Shown: positions 1-55,779 of the stretch, in pieces
Layout of the letters: every line of letters starts with the position of its first letter
Position numbering within the stretch: the first letter of the stretch is position 1
Assembly: GCA_964447555.1 (NCBI GenBank)
Contig: CAYUTG010000001.1
Span: 1 to 55,779, forward strand
Reading direction: 5' to 3'
DNA length: 55,779 bases
Source: an uncultured Marinobacter sp.
Lineage (GTDB): Bacteria > Pseudomonadota > Gammaproteobacteria > Pseudomonadales > Oleiphilaceae
Translations under genes and position numbers: made by a program
The notes under the pieces: model-generated
Told to the model about the DNA's origin: nothing
Database searches by the model: none
Seen by the model: only the letters and a program-made list of their open reading frames with translations

Positions 1-265
1 CGGAAATAATCGGCTGAAGTGCCCCCAGCAAGCCCAGAAAAAACAGGAACAGCGGCATCCACAGGCTGCTGCCAATACCCACGGCTGCGAGGTCTTCAGC
101 ACTGGCATGGCCGGCCATAACTGTGTCTATAACACCGTTGGCCATTTGTGCAACCTGGGCAATCAGTACGGGGCCGCCGAGTATCGCAAGAGTGCGCCAT
201 TCGGTCAGCGTGCGTGTGATCAGTGGTTGCTGTACTTCCGGCAAGGGCTGGTGGGTTTCATCCAT
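1..265 (-). CDS. MATE-family multidrug efflux transporter (NorM-like), 5' part; runs off the window edge
   Basis: Not in the ORF track. Manual minus-strand translation from ATG at 265 gives MDETHQP...EWRTLAILGGPVLIAQVAQMANGVIDTVMAGHASAEDLAAVGIGSSLWMPLFLFFLG, the MATE N-terminus (DT-x-M-x-G, LAAV), open to base 1. Confidence 0.85.
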   Translation of the reverse strand, partial: MDETHQPLPEVQQPLITRTLTEWRTLAILGGPVLIAQVAQMANGVIDTVMAGHASAEDLAAVGIGSSLWMPLFLFFLGLLGALQPIIS

Positions 266-446
266 AAGTCTGGCAAGTCCGGCGGTTTCCGAGTGGCGCT
301 TAATGACGCCTGTATTGTTGGCAAGGCAAGCATCTTACCTGATTGAGGCGCATCACGGCATGGGCATTTGTGCGCTCTTCCACCGATGAAAAATTATCGG
401 AAAACCGGTAAAGTACGCGCCTTGATTCAGACAGGTGGCAGGTACG

Positions 447-1319
447 ATGGGATTACTCGTTTTCGTTACGGTTCTCTGGGCGTTTTCGTTCAGCCTGATT
501 GGTGAGTTTCTGGCCGGCCAGGTGGACAGTGATTTCGCGGTACTTACCCGCGTTCTGCTGGGTGCGCTCGTGTTTCTGCCATTTACCCGCTGGCGCGGAG
601 TGCCCTCTGGTATGAAGCTGGGCATTCTGGCGGCCGGTGTACTGCAATTTGGTATTACCTATCTGTGCCTGTACCGGTCATTCAATTACCTGACCGTTCC
701 GGAAGTGCTCCTGTTTACTATCTTCACGCCGCTGTACGTCACCCTGATTGACGATGCCATGTCCCGGCGCTTCTCGCCAGCGGCCCTGGTGGCAGCCGCT
801 ATTGCCACCATGGGGGCGGGTATTATCCGTTACGATGGTTTGAGCGAAGACTTCATTACCGGGTTCCTGCTGTTGCAGGTGGCTAATTTTGCCTTTGCTT
901 CCGGACAGATAGGTTATAAGCATGTGATGCAGCGTTACTCGCTGGATTTACCGGCTTTCAGAACATTTGGCTACTTCTTCTTCGGGGCATTGATTATTGC
1001 CCTTCCATCTTTCCTTATTTTCGGTAACCCGGAGCGCATGCCTGCTACGGCTGTGCAGTGGGGCGTGCTGACCTGGCTGGGACTGGCGGCTTCAGGCCTG
1101 GGTCTGTTCTTGTGGAACCGGGGTGCCTGCAGTGTTGACGCCGGTACACTGGCCATTATGAACAATGCTCTGGTGCCTGCGGGTCTGCTGGTGAATCTGT
1201 TGATCTGGAGCCGCGATGCAGACCTTACCCGCCTGTTCATCGGTGGTGCGGTGATTGCCTTCTCACTCTGGGTTAATGCCCGCTTTCATCCCCGCGCCCG
1301 TCTTCTCCGGGCAGCCTAG
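447..1319 (+). CDS. EamA/DMT-family transporter (YigM/BioP-like)
   Basis: About 10 TM segments. LWAFSFSLIGEFLAGQVDS and PEVLLFTIFTPLYVTL match the YigM-type EamA subfamily. ATG 447 preferred over GTG 435. Confidence 0.85.
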   Translation: MGLLVFVTVLWAFSFSLIGEFLAGQVDSDFAVLTRVLLGALVFLPFTRWRGVPSGMKLGILAAGVLQFGITYLCLYRSFNYLTVPEVLLFTIFTPLYVTLIDDAMSRRFSPAALVAAAIATMGAGIIRYDGLSEDFITGFLLLQVANFAFASGQIGYKHVMQRYSLDLPAFRTFGYFFFGALIIALPSFLIFGNPERMPATAVQWGVLTWLGLAASGLGLFLWNRGACSVDAGTLAIMNNALVPAGLLVNLLIWSRDADLTRLFIGGAVIAFSLWVNARFHPRARLLRAA

Positions 1320-1427
1320 CGGGCCATGGCTGGCATCCCTTCTTCAGGACTGGCAGAATCCCGCCCAATTGCTGTAGCAAAGCTTCGGCAGGTGTTTCTC
1401 CTCAGCTAATACGCACAGGTGGGTATC

Positions 1428-2825
1428 ATGACTCAGTCCAACCTGACTCCGGGAACTGACGCATCAGCTTCCCGTGGTCTGTGGTCATCCCGGATGGCCT
1501 TTATTCTTGCAGCGACCGGCTCAGCAGTGGGTCTTGGCAACGTCTGGAAGTTTCCTTATATCACCGGTGAAAACGGCGGTGGCGCTTTTGTACTGGTTTA
1601 CCTGATCTGTATTGCGATCATTGGTGTGCCTATCATGATGGCGGAAATCTTTATTGGCCGGAATGGTCGTCATGATCCCATCAGCAGCATGCGTCTGGTT
1701 GCTGAGCGCAATCTGAAATCACCCGTATGGCGCGTGTCTGCGGTTGTCGGCATGATCGCCGCTTTTGTTATTCTGTCCTTTTACTCGGTTATTGGTGGCT
1801 GGGCTGCGTCTTACGTCGGCCACGCTGCGGCAGGCGATTTCACCGGTGGTACGGCTGAATCCATTGGCGATCTGTTTGGTGGTCTGGTGTCCAGCCCGGC
1901 TCAGCTGTTGCTCTGGCACAGTGTTTTTATGGTGCTGGTTATTCTGGTGGTTTCCCGCGGGCTGAAGGGTGGGCTCGAGCGTGTGGCAAGCATCCTGATG
2001 CCGGCGCTGTTTGTATTGCTGCTGGTTGCGGTCGGGTATGCTGCCACAACCGGACATTTTGGCCAGGCTGTCAGCTTTCTGTTTACGCCCAACTTCAGTG
2101 CGCTGTCCATTGATGGCGTGCTGATTGCGCTCGGGCATGCCTTCTTCACGCTGAGCCTGGGTATGGCCATTATGATGGCTTACGGGTCATTTCTGAGCCG
2201 GGATGTTCACATTGGCCGGGTGGCTGTCAGTGTTGCGCTTATGGATACCGTGGTTGCCTTGCTGGCGGGGCTGGCCATTTTCCCCGTGGTGTTTGCCAAT
2301 GGCCTGGAGCCTGGTGCAGGCCCCGGCCTGATCTTCCAGACCTTACCACTGGCCTTTGGCAATATGCCGATGGGCAGCCTGTTTGGCACGCTGTTCTTCA
2401 TACTGCTGTTATTTGCTGCCTGGACATCCGGCATCTCGCTGCTGGAGCCGGTGGTTGAGTGGGCGGAAGAGCGCACCAGCCTGGGCCGGGCCGGCAGTGC
2501 GATTCTGGTGGGCGTGCTTTGCTGGGCACTGGGCATTGCGTCTATTCTGTCGCTGAACGCCTGGTCTGATGTCACGCCACTGGGCATGTTTGCGCGCTTT
2601 GAAGGCCAGACCATTTTTGATTTGCTGGATTACTTTACCGCTAACATCATGCTGCCGCTGTCTGGCTTGTTAACCGCACTCTTTGTGGGCTGGTTTGTGG
2701 CGAAAGAGTCGCTGAAAGATGATCTGGCTCTGGAGGGTGGCGCATTCAGCCTCTGGTACAACCTGATCCGCTTTATAACGCCGGTTGCTGTGATTATTGT
2801 CTTTGTTTACAACCTTTTAGGTTAA
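1428..2825 (+). CDS. Sodium-dependent transporter, neurotransmitter:sodium symporter (NSS/SNF) family
   Basis: Signature GSAVGLGNVWKFPY..GENGGGAF and FFTLSLG; about 11-12 TM helices. Confidence 0.95.
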   Translation: MTQSNLTPGTDASASRGLWSSRMAFILAATGSAVGLGNVWKFPYITGENGGGAFVLVYLICIAIIGVPIMMAEIFIGRNGRHDPISSMRLVAERNLKSPVWRVSAVVGMIAAFVILSFYSVIGGWAASYVGHAAAGDFTGGTAESIGDLFGGLVSSPAQLLLWHSVFMVLVILVVSRGLKGGLERVASILMPALFVLLLVAVGYAATTGHFGQAVSFLFTPNFSALSIDGVLIALGHAFFTLSLGMAIMMAYGSFLSRDVHIGRVAVSVALMDTVVALLAGLAIFPVVFANGLEPGAGPGLIFQTLPLAFGNMPMGSLFGTLFFILLLFAAWTSGISLLEPVVEWAEERTSLGRAGSAILVGVLCWALGIASILSLNAWSDVTPLGMFARFEGQTIFDLLDYFTANIMLPLSGLLTALFVGWFVAKESLKDDLALEGGAFSLWYNLIRFITPVAVIIVFVYNLLG

Positions 2826-2831
2826 TGATCA

Positions 2832-2860
2832 GCCCGGCGAACTGTTCGCCGGGCCTTTTT
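2832..2860 (+). terminator. Rho-independent terminator after the NSS transporter
   Basis: Stem GCCCGGCGAA/TTCGCCGGGC with a 3-nt loop, followed by CTTTTT, between convergent genes. Confidence 0.8.
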
Positions 2861-2871
2861 CTCCGGTTCTG

Positions 2872-3456
2872 TTATTCCTCCGTGTCACCCATGACGGCCC
2901 GAAGCGCATCCATGTGAGGGCGCACCGCCCTGATGTCGGCTGGTGGCGCATTGGTGGCACTTTTCATCATGCCCATAGCACCGGACATCATGGCTTTCAT
3001 TTGTGCTTTCTGCTCAGGGGTCATGTCCGGGTTGTTTTCGATGTCTGCCATGGCATCAGCCATGTCCTGCTGCATGTCGGGGTTTTCACCTTTCATCTCA
3101 ATGGCCATCATGGCATGGAAGACCCGGTCTCCCACCAGCGCCCACTTCTCGGGGCTGTCAAAACCATGCTTTTCAACCATATCTTCAAACTGGTCGTATG
3201 CCGGATAGTCTTTCATTTTTTCAACGCCCTCGGAAAACAGCCGGGACATATCAGGCATCGATTCCATATCTTCATCAGTCATGTCAGGCCACTGGTCTGT
3301 GCCTTCGTATTGCTCCTGCAATGCCTGGGCATCCCGCATACTGTCGATAAAGGCACGTATGTTGCTGTCAGACAGGGTTTCCGCCTGCGTGGAAAATGCC
3401 AGCAGAGATAATAGCAGGGCCAGTGCGCTACGGCTGATTGTCTGAGTTGTAAACAT
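2872..3456 (-). CDS. Secreted/periplasmic Met-rich acidic hypothetical protein
   Basis: AAGGAG RBS before ATG 3456; signal peptide ending STQA; 22 Met in about 169 mature residues. Confidence 0.8.
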   Translation of the reverse strand: MFTTQTISRSALALLLSLLAFSTQAETLSDSNIRAFIDSMRDAQALQEQYEGTDQWPDMTDEDMESMPDMSRLFSEGVEKMKDYPAYDQFEDMVEKHGFDSPEKWALVGDRVFHAMMAIEMKGENPDMQQDMADAMADIENNPDMTPEQKAQMKAMMSGAMGMMKSATNAPPADIRAVRPHMDALRAVMGDTEE

Positions 3457-3568
3457 TGAACACTCCTTATCCATTGAATCGGGCGGTATCACCCGGATTC
3501 CGCCACCTCAGACTTCAGACTAGCGGATTGCCCGGCAACGGCAAGGAGTGATTCCCGGTTGATTATTA

Positions 3569-3587
3569 TTAAAAATTAGCTTTTTAA
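3569..3587. promoter_or_regulatory. AT-rich inverted repeat, candidate transcription-factor site in a divergent promoter region
   Basis: TTAAAAA-TTAGC-TTTTTAA, a perfect 7-5-7 palindrome between the Met-rich gene and the leader ORF. Confidence 0.35.
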
Positions 3588-3653
3588 GAGAACGGTGGTT
3601 GTGATAGAACTATAAAGTCCGTTTCGAACCATACGCCCGTTAAAGGCACGCCT

Positions 3654-3980
3654 ATGAGTGAAACACACGTATCAGAAAACGCGAGCCGTCTTGGCCTGAC
3701 GCTGGCGCTGGTATTGGTGTTTCTGGCCTGGAGCATGGCCGGGGTCAATGCTCCGGCACTGGACCATCAGTTCGATGGCCCCGGTTCTTCTCAGGTGGTG
3801 TTACTGGACTCATCCGGCGACTCACCCTCGGCAGATCTTGGCCCGCCGGGCACGGCACTGCCTGTTATTCCGCTGGCCAGCGGGCATCTTGTATTTTCCC
3901 CCAACCTGTTTTTTGTGAAACCTCCGGCCCGCCTGCTGAGTTATCCCAGCTTGCCTCAGGGCCCGCCATCCCTCGTTTGA
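3654..3980 (+). CDS. Small membrane/secreted leader protein ending QGPP-SLV; candidate ribosome-arrest (attenuator) peptide
   Basis: Hydrophobic segment LGLTLALVLVFLAWSMAG, Ser/Pro-rich spacer, C-terminal YPSLPQGPPSLV. The last codons are complementary to the downstream SD. Confidence 0.65.
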   Translation: MSETHVSENASRLGLTLALVLVFLAWSMAGVNAPALDHQFDGPGSSQVVLLDSSGDSPSADLGPPGTALPVIPLASGHLVFSPNLFFVKPPARLLSYPSLPQGPPSLV

Positions 3981-4076
3981 TCGCTGCTGCTTTACAGCAC
4001 ATCAATAACTCCCTTCCGGGTATGTGCTGACGTCATCATCAGATAGTTATTAGTCAGTTATCAAACAGTTACGAGG
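3971..4076 (+). promoter_or_regulatory. Predicted SD-sequestering RNA structure (translational attenuator) for the CBS gene
   Basis: CCTCG-TTTGAT (3971-3981) can pair with ATCAAA (4060-4065) and CGAGG (4072-4076, the SD of ATG 4083). Internal stem CAGCACAT (3995-4002)/ATGTGCTG (4022-4029). Confidence 0.55.
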
Positions 4077-4082
4077 TTTACC

Positions 4083-4682
4083 ATGAACAAACAATTTAAC
4101 ACTCTGCCGGTACGGGATCTGGCACGAACCTACTCTCTGGCCACGGCCCGGCCGGCCTACACTATTGAGAGCAGTGATTCTGCGGTGCACCTGTTAACCG
4201 ATTTTTGCCAGCGCCGGCCCGCTGCGCTCAGTTCGGATATGAATATTACTGAGGCCAGGCTGTGGATGAAAATGGCTGACACGGCGTTTAAACTGGTAGA
4301 AAACACCGCAGGTGAGTGTGTGGGGCTTATTACCATTGAAGACATCAACGGGGAGCAGGCACTCAGCCTTGCGCACCGGCGGGGCATACTGGCCGGAGAA
4401 ATACTGGTCAAGGATATTATGTGCCCGCTCAGTGAGTTGCCGGCCACACACTACCAGGACCTCTGTCACGCAACCGCCGGCGATCTGGTCAGCACGTTCC
4501 AGGCCGTCCATCATGAGTATATTCTGGTGGTGGATGACGACCGGCAGCATGAGGGAGCGCAATACCTGCGGGGTATTGTTGCGGCGGCTCAGCTTGTTGA
4601 GCACCTGCGTGTTCCGATTGATCTCGGCCACCGGGCGTCTTCATTTTCCGACATAGTAAATGTTGTGCAGGGGAACTTTTAA
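4083..4682 (+). CDS. CBS-domain-containing protein (stand-alone CBS pair)
   Basis: CBS-like segments CVGLITIEDI, VKDIMCP and ILVVD...LRGIVAAAQL; GAGG RBS. Confidence 0.8.
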   Translation: MNKQFNTLPVRDLARTYSLATARPAYTIESSDSAVHLLTDFCQRRPAALSSDMNITEARLWMKMADTAFKLVENTAGECVGLITIEDINGEQALSLAHRRGILAGEILVKDIMCPLSELPATHYQDLCHATAGDLVSTFQAVHHEYILVVDDDRQHEGAQYLRGIVAAAQLVEHLRVPIDLGHRASSFSDIVNVVQGNF

Positions 4683-4687
4683 AACCT

Positions 4688-4718
4688 GGCGGGCCGGGGA
4701 GTCAATGCCCGGCCCGCC
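4688..4718. other. Strong GC hairpin between the CBS gene and pycA (stabiliser, processing site or weak terminator)
   Basis: 11-bp perfect stem GGCGGGCCGGG/CCCGGCCCGCC, 9-nt loop, no U-tract on the + strand. Confidence 0.5.
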
Positions 4719-4753
4719 GAACCTAACCAGAGCCAATACCGGAGGTAATATTC

Positions 4754-6175
4754 ATGGCCATAAGGAAGCTACTGATTGCCAATCGGGGTGAGATTGCAGT
4801 CAGAATTGCCCGGGCCTGTCGCGAACTGGGTATACGCTCGGTGGCGATTTATTCAGAAGCCGACGAGTATTCCCTTCATGTCAAAAAGGCAGATGAGTCT
4901 TATCAGATCAGCAAAGACCCTCTGTCTGGTTATCTTAATCCCCACCACATTGTGAACATGGCGGTAGAAACCGGCTGTGATGCCTTGCACCCGGGGTACG
5001 GGTTTTTATCCGAGAATGCCGAACTGGCGGCTATCTGCAAACAGCGGGGCGTTACCTTTGTGGGGCCGTCGGCGGAGGCCATTTCGTCTATGGGCGATAA
5101 AACCCATGCCCGGCAAACGGCCAAGGCTGCCGGTGTACCGGTTACGCCGGGCTCGGAGGGCAATCTGGCCGATGTTGAAGACGCGGTTACCCAGGCCTCG
5201 GGCATTGGCTATCCGGTGATGCTGAAGGCAACCTCCGGTGGTGGTGGCCGTGGTATTCGCCGCTGTGATAACGAAAAAGAACTGCGCCAGAACTATGAGC
5301 GCGTAATTTCCGAGGCCAGTAAGGCCTTTGGCAGCGCCGAAGTATTTCTGGAAAAGTGTGTGATAGACCCACGCCACATTGAAGTGCAGGTTCTGGCAGA
5401 TTCCCACGGCAATGTGGTGCACCTGTATGAACGTGACTGCTCCATTCAGCGCCGTAATCAGAAGCTGATTGAAGTGGCACCGTCGCCTCAGCTTGATGAA
5501 AGCCAGCGGGAGTACATTGGCGAACTGGCCAGGCGCGTTACGAAAGAGTGTGGGTACGAAAATGCCGGCACTGTGGAATTTCTGCTGGATGACGACGGCA
5601 GTTTCTACTTTATGGAGATGAACACCCGGGTGCAGGTGGAGCACACCATTACGGAAGAAATCACCGGCATTGATATTATCAAGGCCCAGATCCGTATTGC
5701 TGCTGGCGAGCCACTGGAGTTCCGGCAGGAAGATATCAGCTACCGGGGGTTTGCCGCACAATTCCGGATTAACGCTGAAGACCCGAAAAACGGCTTTCTG
5801 CCCAGCTTTGGCCGTATCAGCCGTTACTATTCTGCCGGTGGCCCCGGTGTGCGTACCGATGCCAACATGTACACGGGGTACGAAATTCCCCCCTATTACG
5901 ATTCCATGTGTGCCAAGCTGATTGTCTGGGCCATGAGCTGGCCAGAATTGATCGCCCGTTCGCGCCGTGCGCTAAGTGATATGGCCATTTACGGTGTGCA
6001 CACCACAATCCCGTATTATCAGCAGATTCTGGCCAGTGATGAATTTCAGGCCGCTGACTTTAATACCGGTTTTGTTGAGCATAACCCGCAACTGCTGGAG
6101 TACAGCAACAAAACCCGCCCTGAATCCGTCGCCACCGCCATTGCTGCAGCTATTGCCGCCCAGGCTGGCCTGTAA
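4754..6175 (+). CDS. pycA: Biotin carboxylase subunit of a two-subunit pyruvate carboxylase
   Basis: LIANRGEIA, HPGYGFLSEN, KATSGGGGRG, RDCSIQRRNQK, EMNTRVQVEH, YDSMCAKL; directly upstream of a carboxyltransferase-BCCP gene. Confidence 0.88.
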   Translation: MAIRKLLIANRGEIAVRIARACRELGIRSVAIYSEADEYSLHVKKADESYQISKDPLSGYLNPHHIVNMAVETGCDALHPGYGFLSENAELAAICKQRGVTFVGPSAEAISSMGDKTHARQTAKAAGVPVTPGSEGNLADVEDAVTQASGIGYPVMLKATSGGGGRGIRRCDNEKELRQNYERVISEASKAFGSAEVFLEKCVIDPRHIEVQVLADSHGNVVHLYERDCSIQRRNQKLIEVAPSPQLDESQREYIGELARRVTKECGYENAGTVEFLLDDDGSFYFMEMNTRVQVEHTITEEITGIDIIKAQIRIAAGEPLEFRQEDISYRGFAAQFRINAEDPKNGFLPSFGRISRYYSAGGPGVRTDANMYTGYEIPPYYDSMCAKLIVWAMSWPELIARSRRALSDMAIYGVHTTIPYYQQILASDEFQAADFNTGFVEHNPQLLEYSNKTRPESVATAIAAAIAAQAGL

Positions 6176-6198
6176 ACGAATACCGGAGAGACTTCAGA

Positions 6199-7995
6199 AT
6201 GACCAAACGTAAAATACATATTACCGACGTTATCCTGCGAGACGCACACCAGTCGCTGATTGCCACAAGAATGCGCACTGACGACATGCTGCCGGCCTGC
6301 GAATGGCTGGATCAGGCCGGTTACTGGTCTCTTGAGTGCTGGGGCGGTGCCACCTTCGATGCCTGTGTCCGGTTTCTGAAGGAAGACCCATGGGAGCGCC
6401 TGCGCACTCTGCGAAAGGCCCTGCCGAATACCCGCTTACAGATGTTGCTACGGGGGCAGAACCTGCTGGGTTACCGCCATTATGGTGACGATGTTGTGGA
6501 AGGGTTTGTGGCCAAGGCGGCGGAAAACGGCATTGATGTGTTCCGTATCTTCGATGCGCTGAACGATGTCCGCAACCTGGAAACCAGCATTAAGGCCGTA
6601 AAAAAGGCCGGCAAGCACGCCCAAGGCACCCTGTGCTACACCGTGAGCCCGGTACACGACACAGACGCGTATCTTGAACAGGCCAAAGCCATGGCGGATA
6701 TGGGCGCAGACAGCATCGCCATCAAGGACATGGCCGGGTTGCTTACGCCTGCGGTTACCGCTGATCTGGTCGGCAAGCTCAAGCAGAACTTCAAGCTGCC
6801 GGTGTTCCTGCACTCTCATGCGACCTCAGGCATGGCACCCATGTGCCAGTGGGCCGCTATGGAGGCAGGGGTCGATCATATTGATACCGCACTGTCAGCC
6901 TTTGCCGGTGGCACCAGCCACCCGCCAACCGAGTCTCTGGTTGCTGCACTGCACGATGCCGGTTACGAGACCGGTCTGAACCTTGAGCTGCTTGATAAGG
7001 CCACCCGCCACTTCCGGGAAGTGCGCAAGAAGTATCACCAGTTTGAAAGTGCCTATAGCGGCGTGGATACCTCGGTACTGCTGTCTCAGGTGCCCGGTGG
7101 CATGATGTCCAATCTGGCTAACCAGATGAAGGAACAAGGTGCGCTTGATCGCATTCAGGACGTTTTTGAAGAGATTCCCAAGGTACGTAAAGACCTTGGC
7201 TACCCACCATTGGTCACGCCCACCTCACAAATTGTCGGCACTCAGGCCGTGATTAACGTGCTTGGTGGCAAGCGGTACGACACCATTACCAACGAGGTGA
7301 AAAAATACCTGCAGGGCTGGTATGGCAAGGCTCCGGCCGCAGTGGATGCAGAGCTCCAGCGCCGCGCCGTGGGCAACGAAGAACTGATTGAAGAGCGCCC
7401 GGCCAATCTGATTCCACGTGAGCTGGATGAACTGCGTAAAGAAATTGGCAAGCTGGCAGAAAGCGATGAAGACGTACTGACCTACGCCATGTTCCCGGAC
7501 CAGGCCAGAACCTATCTGGAGCAGCGCCGTGATGGCACCCTGGAGCCAGAGGCACTGGAGCCGTTGCCAACAGAAAGAACCGGTGGAAACGTGGCCAGCC
7601 GCTTCAAGGTTACCGTGCATGGCGAAAGCTACGACATTCACCTGACCGGTGCCAACCCGATCAGCGAGACCGAGCGCCGTTTCTACATGACAGTGGACGG
7701 GGTGCCCGAGGAAATCCAGCTGGACTCCCAGCATGATGAAACACAATCCGGTCCGGGGGCAGATCTGGAAGCCGCTACGAAAGAAGGGCACGTTACGACC
7801 AGTATGCCCGGCAATATTGTGGATGTGCTGGTGAAAGAAGGCGATAAAGTTGAGGCTGGTGATCCGGTGCTGATCATCGAAGCCATGAAGATGGAAACTG
7901 AGGTGAAGGCGATCGTTTCTGGTGAAGTGAAGGGCGTGTTTATCACCAAAGGCGACCGGGTGGTGCCGGGAGAAGTTCTGATCAATATCGAGTAA
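6199..7995 (+). CDS. pycB: Pyruvate carboxylase subunit B (carboxyltransferase + biotin carrier; often auto-annotated oadA)
   Basis: LRDAHQSL, WGGATFD, IKDMAG, LVTPTSQIVG and C-terminal EAMKM biotinylation motif. Paired with a BC subunit; no oadB/oadG nearby. Confidence 0.88.
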   Translation: MTKRKIHITDVILRDAHQSLIATRMRTDDMLPACEWLDQAGYWSLECWGGATFDACVRFLKEDPWERLRTLRKALPNTRLQMLLRGQNLLGYRHYGDDVVEGFVAKAAENGIDVFRIFDALNDVRNLETSIKAVKKAGKHAQGTLCYTVSPVHDTDAYLEQAKAMADMGADSIAIKDMAGLLTPAVTADLVGKLKQNFKLPVFLHSHATSGMAPMCQWAAMEAGVDHIDTALSAFAGGTSHPPTESLVAALHDAGYETGLNLELLDKATRHFREVRKKYHQFESAYSGVDTSVLLSQVPGGMMSNLANQMKEQGALDRIQDVFEEIPKVRKDLGYPPLVTPTSQIVGTQAVINVLGGKRYDTITNEVKKYLQGWYGKAPAAVDAELQRRAVGNEELIEERPANLIPRELDELRKEIGKLAESDEDVLTYAMFPDQARTYLEQRRDGTLEPEALEPLPTERTGGNVASRFKVTVHGESYDIHLTGANPISETERRFYMTVDGVPEEIQLDSQHDETQSGPGADLEAATKEGHVTTSMPGNIVDVLVKEGDKVEAGDPVLIIEAMKMETEVKAIVSGEVKGVFITKGDRVVPGEVLINIE

Positions 7996-8018
7996 TCCGC
8001 TCGCCTGGCTCGTTAATA

Positions 8019-8042
8019 ACAGCCCCCGTTACCGGGGGCTGT
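8019..8042. terminator. Hairpin terminator between convergent pycB and gcdH
   Basis: Stem ACAGCCCCCG/CGGGGGCTGT with a 4-nt loop. Confidence 0.65.
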
Positions 8043-8067
8043 ACCTGGAAACGCAATGCGGCCTGCT

Positions 8068-9237
8068 TCAGCTAAAGGCTGCAATACCTGTCTGCCCCCG
8101 GCCCAGGATCAGCGCGTGAATATCGTGGGTGCCTTCGTAGGTGTTTACGGCCTCCAGATTCATCACATGGCGAATCACATGGTATTCGTCTGCGATGCCA
8201 TTACCGCCATGCATATCCCGGGCAGCACGGGCAATATCCAGTGCCTTGCCGCAGTTGTTACGTTTCAGCAGTGAGATAGCATCAGGCGTGGCCTGCCCGG
8301 CATCCATCATGCGCCCGAGTTGCAGCACGGCTTGCAGGCCCAGCGTGATGTCTGTCTGCATATCTACCAGTTTTTTCTGGATCAGCTGGTTAGCGGCCAG
8401 TGGCCGGCCAAACTGAGTGCGCTCAAGCGTGTACTTGCGGGCTGCGTGCCAGCAGAACTCGGCTGCACCCAGAGAGCCCCAGCTAATACCGAAACGGGCT
8501 TTGTTCAGGCAACTGAACGGACCTTTCAGGCCTTCGACATCCAGTTTGTTTTCATCAGGTACGAACACGTCATCCATAAAGATCGAACCAGTGGCCGAAG
8601 CGCGTAAAGAGAACTTGCCGGGAATCTTCGGTGTATCCAGCCCCTTTGTGCCCTCACGCTCGATAACAAAACCGCTGATTTTGCCCTCCAGTTTTGCCCA
8701 GACTACACACACATCGGCAATCGGTGAGTTGGTAATCCAGGTTTTTGAACCATTCAGGCGATAGCCGCCTTCTACCTTGCTGGCGCGGGTTTCCATGCCC
8801 CCCGGGTCAGAGCCGTGGTTGGGTTCGGTGAGGCCAAAACAGCCAACCATCTCGCCAGAGGCCAGCTTTGGCAGCAGACGCTGTTTCAGAGTTTCCTGAC
8901 CAAAAGCATGAATCGGGTGAATCACCAGAGAAGACTGCACACTCAGAGCCGATCGGTAGGCGGAATCAACCCGCTCCACTTCGCGGGCAATCAGGCCGTA
9001 GCAAACGTGGTTCAGGCCCGGCCCACCGTAGGTTTCCGGCAAGGTGGCACCCAGCATGCCCAGCTCGCCCATCCTGTTGAAAATGGCCCGATCAAAGGTT
9101 TCATGGCGATTAGCTTCGGTAATGCCCGGCATCAGTTGCTGGTCGCAGAAGCTGCGGATGCTGTCCCGCACCTGTCGTTCGGTGGCATCCAGTTGCTTGT
9201 CAAACTGAAGCAGATCATCCCAGGGGGCGGACGGCAT
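8068..9237 (-). CDS. gcdH: Glutaryl-CoA dehydrogenase (acyl-CoA dehydrogenase family)
   Basis: [60 protein letters not shown] 9237 with AAGGAG RBS. Confidence 0.92.
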
Positions 9238-9357
9238 AGTGGTGCTCCTTGATAGATTCAGGCAGGCGCAGAATGATGGCTCTGGCGCGGTGTGGAACCT
9301 CATTCTAACGGCAAGTTTTCGGCGTCGCCAAGTGGCCAGTGATAACCAGACACACGG

Positions 9358-9391
9358 TTGTGACGGAATTGTGAAGTTTTCGCGCTAGACT
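9358..9391 (+). promoter_or_regulatory. OmpR-type direct-repeat box plus -10 element upstream of the response regulator
   Basis: TTGTGAC-N4-TTGTGAA (11-nt period), then TAGACT 10 nt later. The same layout recurs upstream of msrAB. Confidence 0.55.
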
Positions 9392-9443
9392 CAACCAATA
9401 AAGAACACAGGCTGGGTCGCGCCCTCATCATGATCAGAAACTT

Positions 9444-10154
9444 ATGACACGAACCGTATTGATTATTGAAGATAATCCGGGAATTGGCGAGCTGGTTAGC
9501 ATGCAGGTAACCGATCTGGGCATGCTGCCAGTGCTTGAAAACCGGGGCGACACCGGGCTTGAGCAGTTTCGTCGCCGTGAACGCGAAGGCGGTGTCGACC
9601 TGGTGATTCTGGATCTGATGCTGCCAGGCATGGACGGGCTGTCTGTATGCCGTGAGATCAGGGCGAGCTCCGGCTATGTTCCGGTACTTATGTTAACGGC
9701 CAAAAGCACTGAGCTTGACCGGGTGCTGGGGCTGGAAATGGGGGCAGACGACTACCTGACTAAACCTTTCAGCGTGGCTGAGCTGGCAGCCCGCATCAAG
9801 GCCCTGTTTCGCCGGGTAGATGCCATGTCTGCAGGTAACGCAGATCACGCCATGGAAGATGTGGTGGTGGATAATCTGCATATAGACCCGGTACGCCGGA
9901 AAGTGCGGGTGGATAGCCAGGCGGTTGAGCTGACCGCGCGGGAATTTGATTTGCTCTGGCATTTTGCCCGCCACCCTGGCCGTGTGTTCAGCCGGGCCCA
10001 GTTGCTTGACGCGGTATGGGGCTATAACCACGAGGGTTACGAACACACCGTGAACACCCACATTAACCGGCTGCGCAATAAAATTGAAACCAACCCGGCG
10101 GCCCCCCGTTACGTACAGACTGTCTGGGGTGTCGGCTACCGGTTTATGGATTAA
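9444..10154 (+). CDS. OmpR/PhoB-family response regulator
   Basis: Receiver domain (IED, DLMLPGMDG, GADDYLTKPF) and winged-helix domain (LTAREFDLL, TVWGVGY). Confidence 0.95.
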   Translation: MTRTVLIIEDNPGIGELVSMQVTDLGMLPVLENRGDTGLEQFRRREREGGVDLVILDLMLPGMDGLSVCREIRASSGYVPVLMLTAKSTELDRVLGLEMGADDYLTKPFSVAELAARIKALFRRVDAMSAGNADHAMEDVVVDNLHIDPVRRKVRVDSQAVELTAREFDLLWHFARHPGRVFSRAQLLDAVWGYNHEGYEHTVNTHINRLRNKIETNPAAPRYVQTVWGVGYRFMD

Positions 10155-10157
10155 CCC

Positions 10158-11669
10158 ATGGCAGCATTATCGTTGTTTCGGACACTCTACGCCCGGCTGG
10201 CGCTCGGTCTGTTCCTGTTGCTGGTGATTGTGGGCGGGTTGTTCACCGCGCTTAGCCTCTACTCTGTTCGGGAGTACACGGCGACAATCAACCAGGAACT
10301 GAACCGCAACCTTGCCAGTAATCTGGTGGCGGACCGTAATCTGGTGACCAACGGCCAGGTCAATCACCATGCCCTGAAGCAGCTGTTTGATCTGTACATG
10401 AGCATTAATCCCAGTATCGAAATTTACCTTCTGAACAAAGAAGGGAAGATACTTTCCTACTCCGCGAACCCGGACAAAATCAAACGGCAGTCTGTGTCAC
10501 TTGCACCTGTTCATCGGCTACTGGCCAACCCGGACCTCTATCCGCTACCGGGTGACGACCCCCGCAGCCACGACCGGCAGAAGATTTTTTCGGTAACGCC
10601 TGTGCCGTCTGCAGAACACCCCACAGGTTATCTCTACGTCGTGTTGCGGGGCGAGGAGTATGATCTCGCGGAGAGCATGGCTCACAGCAACCGGTTGCTA
10701 CAAATGGGGGCAGGGGCGCTGGTGCTCAGCCTGCTTGTCGGCCTGCTGGCCGGGCTGGTGTTTTTCCGTCTGCTGACGCGCAGGCTTTCCCGACTGACCC
10801 GGCGGGTGGAGCAGTTCGAAGCCGGTGAGTTGCCTGCTCCGGAAACGCCGGACCCGGCGACAGTGCGTGGTGACGATATTGATTACCTGACAGCACGGTT
10901 TGATCAGATGTCCCAGCGCATAGCGGCGCAGCTTGAGCAACTGAAAGACAAAGACCATCAGCGCCGTAAACTGGTTGCCCAGGTGTCCCACGATTTGCGA
11001 ACGCCTCTGGCCTCGGTACAGGGTTATCTGGAAGCCCTGAAACTGAAACAGGAGCGGCTGGAACCAGAGGAGCGCAGGCGTTTTCTGGATGTGGCACTGG
11101 CCGAAAGCCACCGTCTTGGCCGGCTGGTTGATGATTTGTTCGAACTGGCTGCACTGGAAGCGCGGGAAAAGCAGCCGTCTCCTGAGCCTTTTATGATTGC
11201 CGAGCTGGTGCACGATGTGGTTCAGAAACACCAGCCTGAGGCCGAAGGTGTCGGTGTGTCTCTTGAAGTTGCCGGGGCCGATGCGGTTATGGTGCAGGCC
11301 GATATCGCTATGGTTGAGCGTATCCTTGATAACCTGATCAGCAATGCGATTGGTCATTCACCGGCCGGCGGCGCTGTTGTCCTGAGCGTCTCCGGCGCCG
11401 GAGATGGTGCGAATATTACTGTCAGTGACTCGGGTGGTGGTATAAGCCCGGCAGACATTAACCATCTGTTTGAGCCTTTTTATCAGGGCACTGCCGCCTC
11501 TCAAAGTGCTGCTGCAACCCGGGCCGGGCATGCCGGGCTGGGGCTGGCCATTGCCCAGCGTATGGCAGAGCTGCAAAAAGGCGGCATTGCGGTACAAAAC
11601 AACGCACACAAAGGTGCGGAATTTCGCCTATGGTTGCCGGTCGCAAGCCCTCAAAAGGCATCTGACTGA
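10158..11669 (+). CDS. Sensor histidine kinase (2 TM, periplasmic sensor, HAMP, HisKA, HATPase)
   Basis: SHDLRTPL H-box, NLISNA N-box, DSGGG, GLGLAI. Confidence 0.95.
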   Translation: MAALSLFRTLYARLALGLFLLLVIVGGLFTALSLYSVREYTATINQELNRNLASNLVADRNLVTNGQVNHHALKQLFDLYMSINPSIEIYLLNKEGKILSYSANPDKIKRQSVSLAPVHRLLANPDLYPLPGDDPRSHDRQKIFSVTPVPSAEHPTGYLYVVLRGEEYDLAESMAHSNRLLQMGAGALVLSLLVGLLAGLVFFRLLTRRLSRLTRRVEQFEAGELPAPETPDPATVRGDDIDYLTARFDQMSQRIAAQLEQLKDKDHQRRKLVAQVSHDLRTPLASVQGYLEALKLKQERLEPEERRRFLDVALAESHRLGRLVDDLFELAALEAREKQPSPEPFMIAELVHDVVQKHQPEAEGVGVSLEVAGADAVMVQADIAMVERILDNLISNAIGHSPAGGAVVLSVSGAGDGANITVSDSGGGISPADINHLFEPFYQGTAASQSAAATRAGHAGLGLAIAQRMAELQKGGIAVQNNAHKGAEFRLWLPVASPQKASD

Positions 11670-11709
11670 CCAGAATGTTCGTAATGTTATACATTCGTTA
11701 GAAACACCG

Positions 11710-11739
11710 GACGTTTTTGTGAAACCGGCCAGTTACGCT
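11710..11739 (+). promoter_or_regulatory. Candidate response-regulator box and -10 element of msrAB
   Basis: GACGTTTTTGTGAA-N10-TACGCT, matching GACGGAATTGTGAA-N10-TAGACT upstream of the regulator gene. Confidence 0.5.
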
Positions 11740-11771
11740 GGAAACCTGTCATCATTCACAGGAGGTTGCAG

Positions 11772-13016
11772 ATGAAACGCAACATGATCAATACAGCCAC
11801 AGCCTTGCTGCTGGCGGTTGCCGCCGTGTTCTACACAGTCATTGCGACCGCCGGCAAGCCGCCAGCAGACGACAAATCCTTCGCGCCGGACAACCCGGAA
11901 CTGGCCGTAGCCACCTTTGCCGGCGGCTGTTTCTGGTGCATGGAGGCCGGTTTCGAGAAAATTCCCGGCGTTGCCGAAGTGGTGTCTGGTTATGCCGGAG
12001 GGCACACAGAGAACCCGACCTATCGTCAGGTATCGTCTGGCTCAACCGGCCACACTGAAACGGTGCAAATCTACTACGATCCCGGGAAAATCACCTATGA
12101 AGGCCTGCTGCAGGGGCTTTGGCGCATTATGGACCCGACGGACTCAGAGGGTCAGTTTGTAGACCGTGGTACCCAGTACCGGCCAGCGATTTTCTACCAG
12201 AATGAAAAGCAGAAACAACTGGCCGAAGCGGCCAGGGCAAAGCTTCAGGCGTCGGGTATTTACGACAAGCCCGTCACCATCGAGATTGTTCCGCTGAAGC
12301 ATTTTTATCCGGCGGAGGAGTACCACCAGGATTACTACAAGAAGAATCCGATTCGCTACAAGTTCTACACCTATAATTCTGGCCGCTATCAGTTTATCGA
12401 GAAGGTGTATGGCGAGGACTACCATCTGGATTTCTCGAAGTTCAGGCCGGATGCAGAGATGGGAGACCCGAAGGCCAGAACAGACAATGAGCAGTCCAAT
12501 GGGGCTCAGCCCGAAGCCAGTCTGATGCCGGTTCAGAATGCGCAGCCGGAGAAGGGCTTCAGCCCGCAGAATTTTGTGAAGCCGGACCAGAAAGCCCTGA
12601 AAAACCGCCTGACCAGCGAGCAGTATGACGTAACCCAGAATGATGGCACCGAGCCTTCATTCAATAACAAATACTGGGACAACAAAAAACCAGGCCTGTA
12701 CGTGGATATTGTCTCCGGTGAACCGCTGTTTTCATCCAGAGACAAGTTTAAATCCGGTACGGGCTGGCCCAGCTTTACCCGGCCCATTACGAAGGATGCG
12801 GTGGTAGAAAAAGAAGATAAGTCGTTCTTTTACACCCGCACGGAAATCCGCAGCCGCTATGCCGATTCCCATCTGGGGCATGTGTTTAATGATGGCCCGG
12901 CACCCACAGGCCTGAGGTATTGCATGAACTCGGCCGCGCTGAAGTTTGTTCCTCTGGAGGACATGAAGGCGCAAGGGTATGGCGAGTACATTGATCAGGT
13001 GAAAGGCGGCATTTAA
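11772..13016 (+). CDS. msrAB: Exported bifunctional peptide-methionine sulfoxide reductase MsrA/MsrB
   Basis: Signal peptide; MsrA GGCFWC and AEEYHQDY; Msr[15 protein letters not shown] and RYCMNS; GGAGG RBS. Confidence 0.95.
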
Positions 13017-13750
13017 AGCCAGAGGTCGCTAATGGGTGTATCCGGGCTGAAGTGATGGCGTATTTGTGCCTGCAGTAGCTCAGCCGTGGCAATCGCATCA
13101 ATCAGCGCATTGTGTGACGGGTAATGAGGAAGCCCGTATCGGATTCTGCTGTCCGCCAGCCGAATGGATACGGGTTGCTTGCCGGTCAGCTTCTGCCATC
13201 GGGACGGCTGGCGGTTCGGGTGCAGGTGGGCTTCAATGGCCATGGTGTCCAGCACTGGAAACCGGATGCCTTCGCTCAGCCGCCATTGCAGCGCAACATC
13301 CAGAAAACCACGTTCGATATTCCGGTAATGAACCACAGGAATCCGGCCATTCAGGCATTCGAACAACTCGCCAAAAATGTCTTTGATGTCCGGAGCCTTA
13401 TCAACATCGGCGTGGGTGATGCCATGAATTTCGACTGATGCCTGACTCAGGGGTAACCTGGGGTGCACAATCCAGTGCTTTGCTTTTCCAAGCTGTATGC
13501 CCTTCAGGGTAAATGGCACCAGGCCAAGGCTGACAATAGAATGCTGATGCGGGTCCAGCCCCGTGGTTTCAAAATCCATGGCAATCATGGGTACGTCGGA
13601 AATCGGCGTGTCCGGCGCGACACAACCCGCCTTATAAAAGGCCTTTAACAGCGGATCACGAGCTGTGAGCGCCAGTGCCTGGTAGCGTTCGGGCCAGGGT
13701 TTTGGTGGTTCTTCACGCTGAGAACTGGGGTACTGAAGATGATCATACAT
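13013..13750 (-). CDS. DEDDh 3'-5' exonuclease (DNA polymerase III epsilon-like)
   Basis: DFETTGL, IHGI and HNALIDA motifs; overlaps the end of the upstream gene. Confidence 0.88.
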
Positions 13751-15617
13751 GTCGGCCTACCGAAGCATTGTAGCGGAATCTCAGAAATTTCTGTGCGTTA
13801 CTCACCACCTGGAAGGCATCTTTCAGATGGCTGCGCTCAAAGGGTGACAGGTCTTCCGGCCGCACGTTGTTGTCTGGCTCCTTCCCCTCTTCAATTGACA
13901 TGGCCTGATGACGGATCCGGACGATGGAAATAAACTCGAGGGCATCTCGCAGGTTGCTCAGATCCTCTTCCATAATAAGCCTGGTTTTGCCAATGGCGTT
14001 GAGCCGGTTGAAGGAATTCTGTGCCCGGGAGCCGCAGGCCAGCGCGTGCAGCCGGATCAGGTCTGATAAAGGCGCTGTGCCCCGGCGTTTCAGGTTAAAG
14101 GTTTTGCGATGATGGCCATCTTCCTCCAGCACAAAGTTCCGGAAAAAACCGATGGGTGGCGTGCGGTTCAGTGCATTACGTGCAAATAGGGTGAGGAAAC
14201 GATGGCTGCGGCTGGCTTTCTCGGCAATCAGGGTTTTGAGCTCTTCGGCAAAAGCGGTTTTTCCATAGATGCCGTCAAGATCAAAAAAGATGTTGCTGTT
14301 CAACAGGGCCTGGGCTTTTGGGTTTTCTATCCAGTCGGTGAAGTAGGTTTTCCACACCCGTAATGGCTGCCGCCATTTTTCATTTGTGGCCATAATATCC
14401 CCGGTGCAGTAGGTGTAACCACACTCCGCCAGGCCATCGCTGACGAATTTAGCCAGGGCAAGGAAGTAGGCATCGTGCTCTTCCGGTACAAAGCTGTCGT
14501 CCAGAATCATGGCGTTGTCCTGATCGGTCACAATCAGTTGCTCATCTCTGGCCATGGAGCCTAGCGCCATAAAACAGTAGGGAACCGGCGGTGGCCCAAG
14601 CTTCTCTTCGCCCAGTTCCAGCAGCCGGTGAGTAAAGCCCCGGCCAATGCCCGCCATGGCACTGCCGATCATGTGCGAGTTGGCATCCTCGTTCACCATG
14701 CGCACAAAGGTGTGGGGTACATCCTGGCTGATTCTTTTCAGGTCTTTCACGGTTTTCTGGTGGTGAATATGGTTCACCAGGTACAGGCTGCTCTGGCTCT
14801 CGTACTTTACGATGTCTGAGAGATCGATTACCCCGCGCACTTCATCTTTATCCATCACGGGCAAGTGGTGCACATTGTTGTGCAGCATGGTGAGCATGGC
14901 TTCAAAAATGAAAGTGGTGGTCGGGATGGTGATCAGGTTTTCGGTCATGATCTCACTGATCGGTGTTTCAGAGGCCAGTGCCTGGCTGATGGCTCGCGTG
15001 CGTAAATCACGGTCTGTAATAATGCCTGCCAGCCTGGGGGTGTCGCCTTCTTCATCCATCAGGAGTAGGGCAGACACACTCTGTTCGGTCATTATGCGGG
15101 CGGCTTCCTGCAGCCGTACGGTACGTGGGGCAGAAACCGGAGCCCGGGAAATCAACCGGGTTACGCGGGACGTCATCAGAGCATTGGATTTTTCCCGGCG
15201 GGACAAGGCCGAACGAAGGCGCGACCGGTCTTCAATTTCAATGAAATCGGCAAAAGTATCATTATTTTCAAACAAATATCTGAAGGTGGTATCCGGAATC
15301 CGGTAAATCAGTGTGTCTTCCAGAGCCTTAACCGGAAAGCGCACGGTATTGCTCATCAGCAAACCGAATTGACCGAACATATCGCCTTCGCCTATCCGGT
15401 TATATAACTCACCGGAACGGCGGAAGATCTCTACAGCCCCGCTACGGATGTAGTGCAGCCAGCTGTTCTGATCACCGAGCGATAATATCTGGGTGCCTGC
15501 CCGGAAGTATTCCACCTCGATGTTGGCCACCACCTGGTCCAGCGTTTCTTCCGGCATCTCATCGAACGGCTGGTGCTGTGCCATGTGGTTGCGAATGTCG
15601 ATAAGCTCGGCCTGCAT
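13743..15617 (-). CDS. cNMP-binding + CBS pair + DUF294 putative nucleotidyltransferase signalling protein
   Basis: cNMP domain (GEGDMFG), CBS repeats (GIITDRDLR, HHLPV), NTase motif GSMARDEQ...TDQDNA, YCTGDIMATN. Confidence 0.9.
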   Translation of the reverse strand: MQAELIDIRNHMAQHQPFDEMPEETLDQVVANIEVEYFRAGTQILSLGDQNSWLHYIRSGAVEIFRRSGELYNRIGEGDMFGQFGLLMSNTVRFPVKALEDTLIYRIPDTTFRYLFENNDTFADFIEIEDRSRLRSALSRREKSNALMTSRVTRLISRAPVSAPRTVRLQEAARIMTEQSVSALLLMDEEGDTPRLAGIITDRDLRTRAISQALASETPISEIMTENLITIPTTTFIFEAMLTMLHNNVHHLPVMDKDEVRGVIDLSDIVKYESQSSLYLVNHIHHQKTVKDLKRISQDVPHTFVRMVNEDANSHMIGSAMAGIGRGFTHRLLELGEEKLGPPPVPYCFMALGSMARDEQLIVTDQDNAMILDDSFVPEEHDAYFLALAKFVSDGLAECGYTYCTGDIMATNEKWRQPLRVWKTYFTDWIENPKAQALLNSNIFFDLDGIYGKTAFAEELKTLIAEKASRSHRFLTLFARNALNRTPPIGFFRNFVLEEDGHHRKTFNLKRRGTAPLSDLIRLHALACGSRAQNSFNRLNAIGKTRLIMEEDLSNLRDALEFISIVRIRHQAMSIEEGKEPDNNVRPEDLSPFERSHLKDAFQVVSNAQKFLRFRYNASVGRHV

Positions 15618-15787
15618 GGGTGCTCCTTAATCAGTCCGTGTCAGATGGGCTAAACTGGGTTATAAGAAGGTGGGCTGCACACTGGCTGGAATGGCCCGTA
15701 CTCACTATAGCAGTGGCCCGCAGTTCCGGCCATTGGGCGCCGGTGTGTCTGTGACCGCCATTCGTACCGACGTAAAGGGGACCTGGT

Positions 15788-16312
15788 ATGGCAATTATGC
15801 ACAGTCTTGTTCTTGGTGGCATCCGGTCGGGCAAAACGGCCCTGGCTGAGCAACTGGCCGCAGAGTCCGGGGAATCGGTGGTGTACGTGGCCACGGCTAC
15901 GGCCAGTGATGATGAAATGACATCACGAATCCGGAGTCATCAGCAGGCCCGGCCTGAAGGCTGGGGACTGGCAGAGGAACCCATTGAACTTGGCCATCTT
16001 CTGGATATGTACGCCGCTGCATCAGCGCCCCCGTTTTTGCTGGTCGACTGCATGAGCCTGTGGCTGAGTAACCTGCTGTTTGCCGGCGATGAGGTATTTG
16101 CCGCTGAACGACATTCGTTTCTGACCGCGCTGGGGAGTTACCCCGGGGGTGTGGTTATTGTCAGTAATGAAGTGGGGCTGGGCACCATTGGCATGGACCC
16201 GCTAACCCGGCGATTTTGTGATGAACTGGGCTGGCTGAATCAGGCACTGGCCAAACTGTCCAACAATGTCATGATGAGCGTGGCCGGCCTGCCGCTGGTT
16301 TTAAAATCCTGA
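15788..16312 (+). CDS. cobU: Adenosylcobinamide kinase / adenosylcobinamide-phosphate guanylyltransferase
   Basis: GGIRSGKT P-loop, YVATA, DCMSLW, SNEVGLG, VAGLP. Confidence 0.95.
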   Translation: MAIMHSLVLGGIRSGKTALAEQLAAESGESVVYVATATASDDEMTSRIRSHQQARPEGWGLAEEPIELGHLLDMYAAASAPPFLLVDCMSLWLSNLLFAGDEVFAAERHSFLTALGSYPGGVVIVSNEVGLGTIGMDPLTRRFCDELGWLNQALAKLSNNVMMSVAGLPLVLKS

Positions 16313-16915
16313 GCAGCCGTGGGCAATCAGGCTCTGAAGCCGTCCGTAATCTGAGGTGTCTGCCTGAATTCTGCTTCGGCAGGCGTAAGGTACGGCCAGG
16401 CCGGAGAAGGCTTGCTTCAGCGGAATGCTCATGACGTTGGCAATAATCATGCGGATAACACCGCCATGGCACACAATCAGCAGGTTCTGGCCCGCCAGTT
16501 CCTGTTGCCAGTGGAACCAGCTTTCTGTCACCCGGCGGTAGAAGTCTGTTGCCGGTTCACCGCCCGGTGCCATATTGGTAACGGGGTCAGCCCAGAACTG
16601 GCGAAGCCGCTCACCCTCGCTGGCCATAATGCTTTCCGCCGTGCGGCCCTCCCAGGTACCAAAACTGATCTCCCGCAGGCGTTCATCGCTGTGCAAGGGG
16701 ATCTGGTAGCGATCTGCCAGTTCCCGGGCGAAGTGAACGCAACGTTGCATGGGGGAAGTGATAATGGCGTCCCAGGTATCGGCGCTGGTGATGGCATTAC
16801 GCATTTGTTGCCAGCCGGTTTCGCTCAGAGCATCATCTTTGCTGCCGCGGTACATAGGCCCGCCTTCCGGTTCGCCATGACGAATCAGATCAATCTGCGT
16901 TCTGGTCTCAGGCAT
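16301..16915 (-). CDS. cobC: Histidine-phosphatase family, probable alpha-ribazole/adenosylcobalamin-5'-phosphate phosphatase
   Basis: LIRHGE, SPMQRC, EISFGTWEG, HGGVIR. Start ATG 16915 overlaps the end of cobT. Confidence 0.82.
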   Translation of the reverse strand: MPETRTQIDLIRHGEPEGGPMYRGSKDDALSETGWQQMRNAITSADTWDAIITSPMQRCVHFARELADRYQIPLHSDERLREISFGTWEGRTAESIMASEGERLRQFWADPVTNMAPGGEPATDFYRRVTESWFHWQQELAGQNLLIVCHGGVIRMIIANVMSIPLKQAFSGLAVPYACRSRIQADTSDYGRLQSLIAHGCSGF

Positions 16916-17987
16916 GGCTGGCCTCGTTCCGGGTACTGACGCCGGCGTCTGCAAAGCTGGCCATAGTATTATGGAGCTCGCAGGCCACCCGTAGCAGCGG
17001 AACGGCTGCTGCAGCGCCACTGCCTTCACCAAGGCGCATATCCAGATCGAGCAGGGGTTCCGCATTCAGTGCGTTCAGAATGGCCTGGTGGCCAGGTTCA
17101 GCAGAGCGGTGAGCGAACAGCAGCCAGGGGCGGATACCCGGTTGATGGCTGACGGCGATCAGCGCAGCCACCGACACAATATAGCCATCAATCAACACCG
17201 GAATGGATCGCGCCGCGCAGCCGGCAATGGCACCGGCCAGTGCGGCAATTTCAAAGCCGCCGAAGGCTTTGAGTACAGCCATTGCATCCCGTCCATCATC
17301 GTCGTTATCGTGGCGCTGAAGTGCGCTGATAATAACCTCCGCTTTATGCCGCACTCCGGCAGTGTTCAGGCCTGTGCCGGGGCCCGCCAGCTTCATGGGG
17401 TTCTTGCTCATTAAGGCGCAGGCAATGGCGGTGGCCGATGTGGTGTTGCCTATGCCCATTTCACCGCCGATAAACAATTGGCAGGCGTTGTCTGCTGCAC
17501 GCCCGGCTGCCGCATCGCCATGATTCAGTGCGGCACATACCTGCTCGCTGGTCATGGCATCGGTAAGGGCAAAGTTCTGAGTGCAGGGCGCGATGTGTGC
17601 ATCAATCACCCCCGACAGACCTGTGGCTTCCTGCGCAACGGTGCCAAGATTAATGACTTCCAGCTGTGCATCCAGTAATCTGGCCAGTACGCTGATGGCC
17701 GCACCACCATTGGCAAAATTGGCAATCATCTGCCCGGTTACTGCCTGAGGAAAAGCAGAGATACCTTCATCGCAAATGCCGTGATCACCCGCAAAGATGC
17801 TGATCTGCACGCGTTCAAGCGCAGGTTTGTCGGTTCCCTGAAGCCCGGCAAGCTGAACCGCGACAGCCTCCAGCCGGCCGAGAGACCCCGGTGGTTTGGT
17901 CAGCGTATCCTGTCGCTGGGCGGCCTGCTCAAAAAAATGCGTTTCTGGTGGCCGGGGTGGGTTGGTCCAACTGCTGGGAAAAGACAT
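16908..17987 (-). CDS. cobT: Nicotinate-nucleotide--dimethylbenzimidazole phosphoribosyltransferase
   Basis: LTKPPGSLGRLE, FAGDHG, GEMGIGNTT, GGFEI, MRLGEGSGA. Confidence 0.96.
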   Translation of the reverse strand: MSFPSSWTNPPRPPETHFFEQAAQRQDTLTKPPGSLGRLEAVAVQLAGLQGTDKPALERVQISIFAGDHGICDEGISAFPQAVTGQMIANFANGGAAISVLARLLDAQLEVINLGTVAQEATGLSGVIDAHIAPCTQNFALTDAMTSEQVCAALNHGDAAAGRAADNACQLFIGGEMGIGNTTSATAIACALMSKNPMKLAGPGTGLNTAGVRHKAEVIISALQRHDNDDDGRDAMAVLKAFGGFEIAALAGAIAGCAARSIPVLIDGYIVSVAALIAVSHQPGIRPWLLFAHRSAEPGHQAILNALNAEPLLDLDMRLGEGSGAAAAVPLLRVACELHNTMASFADAGVSTRNEASHA

Positions 17988-18143
17988 TGCACGTACCTTC
18001 AGACATCAACAGGCCGTAAAGCGGGCTCTGATTGCAGTGAGTATAGCTTGAGTTCAAACCGTTCGGTGCGGGATCATACGCCGACTGGATGCATTCAGGT
18101 AGGGTTGAGGGCATCGTTCACTGTCTGGTCGGGAAGCTCTGCG

Positions 18144-19085
18144 TTGATATTGGCTCCTTTCATGGTCTGCATTTTTGCTCTGGCTCTGGATTATTTTCTG
18201 GGTGAGCCTCGCCGTATGCACCCGGTTGTGGGGCTGGGGAGACTGGCTGCTGCGCTGGAAAAGAAGTTCAACAGCACTCCGGGCAATCCTCAGCGAAGTC
18301 TTATTGCCGGCATTTTAGCAGTGTTTCTGTTGGCGGTGCCTTTGCTGTGCCTGGCGATGTGGATGACTGCGATGCTGGAAGGGCTGTGGCTGGTATTTGC
18401 TCAGGCCACTGTGCTTTGGCTGGCACTGTCGCTACGGGGGCTGGCAGAGCATGGTCTGGCTGTTGCTCAGCCGTTACGGGAAGGTGATCTTGATACAGCC
18501 CGGGAACAGGTCAGCCGCATTGTCAGCCGACAGGCAAGTGCACTGGATGAACAGGGTGTAGCCGCCGCCGCAACTGAGTCTATGTTGGAAAATGGAGCGG
18601 ATGCCGTATTCGCCAGCCTGTTCTGGTTCCTGGTGGCAGGCATACCCGGTGTGGTATTACACCGTATAGTTAACACGCTGGATGCCATGTGGGGCTATCG
18701 CAATTCGAAATTTCTATATTTTGGTCGGGCTGCGGCACGGTTGGATGACCTTATGGGCTGGGTTCCAGCCCGGCTGACAGCGCTGACTTATATGTTGTTG
18801 GGAAATCGCAAACAAGCATGGTGGTGTTGGCAACATCAGGCACCACAATGGGACAGCCCCAACGCTGGCCCGGTTATGGCCGCAGGAGCAGGCGCTTTGA
18901 ATGTTCGCCTTGGTGGACCGTCGCCTTACCCCACCGGCATTAAACAGCGCCCGGTTCTTGGTGGTGTGCAGGGCGCGAGTGCAACCAGTGTTGAAGCTGC
19001 GATCACACTGGTGAAACACGGAGTCTGGTTGTGGCTTGGTTTTACTCTGGCGACTAACGCAATGATGTATATAGTGGCGCACTAA
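18144..19085 (+). CDS. cbiB: Adenosylcobinamide-phosphate synthase
   Basis: HPVVGLG, IVSR, ESMLENGAD, NTLDAMWGY, SPNAG. Start probably TTG 18144 or ATG 18162, not 17781. Confidence 0.92.
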   Translation: MILAPFMVCIFALALDYFLGEPRRMHPVVGLGRLAAALEKKFNSTPGNPQRSLIAGILAVFLLAVPLLCLAMWMTAMLEGLWLVFAQATVLWLALSLRGLAEHGLAVAQPLREGDLDTAREQVSRIVSRQASALDEQGVAAAATESMLENGADAVFASLFWFLVAGIPGVVLHRIVNTLDAMWGYRNSKFLYFGRAAARLDDLMGWVPARLTALTYMLLGNRKQAWWCWQHQAPQWDSPNAGPVMAAGAGALNVRLGGPSPYPTGIKQRPVLGGVQGASATSVEAAITLVKHGVWLWLGFTLATNAMMYIVAH

Positions 19086-19087
19086 AC

Positions 19088-20110
19088 ATGATGTTGGAAC
19101 ATGGCGGGCGGTTGAACGAAGCAGCAAAGCGCTGGGGCATTCCCCGCTCACAATGGCTGGATTTGTCGACGGGGATTAATCCCATTGGCTGGCCAGTGCC
19201 CGAGATACCGGTAGATGTGTGGCAAAGACTGCCAGAGCATGATGATGGTCTTGAGGATATGATCCGGGAGTGGTCGGGTGTGCATTCAGCGGCGGCCGTT
19301 GTGCCTGTACCGGGAAGCCAGGCTGCTATTATGGCATTGCCGGGCTTACGCAAACCTTGCCGGATTGGTATACCCGTACCGGGCTATCGTGAACATGGGC
19401 AAAGCTGGCGGGATGCCGGCCACACGGTTGTTGCTATCGGGCCAGAATACATAAACGGCGGTGCTTCAGGGTGCGACGAACGTTGGCTTGATCAGTTAGA
19501 TGTACTGGTATGGATCAATCCCAATAATCCCACTGGCCAGATAATTCCTCCTTCAACCTTGCTGCGCTGGCATAAGCGCCTGCAGCAACGGGACGGCTGG
19601 TTAATTGTGGATGAGGCATTTATGGATGCTACGCCGGCATTCAGCTTGTGTTCGGATGTTGGACTGCCGGGGCTGGTTGTACTTCGCTCGCTTGGGAAGT
19701 TCTTTGGCCTTGCGGGCGTGCGGGCCGGGGTGGTGTTTGCGGATGTTGAGGTGGCAGATTGTCTGAGAAGCACTTTGGGCCCCTGGCCGCTTAGTGGACC
19801 GGCTCGGTTTGTGATGATGCGTGCACTGGCGGATACCCATTGGCAAGATCAGAACCGGATTCGCCTGCAGCGGGATACCGGCAGGCTGACAGAGATATTA
19901 CACGCAGCGAAGCTGTCCGTGATGGGTGGTAGTGCGTTGTTTCAAACTGTGCGTACCAGGAATCCCTCGGTACTGGCTGATTCGCTTGCCGCTCACGGAA
20001 TTTTAGTCCGGATTTTTGAAAATCCCGGCATGCTGCGATTTGGTTTGGCGGCTCAAGAGTCCCACTGGCAAAGGCTTGAAGCGGTGCTGACTATAAACAC
20101 GTGTGATTAG
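19088..20110 (+). CDS. cobD: L-threonine-O-3-phosphate decarboxylase (PLP-dependent)
   Basis: EHGG, DLSTGINP, NPNNPTG, VDEAF, RSLGKFFGLAGVR; follows cbiB. Confidence 0.92.
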   Translation: MMLEHGGRLNEAAKRWGIPRSQWLDLSTGINPIGWPVPEIPVDVWQRLPEHDDGLEDMIREWSGVHSAAAVVPVPGSQAAIMALPGLRKPCRIGIPVPGYREHGQSWRDAGHTVVAIGPEYINGGASGCDERWLDQLDVLVWINPNNPTGQIIPPSTLLRWHKRLQQRDGWLIVDEAFMDATPAFSLCSDVGLPGLVVLRSLGKFFGLAGVRAGVVFADVEVADCLRSTLGPWPLSGPARFVMMRALADTHWQDQNRIRLQRDTGRLTEILHAAKLSVMGGSALFQTVRTRNPSVLADSLAAHGILVRIFENPGMLRFGLAAQESHWQRLEAVLTINTCD

Positions 20111-20149
20111 TCATTGACCAGACATTAACGCGTTGTTAGCCTTGCCTCG

Positions 20150-20372
20150 CGTTTGTAGGTGCTGCTTGTGGCGTAATCATCATCGCTATAACAGTGAAAC
20201 GGGAAGCCGGTTAAAGTCCGGCACTGCCCCCGCAACGGTAAGTGAGTGAACGGCGAAGATGGATGCCACTGTGCAACTGCATGGGAAGGCTTGCGCCGGT
20301 CAGCAATAGTAACTCACAAGTCCGGAGACCGGCCTGTAAACACACCGAACGCTGCGGAGGGCAGTTGCGGTG
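20150..20372 (+). ncRNA. Cobalamin (AdoCbl) riboswitch
   Basis: Conserved blocks AGGTG...AAACGGGAAGCCGG..AAAGTCCGGCACTGCCCCCGCAACGGTAA...GCCACTG...GGGAAGGC...AAGTCCGGAGACCGGCC. Downstream GCGGAGGGCA is complementary to the TGCCCCCGC block. Lies upstream of btuB. Confidence 0.95.
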
Positions 20373-20510
20373 GGTAAACACCGGCCTGTCTGACGGAATT
20401 TCCCCACCTTTTATAATGTTTTGATCTGGCTCATAGCCAATCCCTCTCCCTGCGCAGCATCTTGAAAATCAGCCATGCGGGTGCGCGTGGTGTGTCTGTG
20501 AGTGTGATTT

Positions 20511-22346
20511 ATGAAAGTCTCCCGGCTACTTGTCAGCAGTTTATGGGTTCCCTTTTCGCTTGCCCCTTTATCTTTTGCCGTCGCCCAGGAAAATCAGGTT
20601 TCAGAGATGGATCCCATTGTTGTTACCGCAACGCTTGGGCCAAAAACCGTTGGTGAAAGCCTGGCTTCTGTTACGGTGATTGATGAAGAGGATATCCGGA
20701 CAAAGTCGCCCGCAGATTTCACAGAGTTGCTGCGTGGGCAGCCAGGCGTCAACGTTGTTGGCAATGGCTCCTTCGGTAAATCGACCAGCGTATACACCCG
20801 CGGCGTCAAAAATGCCGGCACCGTCTTTTTGCTGGACGGTATAAAACTGCATTCGGCAACAGGTGGCGGGGCCTCCTGGCAGTTTGTGCCCACCGAACTC
20901 ATACAACGGGTAGAACTGGTGCGCGGCCCTCGTAGTTCTTTATACGGCGCAGATGCAATGGGTGGTGTAGTGCAGGCATTCACGCTGGATCCTCGTAGGG
21001 GTGAGCATGGTTGGGTAGAGTTGGGTGCCGGTAATTTCGACACACGAAAAGTCAGCGGTGGTGTGGCGGGCTCTCATGGTAATACCCGATACAGCCTGAG
21101 TGGTTTGCATAAAAAGACCGACGGCACTGCGATTGTTGAAGACGGTGAAGATCGTGGGTTTCGTAATACCGCCGGGGTCGGTCGCATTGCTCACACGTTC
21201 GACAATGGGGGCGAGGCCAATGTTGTGCTTCTGCGGTCGAAGGGCAATACAGAATATGAAGGTGGTAACGCCGATTATTTAATTCAGACTCTTGGCTTTG
21301 GACTGAACACACCCATCACTAAAAGCTGGCGAACCGGCCTGCAACTTGCAGAGTCCAGAGACGAATCCGACTCATTCGGGAACTTTGGAGATAGCACTTT
21401 CAATACCCGCACTCGTCAGGCCAGGTGGGAAAACACCCTGACCTACGATGTACACGAATGGGTTATTGGTGCCGAGTTGCAAAATGATGAAGTCAGCAGC
21501 ACAACCAATTTCGTGGAGACCAGCAGAACCAATAAGGCACTGTTTACCCAACTACGCCTCAATTTTGGCCCCGCCGATGTGCAGCTAAGCCTTCGTGGTG
21601 ATGACAACGAAGCTTACGGAAAGCAGGAAACGGGTGGCTTGGCACTGGGCTATAAGTTGGATCGCTCGCATCGGGTTCGTGCCAGTTTCGGTACTGCGTT
21701 CCGGGCACCTACCTTCAATGACCTTTATTTCCCGTTTACGGATTATGGCGGTGGCTTCCTTTATGAGGGCAACTCAGATTTGCAGCCAGAGAAATCAAAA
21801 AACTATGAGCTGGGCGTGAGTGGCAACTATCAGACCTGGTTCTGGGATCTGGCGGTTTACCAGATGGATGTGGAGAACCTGATCAGCTCTGGGATGATTG
21901 GTGGCGTGAGCACCAGCGTGAACATAGATGAAGCAAGAATTCGGGGTACAGAACTCGCTGTTGGTTATGAAACGGCCGGATGGCGCACCACTGTTGCGTT
22001 GACCTACATGGACCCGGAAGACCGGCAAACCGGTGATCAGCTAAGGCGGCGAACACGCCAGACAGCGCGAATTGATGTAGACAAGACCATCAATACATTT
22101 TCATTTGGCGGCTCTCTGATAGCAGAGGGTCATCGCTATGATAAGGCTGGAAATGTTGATCGGTTAGCCGGTTTTGGCACTTTGGATCTCCGTGCCAGCT
22201 GGAATTTCGCTCCCGACTGGAACGCCGGTATAACTCTGGCAAACGTGCTGGACAAAGAGTATTCGACAGCACAGCGATCGGCTACTCAGAACTACATTGC
22301 CGCGGGTCGCAACGGTATGCTGACCGTTCGCTATGATATTCGCTGA
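20511..22346 (+). CDS. btuB: TonB-dependent cobalamin receptor
   Basis: Signal peptide, TonB box (DPIVVTAT), plug RGPRSSLYGADAMGGVV, FRAPTFNDLY; downstream of the B12 riboswitch. Confidence 0.92.
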   Translation: MKVSRLLVSSLWVPFSLAPLSFAVAQENQVSEMDPIVVTATLGPKTVGESLASVTVIDEEDIRTKSPADFTELLRGQPGVNVVGNGSFGKSTSVYTRGVKNAGTVFLLDGIKLHSATGGGASWQFVPTELIQRVELVRGPRSSLYGADAMGGVVQAFTLDPRRGEHGWVELGAGNFDTRKVSGGVAGSHGNTRYSLSGLHKKTDGTAIVEDGEDRGFRNTAGVGRIAHTFDNGGEANVVLLRSKGNTEYEGGNADYLIQTLGFGLNTPITKSWRTGLQLAESRDESDSFGNFGDSTFNTRTRQARWENTLTYDVHEWVIGAELQNDEVSSTTNFVETSRTNKALFTQLRLNFGPADVQLSLRGDDNEAYGKQETGGLALGYKLDRSHRVRASFGTAFRAPTFNDLYFPFTDYGGGFLYEGNSDLQPEKSKNYELGVSGNYQTWFWDLAVYQMDVENLISSGMIGGVSTSVNIDEARIRGTELAVGYETAGWRTTVALTYMDPEDRQTGDQLRRRTRQTARIDVDKTINTFSFGGSLIAEGHRYDKAGNVDRLAGFGTLDLRASWNFAPDWNAGITLANVLDKEYSTAQRSATQNYIAAGRNGMLTVRYDIR

Positions 22347-22359
22347 ATCCGGGGGCTGA

Positions 22360-23256
22360 GTGATGATTTTCTGGCCGGTTAAGGTGCTGTTTTGCGCTCT
22401 CCTGCTTGTGCCAGCGGTAGCATGGGCGCAAGTGTGTGCTGAAGATGGAAATGGCACTCAAGTGTGCCTGCCGGGACCGGCCCAGCGAATTGCCACTTTG
22501 TCGCCCGGAGCCACAGAGTTGATGTGGGCTGCCGGTGGAGGTAGCCGGGTGGTTGCCGTGGTTGCTTATAGTGATTATCCGCCAGAGGCCACAAAAGTGG
22601 CTTCGGTTGGCAACCATACCCGGATGGATCTGGAAAAACTGATCAGCCTGAAGCCGGATCTGGTAGTAGGCTGGCAGAGCGGTAATCCAACGGCACAGAT
22701 GGATATGCTTCGACAGTTAGGGTTCCCTGTGTTCATGATTGAGCCCCGTACATTTGAGCAGGTATCTACCACCATCGAGCGTTTATCTGTGCTTGCCGGT
22801 ACAGAATCTGTCGGATACCCCGTGGCTCAGAAATTTCGGGATGGCATCCATAAACTTGCAGAAACCTACAAAGATGCAGAGCCAGTGCGGGTGTTTTACC
22901 AAGTGTGGAAAGACCCACTCATTACTCTGAATGACAAACACCTGATTGGCCGCGCGATTACCTTGTGTGGTGGCGTTAATGTGTTTGGTGAGCTGGAACG
23001 ATTGGCTCCCAGAGTGAACCTGGAAGCGGTACTGACGAAAGATCCGGAAGCCATTATGGTGGGCGGTCTTGGTGAGGAAAACCGGGACTGGGTAGACGAC
23101 TGGAAAGCTTACCCTGAAATGACGGCGGTTCGGGAGCATCACCTGTTTTTTATTCCACCCTCCCTGTTTCAAAGACCAACACCGAGAATGCTGGATGGCA
23201 CCCGCATGGCGTGTGAAAAGCTGGAACAGGTGCGCAAGGCACGAGAGGCGCATTAA
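22360..23256 (+). CDS. btuF: Periplasmic cobalamin-binding protein
   Basis: RIATLSPGATEL, YSDYPPEA, LKPDLV, QRPTPR. Confidence 0.9.
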   Translation: MMIFWPVKVLFCALLLVPAVAWAQVCAEDGNGTQVCLPGPAQRIATLSPGATELMWAAGGGSRVVAVVAYSDYPPEATKVASVGNHTRMDLEKLISLKPDLVVGWQSGNPTAQMDMLRQLGFPVFMIEPRTFEQVSTTIERLSVLAGTESVGYPVAQKFRDGIHKLAETYKDAEPVRVFYQVWKDPLITLNDKHLIGRAITLCGGVNVFGELERLAPRVNLEAVLTKDPEAIMVGGLGEENRDWVDDWKAYPEMTAVREHHLFFIPPSLFQRPTPRMLDGTRMACEKLEQVRKAREAH

Positions 23257-24234
23257 ATGGCGCTATTCAGGGCATTCTATAAGCCAATGCTGGCACTTCT
23301 GATCGCCAGTGTTGCGGCTCTGATGCTGTCCGTTGCGGTTGGTAGCATTGCTCTTTCGCCTTCCGATATTTTTCAGGTTCTGATCGGCGGTGGTGAGCCG
23401 CTGCATCAGACGCTGGTTCTGGACTTGCGCATACCTCGCAGCCTGGCGGCGTTTGGCACCGGCGGTTTGCTGGCAGTAGCCGGAGCACTTATGCAGATAT
23501 TGCTGCGTAATCCGCTGGCAGACCCCTACATACTGGGGATTTCAGGCGGTGCATCTGTGGGTGCCTTACTGGCGATGCTGGCGGGGGTCGCCAGCATTCT
23601 GGTCTCTGGTGCCGCACTTGGGGGCGCTCTGTTTGCAACCATGCTGGTGTTTGGCCTGGCCCACGGTTCGGGTAGCTGGGCACCGTCCCGATTATTACTG
23701 ACAGGTGTGGTTGTGGCTTCTGGCTGGGGTGCAATCATCACCCTGATGCTGGCAGTGGCACCTACGCGCCACTTACCTGGCATGCTTTACTGGTTGATGG
23801 GCGATGTTTCATACGCTGCCAGCCCCTGGCCGGCGTTTGTACTTCTGGTCATAGCTTGCCTTATCATCATGCCTCTGGGGCGTTCCCTGAACGTACTTGC
23901 GCGTGGGCCTATGCAGGCAGCGGCGTTGGGGGTTTCCGTGCGGCCTATGGAATGGCTGATCTACCTGTTGGCAAGCCTGCTTACGGCTACTGCGGTAACA
24001 ACGGCAGGCAGTATCGGGTTTGTTGGGTTGATTGTGCCCCACATGCTGCGGTTGGTACTGGGTAACGATCAACGGCTAATATTACCCGCGTGCGCTCTGG
24101 CCGGCGGCACTTTGTTGGTGTTAGCGGATACTCTCGCACGAATAGTAATTGCGCCAGAGCAGCTGCCCGTCGGCGTGATAACGGCCTTGCTGGGCGTGCC
24201 TACCTTTCTTTACTTGTTATACCGGAGTCGCTGA
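23257..24234 (+). CDS. btuC: FecCD-family ABC permease (cobalamin)
   Basis: LRIPR, LRNPLADPYILGISGGA, GSIGFVGLIVPH, LPVGVITALLG; context supports B12 import. Confidence 0.88.
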   Translation: MALFRAFYKPMLALLIASVAALMLSVAVGSIALSPSDIFQVLIGGGEPLHQTLVLDLRIPRSLAAFGTGGLLAVAGALMQILLRNPLADPYILGISGGASVGALLAMLAGVASILVSGAALGGALFATMLVFGLAHGSGSWAPSRLLLTGVVVASGWGAIITLMLAVAPTRHLPGMLYWLMGDVSYAASPWPAFVLLVIACLIIMPLGRSLNVLARGPMQAAALGVSVRPMEWLIYLLASLLTATAVTTAGSIGFVGLIVPHMLRLVLGNDQRLILPACALAGGTLLVLADTLARIVIAPEQLPVGVITALLGVPTFLYLLYRSR

Positions 24235-25040
24235 TGAGCATCACCAGAGACACGGAGCAGCAAGTATTGGCAACTCACGATCTGGTGATCGACATTCCCG
24301 AGCGGGCGAGTGGTTCCGCCCTGAACCTGACTATCAACCCTGGCGAAATCTGGGGTGTTCTGGGGCCAAATGGTGCCGGAAAAACCACGCTGTTGCACAC
24401 GCTGGCAGGATTACATGCACCCCGTCGTGGTCATATAGAATTAGGCAGCCAGCCGGTTCTGGCCCTGAAGCGCAAAGCAGTCTCACAGCAAATGGGTGTG
24501 GTGTTTCAGGACCGGCAAGATGGCTTTCCCGCGACCGTGCTTGAAACGGCCCTTATCGGCCGTCATCCCTGGTTGTCACCATGGCAGATGGAAAGCGGTG
24601 AAGATTTGGCCATTGCAGAACAGGCGCTGGCGCAATTGAATGTGCTTCATCTCAAAGACCGGCTTGTCAGCACCTTGTCTGGTGGCGAACGCCAGCGAGT
24701 GGCCATTGCTACCTTGATGACACAAGCGCCCCATACCTGGCTGCTGGATGAGCCCACCAACCATCTGGATTTACACCATCAGGTATCGGTCATGGCATTG
24801 CTCACCAAGCAGGCCCGGGCGGGGCGCGCCGTATTTATGTGCCTGCATGAACTGAATCTGGCTGCCCGATGGTGTGATCATATTTTGCTGATGTATCCCG
24901 ATGGCGAAGCCTGCTGGGGGCCGGCCGAGGCCATGTTGGTCCCTTCAGCGCTTGAGCGGCTTTATGACCAGAAACTCATGACTGTTGATGTCGATGGTGC
25001 GCCTGTGTTTGTCCCCGTGCGCTCCGGCCTGAATCCCTGA
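24234..25040 (+). CDS. btuD: ABC transporter ATP-binding subunit (cobalamin)
   Basis: GPNGAGKT, LSGGERQR, LLDEPTNHLD. ATG 24234 overlaps the btuC stop. Confidence 0.88.
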   Translation: MSITRDTEQQVLATHDLVIDIPERASGSALNLTINPGEIWGVLGPNGAGKTTLLHTLAGLHAPRRGHIELGSQPVLALKRKAVSQQMGVVFQDRQDGFPATVLETALIGRHPWLSPWQMESGEDLAIAEQALAQLNVLHLKDRLVSTLSGGERQRVAIATLMTQAPHTWLLDEPTNHLDLHHQVSVMALLTKQARAGRAVFMCLHELNLAARWCDHILLMYPDGEACWGPAEAMLVPSALERLYDQKLMTVDVDGAPVFVPVRSGLNP

Positions 25041-25053
25041 AAATGGTGAACCG

Positions 25054-26382
25054 ATGAGTGTGAACGTACCGGCAGTATTGATCACCGCGCCCGCCTCCGG
25101 GCAGGGGAAATCCATGGTGACGGCGGCACTCGCCCGTTTACATCGGAATGCCGGGCGTAGTGTGCGGGTATTCAAACACGGCCCGGACTATCTCGATCCG
25201 ATGGTGCTGGAAGTTGCATCTGGCCAGCCGGTGTACCAATTGCACCCATGGATGACCGGCGAACATGAATGCCGGTGGCGGTTGGCAGAAGCAGCCAAAC
25301 ATGCCGATCTTATTTTGATTGAAGGCTCTATGGGGCTCTTTGACGGCGATCCGTCCAGCGCTGATCTTGCCAAATTATTGGGTATTCCTGCCCTGCCGGT
25401 CATTGATGCGGGAGGCATGGCGCAAACGTTCGGTGCTCTTGTACTGGGCCTTGCCAGTTTTGATCCTGAATTGTCTGTGTATCAGGTAATTGCCAACAAA
25501 ATCGGCAGTCCACGCCATGGCGACATGCTGAAGGAAGGCTTGCCAGAGGGGATAAGCCTGCTGGGCGCTATCCCCAGAAATGACGCCATGGATATTCCGG
25601 ACCGCCACCTTGGCTTACTACAGCCCGCGGAACTGGAAAACCTGGATCAGCAACTGGACCAGGCCGCTGAAGTGCTCAAAGCCGCGGGGCTTGATGCAAT
25701 GCCGAAAGCGGTAACTATTGCACCGGCTGAACCCGACAAACACACGGCCTTGTTGTCTGGTGTGCGCATTGCCATTGCCCGCGATCTTGCCTTCAGTTTT
25801 ATCTACCGCGCGAACACAGAGTTGCTTCTGGCCATGGGCGCAGAGCTGCATTATTTTTCGCCCCTGGCCGATTCGCAATTGCCGCCTGCAGATGCGCTAT
25901 GGCTTCCGGGTGGTTATCCCGAACTTCATGGCGATACGTTAGCAAACAACATTGCTATGGCTGAGGCGATCCGGGCCTTTTTTTATTCAGGCAAGCCGAT
26001 TCTGGCGGAATGCGGTGGCCTGATGGCTTGTGCCGAGACGTTGTCTGATAAGGACGGGATTGCTCATCAACTGTGGGGCTTGCTGCCTGGCCATACTGCA
26101 ATCGCAAAGCGTCTTCAGGGTATTGGTCTGCAAAGCCTGAATGCAGAACATGGCGAGCTACGGGGTCACACCTTTCACCGCTCCACATTGGACACTCCCC
26201 GGCAGCCGGCGACCCACACTCAAAAGCAAGCGGGTACTGATGGTGAAGCCGTTTTTTGTGATAAAGGGCTGGTCGGCAGCTATTTCCACGGTTACTTCCC
26301 ATCCGCACCAAAACTTATTGCCGCTGTTTTCCAGGGCCAACCGCTGACATTCAATAATGACAAGGAGAAACTTCATGCGTGA
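25054..26382 (+). CDS. cobB: Cobyrinate a,c-diamide synthase
   Basis: SGQGKS, FKHGPDYLDP, EGSMGLFDG, RHLGL, GGYPEL, AECGG. Confidence 0.93.
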   Translation: MSVNVPAVLITAPASGQGKSMVTAALARLHRNAGRSVRVFKHGPDYLDPMVLEVASGQPVYQLHPWMTGEHECRWRLAEAAKHADLILIEGSMGLFDGDPSSADLAKLLGIPALPVIDAGGMAQTFGALVLGLASFDPELSVYQVIANKIGSPRHGDMLKEGLPEGISLLGAIPRNDAMDIPDRHLGLLQPAELENLDQQLDQAAEVLKAAGLDAMPKAVTIAPAEPDKHTALLSGVRIAIARDLAFSFIYRANTELLLAMGAELHYFSPLADSQLPPADALWLPGGYPELHGDTLANNIAMAEAIRAFFYSGKPILAECGGLMACAETLSDKDGIAHQLWGLLPGHTAIAKRLQGIGLQSLNAEHGELRGHTFHRSTLDTPRQPATHTQKQAGTDGEAVFCDKGLVGSYFHGYFPSAPKLIAAVFQGQPLTFNNDKEKLHA

Positions 26383-26986
26383 ACGCGCAAAAGACCCGGA
26401 ACGCCACGCCAAGCGCATGGCCGCCAAACAAAAGATAATGCACGAACGCATAGCCAATGCTCAGAAAGAGCAGGGCATACTGCTGGTACTGACCGGTCCG
26501 GGCAAAGGCAAAAGCAGCTCTGGTTTTGGCATGGTGGCCCGTTCTTTAGGGCACGGCATGAAAGTAGGCATCGTGCAGTTCATCAAAGGCGCATTCAGTA
26601 CCGGTGAAGAAGCCTTTTTCCGCGATCTGCCCAATGTGGATTACCACGTCATGGGGCAGGGCTACACCTGGGAGACTCAGGATCGGAAAAATGACGTGGC
26701 CTCTGCCAATGCTGCGTGGGATATCGTTGCCGGCATGTTGAAAGACGACAGTTATGATTTAATCCTGCTGGACGAGCTGAACATTGCGCTGAAGTACGAT
26801 TACATTGATCTGGATCGGGTGCTGGACGACCTGCAGGCCCGCCCTGAGATGCAGCATGTAGTGGTCACCGGCCGTAATGCTCCGCAGGAACTGATCGATA
26901 TCGCCGATACTGTGACCGAAATGGGTGTTGTAAAGCACGCCTTCAAAGATCAGGGCATCAAGGCTCAGAAGGGTGTCGAGCTCTAA
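26375..26986 (+). CDS. cobO: Cob(I)yrinic acid a,c-diamide adenosyltransferase (CobO/BtuR)
   Basis: TGPGKGKSS, QFIKG, LDELN, TGR, KHAF. ATG 26375 with AAGGAG RBS. Confidence 0.95.
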   Translation: MRERAKDPERHAKRMAAKQKIMHERIANAQKEQGILLVLTGPGKGKSSSGFGMVARSLGHGMKVGIVQFIKGAFSTGEEAFFRDLPNVDYHVMGQGYTWETQDRKNDVASANAAWDIVAGMLKDDSYDLILLDELNIALKYDYIDLDRVLDDLQARPEMQHVVVTGRNAPQELIDIADTVTEMGVVKHAFKDQGIKAQKGVEL

Positions 26987-26989
26987 ACC

Positions 26990-28456
26990 ATGACCACACT
27001 GATGATTCAGGGCACCACCTCCGATGCCGGTAAAACCACTGTTGTTGCGGCCCTGTGCCGCTGGCTGGCCCGGCAGGGAGTATCGGTGGCACCGTTCAAG
27101 TCCCAGAACATGGCTCTGAACAGCGCTGTTACTGTCGATGGTGGTGAGATCGGCCGGTCTACGGCATTGCAGGCACTGGCCTGTGGCCTTGAACCCCACA
27201 GTGATATGAATCCGGTGCTGCTGAAGCCGCAAAGCGACTGTGGTGCCCAGGTTATTCTGCGTGGCCAGGTGCATGGCAACATGCATGCGCTGGATTATCA
27301 TGCCTACAAGGCTGAAGCCATGCAGGCCGTTATGGCGGCATGGCAGGCGCTCAGTAAACGGTACGATGTGATCATTGCGGAAGGTGCCGGAAGCCCTGCG
27401 GAAATTAATCTGCGTACCAACGATATTGCCAACATGGGTTTCGCTGAAGCGGCAGACTGCCCGGTGTTATTGGTAGGTGACATTGACCGTGGTGGCGTGT
27501 TTGCTCAACTGGTCGGTACGCTGGAGCTGATTTCAGACAGTGAGCGTGCGCGTACCAAAGGTTTTATCATCAACCGGTTTCGGGGCGATATTGGTTTGCT
27601 GGAACCGGGTCTGGACTGGTTGACGGAACGAACCGGCAAGCCGGTTATCGGCGTGCTTCCTTATCTCCACGGGCTGATTGTCGATTCCGAAGACAGTATT
27701 GGCACCAGTGGGACCAGCGAGGCGGGTGCGCTGAACGTGATTGTGCCCGTGCTGCCGCGCATCAGCAATCACAACGATTTTGATCCCTTGCGCCTGCACC
27801 CAGGTGTAAACCTGCAGTTCATCGGCCCGGATCAACCCATTCCGGCGGCCGACCTGATCATCCTGCCTGGCAGTAAAAGTACCCGTGCTGATCTTGAGTG
27901 GCTGAAAAAACAGGGCTGGCCCGCGGCTATTGAGCGGCACCTTCGTTACGGTGGCCGGGTTTTTGGTATCTGTGGTGGTTTCCAGATGCTGGGCGAGGCG
28001 GTGGATGACCCGACAGGGTTAGAGGGCGAACCGGGTTCAACATCAGGGCTCAATTTGCTACCTATGCGCACGGGGATGGTGGCCGGAAAACAGTTGCGTG
28101 ACGTGTCTGGCGTTACAAAAATAGCCGGTTATGAAAGCGCTTACCTCCACGGCTATGAGATGCACAATGGCATCTCAGAAGGGCCTGCGCTGGCCCGGCC
28201 TTTCGCGAGTCTGGAGGGCCGCCCGGATGGCGCGGTCAGCACCGATGGTCAGGTAATGGGCACGTACGTACACGGTGTTTTTGACGGGCCAGAGGCTTGC
28301 GACGCCCTATTAAATTGGGCGGGGCTGGCAAAAGGCACCTCAGCGGTAGATTATCAGCAGCACCGCCTGTTGCAGCTAGACCGGCTGGCGGATCAGGTCG
28401 AGGCCTACCTTGACACTGAGTGGCTAAGAGATCTATTGCTAATCTCTAAACCGTAA
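26990..28456 (+). CDS. cobQ: Cobyric acid synthase
   Basis: [54 protein letters not shown]. Confidence 0.96.
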
Positions 28457-28470
28457 ATTGTGAGGCCGCT

Positions 28471-29139
28471 ATGGGGTTTTCCGAATTCTACGATCAGGCA
28501 TTAATCCGCAAGGGCGGCGAACAGGCGTTGCAGGCCCTGCTCCCCGTACCTCCGGAACCCGATGCACTGGAAGCCCGAACCGATGACCGTTACTTGTCCG
28601 GCGTTACCCGCTGCATTTTCAAAGCAGGCTTTGTGTGGCGGGTTATTGAAAATAAATGGCCGGGGTTTGAAGAAGCGTTCAAGGGCTTCGTGCCGCTCTA
28701 CTGGCAGCAGGTGCCGCCGGACGTACTGGAAGATCTGGCACAGGACGAACGTATTGTGCGCAATATGCAGAAAATACGCACCGTACCGGACAACGCCCGC
28801 ATGATTGTCGATGCCTCCCGGGAATATGGCAGTTTTGGCCAGTTTCTCAGCCAGTGGCCCTCAAATGATCAGGTTGGCTTGTTACTCTGGCTTAAGCGTA
28901 ACGGGGCCCGCCTTGGCGGGAATACCGCTCAGTATTTCCTGCGCCAGTCAGGCTGGGACGGTTTTATTCTTTCCCACGATGTGGTGGTCGCTTTGCAGCG
29001 TGCGAAATTGCTGGATGCTTCGCCCACCAGTAAAAAAGGCCTTGGCCAGGCACAGGCTGCGTTTAACCGGTGGCATGAAGAAACGGGGCTGCCGTACAGC
29101 CATTTGTCCCGGATTGTGTCCTGTGCCCAAGACGACTGA
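28471..29139 (+). CDS. DNA-3-methyladenine glycosylase I-like protein
   Basis: FKAGFVWRVIENKWPGFEEAF and ERIVRN..KI match the Tag-like adenine glycosylase family. Confidence 0.75.
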   Translation: MGFSEFYDQALIRKGGEQALQALLPVPPEPDALEARTDDRYLSGVTRCIFKAGFVWRVIENKWPGFEEAFKGFVPLYWQQVPPDVLEDLAQDERIVRNMQKIRTVPDNARMIVDASREYGSFGQFLSQWPSNDQVGLLLWLKRNGARLGGNTAQYFLRQSGWDGFILSHDVVVALQRAKLLDASPTSKKGLGQAQAAFNRWHEETGLPYSHLSRIVSCAQDD

Positions 29140-29181
29140 ACCTGATAAGTACACCTCGTTCAGAGGCAAGTCGCCGGCTGC

Positions 29182-29460
29182 CTAAGGGCGAATCCCGAAA
29201 CCGGTAAATTCGTCCGTCACTTCCTGCTCTTCTGCATCCACTGAACTTACAACCGCCGCTGGTGAGCCATTCCGGCACCAGGATTCCAGCTCGTCAAGCT
29301 GGCGGTCATTGCCTTCAGCAATGATTTCCACCCTGCCATCCGCAAGATTTCTGGCGTAGCCGGCAATGCCGAGCTCATTGGCCCTGGCCTTTGTATAAGC
29401 CCGGTAAGAGACGCCCTGAACGTGCCCTGAAATGATCAGTTTCCGACGAGTGACAGTCAT
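29182..29460 (-). CDS. acyP: Acylphosphatase
   Basis: SGHVQGVSYR, GYARNLADGRVE; 92 aa. Confidence 0.92.
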   Translation of the reverse strand: MTVTRRKLIISGHVQGVSYRAYTKARANELGIAGYARNLADGRVEIIAEGNDRQLDELESWCRNGSPAAVVSSVDAEEQEVTDEFTGFGIRP

Positions 29461-29640
29461 GGGTTACCTCTTTCATGTTGGTATTGAAGTACTTCCAACA
29501 ATAACAGAGCTGCTCTTTATCGTAATACCGCTGCAACGAGTACCAGCACAGGCAACATTCTGGAAATTCACAGGACCGGTTGACCGCTACACATGTTAAG
29601 GACTTCCAGGAATATCACTTTCTGCTGTCGGCAGGCATGC

Positions 29641-30435
29641 TCACACAAACAGCAACAACCCCAACTCACTGAAAATCACACTGGCACCTAGCGCATCACC
29701 GGTATAGCCCCCAAGCTGGCGGCACAGGTAACGTCCCCAGAGCAATGCCACCAACAGAACCGATGCCAGCGCCCCGACCAGTAATAATGGGCTATAGATT
29801 CCTCCGATTATTGCCAGAATCAGGGTGAAGCCGGCTGCTACAACGAGCCGGGTTTTGGAAAACCCGTCGGCCACCGGTTTGCTTTTGCTTTTATCCGGGT
29901 CGGTTACATAAGGCAGGCTGGCCATAAGCAGCAGTGGGGTTAGCCGGGAAATGGCGGGGGCCAGCAACAGCGCTAGCCAGATGTGAGAGCTTTCTGCAAG
30001 CAACGCTACTTTCAGGGCAAGCGCCATCACCAGAGCCACCGTGCCGTAAGTGCCGATGCGACTGTCCTTCATGATTTTCAGGCGCTTTTCCACGGTGTAA
30101 CCGCCACCCAGCGCGTCCACGCTGTCGGCCAGCCCGTCTTCATGAAACGCGCCGGTGATGAACAAATGGAGAGAAACGACCAGCAGAATGGCGGTTAATG
30201 GACTGAAAGCGAGCGTCAGAGTGGCGTAAGTGATTGCGTAGACAGCGCCCAGCAATAAGCCAACCGCAGGGAAATACAGGCTGCTCTGGTTCATCAGGCG
30301 CTGAGAGTAATCAATGCGCACCAGCATGGGAATGCGGGTCAGAAATCCGACGGCCAGCCAGAATGCCTGCCATTCGTTTGTTAGTGTATTCGGCTGTTGA
30401 CTCACTGCTTGCTCCATTGCACCGGGAGCAGGCAT
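29641..30435 (-). CDS. cobS: Adenosylcobinamide-GDP ribazoletransferase (cobalamin synthase)
   Basis: FLTRIP, TGAFHEDGLAD, IMKDSRIGTYG, GGYTGDALGA. The start may lie a few codons further in. Confidence 0.95.
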   Translation of the reverse strand: MPAPGAMEQAVSQQPNTLTNEWQAFWLAVGFLTRIPMLVRIDYSQRLMNQSSLYFPAVGLLLGAVYAITYATLTLAFSPLTAILLVVSLHLFITGAFHEDGLADSVDALGGGYTVEKRLKIMKDSRIGTYGTVALVMALALKVALLAESSHIWLALLLAPAISRLTPLLLMASLPYVTDPDKSKSKPVADGFSKTRLVVAAGFTLILAIIGGIYSPLLLVGALASVLLVALLWGRYLCRQLGGYTGDALGASVIFSELGLLLFV

Positions 30436-30436
30436 G

Positions 30437-31864
30437 TTACCCGTTCAGGGCCGGTGAGTCAGGTGATGAACCGGCTGCCGGCAGCCAGATGTTGACGCAC
30501 AATCCCTGCCGGCCATCGTTACGGTCTGACAGGGTCAGGTGCCCGCCGTGCAATTCCGCGATGCGCAGGGCGATAGCCAGCCCCAGGCCGGCACCCGCGC
30601 CCTGCCGCTGATCCAGCCGCGTGAACCGGCTGAGGGCACGCTCACGGTCAGCGGCGGGAATGCCTGCGCCCTGATCGCAAATCCGGATATTGTAGCCATT
30701 ATCGTGGGGCTGAATGCTGGTAATGATTCGGGTATTGGCCGGGCTGTATTGTATGGCGTTGGCCAGCAGGGAGCGCATCAGGGTAGCAATCAGTGCGCTG
30801 TGACAGCTTACCGTTGCATTGTGGCTGTTGTCCTCCAGTTCCGGATCGATACCCTTGCGCAGCGCCAGTGGCGCAACATCGGCAATGCTCTGCTCTACCA
30901 GCGCTGAGAGGTTTGCCGGCGCTGGCTGGAAATGAATATCAGACTCTACCCGGCTAAGTAGCAGCATCTGTTCGACCAGGTGCACCATCCGGTCTACCGA
31001 TGCTGTCAGGCCCTTGAAGTCATCCGGGTGCTTGTTGCTCAGTTTTTCCAGGTTCAGGCTCAGTGCGGTAAGGGGGGTTCTCAGTTCGTGAGCAGCATCG
31101 GCGGAGAAGCGGCGTTCGCGCTCCAGTGCCTGATCCAGGCGTCTCAATAGCCCGTTTACGGCATCAACCAGGCCGGTCACTTCTTTCGGTGCCTGCTTTT
31201 CTTCCAGTGGATGAATTCGCTCGGGGGCCATGTGTCTTACCGGCTTTTCAAGCTTTCGTAGCGGCCGGAAGCCCACCTGAACCGCAATGATGACTGCAAT
31301 GACAAGCAGAGGGAGAGCAATAACAATGGGCAGAATGTTGCCCATTGCAATCTCCTGGCTCAGCTCACTGCGCACATCTTCCCGTTGTGCGGTACGAATC
31401 CAGTATCCGGTTGCCGGGTCTTTCAGGGTGAAGGTGCGCCAGCTATAGCCGGCAATATCCACCCACGCATAGCCTGCCCGGAGTTCAAGAACATTGTCGG
31501 ATTTCAGTGTGTCCAGAAGCGGCGTTTTATCGGGCGACCAGACTTCAAAAGCAATCTTTCGTTCGTATTTGTGGCCGGCGCCACCGGGCAGAATTTCGTC
31601 GTCATCGACCTCTTCACTCCCGGTAATGGTGATTTTCGGAAGCTGAAGCGTTTTTGCCAGCACCGTTGCCACCCGGTCCTGAGACTGGTGGGTAGACAGG
31701 TACTGAACCAGCCCCTGAACAATTCGGGTGCTTTGGGCCAACTCTGCATCAAAGACCTCCTCCAACTGTTCGTTGCTGACCAGAAAGCCCCAGACGGCAC
31801 TGATCAGCGTGATCAGTAACACAAGGGTTGCCACCATCAGGCTGAGAGTGCGGGTCAGGCTCAT
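30437..31864 (-). CDS. QseC/PmrB-like sensor histidine kinase
   Basis: FDAEL, ERRFSADAAHELRTPL, DQGAG, GLGLAI; overlaps the regulator stop. Confidence 0.92.
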   Translation of the reverse strand: MSLTRTLSLMVATLVLLITLISAVWGFLVSNEQLEEVFDAELAQSTRIVQGLVQYLSTHQSQDRVATVLAKTLQLPKITITGSEEVDDDEILPGGAGHKYERKIAFEVWSPDKTPLLDTLKSDNVLELRAGYAWVDIAGYSWRTFTLKDPATGYWIRTAQREDVRSELSQEIAMGNILPIVIALPLLVIAVIIAVQVGFRPLRKLEKPVRHMAPERIHPLEEKQAPKEVTGLVDAVNGLLRRLDQALERERRFSADAAHELRTPLTALSLNLEKLSNKHPDDFKGLTASVDRMVHLVEQMLLLSRVESDIHFQPAPANLSALVEQSIADVAPLALRKGIDPELEDNSHNATVSCHSALIATLMRSLLANAIQYSPANTRIITSIQPHDNGYNIRICDQGAGIPAADRERALSRFTRLDQRQGAGAGLGLAIALRIAELHGGHLTLSDRNDGRQGLCVNIWLPAAGSSPDSPALNG

Positions 31865-32544
31865 AGCGCTTCCCCGTCAGTGGCGGCCTGGCTGTCGAGC
31901 ATGTAGCCGACCCCTCGTATGGTCCGGATGCTGGCCTTGCCTACCCGGCGACGAAGGTGGTGAATATGCACCTCGAGGGCATTGCTCTCAACACCCTGCT
32001 CCCAGCCATACAACTGCTCCTCCAGCCGGCGGCGGGTGGCTACCTGATCGGGGTGGCGCATCAGGTAATGAAGAATCTGATATTCGCTGCGGGGGAGTGT
32101 GAACTGCCCGGCTGGTGTCTGGAGCTGGCAGGTGTCTGCACAGAGTGTCAGGCTGCCAGTGGTAAGAGTGCTCTGTTGCGCTGCGGAGCCCCGCCGTGTA
32201 ACCACACGAATTCTGGCCTTCAGTTCCGCCATGGCGAAGGGCTTGGTGAGGTAGTCGTCGGCCCCCTGATCCAGCCCCTGAAGTTTGTCATCCAGATCGG
32301 CCCGCGCCGATAAAATGATAATCGGCGTTTGCACGCCTTGTTTACGAATGTTCTTCAGAATATCCAGGCCGTCCATCCGGGGCAGGGTGAGGTCCATGAT
32401 CACCAGATCAAAGTATTCATGGGAAAGCGCGTTCAGCGCCTGGGGCCCGTCATCAAGCCAGTCGACGGTATTCTGGTCATCCCGCAGCATATCAAGCATG
32501 GTGTTGGCCAACAGGTGATCGTCTTCTACAAGCAGAATGCGCAT
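31861..32544 (-). CDS. QseB/PmrA-like response regulator
   Basis: MRILLVEDD, LPRMDG, GADDYLTKPF, SNALEVHIHHLR, IRTIRGVGY. Confidence 0.93.
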   Translation of the reverse strand: MRILLVEDDHLLANTMLDMLRDDQNTVDWLDDGPQALNALSHEYFDLVIMDLTLPRMDGLDILKNIRKQGVQTPIIILSARADLDDKLQGLDQGADDYLTKPFAMAELKARIRVVTRRGSAAQQSTLTTGSLTLCADTCQLQTPAGQFTLPRSEYQILHYLMRHPDQVATRRRLEEQLYGWEQGVESNALEVHIHHLRRRVGKASIRTIRGVGYMLDSQAATDGEAL

Positions 32545-32646
32545 GGGTTTATTCACTGGGTAGTTAGAGTAAAACGGCCGGCCGGGCTGTCTGCCAGAAC
32601 AATAGCACAGCCGGGTTGATTCTGAAGTGCGCCGGATCGGGCCAGA

Positions 32647-34161
32647 TCAGGCATCGGGGCTGCTTTTGTCGGCGGCGGCCTCGCTGGCGTTCCGGGTCAT
32701 CCCCGAGACCCGGTACAAGGTGTAGCGCCGGTCCTGATCCACGGGCTGTGCCTGGTATTCCAGCAGCTGGCGAGCCTGCGGGCTGTCTGTTGCCACCGCA
32801 AAAAACAGATGCTGAGAGGGTGCCAGGCCGTTGACCTGCGGTTTTACCTCGGCCCACGAGGCAGTGTTTATGGTGCCGGCACTGTAAAAGCGGGCCGAGA
32901 AAGGTGCGTCGTTCAGGTACGTGATGTTCCGGGCCGGAGCCCCGGAGCGGGATTCGAAGCGCCCGATCAGATACTTTTCTGTTTTCAGCGAATCCGGATG
33001 GTTGGCCACCCACATGGTGGCACAGACTCCCAGAGCCGGTACCAGTAATGCCGAGGCCAGAGCGGCTCTGCGCAGCCCGTTACTGTGTGGCAGAGGGCAG
33101 GTTCTGGCCACAAGCAAGGCCAGAAATGGCAGGCCAGGCAGTACGTAAGTCCAGAGTATATTGCCAGAGAAGGTAAAGAAGACGGCTGGCGTGAGTGCGC
33201 TTGCCGCAATCAGCAGAGTAAGGCCGTTGGGTGACTTGCAGGCAGCGGCATGGCTGGGTGTATGGACGCGCTTCCGAAGCACACCTGCGATCAGCACAAA
33301 TCCCCAGGGGAAGCTGGCCAGCAGCAGATACAGCCAGATAGTGCCACGGGCAAACTGGTGGGCATTGCCATACAGATCACCGGCCCAGTTACTGATCACA
33401 AACCGCTTTATGTGCTCACCCACAATAAAGTAATCAAGAAAGCCGGGGGTTTTTAATTCCGCCAGAACATACCAGGGCACGACCACCGCCAGCATGGCCA
33501 GGGTGCCGCGAAACCATGGCAGACACTGCCACAACGTACGCCACTGGCGGGTGACGAGCACCCACAGGAAGACGGGCGCCCCGGTGAGAACCAGCGCAAG
33601 CGGGCCTTTTGCCAGCAAGCCAATGGCAAGCCCGACAAAGAAGCCCCAGCCCCAGATTTCTGAACCTGCCCGTAAGCGAAGAATCAGGCTGGCCAAGGTC
33701 AGGGTTGTGCCCAGTGCCAGAAAGGAATCGGTCATCACCGTGCCGGCACTGAGGAATCCCAGTGTTGTGGTGGCGTAAATCAGTGCCGCCCAGAGAGCAT
33801 GCGCGCGAACCCGGTCTTTTTCATGCTCCTGATTGGACGGTATGGCCATACCCATCGCATAAATCAGGCCGACAATGCCAAGGTTAGCGAGCCAGGATGG
33901 CAGCCGGCCCGCGAATTCACTGACGCCAAACAGTTTGAACGAGAGCGCCTGAGCCCAGAACGAGAGCGGGGGTTTGCCCCAGAACGGAACCCCCTTGTTG
34001 AACCAGGGGGTAATCCAGTCGCCGGTTTCCGCCATCATGCGGGCAATTTCGGCATAGCGGGGCTCGGTGGTGTCCATGAACGGAATCAGCGCAGATAATG
34101 CCAGCCGTACCAACAGTACGCTGGCCAGTAGCCACAGCAGCGTTTTAACGGATCGTGTCAT
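32647..34161 (-). CDS. ArnT-family (GT39/83, GT-C fold) lipid-carrier-dependent glycosyltransferase
   Basis: DTTEPRYAEIARMM..GDWITP, FWGKPPL, RLP, KGP, PWY; multi-TM with a C-terminal soluble domain. Confidence 0.88.
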   Translation of the reverse strand: MTRSVKTLLWLLASVLLVRLALSALIPFMDTTEPRYAEIARMMAETGDWITPWFNKGVPFWGKPPLSFWAQALSFKLFGVSEFAGRLPSWLANLGIVGLIYAMGMAIPSNQEHEKDRVRAHALWAALIYATTTLGFLSAGTVMTDSFLALGTTLTLASLILRLRAGSEIWGWGFFVGLAIGLLAKGPLALVLTGAPVFLWVLVTRQWRTLWQCLPWFRGTLAMLAVVVPWYVLAELKTPGFLDYFIVGEHIKRFVISNWAGDLYGNAHQFARGTIWLYLLLASFPWGFVLIAGVLRKRVHTPSHAAACKSPNGLTLLIAASALTPAVFFTFSGNILWTYVLPGLPFLALLVARTCPLPHSNGLRRAALASALLVPALGVCATMWVANHPDSLKTEKYLIGRFESRSGAPARNITYLNDAPFSARFYSAGTINTASWAEVKPQVNGLAPSQHLFFAVATDSPQARQLLEYQAQPVDQDRRYTLYRVSGMTRNASEAAADKSSPDA

Positions 34162-35155
34162 CACCGGCTACCTTGAGTATCGGGGTCTGGTACTGGTGGG
34201 ATTCGGTCTCGAATTCATCGGCCAGTATATAAACCGGCCGTTGTTTGGTTTCCATATAGATTCGCCCGACGTATTCCCCCAGCAAACCGACACACACCAA
34301 CTGAACACCCGCCAGAAAGGTAATGATGGCGATGATTGACGCGTAACCGGGCGTTGAGACTCCAAAGAGCAGAACCCTGGCCACCTCCCATAGCCCGAAC
34401 AGTCCGCCTGTGCCAGCGGCCATGAGGCCCAGCAGCAGGGCAACTCGTAATGGTTTGGTTGAAAACGAGGTAATGCCTTCCATCGCCAGATGTATCAGCT
34501 TGAAGTAATTCCACTTGGTGGTGCCGGCAGCGCGGGAGTCCCGGTCGAATTCCAGGGTAACGGTGGGCATGCCCACCCAGGCAAACATGCCCTTGAGATA
34601 ACGGTTGCGTTCCGGAAGGCTGTTCAGGGCATCAATGGTTCGCCGGCTCATTAGCCGGAAATCGCCGGTGTCCACGGGAATCGGTGCGTCGCTGATGCGG
34701 TTAATCAGGCGATAGAACAGTGACGCCGTCATTCGTTTCAGCCAGCTCTCCCCGGCCCGGGACCGGCGCTTCATCAGCACCACATCAGCACCGCCACGCC
34801 AGTGTGTAACCATGTCGGGGATAAGCTCGGGTGGGTCCTGGAGGTCGGCATCAATCAGAACCACGGCATCGCCCCGGGCTTCTTTCAGGCCGGCCGAAAC
34901 TGCGGCTTCCTTGCCAAAGTTCCGTGATAGCTGAAGCACCCGAATCCGGGCCTGATGGTGTTTCTCCGCCAGTAGCAGAGCGGTGCTGTTGTCGGTACTG
35001 CCATCATCGACGAAGACCAGTTCCACCGCGCAATCCAGCCTTGCGGTGATGGTATCCAGCCGCTTAAGCAGCGTCGGAATCACCGGTGCCTCATTATGGA
35101 CCGGAATCACAATGCTCAGGAGCTGGTCTGCCAGCCGTGGGTTACTGTTGCTCAT
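34145..35155 (-). CDS. GT2 bactoprenol-phosphate glycosyltransferase (GtrB/ArnC-like)
   Basis: VDDGSTD, SRNFGKEAA, DADLQDPP, GDFRL and two C-terminal TMs. Confidence 0.92.
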   Translation of the reverse strand: MSNSNPRLADQLLSIVIPVHNEAPVIPTLLKRLDTITARLDCAVELVFVDDGSTDNSTALLLAEKHHQARIRVLQLSRNFGKEAAVSAGLKEARGDAVVLIDADLQDPPELIPDMVTHWRGGADVVLMKRRSRAGESWLKRMTASLFYRLINRISDAPIPVDTGDFRLMSRRTIDALNSLPERNRYLKGMFAWVGMPTVTLEFDRDSRAAGTTKWNYFKLIHLAMEGITSFSTKPLRVALLLGLMAAGTGGLFGLWEVARVLLFGVSTPGYASIIAIITFLAGVQLVCVGLLGEYVGRIYMETKQRPVYILADEFETESHQYQTPILKVAGDDTIR

Positions 35156-35546
35156 GGAACACAAACCTCTCTGACAACAGGAAATTGATCAGTGCTACCA
35201 GTGCTGTGGCTCCGATCTGGGCAGCCACAGTGCCGGCCTTCAATTGCTGAAGGCTGCTGAATACAACAAGGTTCAGGCACCAGCCAATAAGCGCGCTGGC
35301 AAGGTACCGGGGAAGTGCCCGTCTGTGAGCAAGGCGGGAGCGGAAGGCCCAGGCATGCTGGGCTAGATAGTTAAAAGCCAGCCCGATACCTGCGCCTGCC
35401 GCTGTTGCCAGAACCGGCGTTACGCCCAGTTGAACAAGCAGCCCCATGGCCAGCCAGTGCAGGGCCGTTGCTGCCCCACCGGCCAGCAGAAAACGCAGTA
35501 CCCGTGATTCTCTGGTAACAGTAATTGAGTTGGCGTTACCCGCCAT
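35142..35546 (-). CDS. GtrA-family bactoprenol-sugar translocase
   Basis: 134 aa, 4 TM, RFLLAG...NY...WAF...NF....RFVF. Confidence 0.88.
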   Translation of the reverse strand: MAGNANSITVTRESRVLRFLLAGGAATALHWLAMGLLVQLGVTPVLATAAGAGIGLAFNYLAQHAWAFRSRLAHRRALPRYLASALIGWCLNLVVFSSLQQLKAGTVAAQIGATALVALINFLLSERFVFHEQQ

Positions 35547-35602
35547 AATGGTTCACCTCGACAGACAACATCCGGGCCGGAGCCCGGCTGACAGTGGTGC
35601 TG

Positions 35603-35667
35603 ACTTTACGGCGGGTTTCTTAAATGATCCTTAGCGGATAAAGGCATAAAGCTTAACGAGCCTTAAG
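35603..35667 (-). promoter_or_regulatory. PmrA/QseB-type TTAAG direct-repeat boxes and -10 element upstream of gtrA
   Basis: Minus strand reads CTTAAG-GCTC-GTTAAG (35667-35652), then CTAAG-N6-TTAAG (35634-35619), then TAAAGT 10 nt later (35608-35603). Confidence 0.55.
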
Positions 35668-35769
35668 ATTTGGCGTTCCAGAGGCGCAAGACGGTGTTGC
35701 CCCGTATTTCATTCAGGCCTGTTCCTGTGCAGAATGTACGGGGTATGCCCTGTGGAGGTGCCTGTTGTG

Positions 35770-36633
35770 ATGAACCCGGTTGTTCAGCCATTTTTTGATG
35801 AAACTACCAATACGTTCAGCTACGTGATCCGGGATCCGGGAAGCCAGGCCTGTGCGGTTCTTGATTCGGTGCTGAATTTTGATGAGGCCTCAGGCCGGAC
35901 AACGACGAACTCTGCCGATAAAGTGGTTGATTATATTCGCAGCCACAACCTCAAAACGGAGTGGATTCTGGAAACCCATGTTCATGCCGATCACCTGTCT
36001 GCAGCCCATTATTTACAGGAGCAACTGGGCGGAAAAACTGGCATAGGCAGCCATATTTCCGAGATTCAGGCGATTTTTGGTGAAGCTTTTAACGCCGGCC
36101 CTGACTTTGCCCGCGATGGCAGTCAGTTCGACCAGTTGTTCAACGAGAGTGACCGCTTTGCAGTTGGCGGGCTTGAATGTCGGGTTATGCACACCCCTGG
36201 CCACACCCCCGCTTGCCTGACGTACCTGATTGGCGATGCCGCGTTTGTTGGCGATACGCTGTTTATGCCGGATTACGGCACAGCCCGCTGTGACTTCCCC
36301 GGTGGCGATGCCCGGATGCTCTACCGGTCCATACAGAAGCTGTTCAGCTTGCCCGCAGAAACACGCCTGTTCCTGTGCCACGACTACCAGGCCGATGGCC
36401 GCGATGAATACGTTCACATGACGACCGTTGCCCAGCAGCGTGAATCCAATATTCACATTCACCAGGGTGTGGCGGAAGAGGCGTTTGTCACCATGCGGAC
36501 AGAGCGCGATGCCACTTTGGGCATGCCCCGGCTGATTCTGCCTTCGGTGCAGGTTAATATGCGGGCCGGGTGCATGCCGCCTGCCGAAGATAACGGGCAG
36601 GTGTATCTGAAAATTCCTGTTAACCGGTTCTGA
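35770..36633 (+). CDS. MBL-fold hydrolase, persulfide dioxygenase (ETHE1/Blh-like)
   Basis: ETHVHADH, TPGHT, GDTLF..GTARCDFPGGD, CHDY, SVQVNMRAG. Confidence 0.85.
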   Translation: MNPVVQPFFDETTNTFSYVIRDPGSQACAVLDSVLNFDEASGRTTTNSADKVVDYIRSHNLKTEWILETHVHADHLSAAHYLQEQLGGKTGIGSHISEIQAIFGEAFNAGPDFARDGSQFDQLFNESDRFAVGGLECRVMHTPGHTPACLTYLIGDAAFVGDTLFMPDYGTARCDFPGGDARMLYRSIQKLFSLPAETRLFLCHDYQADGRDEYVHMTTVAQQRESNIHIHQGVAEEAFVTMRTERDATLGMPRLILPSVQVNMRAGCMPPAEDNGQVYLKIPVNRF

Positions 36634-36672
36634 GCGGTATATTCTGAACAACAACACAGCGGTACTTCCCCA

Positions 36673-37332
36673 ATGGGTATGACTGAAAACCTTCTCCCCA
36701 CCAGCCAATGGGTGGTTACCCTCGTACTGTTTGTGCTGGTACTGATTCGCGCACTGCGTACCATTCGCTGGCAGGGGCTTCAGCAGGACAACGCACTGCA
36801 ACATTCATTTTTCGGCGCGGCGGTGGTACTGGGTTTTTTGTGGCAGATCCGGGCCGGAGTGTCTGCAGGCTTATCCATTCATATCTTCGGGATTACGGTT
36901 GTGACTCTGATGCTGGGCTGGGCGCTTGCGGTGGTCGCCGGCCTGATGGCGTTGGTGCTGGTGGTCATTACCGGCCGGGAACCGGCTATTATGTTCGCAG
37001 CCAATGGCCTGGTGACGGTGATGGTACCGGCGTTGGTCAGCCACGGCATTATGGTGTGGGAGCGGCGGCGGAATTTCCGCAATTTTTTCGCGTATATCTT
37101 TGTTTGTGGTTTCTTTGGAGCCGGTTTGTCGGTGGCTGCGGCGGGCACCGTTATGTGCCTGATGCTGTGGAGCAGCGGAGCTTATGGGTTCTCAGAACTG
37201 ATTCACGAGTATATTCGCTACCTGCCGCTGTTTATGCTGCCAGAGGGGTTTGTCAACGGCGCGGTGGTCACCGGGTTGATGGTGTTCCATCCGGATCGGC
37301 TGACAACGCTGGACCAGAGCCGTTATCTGTAA
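36673..37332 (+). CDS. CbiM-like (ECF S-component fold) integral membrane protein
   Basis: About 6 TM; GLSIHIFG and PEGFVNG resemble the CbiM family; lacks the N-terminal MHI metal motif. Confidence 0.65.
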   Translation: MGMTENLLPTSQWVVTLVLFVLVLIRALRTIRWQGLQQDNALQHSFFGAAVVLGFLWQIRAGVSAGLSIHIFGITVVTLMLGWALAVVAGLMALVLVVITGREPAIMFAANGLVTVMVPALVSHGIMVWERRRNFRNFFAYIFVCGFFGAGLSVAAAGTVMCLMLWSSGAYGFSELIHEYIRYLPLFMLPEGFVNGAVVTGLMVFHPDRLTTLDQSRYL

Positions 37333-37378
37333 TGCCGGGTTGTGGGGTTAGCCTGTTGGCAGGTGATGGGCGCGCAAC

Positions 37379-39952
37379 TTATTCCGGCCTGAAGCACACC
37401 AGCCGCTGAGAGACAATGTCGCCGGTCATTTGCAACGGGTGTCCGGTCAGATCGTAAACACGGATAGCCGAGTCTGCTGTTTGCGACTGTGCAGCAACGG
37501 TGAGCTGATCCGGCTGATAAAGGCACTGATCGCTCTCCGGAAAAAGCGCCACATAGGCAATCCCCGTTTCCACCAGGTCCTGAAAAAAATGGGAGCCGTA
37601 GGACAGGTCCGGCACCATATCGCCCGCCATTTCGGCCACCTCAACCAGAGCGGAAACACCCGAAATATCTGCAAACCTGACAGGTACGCCAAGCTCCGGA
37701 CTACTGGTGCCCCACCGTCCGGGCCCGACAAGCAGAATGCGCCGGTCTTTCCCCGCAGTACGGACAATGTGCCCGATGCGTCTGGCAAGATCGTATCGCT
37801 GGCTGATGGTCAGGCCAGAGTAAATGCCGGCATCAACATGAACAACCATATCCAGTGACAGGTTAATGTTGCCCCCCATGAAGTGGCCCTGAGTCTGGAA
37901 AACAATCCGATCCACCGGCAGGTTGTCTGGAATCGGCACCGGGCTGGTTTCACCCAGTGTTGCCAGGGGACGGCATTGCACAAGGTTGAAGGAGGGGTCG
38001 CCTGAGCTTGAGAAGTGCAGGGTGAACTCCACATCAACCGGGTGTTGATAGGCAGATTCCAGGGTTTTCAGCAGGCCAGACAACCGCTCAACAAAGGCCG
38101 TTTTGTGAACCAGCGGTTTGAAAGTTAGCCGCCAGATTGGCCCGGGAATGCCAAGTTGTGCGGCTTTATCGCTGGCGCTCCGGTCTATTTCCGCCAGATA
38201 CGGCATGGGCAGTTCGGGAACCTGCGAACTCATCTGGCTTAAAGGGCAGGTTGTCAGTGCACCCTCGCGTAAATCAAGCAGATCAACCAGTTGCTGTGAG
38301 AACTGAAAGGTTTCACCCTGGTTTCCGAAGGGCTGGCGCATTGGGTGGTCCAGGGCCATAACACGGGCATGATCGCCTTCAATACGGTCCACAGCCCGGG
38401 TGCCAAGCCCCATTACCAGCCGGACCATACCCGCCTCAGGGTGCATGTCTGTGTCCCATGCAAAGGTGTTTCGTGATACCCCCACACCGGCCGCGTCCGG
38501 CAGATAGTACCGGCCATGAAAGCGGCCATTCACCCGTTGAATCAGCAGGGCCATAGGCTCTTCACGCTGGTCCAGGCCCCGCTGCTGCCGGTATACCAGT
38601 GCATCGTCACTCATGGATGAGGCATACACGGTTCGGATAGCACTCTCCAGGGCAGCCAGCCGCTCATCAGGCCGGCCCTGATTCACCAGAAACACACTGT
38701 CGTACTTTCCCGCAAATGCGTTGCCAAAGCTGTCTTCCTGCAAACTGCTGGAACGGACCAGAATGGGGTACTGCCCGTAGTGATCCAGTAGTCGCTCCAG
38801 CTCTGACCGTATTTCAGCAGGAAAAGTGCCGGCCAGAATAGCTTCCCGCAGGGCCGGTGCTTCGGCCAGATAACCCTCTGGAGAACGCTGCCGCATAATG
38901 GCCGGCCATAGCCCGTTGTGCACCAGGAACGCGTAGTAAGCATCGGTGCCCAGATAGCTTGAGTCGTGAAGCTCAAGATGGCGCTGCCAGATGTCAGGGG
39001 CCTCGTTTAGCAGTATGCGCCGGGCAATCAGCATTCCGGCTGCCTTGCCACCCACATAGCCACTGCCCACCATACGGCCCCGGATGGCCAGAAGGTCTTC
39101 CAGGTTCAGGTAACGCCCGGCGAGTGCCAGCATGCGGGGGTCACGGCTGATCAGTACCTGCAGAACGCGGTCGTGAATATCGTTAATGGCTTCCTGATCG
39201 TCGTCTTCCAGAGCCCGGCTGGCTTGCAGGAACAGGCGGTCCCAGTAATCCAGAAGGGGCTGGTTGTGCAGGCGTTTCAGCTCTATCTCTGCCTGTAACC
39301 GGGTCGCATCGCTGCTGTCCGTTACCGGAATAAAGCGTCCGTCTTGTTCTCTGTGAGGCAGGAACATGGTGGGCGAGTGTCGCTTCCAGGCCTTGATCGG
39401 GTGAATCTGAACGTCGTCTCCATGCCGGTAGACATCAATCATGACCTGAGTGGTTTCCCGGATGCGGTCCAGCGTAACGCGGGAATGATGCTCCGGGTGC
39501 AGGGCAAACAACGCCACTGTGTCCAGTTTGAACAATAGCGGGCATACCACCCGGAAAAAGTTGCCGACCATGGCATCGGTTGCCCAGGCGTTCAGCAAGT
39601 CGCTCAGGCAGTCGCACACATAAAACGCACCGGGGCCATGCTGCTCGATAAGTTGCCAGACCTGGCTGGTAAAGGCTTCGAACCCGCCCAGTGCGTCTAT
39701 GCGGATAATGTGAACGTGGGCGTTGTCGGGAACTAACGGAGGGTGTTGGCCAAAGCGGAGATAAATAATCTGCCGTCCGGAGCGGGCGGCAGATTCAACA
39801 AAAGGCGTGACGAAACGGCGATAGTCTTCAAGCTCGCGAACGCGCCAGACAACGTTATCGCCAATCCGGAGATTATCCAGAATGTCGTCGAGCCCGGTCA
39901 GTCCTGTAGAGACTGTGTCTCCGGGCTGAGACGTTCTGTCACGGGGCGTCAT
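37379..39952 (-). CDS. PPDK N-terminal-type (ATP-grasp) domain protein with a degenerate KaiC/RecA-like N-terminus
   Basis: VSTGLTGLDDIL N-terminus; GGKAAGM, VRSSSLQEDSFGNAFAGKY, PVDVEF, VQCRP; C-terminal GPGRWG and SYGSHFFQ. Confidence 0.82.
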   Translation of the reverse strand: MTPRDRTSQPGDTVSTGLTGLDDILDNLRIGDNVVWRVRELEDYRRFVTPFVESAARSGRQIIYLRFGQHPPLVPDNAHVHIIRIDALGGFEAFTSQVWQLIEQHGPGAFYVCDCLSDLLNAWATDAMVGNFFRVVCPLLFKLDTVALFALHPEHHSRVTLDRIRETTQVMIDVYRHGDDVQIHPIKAWKRHSPTMFLPHREQDGRFIPVTDSSDATRLQAEIELKRLHNQPLLDYWDRLFLQASRALEDDDQEAINDIHDRVLQVLISRDPRMLALAGRYLNLEDLLAIRGRMVGSGYVGGKAAGMLIARRILLNEAPDIWQRHLELHDSSYLGTDAYYAFLVHNGLWPAIMRQRSPEGYLAEAPALREAILAGTFPAEIRSELERLLDHYGQYPILVRSSSLQEDSFGNAFAGKYDSVFLVNQGRPDERLAALESAIRTVYASSMSDDALVYRQQRGLDQREEPMALLIQRVNGRFHGRYYLPDAAGVGVSRNTFAWDTDMHPEAGMVRLVMGLGTRAVDRIEGDHARVMALDHPMRQPFGNQGETFQFSQQLVDLLDLREGALTTCPLSQMSSQVPELPMPYLAEIDRSASDKAAQLGIPGPIWRLTFKPLVHKTAFVERLSGLLKTLESAYQHPVDVEFTLHFSSSGDPSFNLVQCRPLATLGETSPVPIPDNLPVDRIVFQTQGHFMGGNINLSLDMVVHVDAGIYSGLTISQRYDLARRIGHIVRTAGKDRRILLVGPGRWGTSSPELGVPVRFADISGVSALVEVAEMAGDMVPDLSYGSHFFQDLVETGIAYVALFPESDQCLYQPDQLTVAAQSQTADSAIRVYDLTGHPLQMTGDIVSQRLVCFRPE

Positions 39953-39961
39953 TGCCCGGCT

Positions 39962-41437
<1,476 letters not shown>

Positions 41438-41554
41438 TTAATGTGTGTCTGGGGATCAGCGGTGAGTGGATCTGAGTGAATGTCATGTCATAGTGAGCTT
41501 GTGAAGCGTTCGGGGAGTAAAACAGACAATGGCAAAGTATATCAGGAGCGCAAC

Positions 41555-42220
41555 GTGTTAAGGGTACATGGCCTGAGCAAGCGGTTTCAGACAGCCACCG
41601 AAACCGTCACGGTATTATCCGGGCTGTCATTCTCACTTCCGCCGGGGCAGTCGCTGGCGCTGATGGGCCGTTCCGGTTCCGGAAAAAGCACCTTGCTGAA
41701 CATGCTGTGTGGTCTGGAAGCACCGGATTCCGGTGATATTACAGTTGCGGGTGAGCGGTTTTCAGGTGCTGAACCGGCCAGAGGCAGGGCACAACGCTGG
41801 ACCGCTTTGCGCCAGAAAAAAATCGGCGTGGTGTTTCAGGATGCCAACCTGATGCCGGCCTTGTCACTGCTGGACAATGTGCGCCTGCGGGCGAACCTGG
41901 CGGGTCAGTCACAAAGTGATTGCGCGCACTGGCTGGAGCAGCTCGGTATTGGCGGGTTAGCCCACCGCTACCCGGACCAGGTGTCCGGCGGCCAGCGCCA
42001 GCGGGCGGCGCTGGCCATGGTGTTTGCCATGAAGCCGGCCCTGATTCTGGCCGATGAACCCACCGGCAGCCTGGACCGTCACACCGCGGATGCCGTGGCC
42101 GATGCGCTGTTCCGCCTGCAGTCTGACAGCGGTTGCGCTCTGGTTCTGGCTACTCACGATGCTGAACTGGCGGCCCGGTGTGGCCAACGTCTGGATCTGG
42201 CCCACACGGAAAGTGTGTAG
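41555..42220 (+). CDS. ABC transporter ATP-binding protein (LolD/AttE-like)
   Basis: [29 protein letters not shown] 41555 follows a CAGGAG RBS. Confidence 0.9.
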
Positions 42221-42226
42221 CACGCT

Positions 42227-44536
42227 ATGACTCTGTTCCCCGCGCTGTTCAGCTACTACCGCCGCCATCCGCTGCAACTGCTGGCGCTGGCCGTGATGAT
42301 TATGGTGGCGGCCATGTTGTGGACCAGCATCAGCTATCTTACCAGCCAGGCCAGAGCCAGCCTTGGCCAGAGTGAACAGATGGTGACCAGCCATCAACAG
42401 GTGGAAAGAATAGATGGCCAGGCCTTAACCGTGGCGGATTTTGCCCGGTTGCGGCGGGCAGGGCTGTGCGTTATGCCCTGGTATGAGGTGAGCCGCCCGG
42501 CTCCGGCTGGCCGGCTGGTGGGTATAGACCCACTGGCCGCCGCCTGCTTCGCGACTGAGGGGGGTGAAGCAGGAAAATGGGATCAGCCGCTGGATGGCAA
42601 ACCTTTTCTGGATATCAGTAAAGCCGTGGCGCTGGCGGAGAACCAGCCAGAGTCTGTCAGCAGTACTCAGTTGTCGTTACTGCTGTCTGAATCTTCCGGT
42701 CAGTTGCCCTTGCCGCCCGGGTACCGCAAAACCGTATTTGCGGCCGGGCCGGATACCGGCGAGCTGGGTGAGAGCTTTCTGCTGAATCTGGATGCTCTGG
42801 GCATTCTGGTATTACTGATTACCGCCTTGTTGCTGCGCAGTGTCTATCAGCTTGGTATGGCGCAACGGCGCGATAGCTTTGCGTTGTTACTCAGATTTGG
42901 CGTACCCCAGGCTGTGATCAACCGCCTGCTGGTCGTGGAAATCGTGTTATTGGCGGCGCTTTGTGTGGTTCCGGGCGTCTGGTTTGGGCGGTTGCTGGCG
43001 GCCAGCATTGGCAGCGGCTTTAGCGATGCTCTCGATAACCTGTTCGATATTCCGCTGTACGCTGGCCAGGGGGAAAGCTGGCTGGTGCCGGTGCTCACCA
43101 TGATGGCCGTTGTGGTTGCAGTCTGTTCCGTGGATTTACTTCGGTCACCACGCCGTGCTCTGTACGCCTCGGCACATCGTTATCGTATCTTGTTCGCATG
43201 CCTGATGTTGTTGATCGGGCTGGTTCTGGCAGTTGTTTCAGTTTCGTTATGGCAAATCTACAATGCCGTGGCTCTGGTGTTTATCGGGGCCGGGGTGCTG
43301 GCACCGGGGTTGATTGCAGGGATAAGCCGGTGGGTGGCGGTGCACCGGGTCGAGAACCCGCTGCCGCGGTGGCGTTACCGGGAGTTGGGTGTGCTGGCGC
43401 GGCGGCTGGCGTTACCACTGGTGGCGTTGCAGTTTGCTCTGGCCATGGTGCTGGCTGTTCAGGCATTGGTCACCGTGTTTGAAGCCACCTTTGACGAGTG
43501 GCTGGGCCAGCGCCTGTCGGCGGATTATTTTATCAAGGTGCCGGCCGGGGCCTCAGCCGATCTCGCCGCTGAGTGGTTGCAATCACAACCTGCGCTTGAG
43601 CAAACTGGCCAGTGGCACCGGGTTATTCGTGGCAGGGCCAGGGTGAGTGCCGCAGGCGCAGGGCAGGCAGAGCAGGCTGTCGACCTGTTGGCGCTGGCGC
43701 CCATCGACTTCCTGCTGACAGACTGGCATCTGCAGAGCGCCACCAATGAACCCTGGGCGGCCGTGGCCGAAGGCCAGGGTCTGATGATCAATGAACAGCA
43801 GGCCCGCCGGCAGAATCTGTCGGTCGGTGACACCCTTACAGTAACGGTCGCTGGCAAGGCCTTCACCTTACCGATCGTGGCTATTTATGCCGATTACGGC
43901 CGCCCTGCAGGGGAAGTGTTGCTGCACGCCAGTGTATTGCCCAAAGCCTTTAGGCCAGCCTCTGTCAGTCTTTCGATCAATCCGGGCAGCCTTGGTATAG
44001 AGGCGGTCAAAGCCGGCCTGCAACAGCTCTGGTCGCAATCCCGGCAGGTGCCTCACCTGTCTGTGCAGGACAATCGCCGGGCGCGGGCACTGGCCGATGC
44101 GGTGTTTGACAACACCTTCATGCTCACCCGGGCGATGACCTTTATAACGCTGATACTGGCCGCTGTGTCGCTGCTGATTATGGGCTGGGTGTTTTTCACG
44201 ACCCGTGCCTGGTATTTCCGGTTGCTGCTGGTGTGGGGGCTAGGGCGCAGGCAAGTGGCCGAACAACTGGCGAGGCTGGCCGTTGTCCTCACCGCCGGCA
44301 TTGCTTTGCTGGCACTGCCACTTGGTATCTGGCTGTCATGGGTGCTGGTGCACAGGATTAATCCGCTGGCCTTTGGCTGGTCTCTGCCAATGGAGGTTTA
44401 TCCGGCCTTCTGGCTGGAACTGGGGGTGCTAAGCCTGTTGATCGGGCTGAGTATTGCCTTGCTGATGAGTGTTCAGCTCCGGCATCCGGTGGTTATGCCG
44501 GCTTCTGCGAATCAGGTCTCGGGAGGGGAACGATGA
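42227..44536 (+). CDS. FtsX/MacB-like ABC permease (AttF/G-like)
   Basis: YYRRHPLQ, duplicated FtsX-type TM blocks, YADYG, INPLAFGW. Confidence 0.85.
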   Translation: MTLFPALFSYYRRHPLQLLALAVMIMVAAMLWTSISYLTSQARASLGQSEQMVTSHQQVERIDGQALTVADFARLRRAGLCVMPWYEVSRPAPAGRLVGIDPLAAACFATEGGEAGKWDQPLDGKPFLDISKAVALAENQPESVSSTQLSLLLSESSGQLPLPPGYRKTVFAAGPDTGELGESFLLNLDALGILVLLITALLLRSVYQLGMAQRRDSFALLLRFGVPQAVINRLLVVEIVLLAALCVVPGVWFGRLLAASIGSGFSDALDNLFDIPLYAGQGESWLVPVLTMMAVVVAVCSVDLLRSPRRALYASAHRYRILFACLMLLIGLVLAVVSVSLWQIYNAVALVFIGAGVLAPGLIAGISRWVAVHRVENPLPRWRYRELGVLARRLALPLVALQFALAMVLAVQALVTVFEATFDEWLGQRLSADYFIKVPAGASADLAAEWLQSQPALEQTGQWHRVIRGRARVSAAGAGQAEQAVDLLALAPIDFLLTDWHLQSATNEPWAAVAEGQGLMINEQQARRQNLSVGDTLTVTVAGKAFTLPIVAIYADYGRPAGEVLLHASVLPKAFRPASVSLSINPGSLGIEAVKAGLQQLWSQSRQVPHLSVQDNRRARALADAVFDNTFMLTRAMTFITLILAAVSLLIMGWVFFTTRAWYFRLLLVWGLGRRQVAEQLARLAVVLTAGIALLALPLGIWLSWVLVHRINPLAFGWSLPMEVYPAFWLELGVLSLLIGLSIALLMSVQLRHPVVMPASANQVSGGER

Positions 44537-45636
44537 GATTTCGGTTAGCGTTGCTGCCTCTTCTTCTGGCTGGTTGTCTGGTGTTTACCGCCGGTTGCTC
44601 AGACTCACCGGATGAAACCGGCTTTGCCGGGCTGGCTGCCAGTCAGTCAGAATCACAAAGCGTGCTCTACCTTCAGCCTGGCCCCGGCGACCGGTTGAAG
44701 TTCCCGGCCGATATGGGCCCGCACCCACAGTACCGCATTGAATGGTGGTATCTGACTGCGAACCTGACAACCGCCGATGGCCAGCCGCTCGATGTGCAGT
44801 GGACCCAGTTTCGTCAGGCGCTCCAGCCCAGACCGGCTGATGTGCCTCCTCCTGCAGCATCCGCCTGGCCGCTTCAGGCGGTATGGATGGCTCAGGGAGC
44901 CGTGAGCTGGAACGGACGCCATCAATTTGCTGAGAAACTGGCCCGTGGCAACGTCGGCGCAGCCGGTGCCACCGCGCAACCATTCCGTGTCTGGCTGGAT
45001 AACTGGCAGCTTGGTCAGCAGCCAAAAACTTCTTCGGGTCAGGACCTGTGGCGTTTACAGGTAACCGCAGATGACTGGGCTTATGATCTGTCGCTGACCA
45101 TCAAGGGTAGGCCGGTTGCCCACGGCGACCATGGTTTCAGTGCCAAATCGGCCAGCGGTGAAGGCTCCATGTACTTTAGCCTGGTGGATATTGCTATAGA
45201 AGGACAGGTCACCGTGCAGGGTGAAACCCTGAACGTGAGGGGCAAAGGCTGGTTCGACCGGGAGTGGAGTAGCCAGTTCCTGAAGAAGGGCCAGCAAGGC
45301 TGGGACTGGTTCGCACTGCATCTCGATTCGGGCGATAAAATCATGGCGTTCCGGTTGCGGGAAAATGACGGGGTGTTTCAGTCTGGCACCTGGATTCCCC
45401 TAATGGGGGAGCCGGTAGCTCTGGCAGGTGAGGATTTCACGCTGACACCGCTGGCTGATGGCGAGGGCATTCCCACACGCTGGCGTTTACAGGTACCGGC
45501 TTACGGTATCGACGTTCATGTATCTGCGCCAGCAGGGGATTACTGGAATAACGGACTTTACCCCTACTGGGAAAGCCCGGTTTCAGTGTCTGGCAGCCAT
45601 TCCGGCGTGGGGTATATGGAGCTGACCGGGCATTAA
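44533..45636 (+). CDS. Lipocalin-like / CrtC-like lipoprotein (AttH-like)
   Basis: Lipobox-like Cys; HPQYRIEWWY, WFDREWSS, GWDWF, YWE, GYMELTG. Confidence 0.85.
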   Translation: MRFRLALLPLLLAGCLVFTAGCSDSPDETGFAGLAASQSESQSVLYLQPGPGDRLKFPADMGPHPQYRIEWWYLTANLTTADGQPLDVQWTQFRQALQPRPADVPPPAASAWPLQAVWMAQGAVSWNGRHQFAEKLARGNVGAAGATAQPFRVWLDNWQLGQQPKTSSGQDLWRLQVTADDWAYDLSLTIKGRPVAHGDHGFSAKSASGEGSMYFSLVDIAIEGQVTVQGETLNVRGKGWFDREWSSQFLKKGQQGWDWFALHLDSGDKIMAFRLRENDGVFQSGTWIPLMGEPVALAGEDFTLTPLADGEGIPTRWRLQVPAYGIDVHVSAPAGDYWNNGLYPYWESPVSVSGSHSGVGYMELTGH

Positions 45637-45656
45637 CAGCCGTATCGGTAAACCGG

Positions 45657-46580
45657 CTACCAGCTAAGCTGGCTGTCCTTGCTGGTATCAGACCGGACAT
45701 CAATCACGGTTTCATGATTGCCACTCTGTGATTCAATCAGTTCTCTGAGCTGTACTTCATGCTCATGCAGCGGTTCGGACATATCCACAATAATCTCAAC
45801 CCGGCGATTTTTTGCCCGGTTTTCATCCGAATCGTTGGCTACCCGGGGCTGGGTGTCTGCCAGCCCTTTTACCGCGAGCCGCCCCGGATCGACTTCTTTT
45901 GTGGCCAGCAGCGCATTGGCTACCGCAGCCGCCCGGGCCGCAGACAGATCCCAGTTACTGGAAAAGCGGTCTGTGTGTATGGGGATATTATCGGTATGGC
46001 CTTCAATGGTGAGCTTGCCGGGAATGTGGCTTAGCACGTTTGCCATCTCAAGTAACAGGCCTTCAAATTCCCAGGTAAGCTGCGCTGAGCCGGAAGGGAA
46101 TGAACCCTTTTCCTCAACCCGGATAACAATCCGACGCTCGTCATCGTCCTGGCTTACATTCACTCGTCCGTCTTTGATGGCCTTGTCCAGCACCGAACGA
46201 ATCTGTTCCGTGCTGTCGTTCAGGGTTGCCTGTGCGGCCGCTTCGGCTTCCGCCTCGGCGGTACCTCTGAGGGTCTCCAGTTCCGGCTGCTGATCAGAGG
46301 TGGTCTGCTGAACCTCATTCACCAGGGTGGGTTCCGGTGGTGCCGGTGAAAATTTATCGAACACCGGGCTGGTGCCCATGGGAATCTCCAGAGCAGGCAC
46401 TTCTCGCTGCACACCAAACGCCTGGGACAATTCGCCGGCTATTTGCTTGAACTTCTGAGCGTCTATTTCCGAGAAGGACAATAGCAGCACAAAAAAGCAC
46501 ATCAGCAGCGACATAAGGTCCGCAAAGGTGACAACCCAGGCGGGGATGCCCGGTTTTTCTTCTTCGGGTAGTTCTTCCAT
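45657..46580 (-). CDS. pomB: Flagellar stator B subunit, PomB/MotB
   Basis: WVVTFADLMSLLMCFFVLLLSFS TM, plug, OmpA-like domain (GHTD, NWDLSAARA, NRRVEI). Confidence 0.9.
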   Translation of the reverse strand: MEELPEEEKPGIPAWVVTFADLMSLLMCFFVLLLSFSEIDAQKFKQIAGELSQAFGVQREVPALEIPMGTSPVFDKFSPAPPEPTLVNEVQQTTSDQQPELETLRGTAEAEAEAAAQATLNDSTEQIRSVLDKAIKDGRVNVSQDDDERRIVIRVEEKGSFPSGSAQLTWEFEGLLLEMANVLSHIPGKLTIEGHTDNIPIHTDRFSSNWDLSAARAAAVANALLATKEVDPGRLAVKGLADTQPRVANDSDENRAKNRRVEIIVDMSEPLHEHEVQLRELIESQSGNHETVIDVRSDTSKDSQLSW

Positions 46581-46583
46581 CGC

Positions 46584-47360
46584 TTATGCGTCCGCCGTTT
46601 CCGACGCGCCATTCTTGCTGCGCTGTTTTGGGGTCAGGTAGCTGGATAGCAGTTGCTCAATAACCCGCGGGTTGGTGCCTTCCTGAATGGCCACCAGAGC
46701 GTCTATGTATAAAGACTGCATGCGGGCTTCCTCGGTCATCCGCAGTGACAGTTTGTCGGCAATGGGAGAGGCAATCATGGTAGCCATCATGGCACCGTAC
46801 AGGGTGGTCAGCAGGGCGACCGCCATGGCCGGCCCGATAGACTTCGGATCTTCCATGTTAGACAGCATCTGCACCAGGCCAATCAGCGTACCGATCATAC
46901 CCATGGCCGGGCCGACATCGGCCATGGCGGTGAACACCTTGGCACCGGAGCGGTTGTGGTCCAGTGTCATCAGCCGCTCTTTGTTCAGCAACTGCTTGAT
47001 GGTGTCACCGTTCTGGCCATCGACCAGCATCTGAATGCCCTGGCCGAGGAAGGGCGACGCCACCTCCCGGCCCTCCAGCCCCAGCACACCCTCCTTGCGG
47101 GCTATCTGGGCAACCTCTACCAACTCTTCAATAGCAGACGGAGTTTCCGGAAGTTTGAATTTAAAGGCGCGGGCTGCCGCACTGAAGGCACCAAAAAACT
47201 GAGCCAGGCTGAACTTGGCCAGCACCACCAGCAAGCTTCCGGCGATAACAATGAGCAAAGACGGGCCGTTGATAAATACATCGGGCGATGCGCCAAGAAT
47301 AACGGCAGAGGCAATCAGAACAAGGGCACCGGCAAGGCCAATCAGAGTGGCTAAATCCAC
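46584..47360 (-). CDS. pomA: Flagellar stator A subunit, PomA/MotA
   Basis: MDLATLIG, ARKEG.L.LE, GPAMGMIGTLIGLVQML, AVALLTTLYGA (Vibrio PomA-like). Confidence 0.92.
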   Translation of the reverse strand: MDLATLIGLAGALVLIASAVILGASPDVFINGPSLLIVIAGSLLVVLAKFSLAQFFGAFSAAARAFKFKLPETPSAIEELVEVAQIARKEGVLGLEGREVASPFLGQGIQMLVDGQNGDTIKQLLNKERLMTLDHNRSGAKVFTAMADVGPAMGMIGTLIGLVQMLSNMEDPKSIGPAMAVALLTTLYGAMMATMIASPIADKLSLRMTEEARMQSLYIDALVAIQEGTNPRVIEQLLSSYLTPKQRSKNGASETADA

Positions 47361-47427
47361 GTTATCTCCGAATTTTTAACGACAGTAAACCAGGGGGGCA
47401 AAAGATACCCCATCGATTTTTAACCGA

Positions 47428-47847
47428 TCAATTGGTTTGTGTGACTGAATTGTATTCTTCTGTGTATTCTTTCCATGCAGCATAGCGGTGAAGATCGGAT
47501 TCAACCAGCTTCAGGCACAAGGCTACAACGCCGGCATCATCCAGAAAGCCAATGCCAAGAATCAGATCCGGAATAACATCCAGTGGGTTCAATACATAAA
47601 TCAGGGCGCCGGCAATGGCAGCAATGCTTTTCCAGGGCACATCCCGGTAATTACCCTGCCAGTAATCGCGGACCATGGAAAACATCAGTTTAACGTCTGC
47701 ACTGAAACGTTTGAGCTTGCCGCTGCCTTTCACTTTGGCTTCAATAGCCTGCTGGCGTTCCAGCAGGGCTTCAAGGTCGTCACGGTGGATTTTCTCTGAT
47801 TCGCTCTTAAGCTGTTTCCTGGCCACCTGTGTCTTAAACCATGACAT
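47428..47847 (-). CDS. YkvA family (DUF1232) membrane protein
   Basis: YVLNPLDVIPD...GFLDD motif. Confidence 0.88.
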   Translation of the reverse strand: MSWFKTQVARKQLKSESEKIHRDDLEALLERQQAIEAKVKGSGKLKRFSADVKLMFSMVRDYWQGNYRDVPWKSIAAIAGALIYVLNPLDVIPDLILGIGFLDDAGVVALCLKLVESDLHRYAAWKEYTEEYNSVTQTN

Positions 47848-47893
47848 GTGCTATTCCTTTTTCGACCAGCCCGTTGGGAGCTGGCTCACATTG

Positions 47894-48391
47894 TTACCAT
47901 CGGGCTTTGTCCCACATTTCCGGATTAGCCCAGTCGGCGGGATTGTTCCAGGCTCTGACGTGATTGTACGTGTCCAGGTTGTAGGTGTAGACAGTGACTG
48001 GTCTGTTCTGAGCCTGAACTCTGGCATGCTTCTGAAACCCCAGGCCAATAAAGTCTGTGAATGCCCAGTCGCGGTTTTCACTCAGTGCGACTGCAATCCG
48101 GTGTGTACCATAGTTCCGCAACTGGCCCAGAAACAGCATTGCCTCATCATGAGGCATAAACTCGAGGGTGTCTGAAATCAGGGCAAGGTCATACACGGCA
48201 TCCAGCGGCATTGCAGACCCTGGCGATGCGGCATCAAGGGTGTGCAATCTGGTCTGGCTGTGCAGTCTTTGCCAGATACGGGCTGCGCTGCAGGCGTATT
48301 TGCCGCAGCAGAGAATGGAGTCTGGTTGTGTGGCATCTATAATGCCGGCAAGTACCCCTTGCACCGGGGCAATTGAGTTAGTCTCACTCAT
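47894..48391 (-). CDS. Conserved hypothetical protein (DUF6231-like)
   Basis: LGQLRN, and C-terminal YNLDTYN...WNN...WANPEMWDKARW. Confidence 0.7.
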   Translation of the reverse strand: MSETNSIAPVQGVLAGIIDATQPDSILCCGKYACSAARIWQRLHSQTRLHTLDAASPGSAMPLDAVYDLALISDTLEFMPHDEAMLFLGQLRNYGTHRIAVALSENRDWAFTDFIGLGFQKHARVQAQNRPVTVYTYNLDTYNHVRAWNNPADWANPEMWDKARW

Positions 48392-48443
48392 AGCGTTTTC
48401 AACCTCATCGGTTGCTCTACATTATAGCGCAGTCTAAGCACGG

Positions 48444-49490
48444 TCAGCGATCCGTCAGTTTGATCTCAATGCGCCGGTTGGCCTGCAAGGCTTCCGGCGA
48501 GGTGCCCTCGGCAACCGGGAAAAACTCACCAAAGCCAGCCGCCACCATGCGTTTTTCCGGCACGCCCTGATTTGCCAGATAGCGAACCACGGCCACGGCG
48601 CGGGCAGTGGACAGCTCCCAGTTTGAGGGGAACTGAGGCGTGTTGATGGGAATGATGTCGGTATGGCCATCAATCCGCAGAATCCAGTCCAGGTCTTTAG
48701 GAATGGTCTTGACGACGTTCAGCAAAACACCGGCCAGTTTGTCGAGTTCGCGCTTACCCTCAGCGCCGAGCTGGGCAGAACCGGAGGCAAATAACAGCTC
48801 GGAAGGCAGCAGGAAGCGGTCGCCGACAATTCTTATATTTTCATTGGCCGCCAGAATGTTACGCAGCCTTGAGAAAAACTCAGACTGGTATTGCTCCAGT
48901 TCGTTCACCCGCTCGGCCAGCAAGGTATTCAGGCGCTGGGTGACATTGTCCAGCTTGTCTTCTTTCTCTGCCGTCACTACTTTTTGCAGCTTCAGTGCCG
49001 CGGTTATTTGTCGCAACTGGCCTCGCAGTGCCGCGATCTGGTTGGACAGCCGCATAATCATGGCTTGCTGGCTGTCTGACAGTTCGTTTTTGTTGTCCAG
49101 CTCCTGATTCATGCTTGCCAGCCGCTCGGCGCGGGCATCGGCTTCAGCGGCCTGGCGCATCAACTGATTGCGGGATGTCTCCAGCCGTTCCTGAAGATCT
49201 TCGTTAAGGGCCTGGCTGTCACTGAAATCACGTTGAAGACTGAGCATCTGCTGCTCCAGTGTTTCAGTTTTGTCCTTTTCCAGCCCCAGTAGCTGGGAGA
49301 TGTCGTCCAGTTGCTGATGCAGCCGTGCCAGCTCGGAATTCCGGTCAGACAGTGTCTGAGACAGGTACAGCTGGCTCACCACATACACCAGCAGCATGAA
49401 GATCACCAGCATCAGCAGGGCAGAGAGTGCGTCTACGTACCCCGGCCAGACATTGATGTTGCTGCGGTTTCGGTGTCTTGATCCACTCAT
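48444..49490 (-). CDS. MotB-like protein: Asp-containing TM, long coiled coil, OmpA-like peptidoglycan-binding domain
   Basis: WPGYVDALSALLMLVIF; heptad-rich residues about 40-205; LFASGSA, DGHTD, NWELSTARA, NRRIEI. Confidence 0.85.
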   Translation of the reverse strand: MSGSRHRNRSNINVWPGYVDALSALLMLVIFMLLVYVVSQLYLSQTLSDRNSELARLHQQLDDISQLLGLEKDKTETLEQQMLSLQRDFSDSQALNEDLQERLETSRNQLMRQAAEADARAERLASMNQELDNKNELSDSQQAMIMRLSNQIAALRGQLRQITAALKLQKVVTAEKEDKLDNVTQRLNTLLAERVNELEQYQSEFFSRLRNILAANENIRIVGDRFLLPSELLFASGSAQLGAEGKRELDKLAGVLLNVVKTIPKDLDWILRIDGHTDIIPINTPQFPSNWELSTARAVAVVRYLANQGVPEKRMVAAGFGEFFPVAEGTSPEALQANRRIEIKLTDR

Positions 49491-50215
49491 GGCTGCTGTT
49501 CGTTGCTGTTAAACGGGTCGACCAGATTGGTTACGCCGGTCAGCCATTCTTCCAGCCCGTCATAAAACCGGTTCTGGGCATGGCCGGCCTGAATATCCAG
49601 AAAGCCCAGAATAAGTGAGCCGCCAAGTCCGAACAGAGATGAACTGAAGGCGGTACCCATGCCCTGCAAGGGGGTTAACAGCCCGGCCTGAAGATCGGCA
49701 AATATTTTGCCAAAATCACCGTTGCCCATGTCCAGGTTGGTGATCACCTCACCCACAGCGTTGATGGTGCCAAGCAGGCCCCAGAAGGTGCCCAGCAGCC
49801 CCAGGAAAACCAGCAGGCTGATGAAATAGCGGGAAATCTCGCGCTGCTCGTCCATTCGGGAATGAATGCCATCCAGAACGGTGCGCAGAGACAGGGTGGA
49901 CAGGGTGAACCGGTCGCGTTTGGCTTCTTCGCCCAGTTGCCTGGCCAGTGGCTTCAGCAGGCGTGGTTCCTGCAACACGGACAGGCCGGAATGGCCGGTG
50001 CGGAACTGGGAAATCCAGCGCAGTTCGGGAAACAGGACAAACACCTGGCGATAGGTCAGCCCGATACCAACAATCAGTACGCACAGTATCAGCAGGTTAA
50101 AAACCCAGTTGGCCATAAACGCTGAGATCAGCGGTTTGTGGATCAGAATGCCAACAGTGGCCACAATCACCAGAAACAGGGTCATCCAGAAAAGGGTGTG
50201 TTTTGGATTGCTCAT
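49487..50215 (-). CDS. MotA/TolQ/ExbB ion-channel family protein
   Basis: LGLLGTFWGL and GMGTAFSSSLFGL helices; 4-nt overlap with the MotB-like gene. Confidence 0.85.
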   Translation of the reverse strand: MSNPKHTLFWMTLFLVIVATVGILIHKPLISAFMANWVFNLLILCVLIVGIGLTYRQVFVLFPELRWISQFRTGHSGLSVLQEPRLLKPLARQLGEEAKRDRFTLSTLSLRTVLDGIHSRMDEQREISRYFISLLVFLGLLGTFWGLLGTINAVGEVITNLDMGNGDFGKIFADLQAGLLTPLQGMGTAFSSSLFGLGGSLILGFLDIQAGHAQNRFYDGLEEWLTGVTNLVDPFNSNEQQP

Positions 50216-50301
50216 GAAGAAAGCCAGCCTTTTGAGATGTTCTTCAGAACGTTAGCACAGACTGGCGAATCCTGATGCTCACCTGGGAAAATTCTGCGAA
50301 G

Positions 50302-50340
50302 AAAACAGCCCCGGCAAGGCGCGTGCCCTGGCCGGGGGTT
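50302..50340 (-). terminator. Probable terminator after the DJ-1/PfpI gene
   Basis: Minus strand CCCCGGCCAGGGC-acgc-GCCTTGCCGGGG followed by CTGTTTT. Confidence 0.55.
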
Positions 50341-50348
50341 AGCGGGCA

Positions 50349-51032
50349 TCAGGCTTCCTGAAGTGCCTGAATGACGGCCTTGGCCGCCCCTTCGGACGAG
50401 GCCGGGTTCTGGCCGGTAATCAGTTTGTCATCCACCACAATGTGTGGTGCCCAGTCGTCGCCACGGGAATAGTTGGCCGATTTTTCTTTCAGCATGTCTT
50501 CCAGTAAAAAAGGCACAATACCGCTCAGGCCAACGGCTTCTTCCTCGCTGTTACTGAAGCCGGTCACATTCCGGCCTCCCACCAGGTTCTGGCCCGGCTT
50601 GATCTCGACATTCCTGAAGACGGCCGGTGCGTGGCACACAGCACCAATCACCTTGTCCTGCTCCCAGGCCGCTTTCAGCAGGGCGGCAGAGGTGTCGTCA
50701 CTGGCAAGATCCCACAGCGGGCCGTGGCCACCCGGGTAGAAAATGGCGTCGTATTCACTCATGGTGACATCAGCCAGTTTTTTTGTGCTGGCCAGTGCCT
50801 CTTTGGCGTGGTCGTCTTTCCGGAAGCGCCGGGTGGTGTCTGTCAGGGCGTCTTCCGCTTCACTGTTCGGGTCTATCGGCGGCTGGCCTCCCTTGGGCGA
50901 TGCAAGGGTAAGCTGCGCACCCGCATCCCGGAATACGTAATAAGGCGCGGTAAACTCTTCCAGCCAGAAGCCGGTTTTATGGCCGGTGTCGCCCATCTGA
51001 TTATGGGAAGTCAGAACCATCAGAATTTTCAT
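50349..51032 (-). CDS. DJ-1/PfpI (Hsp31-like) type 1 glutamine amidotransferase-fold protein
   Basis: TGFWLEE, GGHGPLWDL, AVCHAP, ITGQNPASS. Start ATG 51032. Confidence 0.93.
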   Translation of the reverse strand: MKILMVLTSHNQMGDTGHKTGFWLEEFTAPYYVFRDAGAQLTLASPKGGQPPIDPNSEAEDALTDTTRRFRKDDHAKEALASTKKLADVTMSEYDAIFYPGGHGPLWDLASDDTSAALLKAAWEQDKVIGAVCHAPAVFRNVEIKPGQNLVGGRNVTGFSNSEEEAVGLSGIVPFLLEDMLKEKSANYSRGDDWAPHIVVDDKLITGQNPASSEGAAKAVIQALQEA

Positions 51033-51242
51033 AACGGAATCGTCCTTTTGATTGACGAGTGAATAGCACCTGTTGGGCGTGCCTGTAAGAAACCTTGTGT
51101 CAGAATAGGGCGAATTCAACCGTTCCCCACGCAGATCCTTTTGTACGCGACAATAACGTCTATACTGACTCGGGTACCTTCTGCCAGCCCGTAATGCGCG
51201 AACAACTCTGCGATTCTGGCCTGGAACGCACACGCTTTGACA

Positions 51243-53870
51243 ATGGAAACACGGCAAATGCTGTACCTGGATGACGATTTGCTAATCCGCCTTGCCCTTG
51301 GCTTTGCGGAAACCTCCAGTGCTGATATGGACCCCGTGATTGACCGGTTTCTGGAGACCATTGGCCAGGAGATTGGGGCGGATCGCAGTTACCTTTTTCT
51401 GATTGATCACTATACCCGCACACTCAGCAACACCCATGAATGGTGTGCTCCAGGGGTTACGCCGCAAAAAGATTCAGTACAGGATATTTCGTTATCGGTA
51501 TTCCCCTGGCTGGAAACCCAGTTACAGACCCGGCAACTGATTGTCGTTCCGGAAGTCAGTCATATGAGTGAGGATGCACTGGCAGAAAAGCAGGAATTTG
51601 AACGTCAGTCTATCCGTTCTCTGGTGATGGTTACCCTGAAATCTGAGGGTGCTGTAATTGGCTTTTTCGGGTTCGATTCACTGCATGATTCCTTCACAGA
51701 ATCAGAGCGTGCCTACACCAGCTTTAAACACTGCAGTGATCTGCTATCTGCCGCTGTGGCCAGGAAACTCTCTTCTGAGGGTGCTAACCAGCTATATCAG
51801 AGCCTGGTGCTGTTTGCGGATCAGTTTCCCGGGGTTGTCTTCCAGTTCCGGATGTTCAGCGATGGCACCATGAATTTTCCGTTTATGGGCTCGAAGGTTG
51901 AGGAAATGTTCGCGCTGAGCCCGAACTTGCTGGCCACAGACGGCCATCTGCTGATGGATCGTGTGGTAAAGGAAGACCAGAGTTATTACCACAGGGAAAT
52001 TGAGAAATCCCGCCTTAATTTATCGCCGCTGCATATGAGTTTCCGGGCGGAAAACCACCGTTCCGAAACCCTCTGGATTGAAGTAAAGGCGATCCCCCGG
52101 CGTTTGGCTGACGACAGCACCCTGTGGCATGGTTATTTTTACGATATTACACATCAGAAGCGCGCGGCCCGCCGGGTTCATCAGCAGGCCAGGCGAACCC
52201 GTGCGATTCTGGCCAATATTGCGGACGGGGTTGTTACCACCAACTCAAAAGGCCTGATTCAGACATTCAACCTGGCGGCTGAAACCATCTTCGGCTACAA
52301 GGCTCCGGAAGTGGTTGGCAAACGAATTGACCTGTTAATGCCTCCGTCGTTGCGAAGTAACCAGGCCAGTATTCTCGATGCATTCGGGCGGCAGAAGGCA
52401 TCGCGATTATCCAGAGAGGTGGAGGGGCAGCGTAAAAACGGTGAGATTTTCCCGGCTGAAGTGCGGGTGTCGCGTCTGGATGATGAATCCAAAGAGGTCT
52501 TTATTGGCGTGATCACAGATATTACCGAAAGAAAGGCCTCCGAAAAGGAAATTGCCCAGCTTGCCTTTTACGATTCGCTGACAGGGCTTCCGAACCGTCG
52601 GCTTCTGAGGGACCGCCTGGCTCAGGCACTGGCCACCAGTTTACGGGAAAAGAAGCACGGAGCCCTTGTTTTTCTTGATCTGGACGACTTTAAAACCATT
52701 AACGACTCTGCTGGCCATGCGGTTGGAGACCAGTTGCTGATTCACGTTGCCGAACGGCTTAGGGGTGTTGTCAGAGAGTGGGATACCGTTGCGCGGATAG
52801 GTGGCGACGAATTTGTGCTGGTTCTCAAAGGTTTTGCCGAAGACCCGTTACTGGCGGCTAATCAGATTGAAAAAGTGTGTGAGAAAGTACGGGACACACT
52901 GAACCAGCCTTACGCTCTTGAATGCACGGAATACACGGGTACGCCAAGCATTGGTGTTACGCTGTTTTTTGACCATGATATAACGCTGGAAGAGTTGCTG
53001 CGGCAAGCCGACATGGCCATGTTCCGGGCCAAGGAAGACGGCAAGAACCGTATTCGCTTTTTCGACGCAAAAATGCAGGAGCGGGTTACGAACCGGCTGG
53101 ATCTTGAGGCCGACCTGAGAAAAGCATTAACGCGCTCCGAGTTTCTGCTGCACTATCAGATGCAGGTGGACGAAACCGGCATGCCCGTAGGTGCTGAGGC
53201 ATTAATCCGATGGAACAGCCCGGGCCGTGGAATGGTGTCGCCCATGCGTTTTATTCCGCTGGCGGAGGAAACCGGGCTGATTGAACCAATTGGCCTCTGG
53301 GTGCTGGAAGAGGCCTGCCGGCAGTTGGTGCTCTGGAATGCCAGCCACCACCCTCTTTCTGACATCACCCTGTCTGTGAATGTAAGTGCCCGCCAATTTC
53401 ATCAGGTTGGCTTTCTGGACGCCATTATGGATATTTTACACGTGACCGGTGCCCCTGCCGGGAAGCTGAAAATAGAGGTAACTGAAAGTGCGCTCGCGTT
53501 CGATCTGGTTAAGGTGCAACAGACAATTGAGTCCCTCAGGCGGGTCGGCATAAGGGTTTCACTGGATGATTTTGGCACTGGCTATTCATCGCTGGGCTAT
53601 CTCAAGCGGCTGTCGCTGGATGAACTGAAGATTGACCAGGGGTTTGTGCGAGACATTCTGGATAACCCGAACGATGCAGCCATTGCCCGCATGGTAATCA
53701 GCCTGGCGGATGCCATGAACTTGTCAGTGATTGCCGAAGGGGTTGAAACCCGCCAGCAGTGCGATTTTCTTCTGGAGTTGGGGTGCCAGAGATTTCAGGG
53801 TTATTACTTCGGTCGGCCGGTGGCCTCTGATGAGTTTGAAGCGGTCGTTTCCGGGATGTGTCAGGTTTAG
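51243..53870 (+). CDS. GAF-PAS-PAS-GGDEF-EAL diguanylate cyclase/phosphodiesterase
   Basis: GAF (ADRSY, THEWC), PAS domains, I-site REWD, GGDEF, EAL, DDFGTGYSS and EGVE all intact; no TM seen. Confidence 0.93.
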   Translation: METRQMLYLDDDLLIRLALGFAETSSADMDPVIDRFLETIGQEIGADRSYLFLIDHYTRTLSNTHEWCAPGVTPQKDSVQDISLSVFPWLETQLQTRQLIVVPEVSHMSEDALAEKQEFERQSIRSLVMVTLKSEGAVIGFFGFDSLHDSFTESERAYTSFKHCSDLLSAAVARKLSSEGANQLYQSLVLFADQFPGVVFQFRMFSDGTMNFPFMGSKVEEMFALSPNLLATDGHLLMDRVVKEDQSYYHREIEKSRLNLSPLHMSFRAENHRSETLWIEVKAIPRRLADDSTLWHGYFYDITHQKRAARRVHQQARRTRAILANIADGVVTTNSKGLIQTFNLAAETIFGYKAPEVVGKRIDLLMPPSLRSNQASILDAFGRQKASRLSREVEGQRKNGEIFPAEVRVSRLDDESKEVFIGVITDITERKASEKEIAQLAFYDSLTGLPNRRLLRDRLAQALATSLREKKHGALVFLDLDDFKTINDSAGHAVGDQLLIHVAERLRGVVREWDTVARIGGDEFVLVLKGFAEDPLLAANQIEKVCEKVRDTLNQPYALECTEYTGTPSIGVTLFFDHDITLEELLRQADMAMFRAKEDGKNRIRFFDAKMQERVTNRLDLEADLRKALTRSEFLLHYQMQVDETGMPVGAEALIRWNSPGRGMVSPMRFIPLAEETGLIEPIGLWVLEEACRQLVLWNASHHPLSDITLSVNVSARQFHQVGFLDAIMDILHVTGAPAGKLKIEVTESALAFDLVKVQQTIESLRRVGIRVSLDDFGTGYSSLGYLKRLSLDELKIDQGFVRDILDNPNDAAIARMVISLADAMNLSVIAEGVETRQQCDFLLELGCQRFQGYYFGRPVASDEFEAVVSGMCQV

Positions 53871-53987
53871 TGGCTGCGCTATAACGGTAGGCTCGCACCC
53901 GGTGGTTGTTTGCTAGCTAACGGTATACACTTTCGGCCTTCAGTTCACTTTTATCCCTTTTAAGCCAACCGTCACAGAGGAAGAAGT

Positions 53988-54416
53988 ATGGCTATCTGGA
54001 CCCATAAGCCCGATCTTGAGCAGATGATGGAAGCCAGCAAGAATACGGCTGTTGCTCACATGGGCATTGAATATCTGGAAGTTGGTGAGGATTACGTTAA
54101 AGGCCGCATGCCGGTTGATGAACGCGCCGTACAGCCTTTTGGCATACTGCATGGTGGCTCATCGGTTGTGCTGGCTGAAACGCTGGGCAGCATGGCGGCG
54201 AACTGCTGCCTGAAAGACCCGGGCACGGTTGCCGTAGGCCTGGATATCAATGCCAATCACATTCGCCCGGTCAGTAAGGGCTGGGTGTATGCCACAGCAA
54301 AGGCCATCCATATTGGCAGCACCACCCAGGTATGGGAAATCTTGCTAGAGAACGAACAGGGTAAAACAACCTGCGTTTCGCGGTTGACCATGGCGGTTAC
54401 CAAACTTCCCAGGTAA
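53988..54416 (+). CDS. Hotdog-fold acyl-CoA thioesterase (YdiI/MenI/EntH-like)
   Basis: QPFGILHGG..LAET, GLDINANH, TQVW. Confidence 0.9.
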   Translation: MAIWTHKPDLEQMMEASKNTAVAHMGIEYLEVGEDYVKGRMPVDERAVQPFGILHGGSSVVLAETLGSMAANCCLKDPGTVAVGLDINANHIRPVSKGWVYATAKAIHIGSTTQVWEILLENEQGKTTCVSRLTMAVTKLPR

Positions 54417-54439
54417 TTCAGGCCATGCGCGGCCTGCGC

Positions 54440-54820
54440 TCAGTCAAACGAGGGCAGGTCGGGTTTTACAACCGGCTTTCCAGCGTCTTGCCAGGCATCA
54501 AATCCGCCTTCAACAGACTGCACATGGCGGTACCCCATCTCTTGCAGTGCTTTGGCACTCAACGCCGCCCTGCCTGAGGTTTTGCAGTAACACACAATCC
54601 TCATATTACGGTTTTCCAGTGCCGGATCGTTGCTGAATTTAAATTCCAGCATGCCTCTGGAAATGTTGATGGCACCGGGAATATGGCTGGTGCGGTATTC
54701 CTCGGATTCTCTTACATCAACCAGCAGATCAGCGTGCTCGATGGCCTGGTCTGCCTCGGCAAGTGTTACCTCCTGAATGTCTTTTTTTGCGGCTGCAACC
54801 AGATCCTGAGCGGTTTTCAT
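54440..54820 (-). CDS. Single-domain rhodanese-like sulfurtransferase
   Basis: DVRE..EY...HIPGA, active-site loop YCKTSGRA, GGFDAW. Confidence 0.9.
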   Translation of the reverse strand: MKTAQDLVAAAKKDIQEVTLAEADQAIEHADLLVDVRESEEYRTSHIPGAINISRGMLEFKFSNDPALENRNMRIVCYCKTSGRAALSAKALQEMGYRHVQSVEGGFDAWQDAGKPVVKPDLPSFD

Positions 54821-54898
54821 CAGAGCCTCCTGAAGTGAAACATCTGTAAACGGTTGGCTCAGGATAAGGTATTTCCGGGGTTTGCGTCACCCGCAGCG

Positions 54899-55178
54899 TT
54901 AATCCTGATGAACACTTTCAAGATATTGCTCCAGTTCGCCTGCCAGCCACCCGACGACAGCACCACCCTGAGCCTGTTCAGATTCCAGGGCGCTGAACAC
55001 CTTCCACCATTTTGCACTGCGGTGACGGACAGTTTTCAGTTGTAGCTGGTTGCCGCCGGTCGAACTGGTTGAGAAAGTTCACGAAGCGCTGAAATGTGAG
55101 GGGATTGTTCCGCAGCAGGTAAAAATGGCCAAGGTTGGCACCCGGTCGATGCTGGAAATCAATCTGCCCCGTAACTGA
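54899..55178. pseudogene. Two divergent start-less 3' gene remnants (possible deletion scar)
   Basis: Minus strand ...KWWKVFSALESEQAQGGAVVGWLAGELEQYLESVHQD* (stop at 54899). Plus strand ...SWLPPVELVEKVHEALKCEGIVPQQVKMAKVGTRSMLEINLPRN* (stop at 55178). Confidence 0.35.
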
Positions 55179-55282
55179 CCTGGCAAAATTGAGCGCTTAA
55201 AGCGTAACCTTGCCCGGAATCTGGACGAGTTGCCGGTAACACCGGCCATTTTTATCCGCAGTGTCGTTGGTTAAAGTTCTGT

Positions 55283-55492
55283 ATGAAACAGCCGATAACG
55301 GGTTATCACAAAGACGATGAAAATCACTGGGTAGCACAGCTTGCCTGCGGCCATAACCAGCATGTACGCCATGACCCACCCTGGGTCAACCGCCCCTGGG
55401 TCATCACTCCGGAGGGTCGCAACAACATGCTGGGCTTTGAGCTGAACTGTAAAAAGTGTGAGCAACATGCCCCGCCGGATAGCAGGCCGTGA
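55283..55492 (+). CDS. DUF3565-family small protein
   Basis: GYHKDDENHWVAQLACGHNQHVRHDPPW..RPWV...CKKC. Confidence 0.85.
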   Translation: MKQPITGYHKDDENHWVAQLACGHNQHVRHDPPWVNRPWVITPEGRNNMLGFELNCKKCEQHAPPDSRP

Positions 55493-55553
55493 ACAGTATC
55501 GCTGAACTATACTTCGGCCTGTTAACAATAATATTCACTCGCAGGAATCTGTT

Positions 55554-55779
55554 ATGGCCCTGAATCGCCTACGCATAAGAACCCGGTTATTGATTGCCAC
55601 TCTGGTACCCGTTCTGATAACCGCAGCAACCATTGCGTGGATAACGGCGAGTGAGATTCAGAGCAACGGAGAGGCTGAACTGCAACGCCTGGAAGCAAGT
55701 TTGCTGGATGCCCGGAAATCGGGCCTGAAAAATATGATTGATGCGGCGAAAGCCGTGGTTCTGGAAGCCAAAAATAATT
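55554..55779 (+). CDS. Methyl-accepting chemotaxis protein / Cache-domain sensor, 5' part (runs off the window)
   Basis: Manual translation MALNRLRIRTRLLIATLVPVLITAATIAWITA...LLDARKSGLKNMIDAA: TM1 followed by an sCache_2-like helix; AGGA RBS. Confidence 0.7.
   Translation, partial: MALNRLRIRTRLLIATLVPVLITAATIAWITASEIQSNGEAELQRLEASLLDARKSGLKNMIDAAKAVVLEAKNN

What the first reader, a model, noticed from the sequence alone, without database searches (positions are those of the whole stretch)
3654..4085. Candidate new ribosome-arrest leader (QGPP) with an anti-SD switch upstream of a CBS protein and pyruvate carboxylase
Seen: (1) a 108-aa ORF with an N-terminal hydrophobic/signal segment, a low-complexity Ser/Pro spacer, and Q-G-P-P (3957-3968) three codons before the stop. 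(2) The next bases, CCTCGTTTGAT (3971-3981), are the reverse complement of ATCAAA...CGAGG (4060-4076), which holds the SD of the CBS gene (ATG 4083). (3) An inner 8-bp stem (3995-4002/4022-4029) brings the two together, and its loop (AATAACT, 4004-4010) could also pair with AGTTATT (4045-4051). Known: SecM (RAGP), MifM, VemP, ApdA/ApdP (RAPP) and CruR/DUF2946 leaders combine an export or membrane signal with a C-terminal stalling motif, and the stalled ribosome controls the downstream gene. Inference: a ribosome paused at GPP would cover 3971-3981 and free the SD, while translocon pulling would release the arrest and shut it. The apparent target here is a CBS protein plus anaplerotic carboxylation rather than secretion machinery, which I do not recognise as described. 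That QGPP stalls is unproven.
Basis: partly seen in the sequence, partly recalled or inferred. Interest (0 to 1): 0.85.

Follow-up and report, generated by a model that had tools for sequence, protein, structure and literature searches.

The report
Stalling leader before CBS–pyruvate carboxylase operon
A small gene conserved across Marinobacter ends in Gln-Gly-Pro-Pro just before a CBS-protein and pyruvate-carboxylase operon, and it likely acts as a ribosome-stalling switch that would turn the operon on when its own export slows, possibly on loss of membrane voltage; the kind of switch is known, but I found this motif variant and this target undescribed.

Summary
The leader is real. 41 of 45 genus genomes with this CBS gene carry an orthologue: hydrophobic N-terminus, free spacer, conserved R-L-L-S-Y-P-x-L-P-Q-[G/A]-P-P, usually three residues before the stop. 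Arrest codons are under protein-level selection; the last three codons are constrained as RNA and pair with the CBS Shine-Dalgarno. A modelled stall footprint opens it in 31 of 39 orthologues (control footprint 4 of 39). Most likely an RQH/RAPP-type arrest-peptide attenuator; arrest itself is untested. Not wholly new: RAPP leaders before this CBS family are listed in Fujiwara 2025 source data (266 cases), and this scan noted RAPP/RGPP-CBS leaders on other DNA three times, and the acidic-patch/voltage idea once. New here: one Gln-motif branch; a pyruvate carboxylase target, with a second paralogous QAPP leader directly before pycA in 14 genomes that lacks the anti-SD switch but has a C-rich, Rho-like stretch; and an acidic patch 38-55 residues from the stall site, absent in DUF2946 leaders. 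Verdict: new variant of a known kind.

The parts
3654..3980 (+). Leader ORF, 108 aa; weak own RBS (AAGG about 10 nt before ATG)
   Evidence: orthologues in 41 of 45 genus CBS loci; 23 hypothetical-protein homologues without Pfam
3693..3740 (+). Hydrophobic segment (residues 14-29), likely Sec signal peptide or signal anchor
   Evidence: hydropathy 2.9; conserved as hydrophobicity, not sequence; its end lies a median 79 residues from the P-site Pro
3807..3836 (+). Acidic patch D52, D56, D61 (52, 48 and 43 residues from the predicted P-site Pro104); D37 and D41 further out
   Evidence: control in DUF2946 leaders
3930..3968 (+). Extended candidate arrest motif R93-L-L-S-Y-P-S-L-P-Q-G-P-P105
   Evidence: R, P, Q, P, P invariant in 41 of 41 with synonymous codon variation; pN/pS 0.18
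3963..3968 (+). Predicted stall site: Pro104 codon in P site, Pro105 codon in A site
   Evidence: inferred from ApdA/ApdP structures (PMC10951233)
3971..3981 (+). Anti-SD arm (CCTCG in the Ser-Leu-Val codons) and base of the intergenic hairpin
   Evidence: Leu codon CTC in 24 of 28; tail pS 0.30, pN/pS 1.16; pairs counted
3918..3924 (+). Competing anti-SD AAACCTC inside the leader in this strain
   Evidence: MFE in longer windows; control footprint opens the SD in this strain
3995..4029 (+). Inner hairpin (8-bp stem 3995-4002/4022-4029)
   Evidence: inner hairpins of unrelated sequence in orthologues
4040..4071 (+). Strain-specific ~21-nt insertion with three AGTTA copies at 11-nt spacing
   Evidence: alignment against the nearest relative; below TRF threshold
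4072..4077 (+). Shine-Dalgarno (CGAGGT) of the CBS gene
4083..4682 (+). Stand-alone CBS-pair (Bateman module) protein, 199 aa
   Evidence: homologous to CBS genes in the published RAPP-uORF list
4688..4718 (+). GC-rich 11-bp hairpin between CBS and pycA, no U-tract
4754..6175 (+). Pyruvate carboxylase subunit A (biotin carboxylase)
   Evidence: PRK07178 over cut-off, adjacent to subunit B
6199..7995 (+). Pyruvate carboxylase subunit B
   Evidence: PRK09282 891 bits; a separate oadA-oadB lies on contig C48

Best explanation
The 108-codon ORF is a conserved leader whose ribosome likely stalls at Gln-Gly-Pro-Pro, would then cover the anti-SD in the last codons and so free the CBS ribosome-binding site, and is likely pulled free when its signal-bearing chain is exported through SecYEG, so the CBS-pycAB operon would be on when export force is low. 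Shown: the ORF, its conservation, protein-level selection on the motif, RNA-level constraint on the tail, and predicted footprint-specific opening of the SD in orthologues. Inferred: the stall (about 0.85), SD control of CBS (about 0.75), release by export pulling (about 0.6), extension to pycAB by polarity (about 0.5). The most likely signal is membrane energisation (about 0.3): an acidic patch sits where the chain enters the translocon during arrest, and membrane potential is known to pull acidic segments and release SecM arrest. The regulated genes fit: an adenylate-type CBS module, anaplerotic carboxylase and, in many relatives, the Na+/H+ antiporter NhaD.
For: 41 of 45 genus CBS loci carry the Q[GA]PP leader, 2 RAPP, 2 decayed or truncated. 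R-9, P-4 and Q are invariant although not selected for, with 2-6 synonymous codons each. pN/pS is 0.18 in the arrest region against 0.54 in the spacer and 0.72 in the signal; tail pS 0.30, pN/pS 1.16 (21 ungapped orthologues). Opening the CBS RBS costs 10.5 kcal/mol free, 5.3 after 5' truncation at the stall, 6.9 with random synonymous recoding (37 and 36 of 39). With a footprint constraint it is 9.7 to 6.3 (31 of 39), control footprint 9.9 (4 of 39). Cognate arm duplex -19.1 against -14.4 +/- 0.6 permuted, 0 of 2000 (kin not independent). Sister branch has RAPP/RGPP leaders: 48 of 68 order-level loci; Q leaders form one branch inside the leader-bearing CBS group. QAPP arrests in PURE and Q86A weakens it (PMC10987492); an RGPP leader induces secDF2 by the same SD mechanism. 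Acidic patch: most acidic 8-mer centred at 38-56 in 53 of 58 R-type leaders, 18 of 18 second leaders, 17 of 46 first leaders; shuffles 0, 10 and 0 of 1000; DUF2946 leaders 2 of 22. Chains meet SecYEG 40-50 residues from the PTC (PMC7886326); membrane potential pulls acidic segments and releases SecM arrest (review PMC6028853).
Against: No experiment on this peptide. QGPP in two ordinary proteins (HflK, TcyC) was among motifs tested, most of which did not arrest efficiently; QAPP arrest was weaker in vivo, possibly through EF-P. In this strain the switch is weak or ambiguous: 4.9 against 3.0 kcal/mol with recoded control 5.5, and a control footprint opens the SD as well as the stall footprint (3.6 against 4.5). 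RNAalifold found no consensus structure on 23 aligned spacers; two-sided covariation is thin (5 cells, 19 of 500 shuffles). Where a leader sits directly before pycA, the stall does not open the SD (8.7 against 8.6; 2 of 23). In Marinobacter first leaders the acidity is only moderate: about 25% of secreted-like control proteins are as acidic. The review notes that basic and neutral segments also released arrest. CruR release does not need its signal peptide. An A-x-A cleavage site is seen in only 9 of 40.
Confidence: 0.58

Rival explanations
1. Arrest leader released by a ligand or partner, not by export force (CruR-like). The acidic patch binds a cation (Mg2+, Na+, a metal) or a periplasmic factor, and this relieves the stall.
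For: CruR release is independent of its signal peptide (PMC9426467). The patch sits just outside the tunnel like CruR's CxxC. Second leaders carry several Cys. Targets are not export genes.
Against: The patch is conserved in charge and position but not in sequence across 58 unrelated R-type leaders, unlike a defined binding site. First leaders have no conserved Cys/His. Signal-to-stall spacing is tightly kept (median 76-79).
Confidence: 0.17
2. The main output is Rho-dependent transcription termination, blocked by the stalled ribosome, and the SD hairpin is secondary.
For: For leaders directly before pycA the SD sits in a local hairpin that the stall does not open, and the spacer is C-rich: 17.0 C against 6.3 G in 46 nt, where genome controls show C-G of 10 or more in 4.4% (many rows are close kin). 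CruR works this way. No convincing intrinsic terminator between leader and CBS.
Against: Leader-to-CBS spacers show no C>G bias (11.9 C, 12.0 G), and their tail codons are constrained to pair with the SD. This rival fits the second leader, not the one in this window.
Confidence: 0.1
3. A plain di-proline pause that reports EF-P activity or Pro-tRNA supply; the Gln version is a weak, EF-P-relieved form.
For: PMC10987492 suggests EF-P may explain weaker in vivo arrest of QAPP/HAPP peptides. The peptide is Pro-rich.
Against: Invariant R-9 and P-4, conserved S-6 and Y/F-5 point to tunnel contacts. A conserved export signal and spacing would be unnecessary. The sister leaders are RAPP/RGPP, which resist EF-P (PMC12992588 abstract).
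Confidence: 0.1
4. A small exported protein with its own function; motif and hairpin are incidental.
For: It has an export signal and is annotated as a hypothetical protein.
Against: The mature region evolves freely (pN/pS 0.54) while only the last 17 residues are conserved. It always lies first in the operon, and decays together with CBS in one genome.
Confidence: 0.05

Closest known systems
RAPP/RGPP small secretory uORFs upstream of diverse genes, CBS-domain group (Fujiwara et al., EMBO J 2025, PMC12992588, source data Fig. 4B)
   Same: About 100 aa, N-terminal export signal, motif a few residues before the stop, upstream of the same CBS family: 266 RAPP against 94 AAPP, fold 11.09; the Thalassolituus row matches L067, whose CBS is 26% identical to ours, E 4e-20.
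   Different: Gln instead of Arg, so outside their search; extended RLLSYPxLP motif; pyruvate carboxylase downstream. CBS, QGPP, carboxylase, acidic and NhaD have 0 hits in their main text. None of the CBS group is reported as tested in the sections I read.
RQH-family monitoring substrates (uA_RQH_Myxococcales QAPP; uDF_RQH_Enterobacterales RGPP; Fujiwara et al. 2024, PMC10987492)
   Same: Q/R-[A/G]-P-P motif, signal sequence, spacer over 30 residues, stem that hides the downstream SD and is broken by the stalled ribosome.
   Different: Those regulate secA or secDF, the machinery that pulls them; here the targets are CBS, pyruvate carboxylase and NhaD, so any feedback is indirect.
CruR / DUF2946 of Bordetella pertussis (PMC9426467)
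   Same: Exported RAPP leader controlling non-Sec genes; the C-rich spacer before pycA in relatives resembles its C>G bubble.
   Different: No DUF2946 match, no CxxC; acidic patch present here and absent there; first leader acts through an anti-SD.
SecM, VemP, MifM, ApdA/ApdP
   Same: Signal plus C-terminal arrest plus SD hairpin; stall register taken from ApdA/ApdP.
   Different: No sequence relation beyond the motif; MifM's acidic residues lie at the arrest site itself, here 43-52 residues away.

Membership tests
RQH-family Sec/YidC monitoring substrates | uORF of a sec or yidC gene | tested here: not met
   Downstream genes are CBS, pycA, pycB; not filed as a Sec/YidC monitoring substrate
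RQH-family Sec/YidC monitoring substrates | N-terminal signal or TM segment | tested here: met
   Hydropathy only; no SignalP or DeepTMHMM available
RQH-family Sec/YidC monitoring substrates | Conserved C-terminal R/Q/H-[A/G]-P-P motif | tested here: met
RQH-family Sec/YidC monitoring substrates | Spacer over 30 residues between signal and motif | tested here: met
   median 79
RQH-family Sec/YidC monitoring substrates | Motif-dependent elongation arrest in vitro or in vivo | not testable with these tools
   needs PURE, toeprint or Ribo-seq
RQH-family Sec/YidC monitoring substrates | Stem hiding the downstream SD, opened by the stalled ribosome | tested here: inconclusive
   Predicted in 31 of 39 orthologues against 4 of 39 control, but ambiguous in this strain and no RNAalifold consensus
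RQH-family Sec/YidC monitoring substrates | Arrest released by translocation | not testable with these tools
   needs signal-deletion and Sec-block assays
RAPP/RGPP uORFs upstream of diverse genes (Fujiwara 2025) | Literal RAPP or RGPP motif | tested here: not met
   QGPP here; 23 QGPP and 18 QAPP among 41. Filed as a variant, not a member
RAPP/RGPP uORFs upstream of diverse genes (Fujiwara 2025) | Under 300 aa, unannotated, motif near the C-terminus, localisation signal | tested here: met
RAPP/RGPP uORFs upstream of diverse genes (Fujiwara 2025) | Downstream gene belongs to an enriched class (CBS domain) | tested here: met
CruR / DUF2946 | Pfam DUF2946 match and CxxC motif | tested here: not met
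   no Pfam hit at E up to 1; no Cys in the window's leader
CruR / DUF2946 | C>G bubble and Rho-dependent termination after the uORF | tested here: not met
   leader-to-CBS spacers have no C>G bias; present only before pycA in relatives; Rho action itself untested

The most novel reading that the evidence does not exclude
These leaders are natural membrane-voltage sensors. During arrest their acidic patch sits in SecYEG, membrane potential pulls it and frees the ribosome, and depolarisation keeps the stall. In Marinobacter the sensor was re-wired, with a Gln motif and a duplicated leader using a second, Rho-type output, to switch on pyruvate carboxylase and NhaD; with the genome's oxaloacetate decarboxylase pump this could form an ATP-driven Na+ extrusion cycle that rebuilds the ion-motive force.
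Probability: 0.25. Interest if true: 0.82.

Novelty: new variant of a known kind. Interest (0 to 1): 0.5.

Why it matters
Arrest peptides are known to monitor protein export, copper and a few metabolites. This family would link a stalling ribosome to central carbon metabolism and sodium balance in marine bacteria, and it takes the place occupied by a divergent LysR regulator at the genus's other pyruvate carboxylase locus. It shows that motif searches limited to RAPP/RGPP miss whole branches. The position-fixed acidic patch makes a sharp test possible of whether cells use nascent-chain electrophoresis through SecYEG, so far shown with engineered constructs, as a natural voltage sensor. It also gives a lead on the function of a widespread, uncharacterised CBS protein.

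Tried and rejected
RNAalifold on 23 spacers gave no consensus structure, as inner regions do not align; on 12 spacers of the second clade it gave a stem short of the SD. Rfam: one chance-level hit, E 0.32. Promoter and terminator scans were at shuffle level. The AATAACT:AGTTATT pairing was rejected (probability 0.0). An anti-SD switch for leaders directly before pycA was tested and not found. The first charge profile was measured from the C-terminus by a script error and replaced. The IQ-TREE run did not finish; the tree is FastTree only, midpoint-rooted, with no clade test, so no order of events is claimed. A scan of the window's own genome (83% complete) found no other hydrophobic X[AG]PP leader at my thresholds. 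RNA runs: four contig-only runs of one study hold the region, and one contig spans 3750 to beyond 8200, but neighbouring stretches are also covered, so this shows neither transcription, an operon transcript nor regulation. CBS-PycB complex prediction, prompted by the DarB precedent (PMC8822347, abstract): no verdict. The protein Atlas gave no answer for this sequence. The Ismail 2015 paper is not held; I rely on a review's account. An early guess that the family is tied to carbonic anhydrase was dropped: the one CBS-anhydrase locus has no leader.

Full report
Observation. The ORF 3654-3980 encodes 108 aa ending SYPSLPQGPPSLV, with no Pfam or NCBIfam match. Downstream lie a CBS-pair protein and a two-subunit pyruvate carboxylase. 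The anti-SD complement is split by a 6-nt bulge, the exact CCTCG:CGAGG register has probability under 0.1 in this strain because competing registers take the SD, and the loop pairing does not form. Relatives are Marinobacter (record titles, names).

The leader is conserved and selected as protein. 45 of 191 genus genomes hold the CBS gene; I examined all 45. 41 have a hydrophobic leader ending Q[G/A]PP (23 QGPP, 18 QAPP), 2 have RAPP leaders, 1 has a truncated CBS without leader and 1 has both genes broken by stops. My pattern demanded x[AG]PP, so those columns are circular; Q, Arg at -9 and Pro at -4 were not demanded and are invariant in 41 of 41 with synonymous variation; the stop follows after three residues in 38 of 41. 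Among 21 ungapped orthologues pN/pS is 0.18 for residues 89-105, 0.54 for the spacer, 0.72 for the signal.

The tail is selected as RNA. The last three codons have pS 0.30 and pN/pS 1.16. The first varies among ten residues but mostly ends in C, and the Leu codon is CTC in 24 of 28, against 5 of 33, 8 of 32 and 1 of 31 at other Leu positions. Three loci change both sides (CTCAC with GTGAG). On the MAFFT alignment of 23 rows, with two rows out of register, 85.5% of cells pair against 30-58% in slid controls, but two-sided changes are few, and RNAalifold finds nothing. Single-sequence folding of 39 orthologues (2 with 268- and 312-nt spacers dropped) gives an RBS opening cost of 10.5 kcal/mol free, 5.3 after truncation at the stall and 6.9 after synonymous recoding. 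With 90 nt of upstream context, a footprint at the Pro-Pro codons lowers it by over 1 kcal/mol in 31 of 39, a footprint 45 nt upstream in 4 of 39. The window's own strain is one of the weak cases. These genomes are kin, so counts overstate independence.

Wider family. The CBS family occurs in 123 of 400 class-level genomes, but only 1 of the 89 loci fetched has a hydrophobic RAPP-like leader. In the order it occurs in 84 of 301 genomes, and 48 of 68 fetched loci have one. In a FastTree tree of 206 CBS proteins the leader-bearing ones fall on one branch (support 91; 54 R-type, 43 Q-type, 10 without), and the Q-type form one branch (98) that includes two non-Marinobacter genomes, one on a long branch.

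Pyruvate carboxylase is a target in its own right. pycA starts within 700 nt of CBS in 29 of 41 Q loci, one of them a broken copy; NhaD follows in 8 within the DNA fetched, though only about 15 had long flanks. In 14 genomes a second, paralogous leader ending ASFPVLPQAPP sits between CBS and pycA. A profile search found 7 leader places without CBS, 6 of them before pycA. Of 10 further pycA genes of the same 88-92% clade, 5 have an intact leader, 3 a decayed one, 2 none; 0 of 7 of the 83% clade and 0 of 3 of the 69% clade have one, and the latter sit divergent from a LysR gene, with carbonic anhydrase behind in the one I scanned. The name PycR for such regulators is recalled; I saw only a search listing. 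For the 23 leader-pycA junctions the stall does not open the SD, but the spacer is C-rich, as in CruR's Rho terminator (PMC9426467, passages). In the window there is no second leader, so control of pycAB would need polarity from an untranslated CBS gene; this is inference.

Acidic patch. Measured from the P-site Pro, leaders are neutral to basic over the first 35 residues and acidic at 38-55. The most acidic 8-mer centres at 38-56 in 53 of 58 mostly R-type leaders with no other likeness, 18 of 18 second leaders and 17 of 46 first leaders; within-spacer shuffles reach the observed concentration in 0, 10 and 0 of 1000. Secreted-like proteins of this genome average -1.1 over the matching span against -4.6 and -3.5, though 25% of them are as acidic as the median Marinobacter leader. 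22 motif-bearing frames at DUF2946 loci (two look spurious) have 8% D/E there and 2 of 22 centre in the window. The window's leader has D52, D56, D61 at 52, 48, 43. Chains reach SecYEG at 40-50 residues from the PTC (PMC7886326, passages), and membrane potential pulls acidic segments and releases SecM arrest, though basic and neutral segments also gave some release (review PMC6028853, passages; the original was not held).

Mechanism. Most likely the ribosome stalls with Pro104 in the P site (register from PMC10951233, passages), covers 3971-3978 and frees the CBS SD; export pulling ends the stall, the ribosome terminates and the hairpin closes. The best guess for the signal is membrane energisation. 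The genome also has oadA-oadB, so carboxylase plus decarboxylase could pump Na+ at ATP cost; that step is speculation from general knowledge of these enzymes.

What is known. PMC10987492 (passages, sections 7 and 13, 12 supplements searched, one cut): QAPP arrests in PURE, Q86A weakens it, an RGPP leader induces secDF2 through an SD hairpin, most motif-bearing ordinary proteins do not arrest, QGPP ones among those tested. PMC12992588 (abstract, sections 8, 12, 13, passages, source file 8 cut when stored, file 10 not searched): CBS is a top class downstream of RAPP uORFs, 266 against 94; NhaD rows exist; locus L067 is in the list and its CBS is homologous to ours. QGPP, CBS, carboxylase and acidic have no hits in its main text, nor carboxylase in file 8; unseen parts of the supplements could hold more. 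Paper searches for CBS with RAPP or uORF, pyruvate carboxylase with arrest peptide or Marinobacter and arrest peptide with membrane potential or NhaD since 2022 listed nothing describing this system; the library lacks most subscription papers. This scan noted RAPP/RGPP-CBS leaders three times on other DNA and the acidic-patch idea once, after I had noted that idea; nothing on Q-type or pyc leaders.

Verdict. A real, well-conserved leader that works like an RQH/RAPP arrest-peptide attenuator but fails the literal membership tests (not upstream of sec/yidC, not RAPP/RGPP). New variant of a known kind. Interest 0.5; the voltage-sensor reading has probability about 0.25 and would merit about 0.8.

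Noticed in passing
L006, L022-L034 (after CBS); L170-L173: Second paralogous leader (MQDA...ASFPVLPQAPP, several Cys) directly before pycA; no anti-SD link, C-rich spacer.
   Followed up: yes
L169, L174, L175 upstream of pycA: Decayed second leaders: one 28-aa internal-deletion form that keeps LPQAPP, two frameshifted remnants. A natural test of constitutive arrest.
   Followed up: partly
L074, L075, L177: An R-type leader (SGPGLPRAPP) before pycA-pycB-nhaD in Marinobacter genomes whose CBS lies elsewhere or was not found.
   Followed up: partly
L053 (G165): Leader and CBS both broken by stops, nhaD intact behind them.
   Followed up: partly
G000 C48:11113-14222 and C110:6249-7583: oadA-oadB Na+ pump genes, and an nhaD (62% to the relatives' copy) with no leader found upstream.
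   Followed up: partly
L228, L229; L250; L016: RAPP leader-CBS followed by pyruvate:ferredoxin oxidoreductase; QGPP leader-CBS followed by a CitMHS/NhaD-type transporter outside Marinobacter; leaderless CBS followed by carbonic anhydrase.
   Followed up: partly
L186-L188: A 69%-identical pycAB clade with a divergent LysR gene, carbonic anhydrase behind in L186, and no leader; not found in the window's incomplete genome.
   Followed up: partly
L015/L195, L130, L141: Tandem pairs of the CBS gene; in L195 a RASP-type leader precedes the first copy.
   Followed up: no
L196, L224, L230: RAPP leader about 390-400 nt upstream of CBS, much further than the usual 30-110 nt; an intervening element was not examined.
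   Followed up: no
window 2872-3492 (-): Divergent gene for a likely exported, Met- and Asp-rich protein with no Pfam family over cut-off.
   Followed up: no
window 4688-4718: Strong GC-rich hairpin between CBS and pycA without a U-tract; similar hairpins in close relatives.
   Followed up: partly
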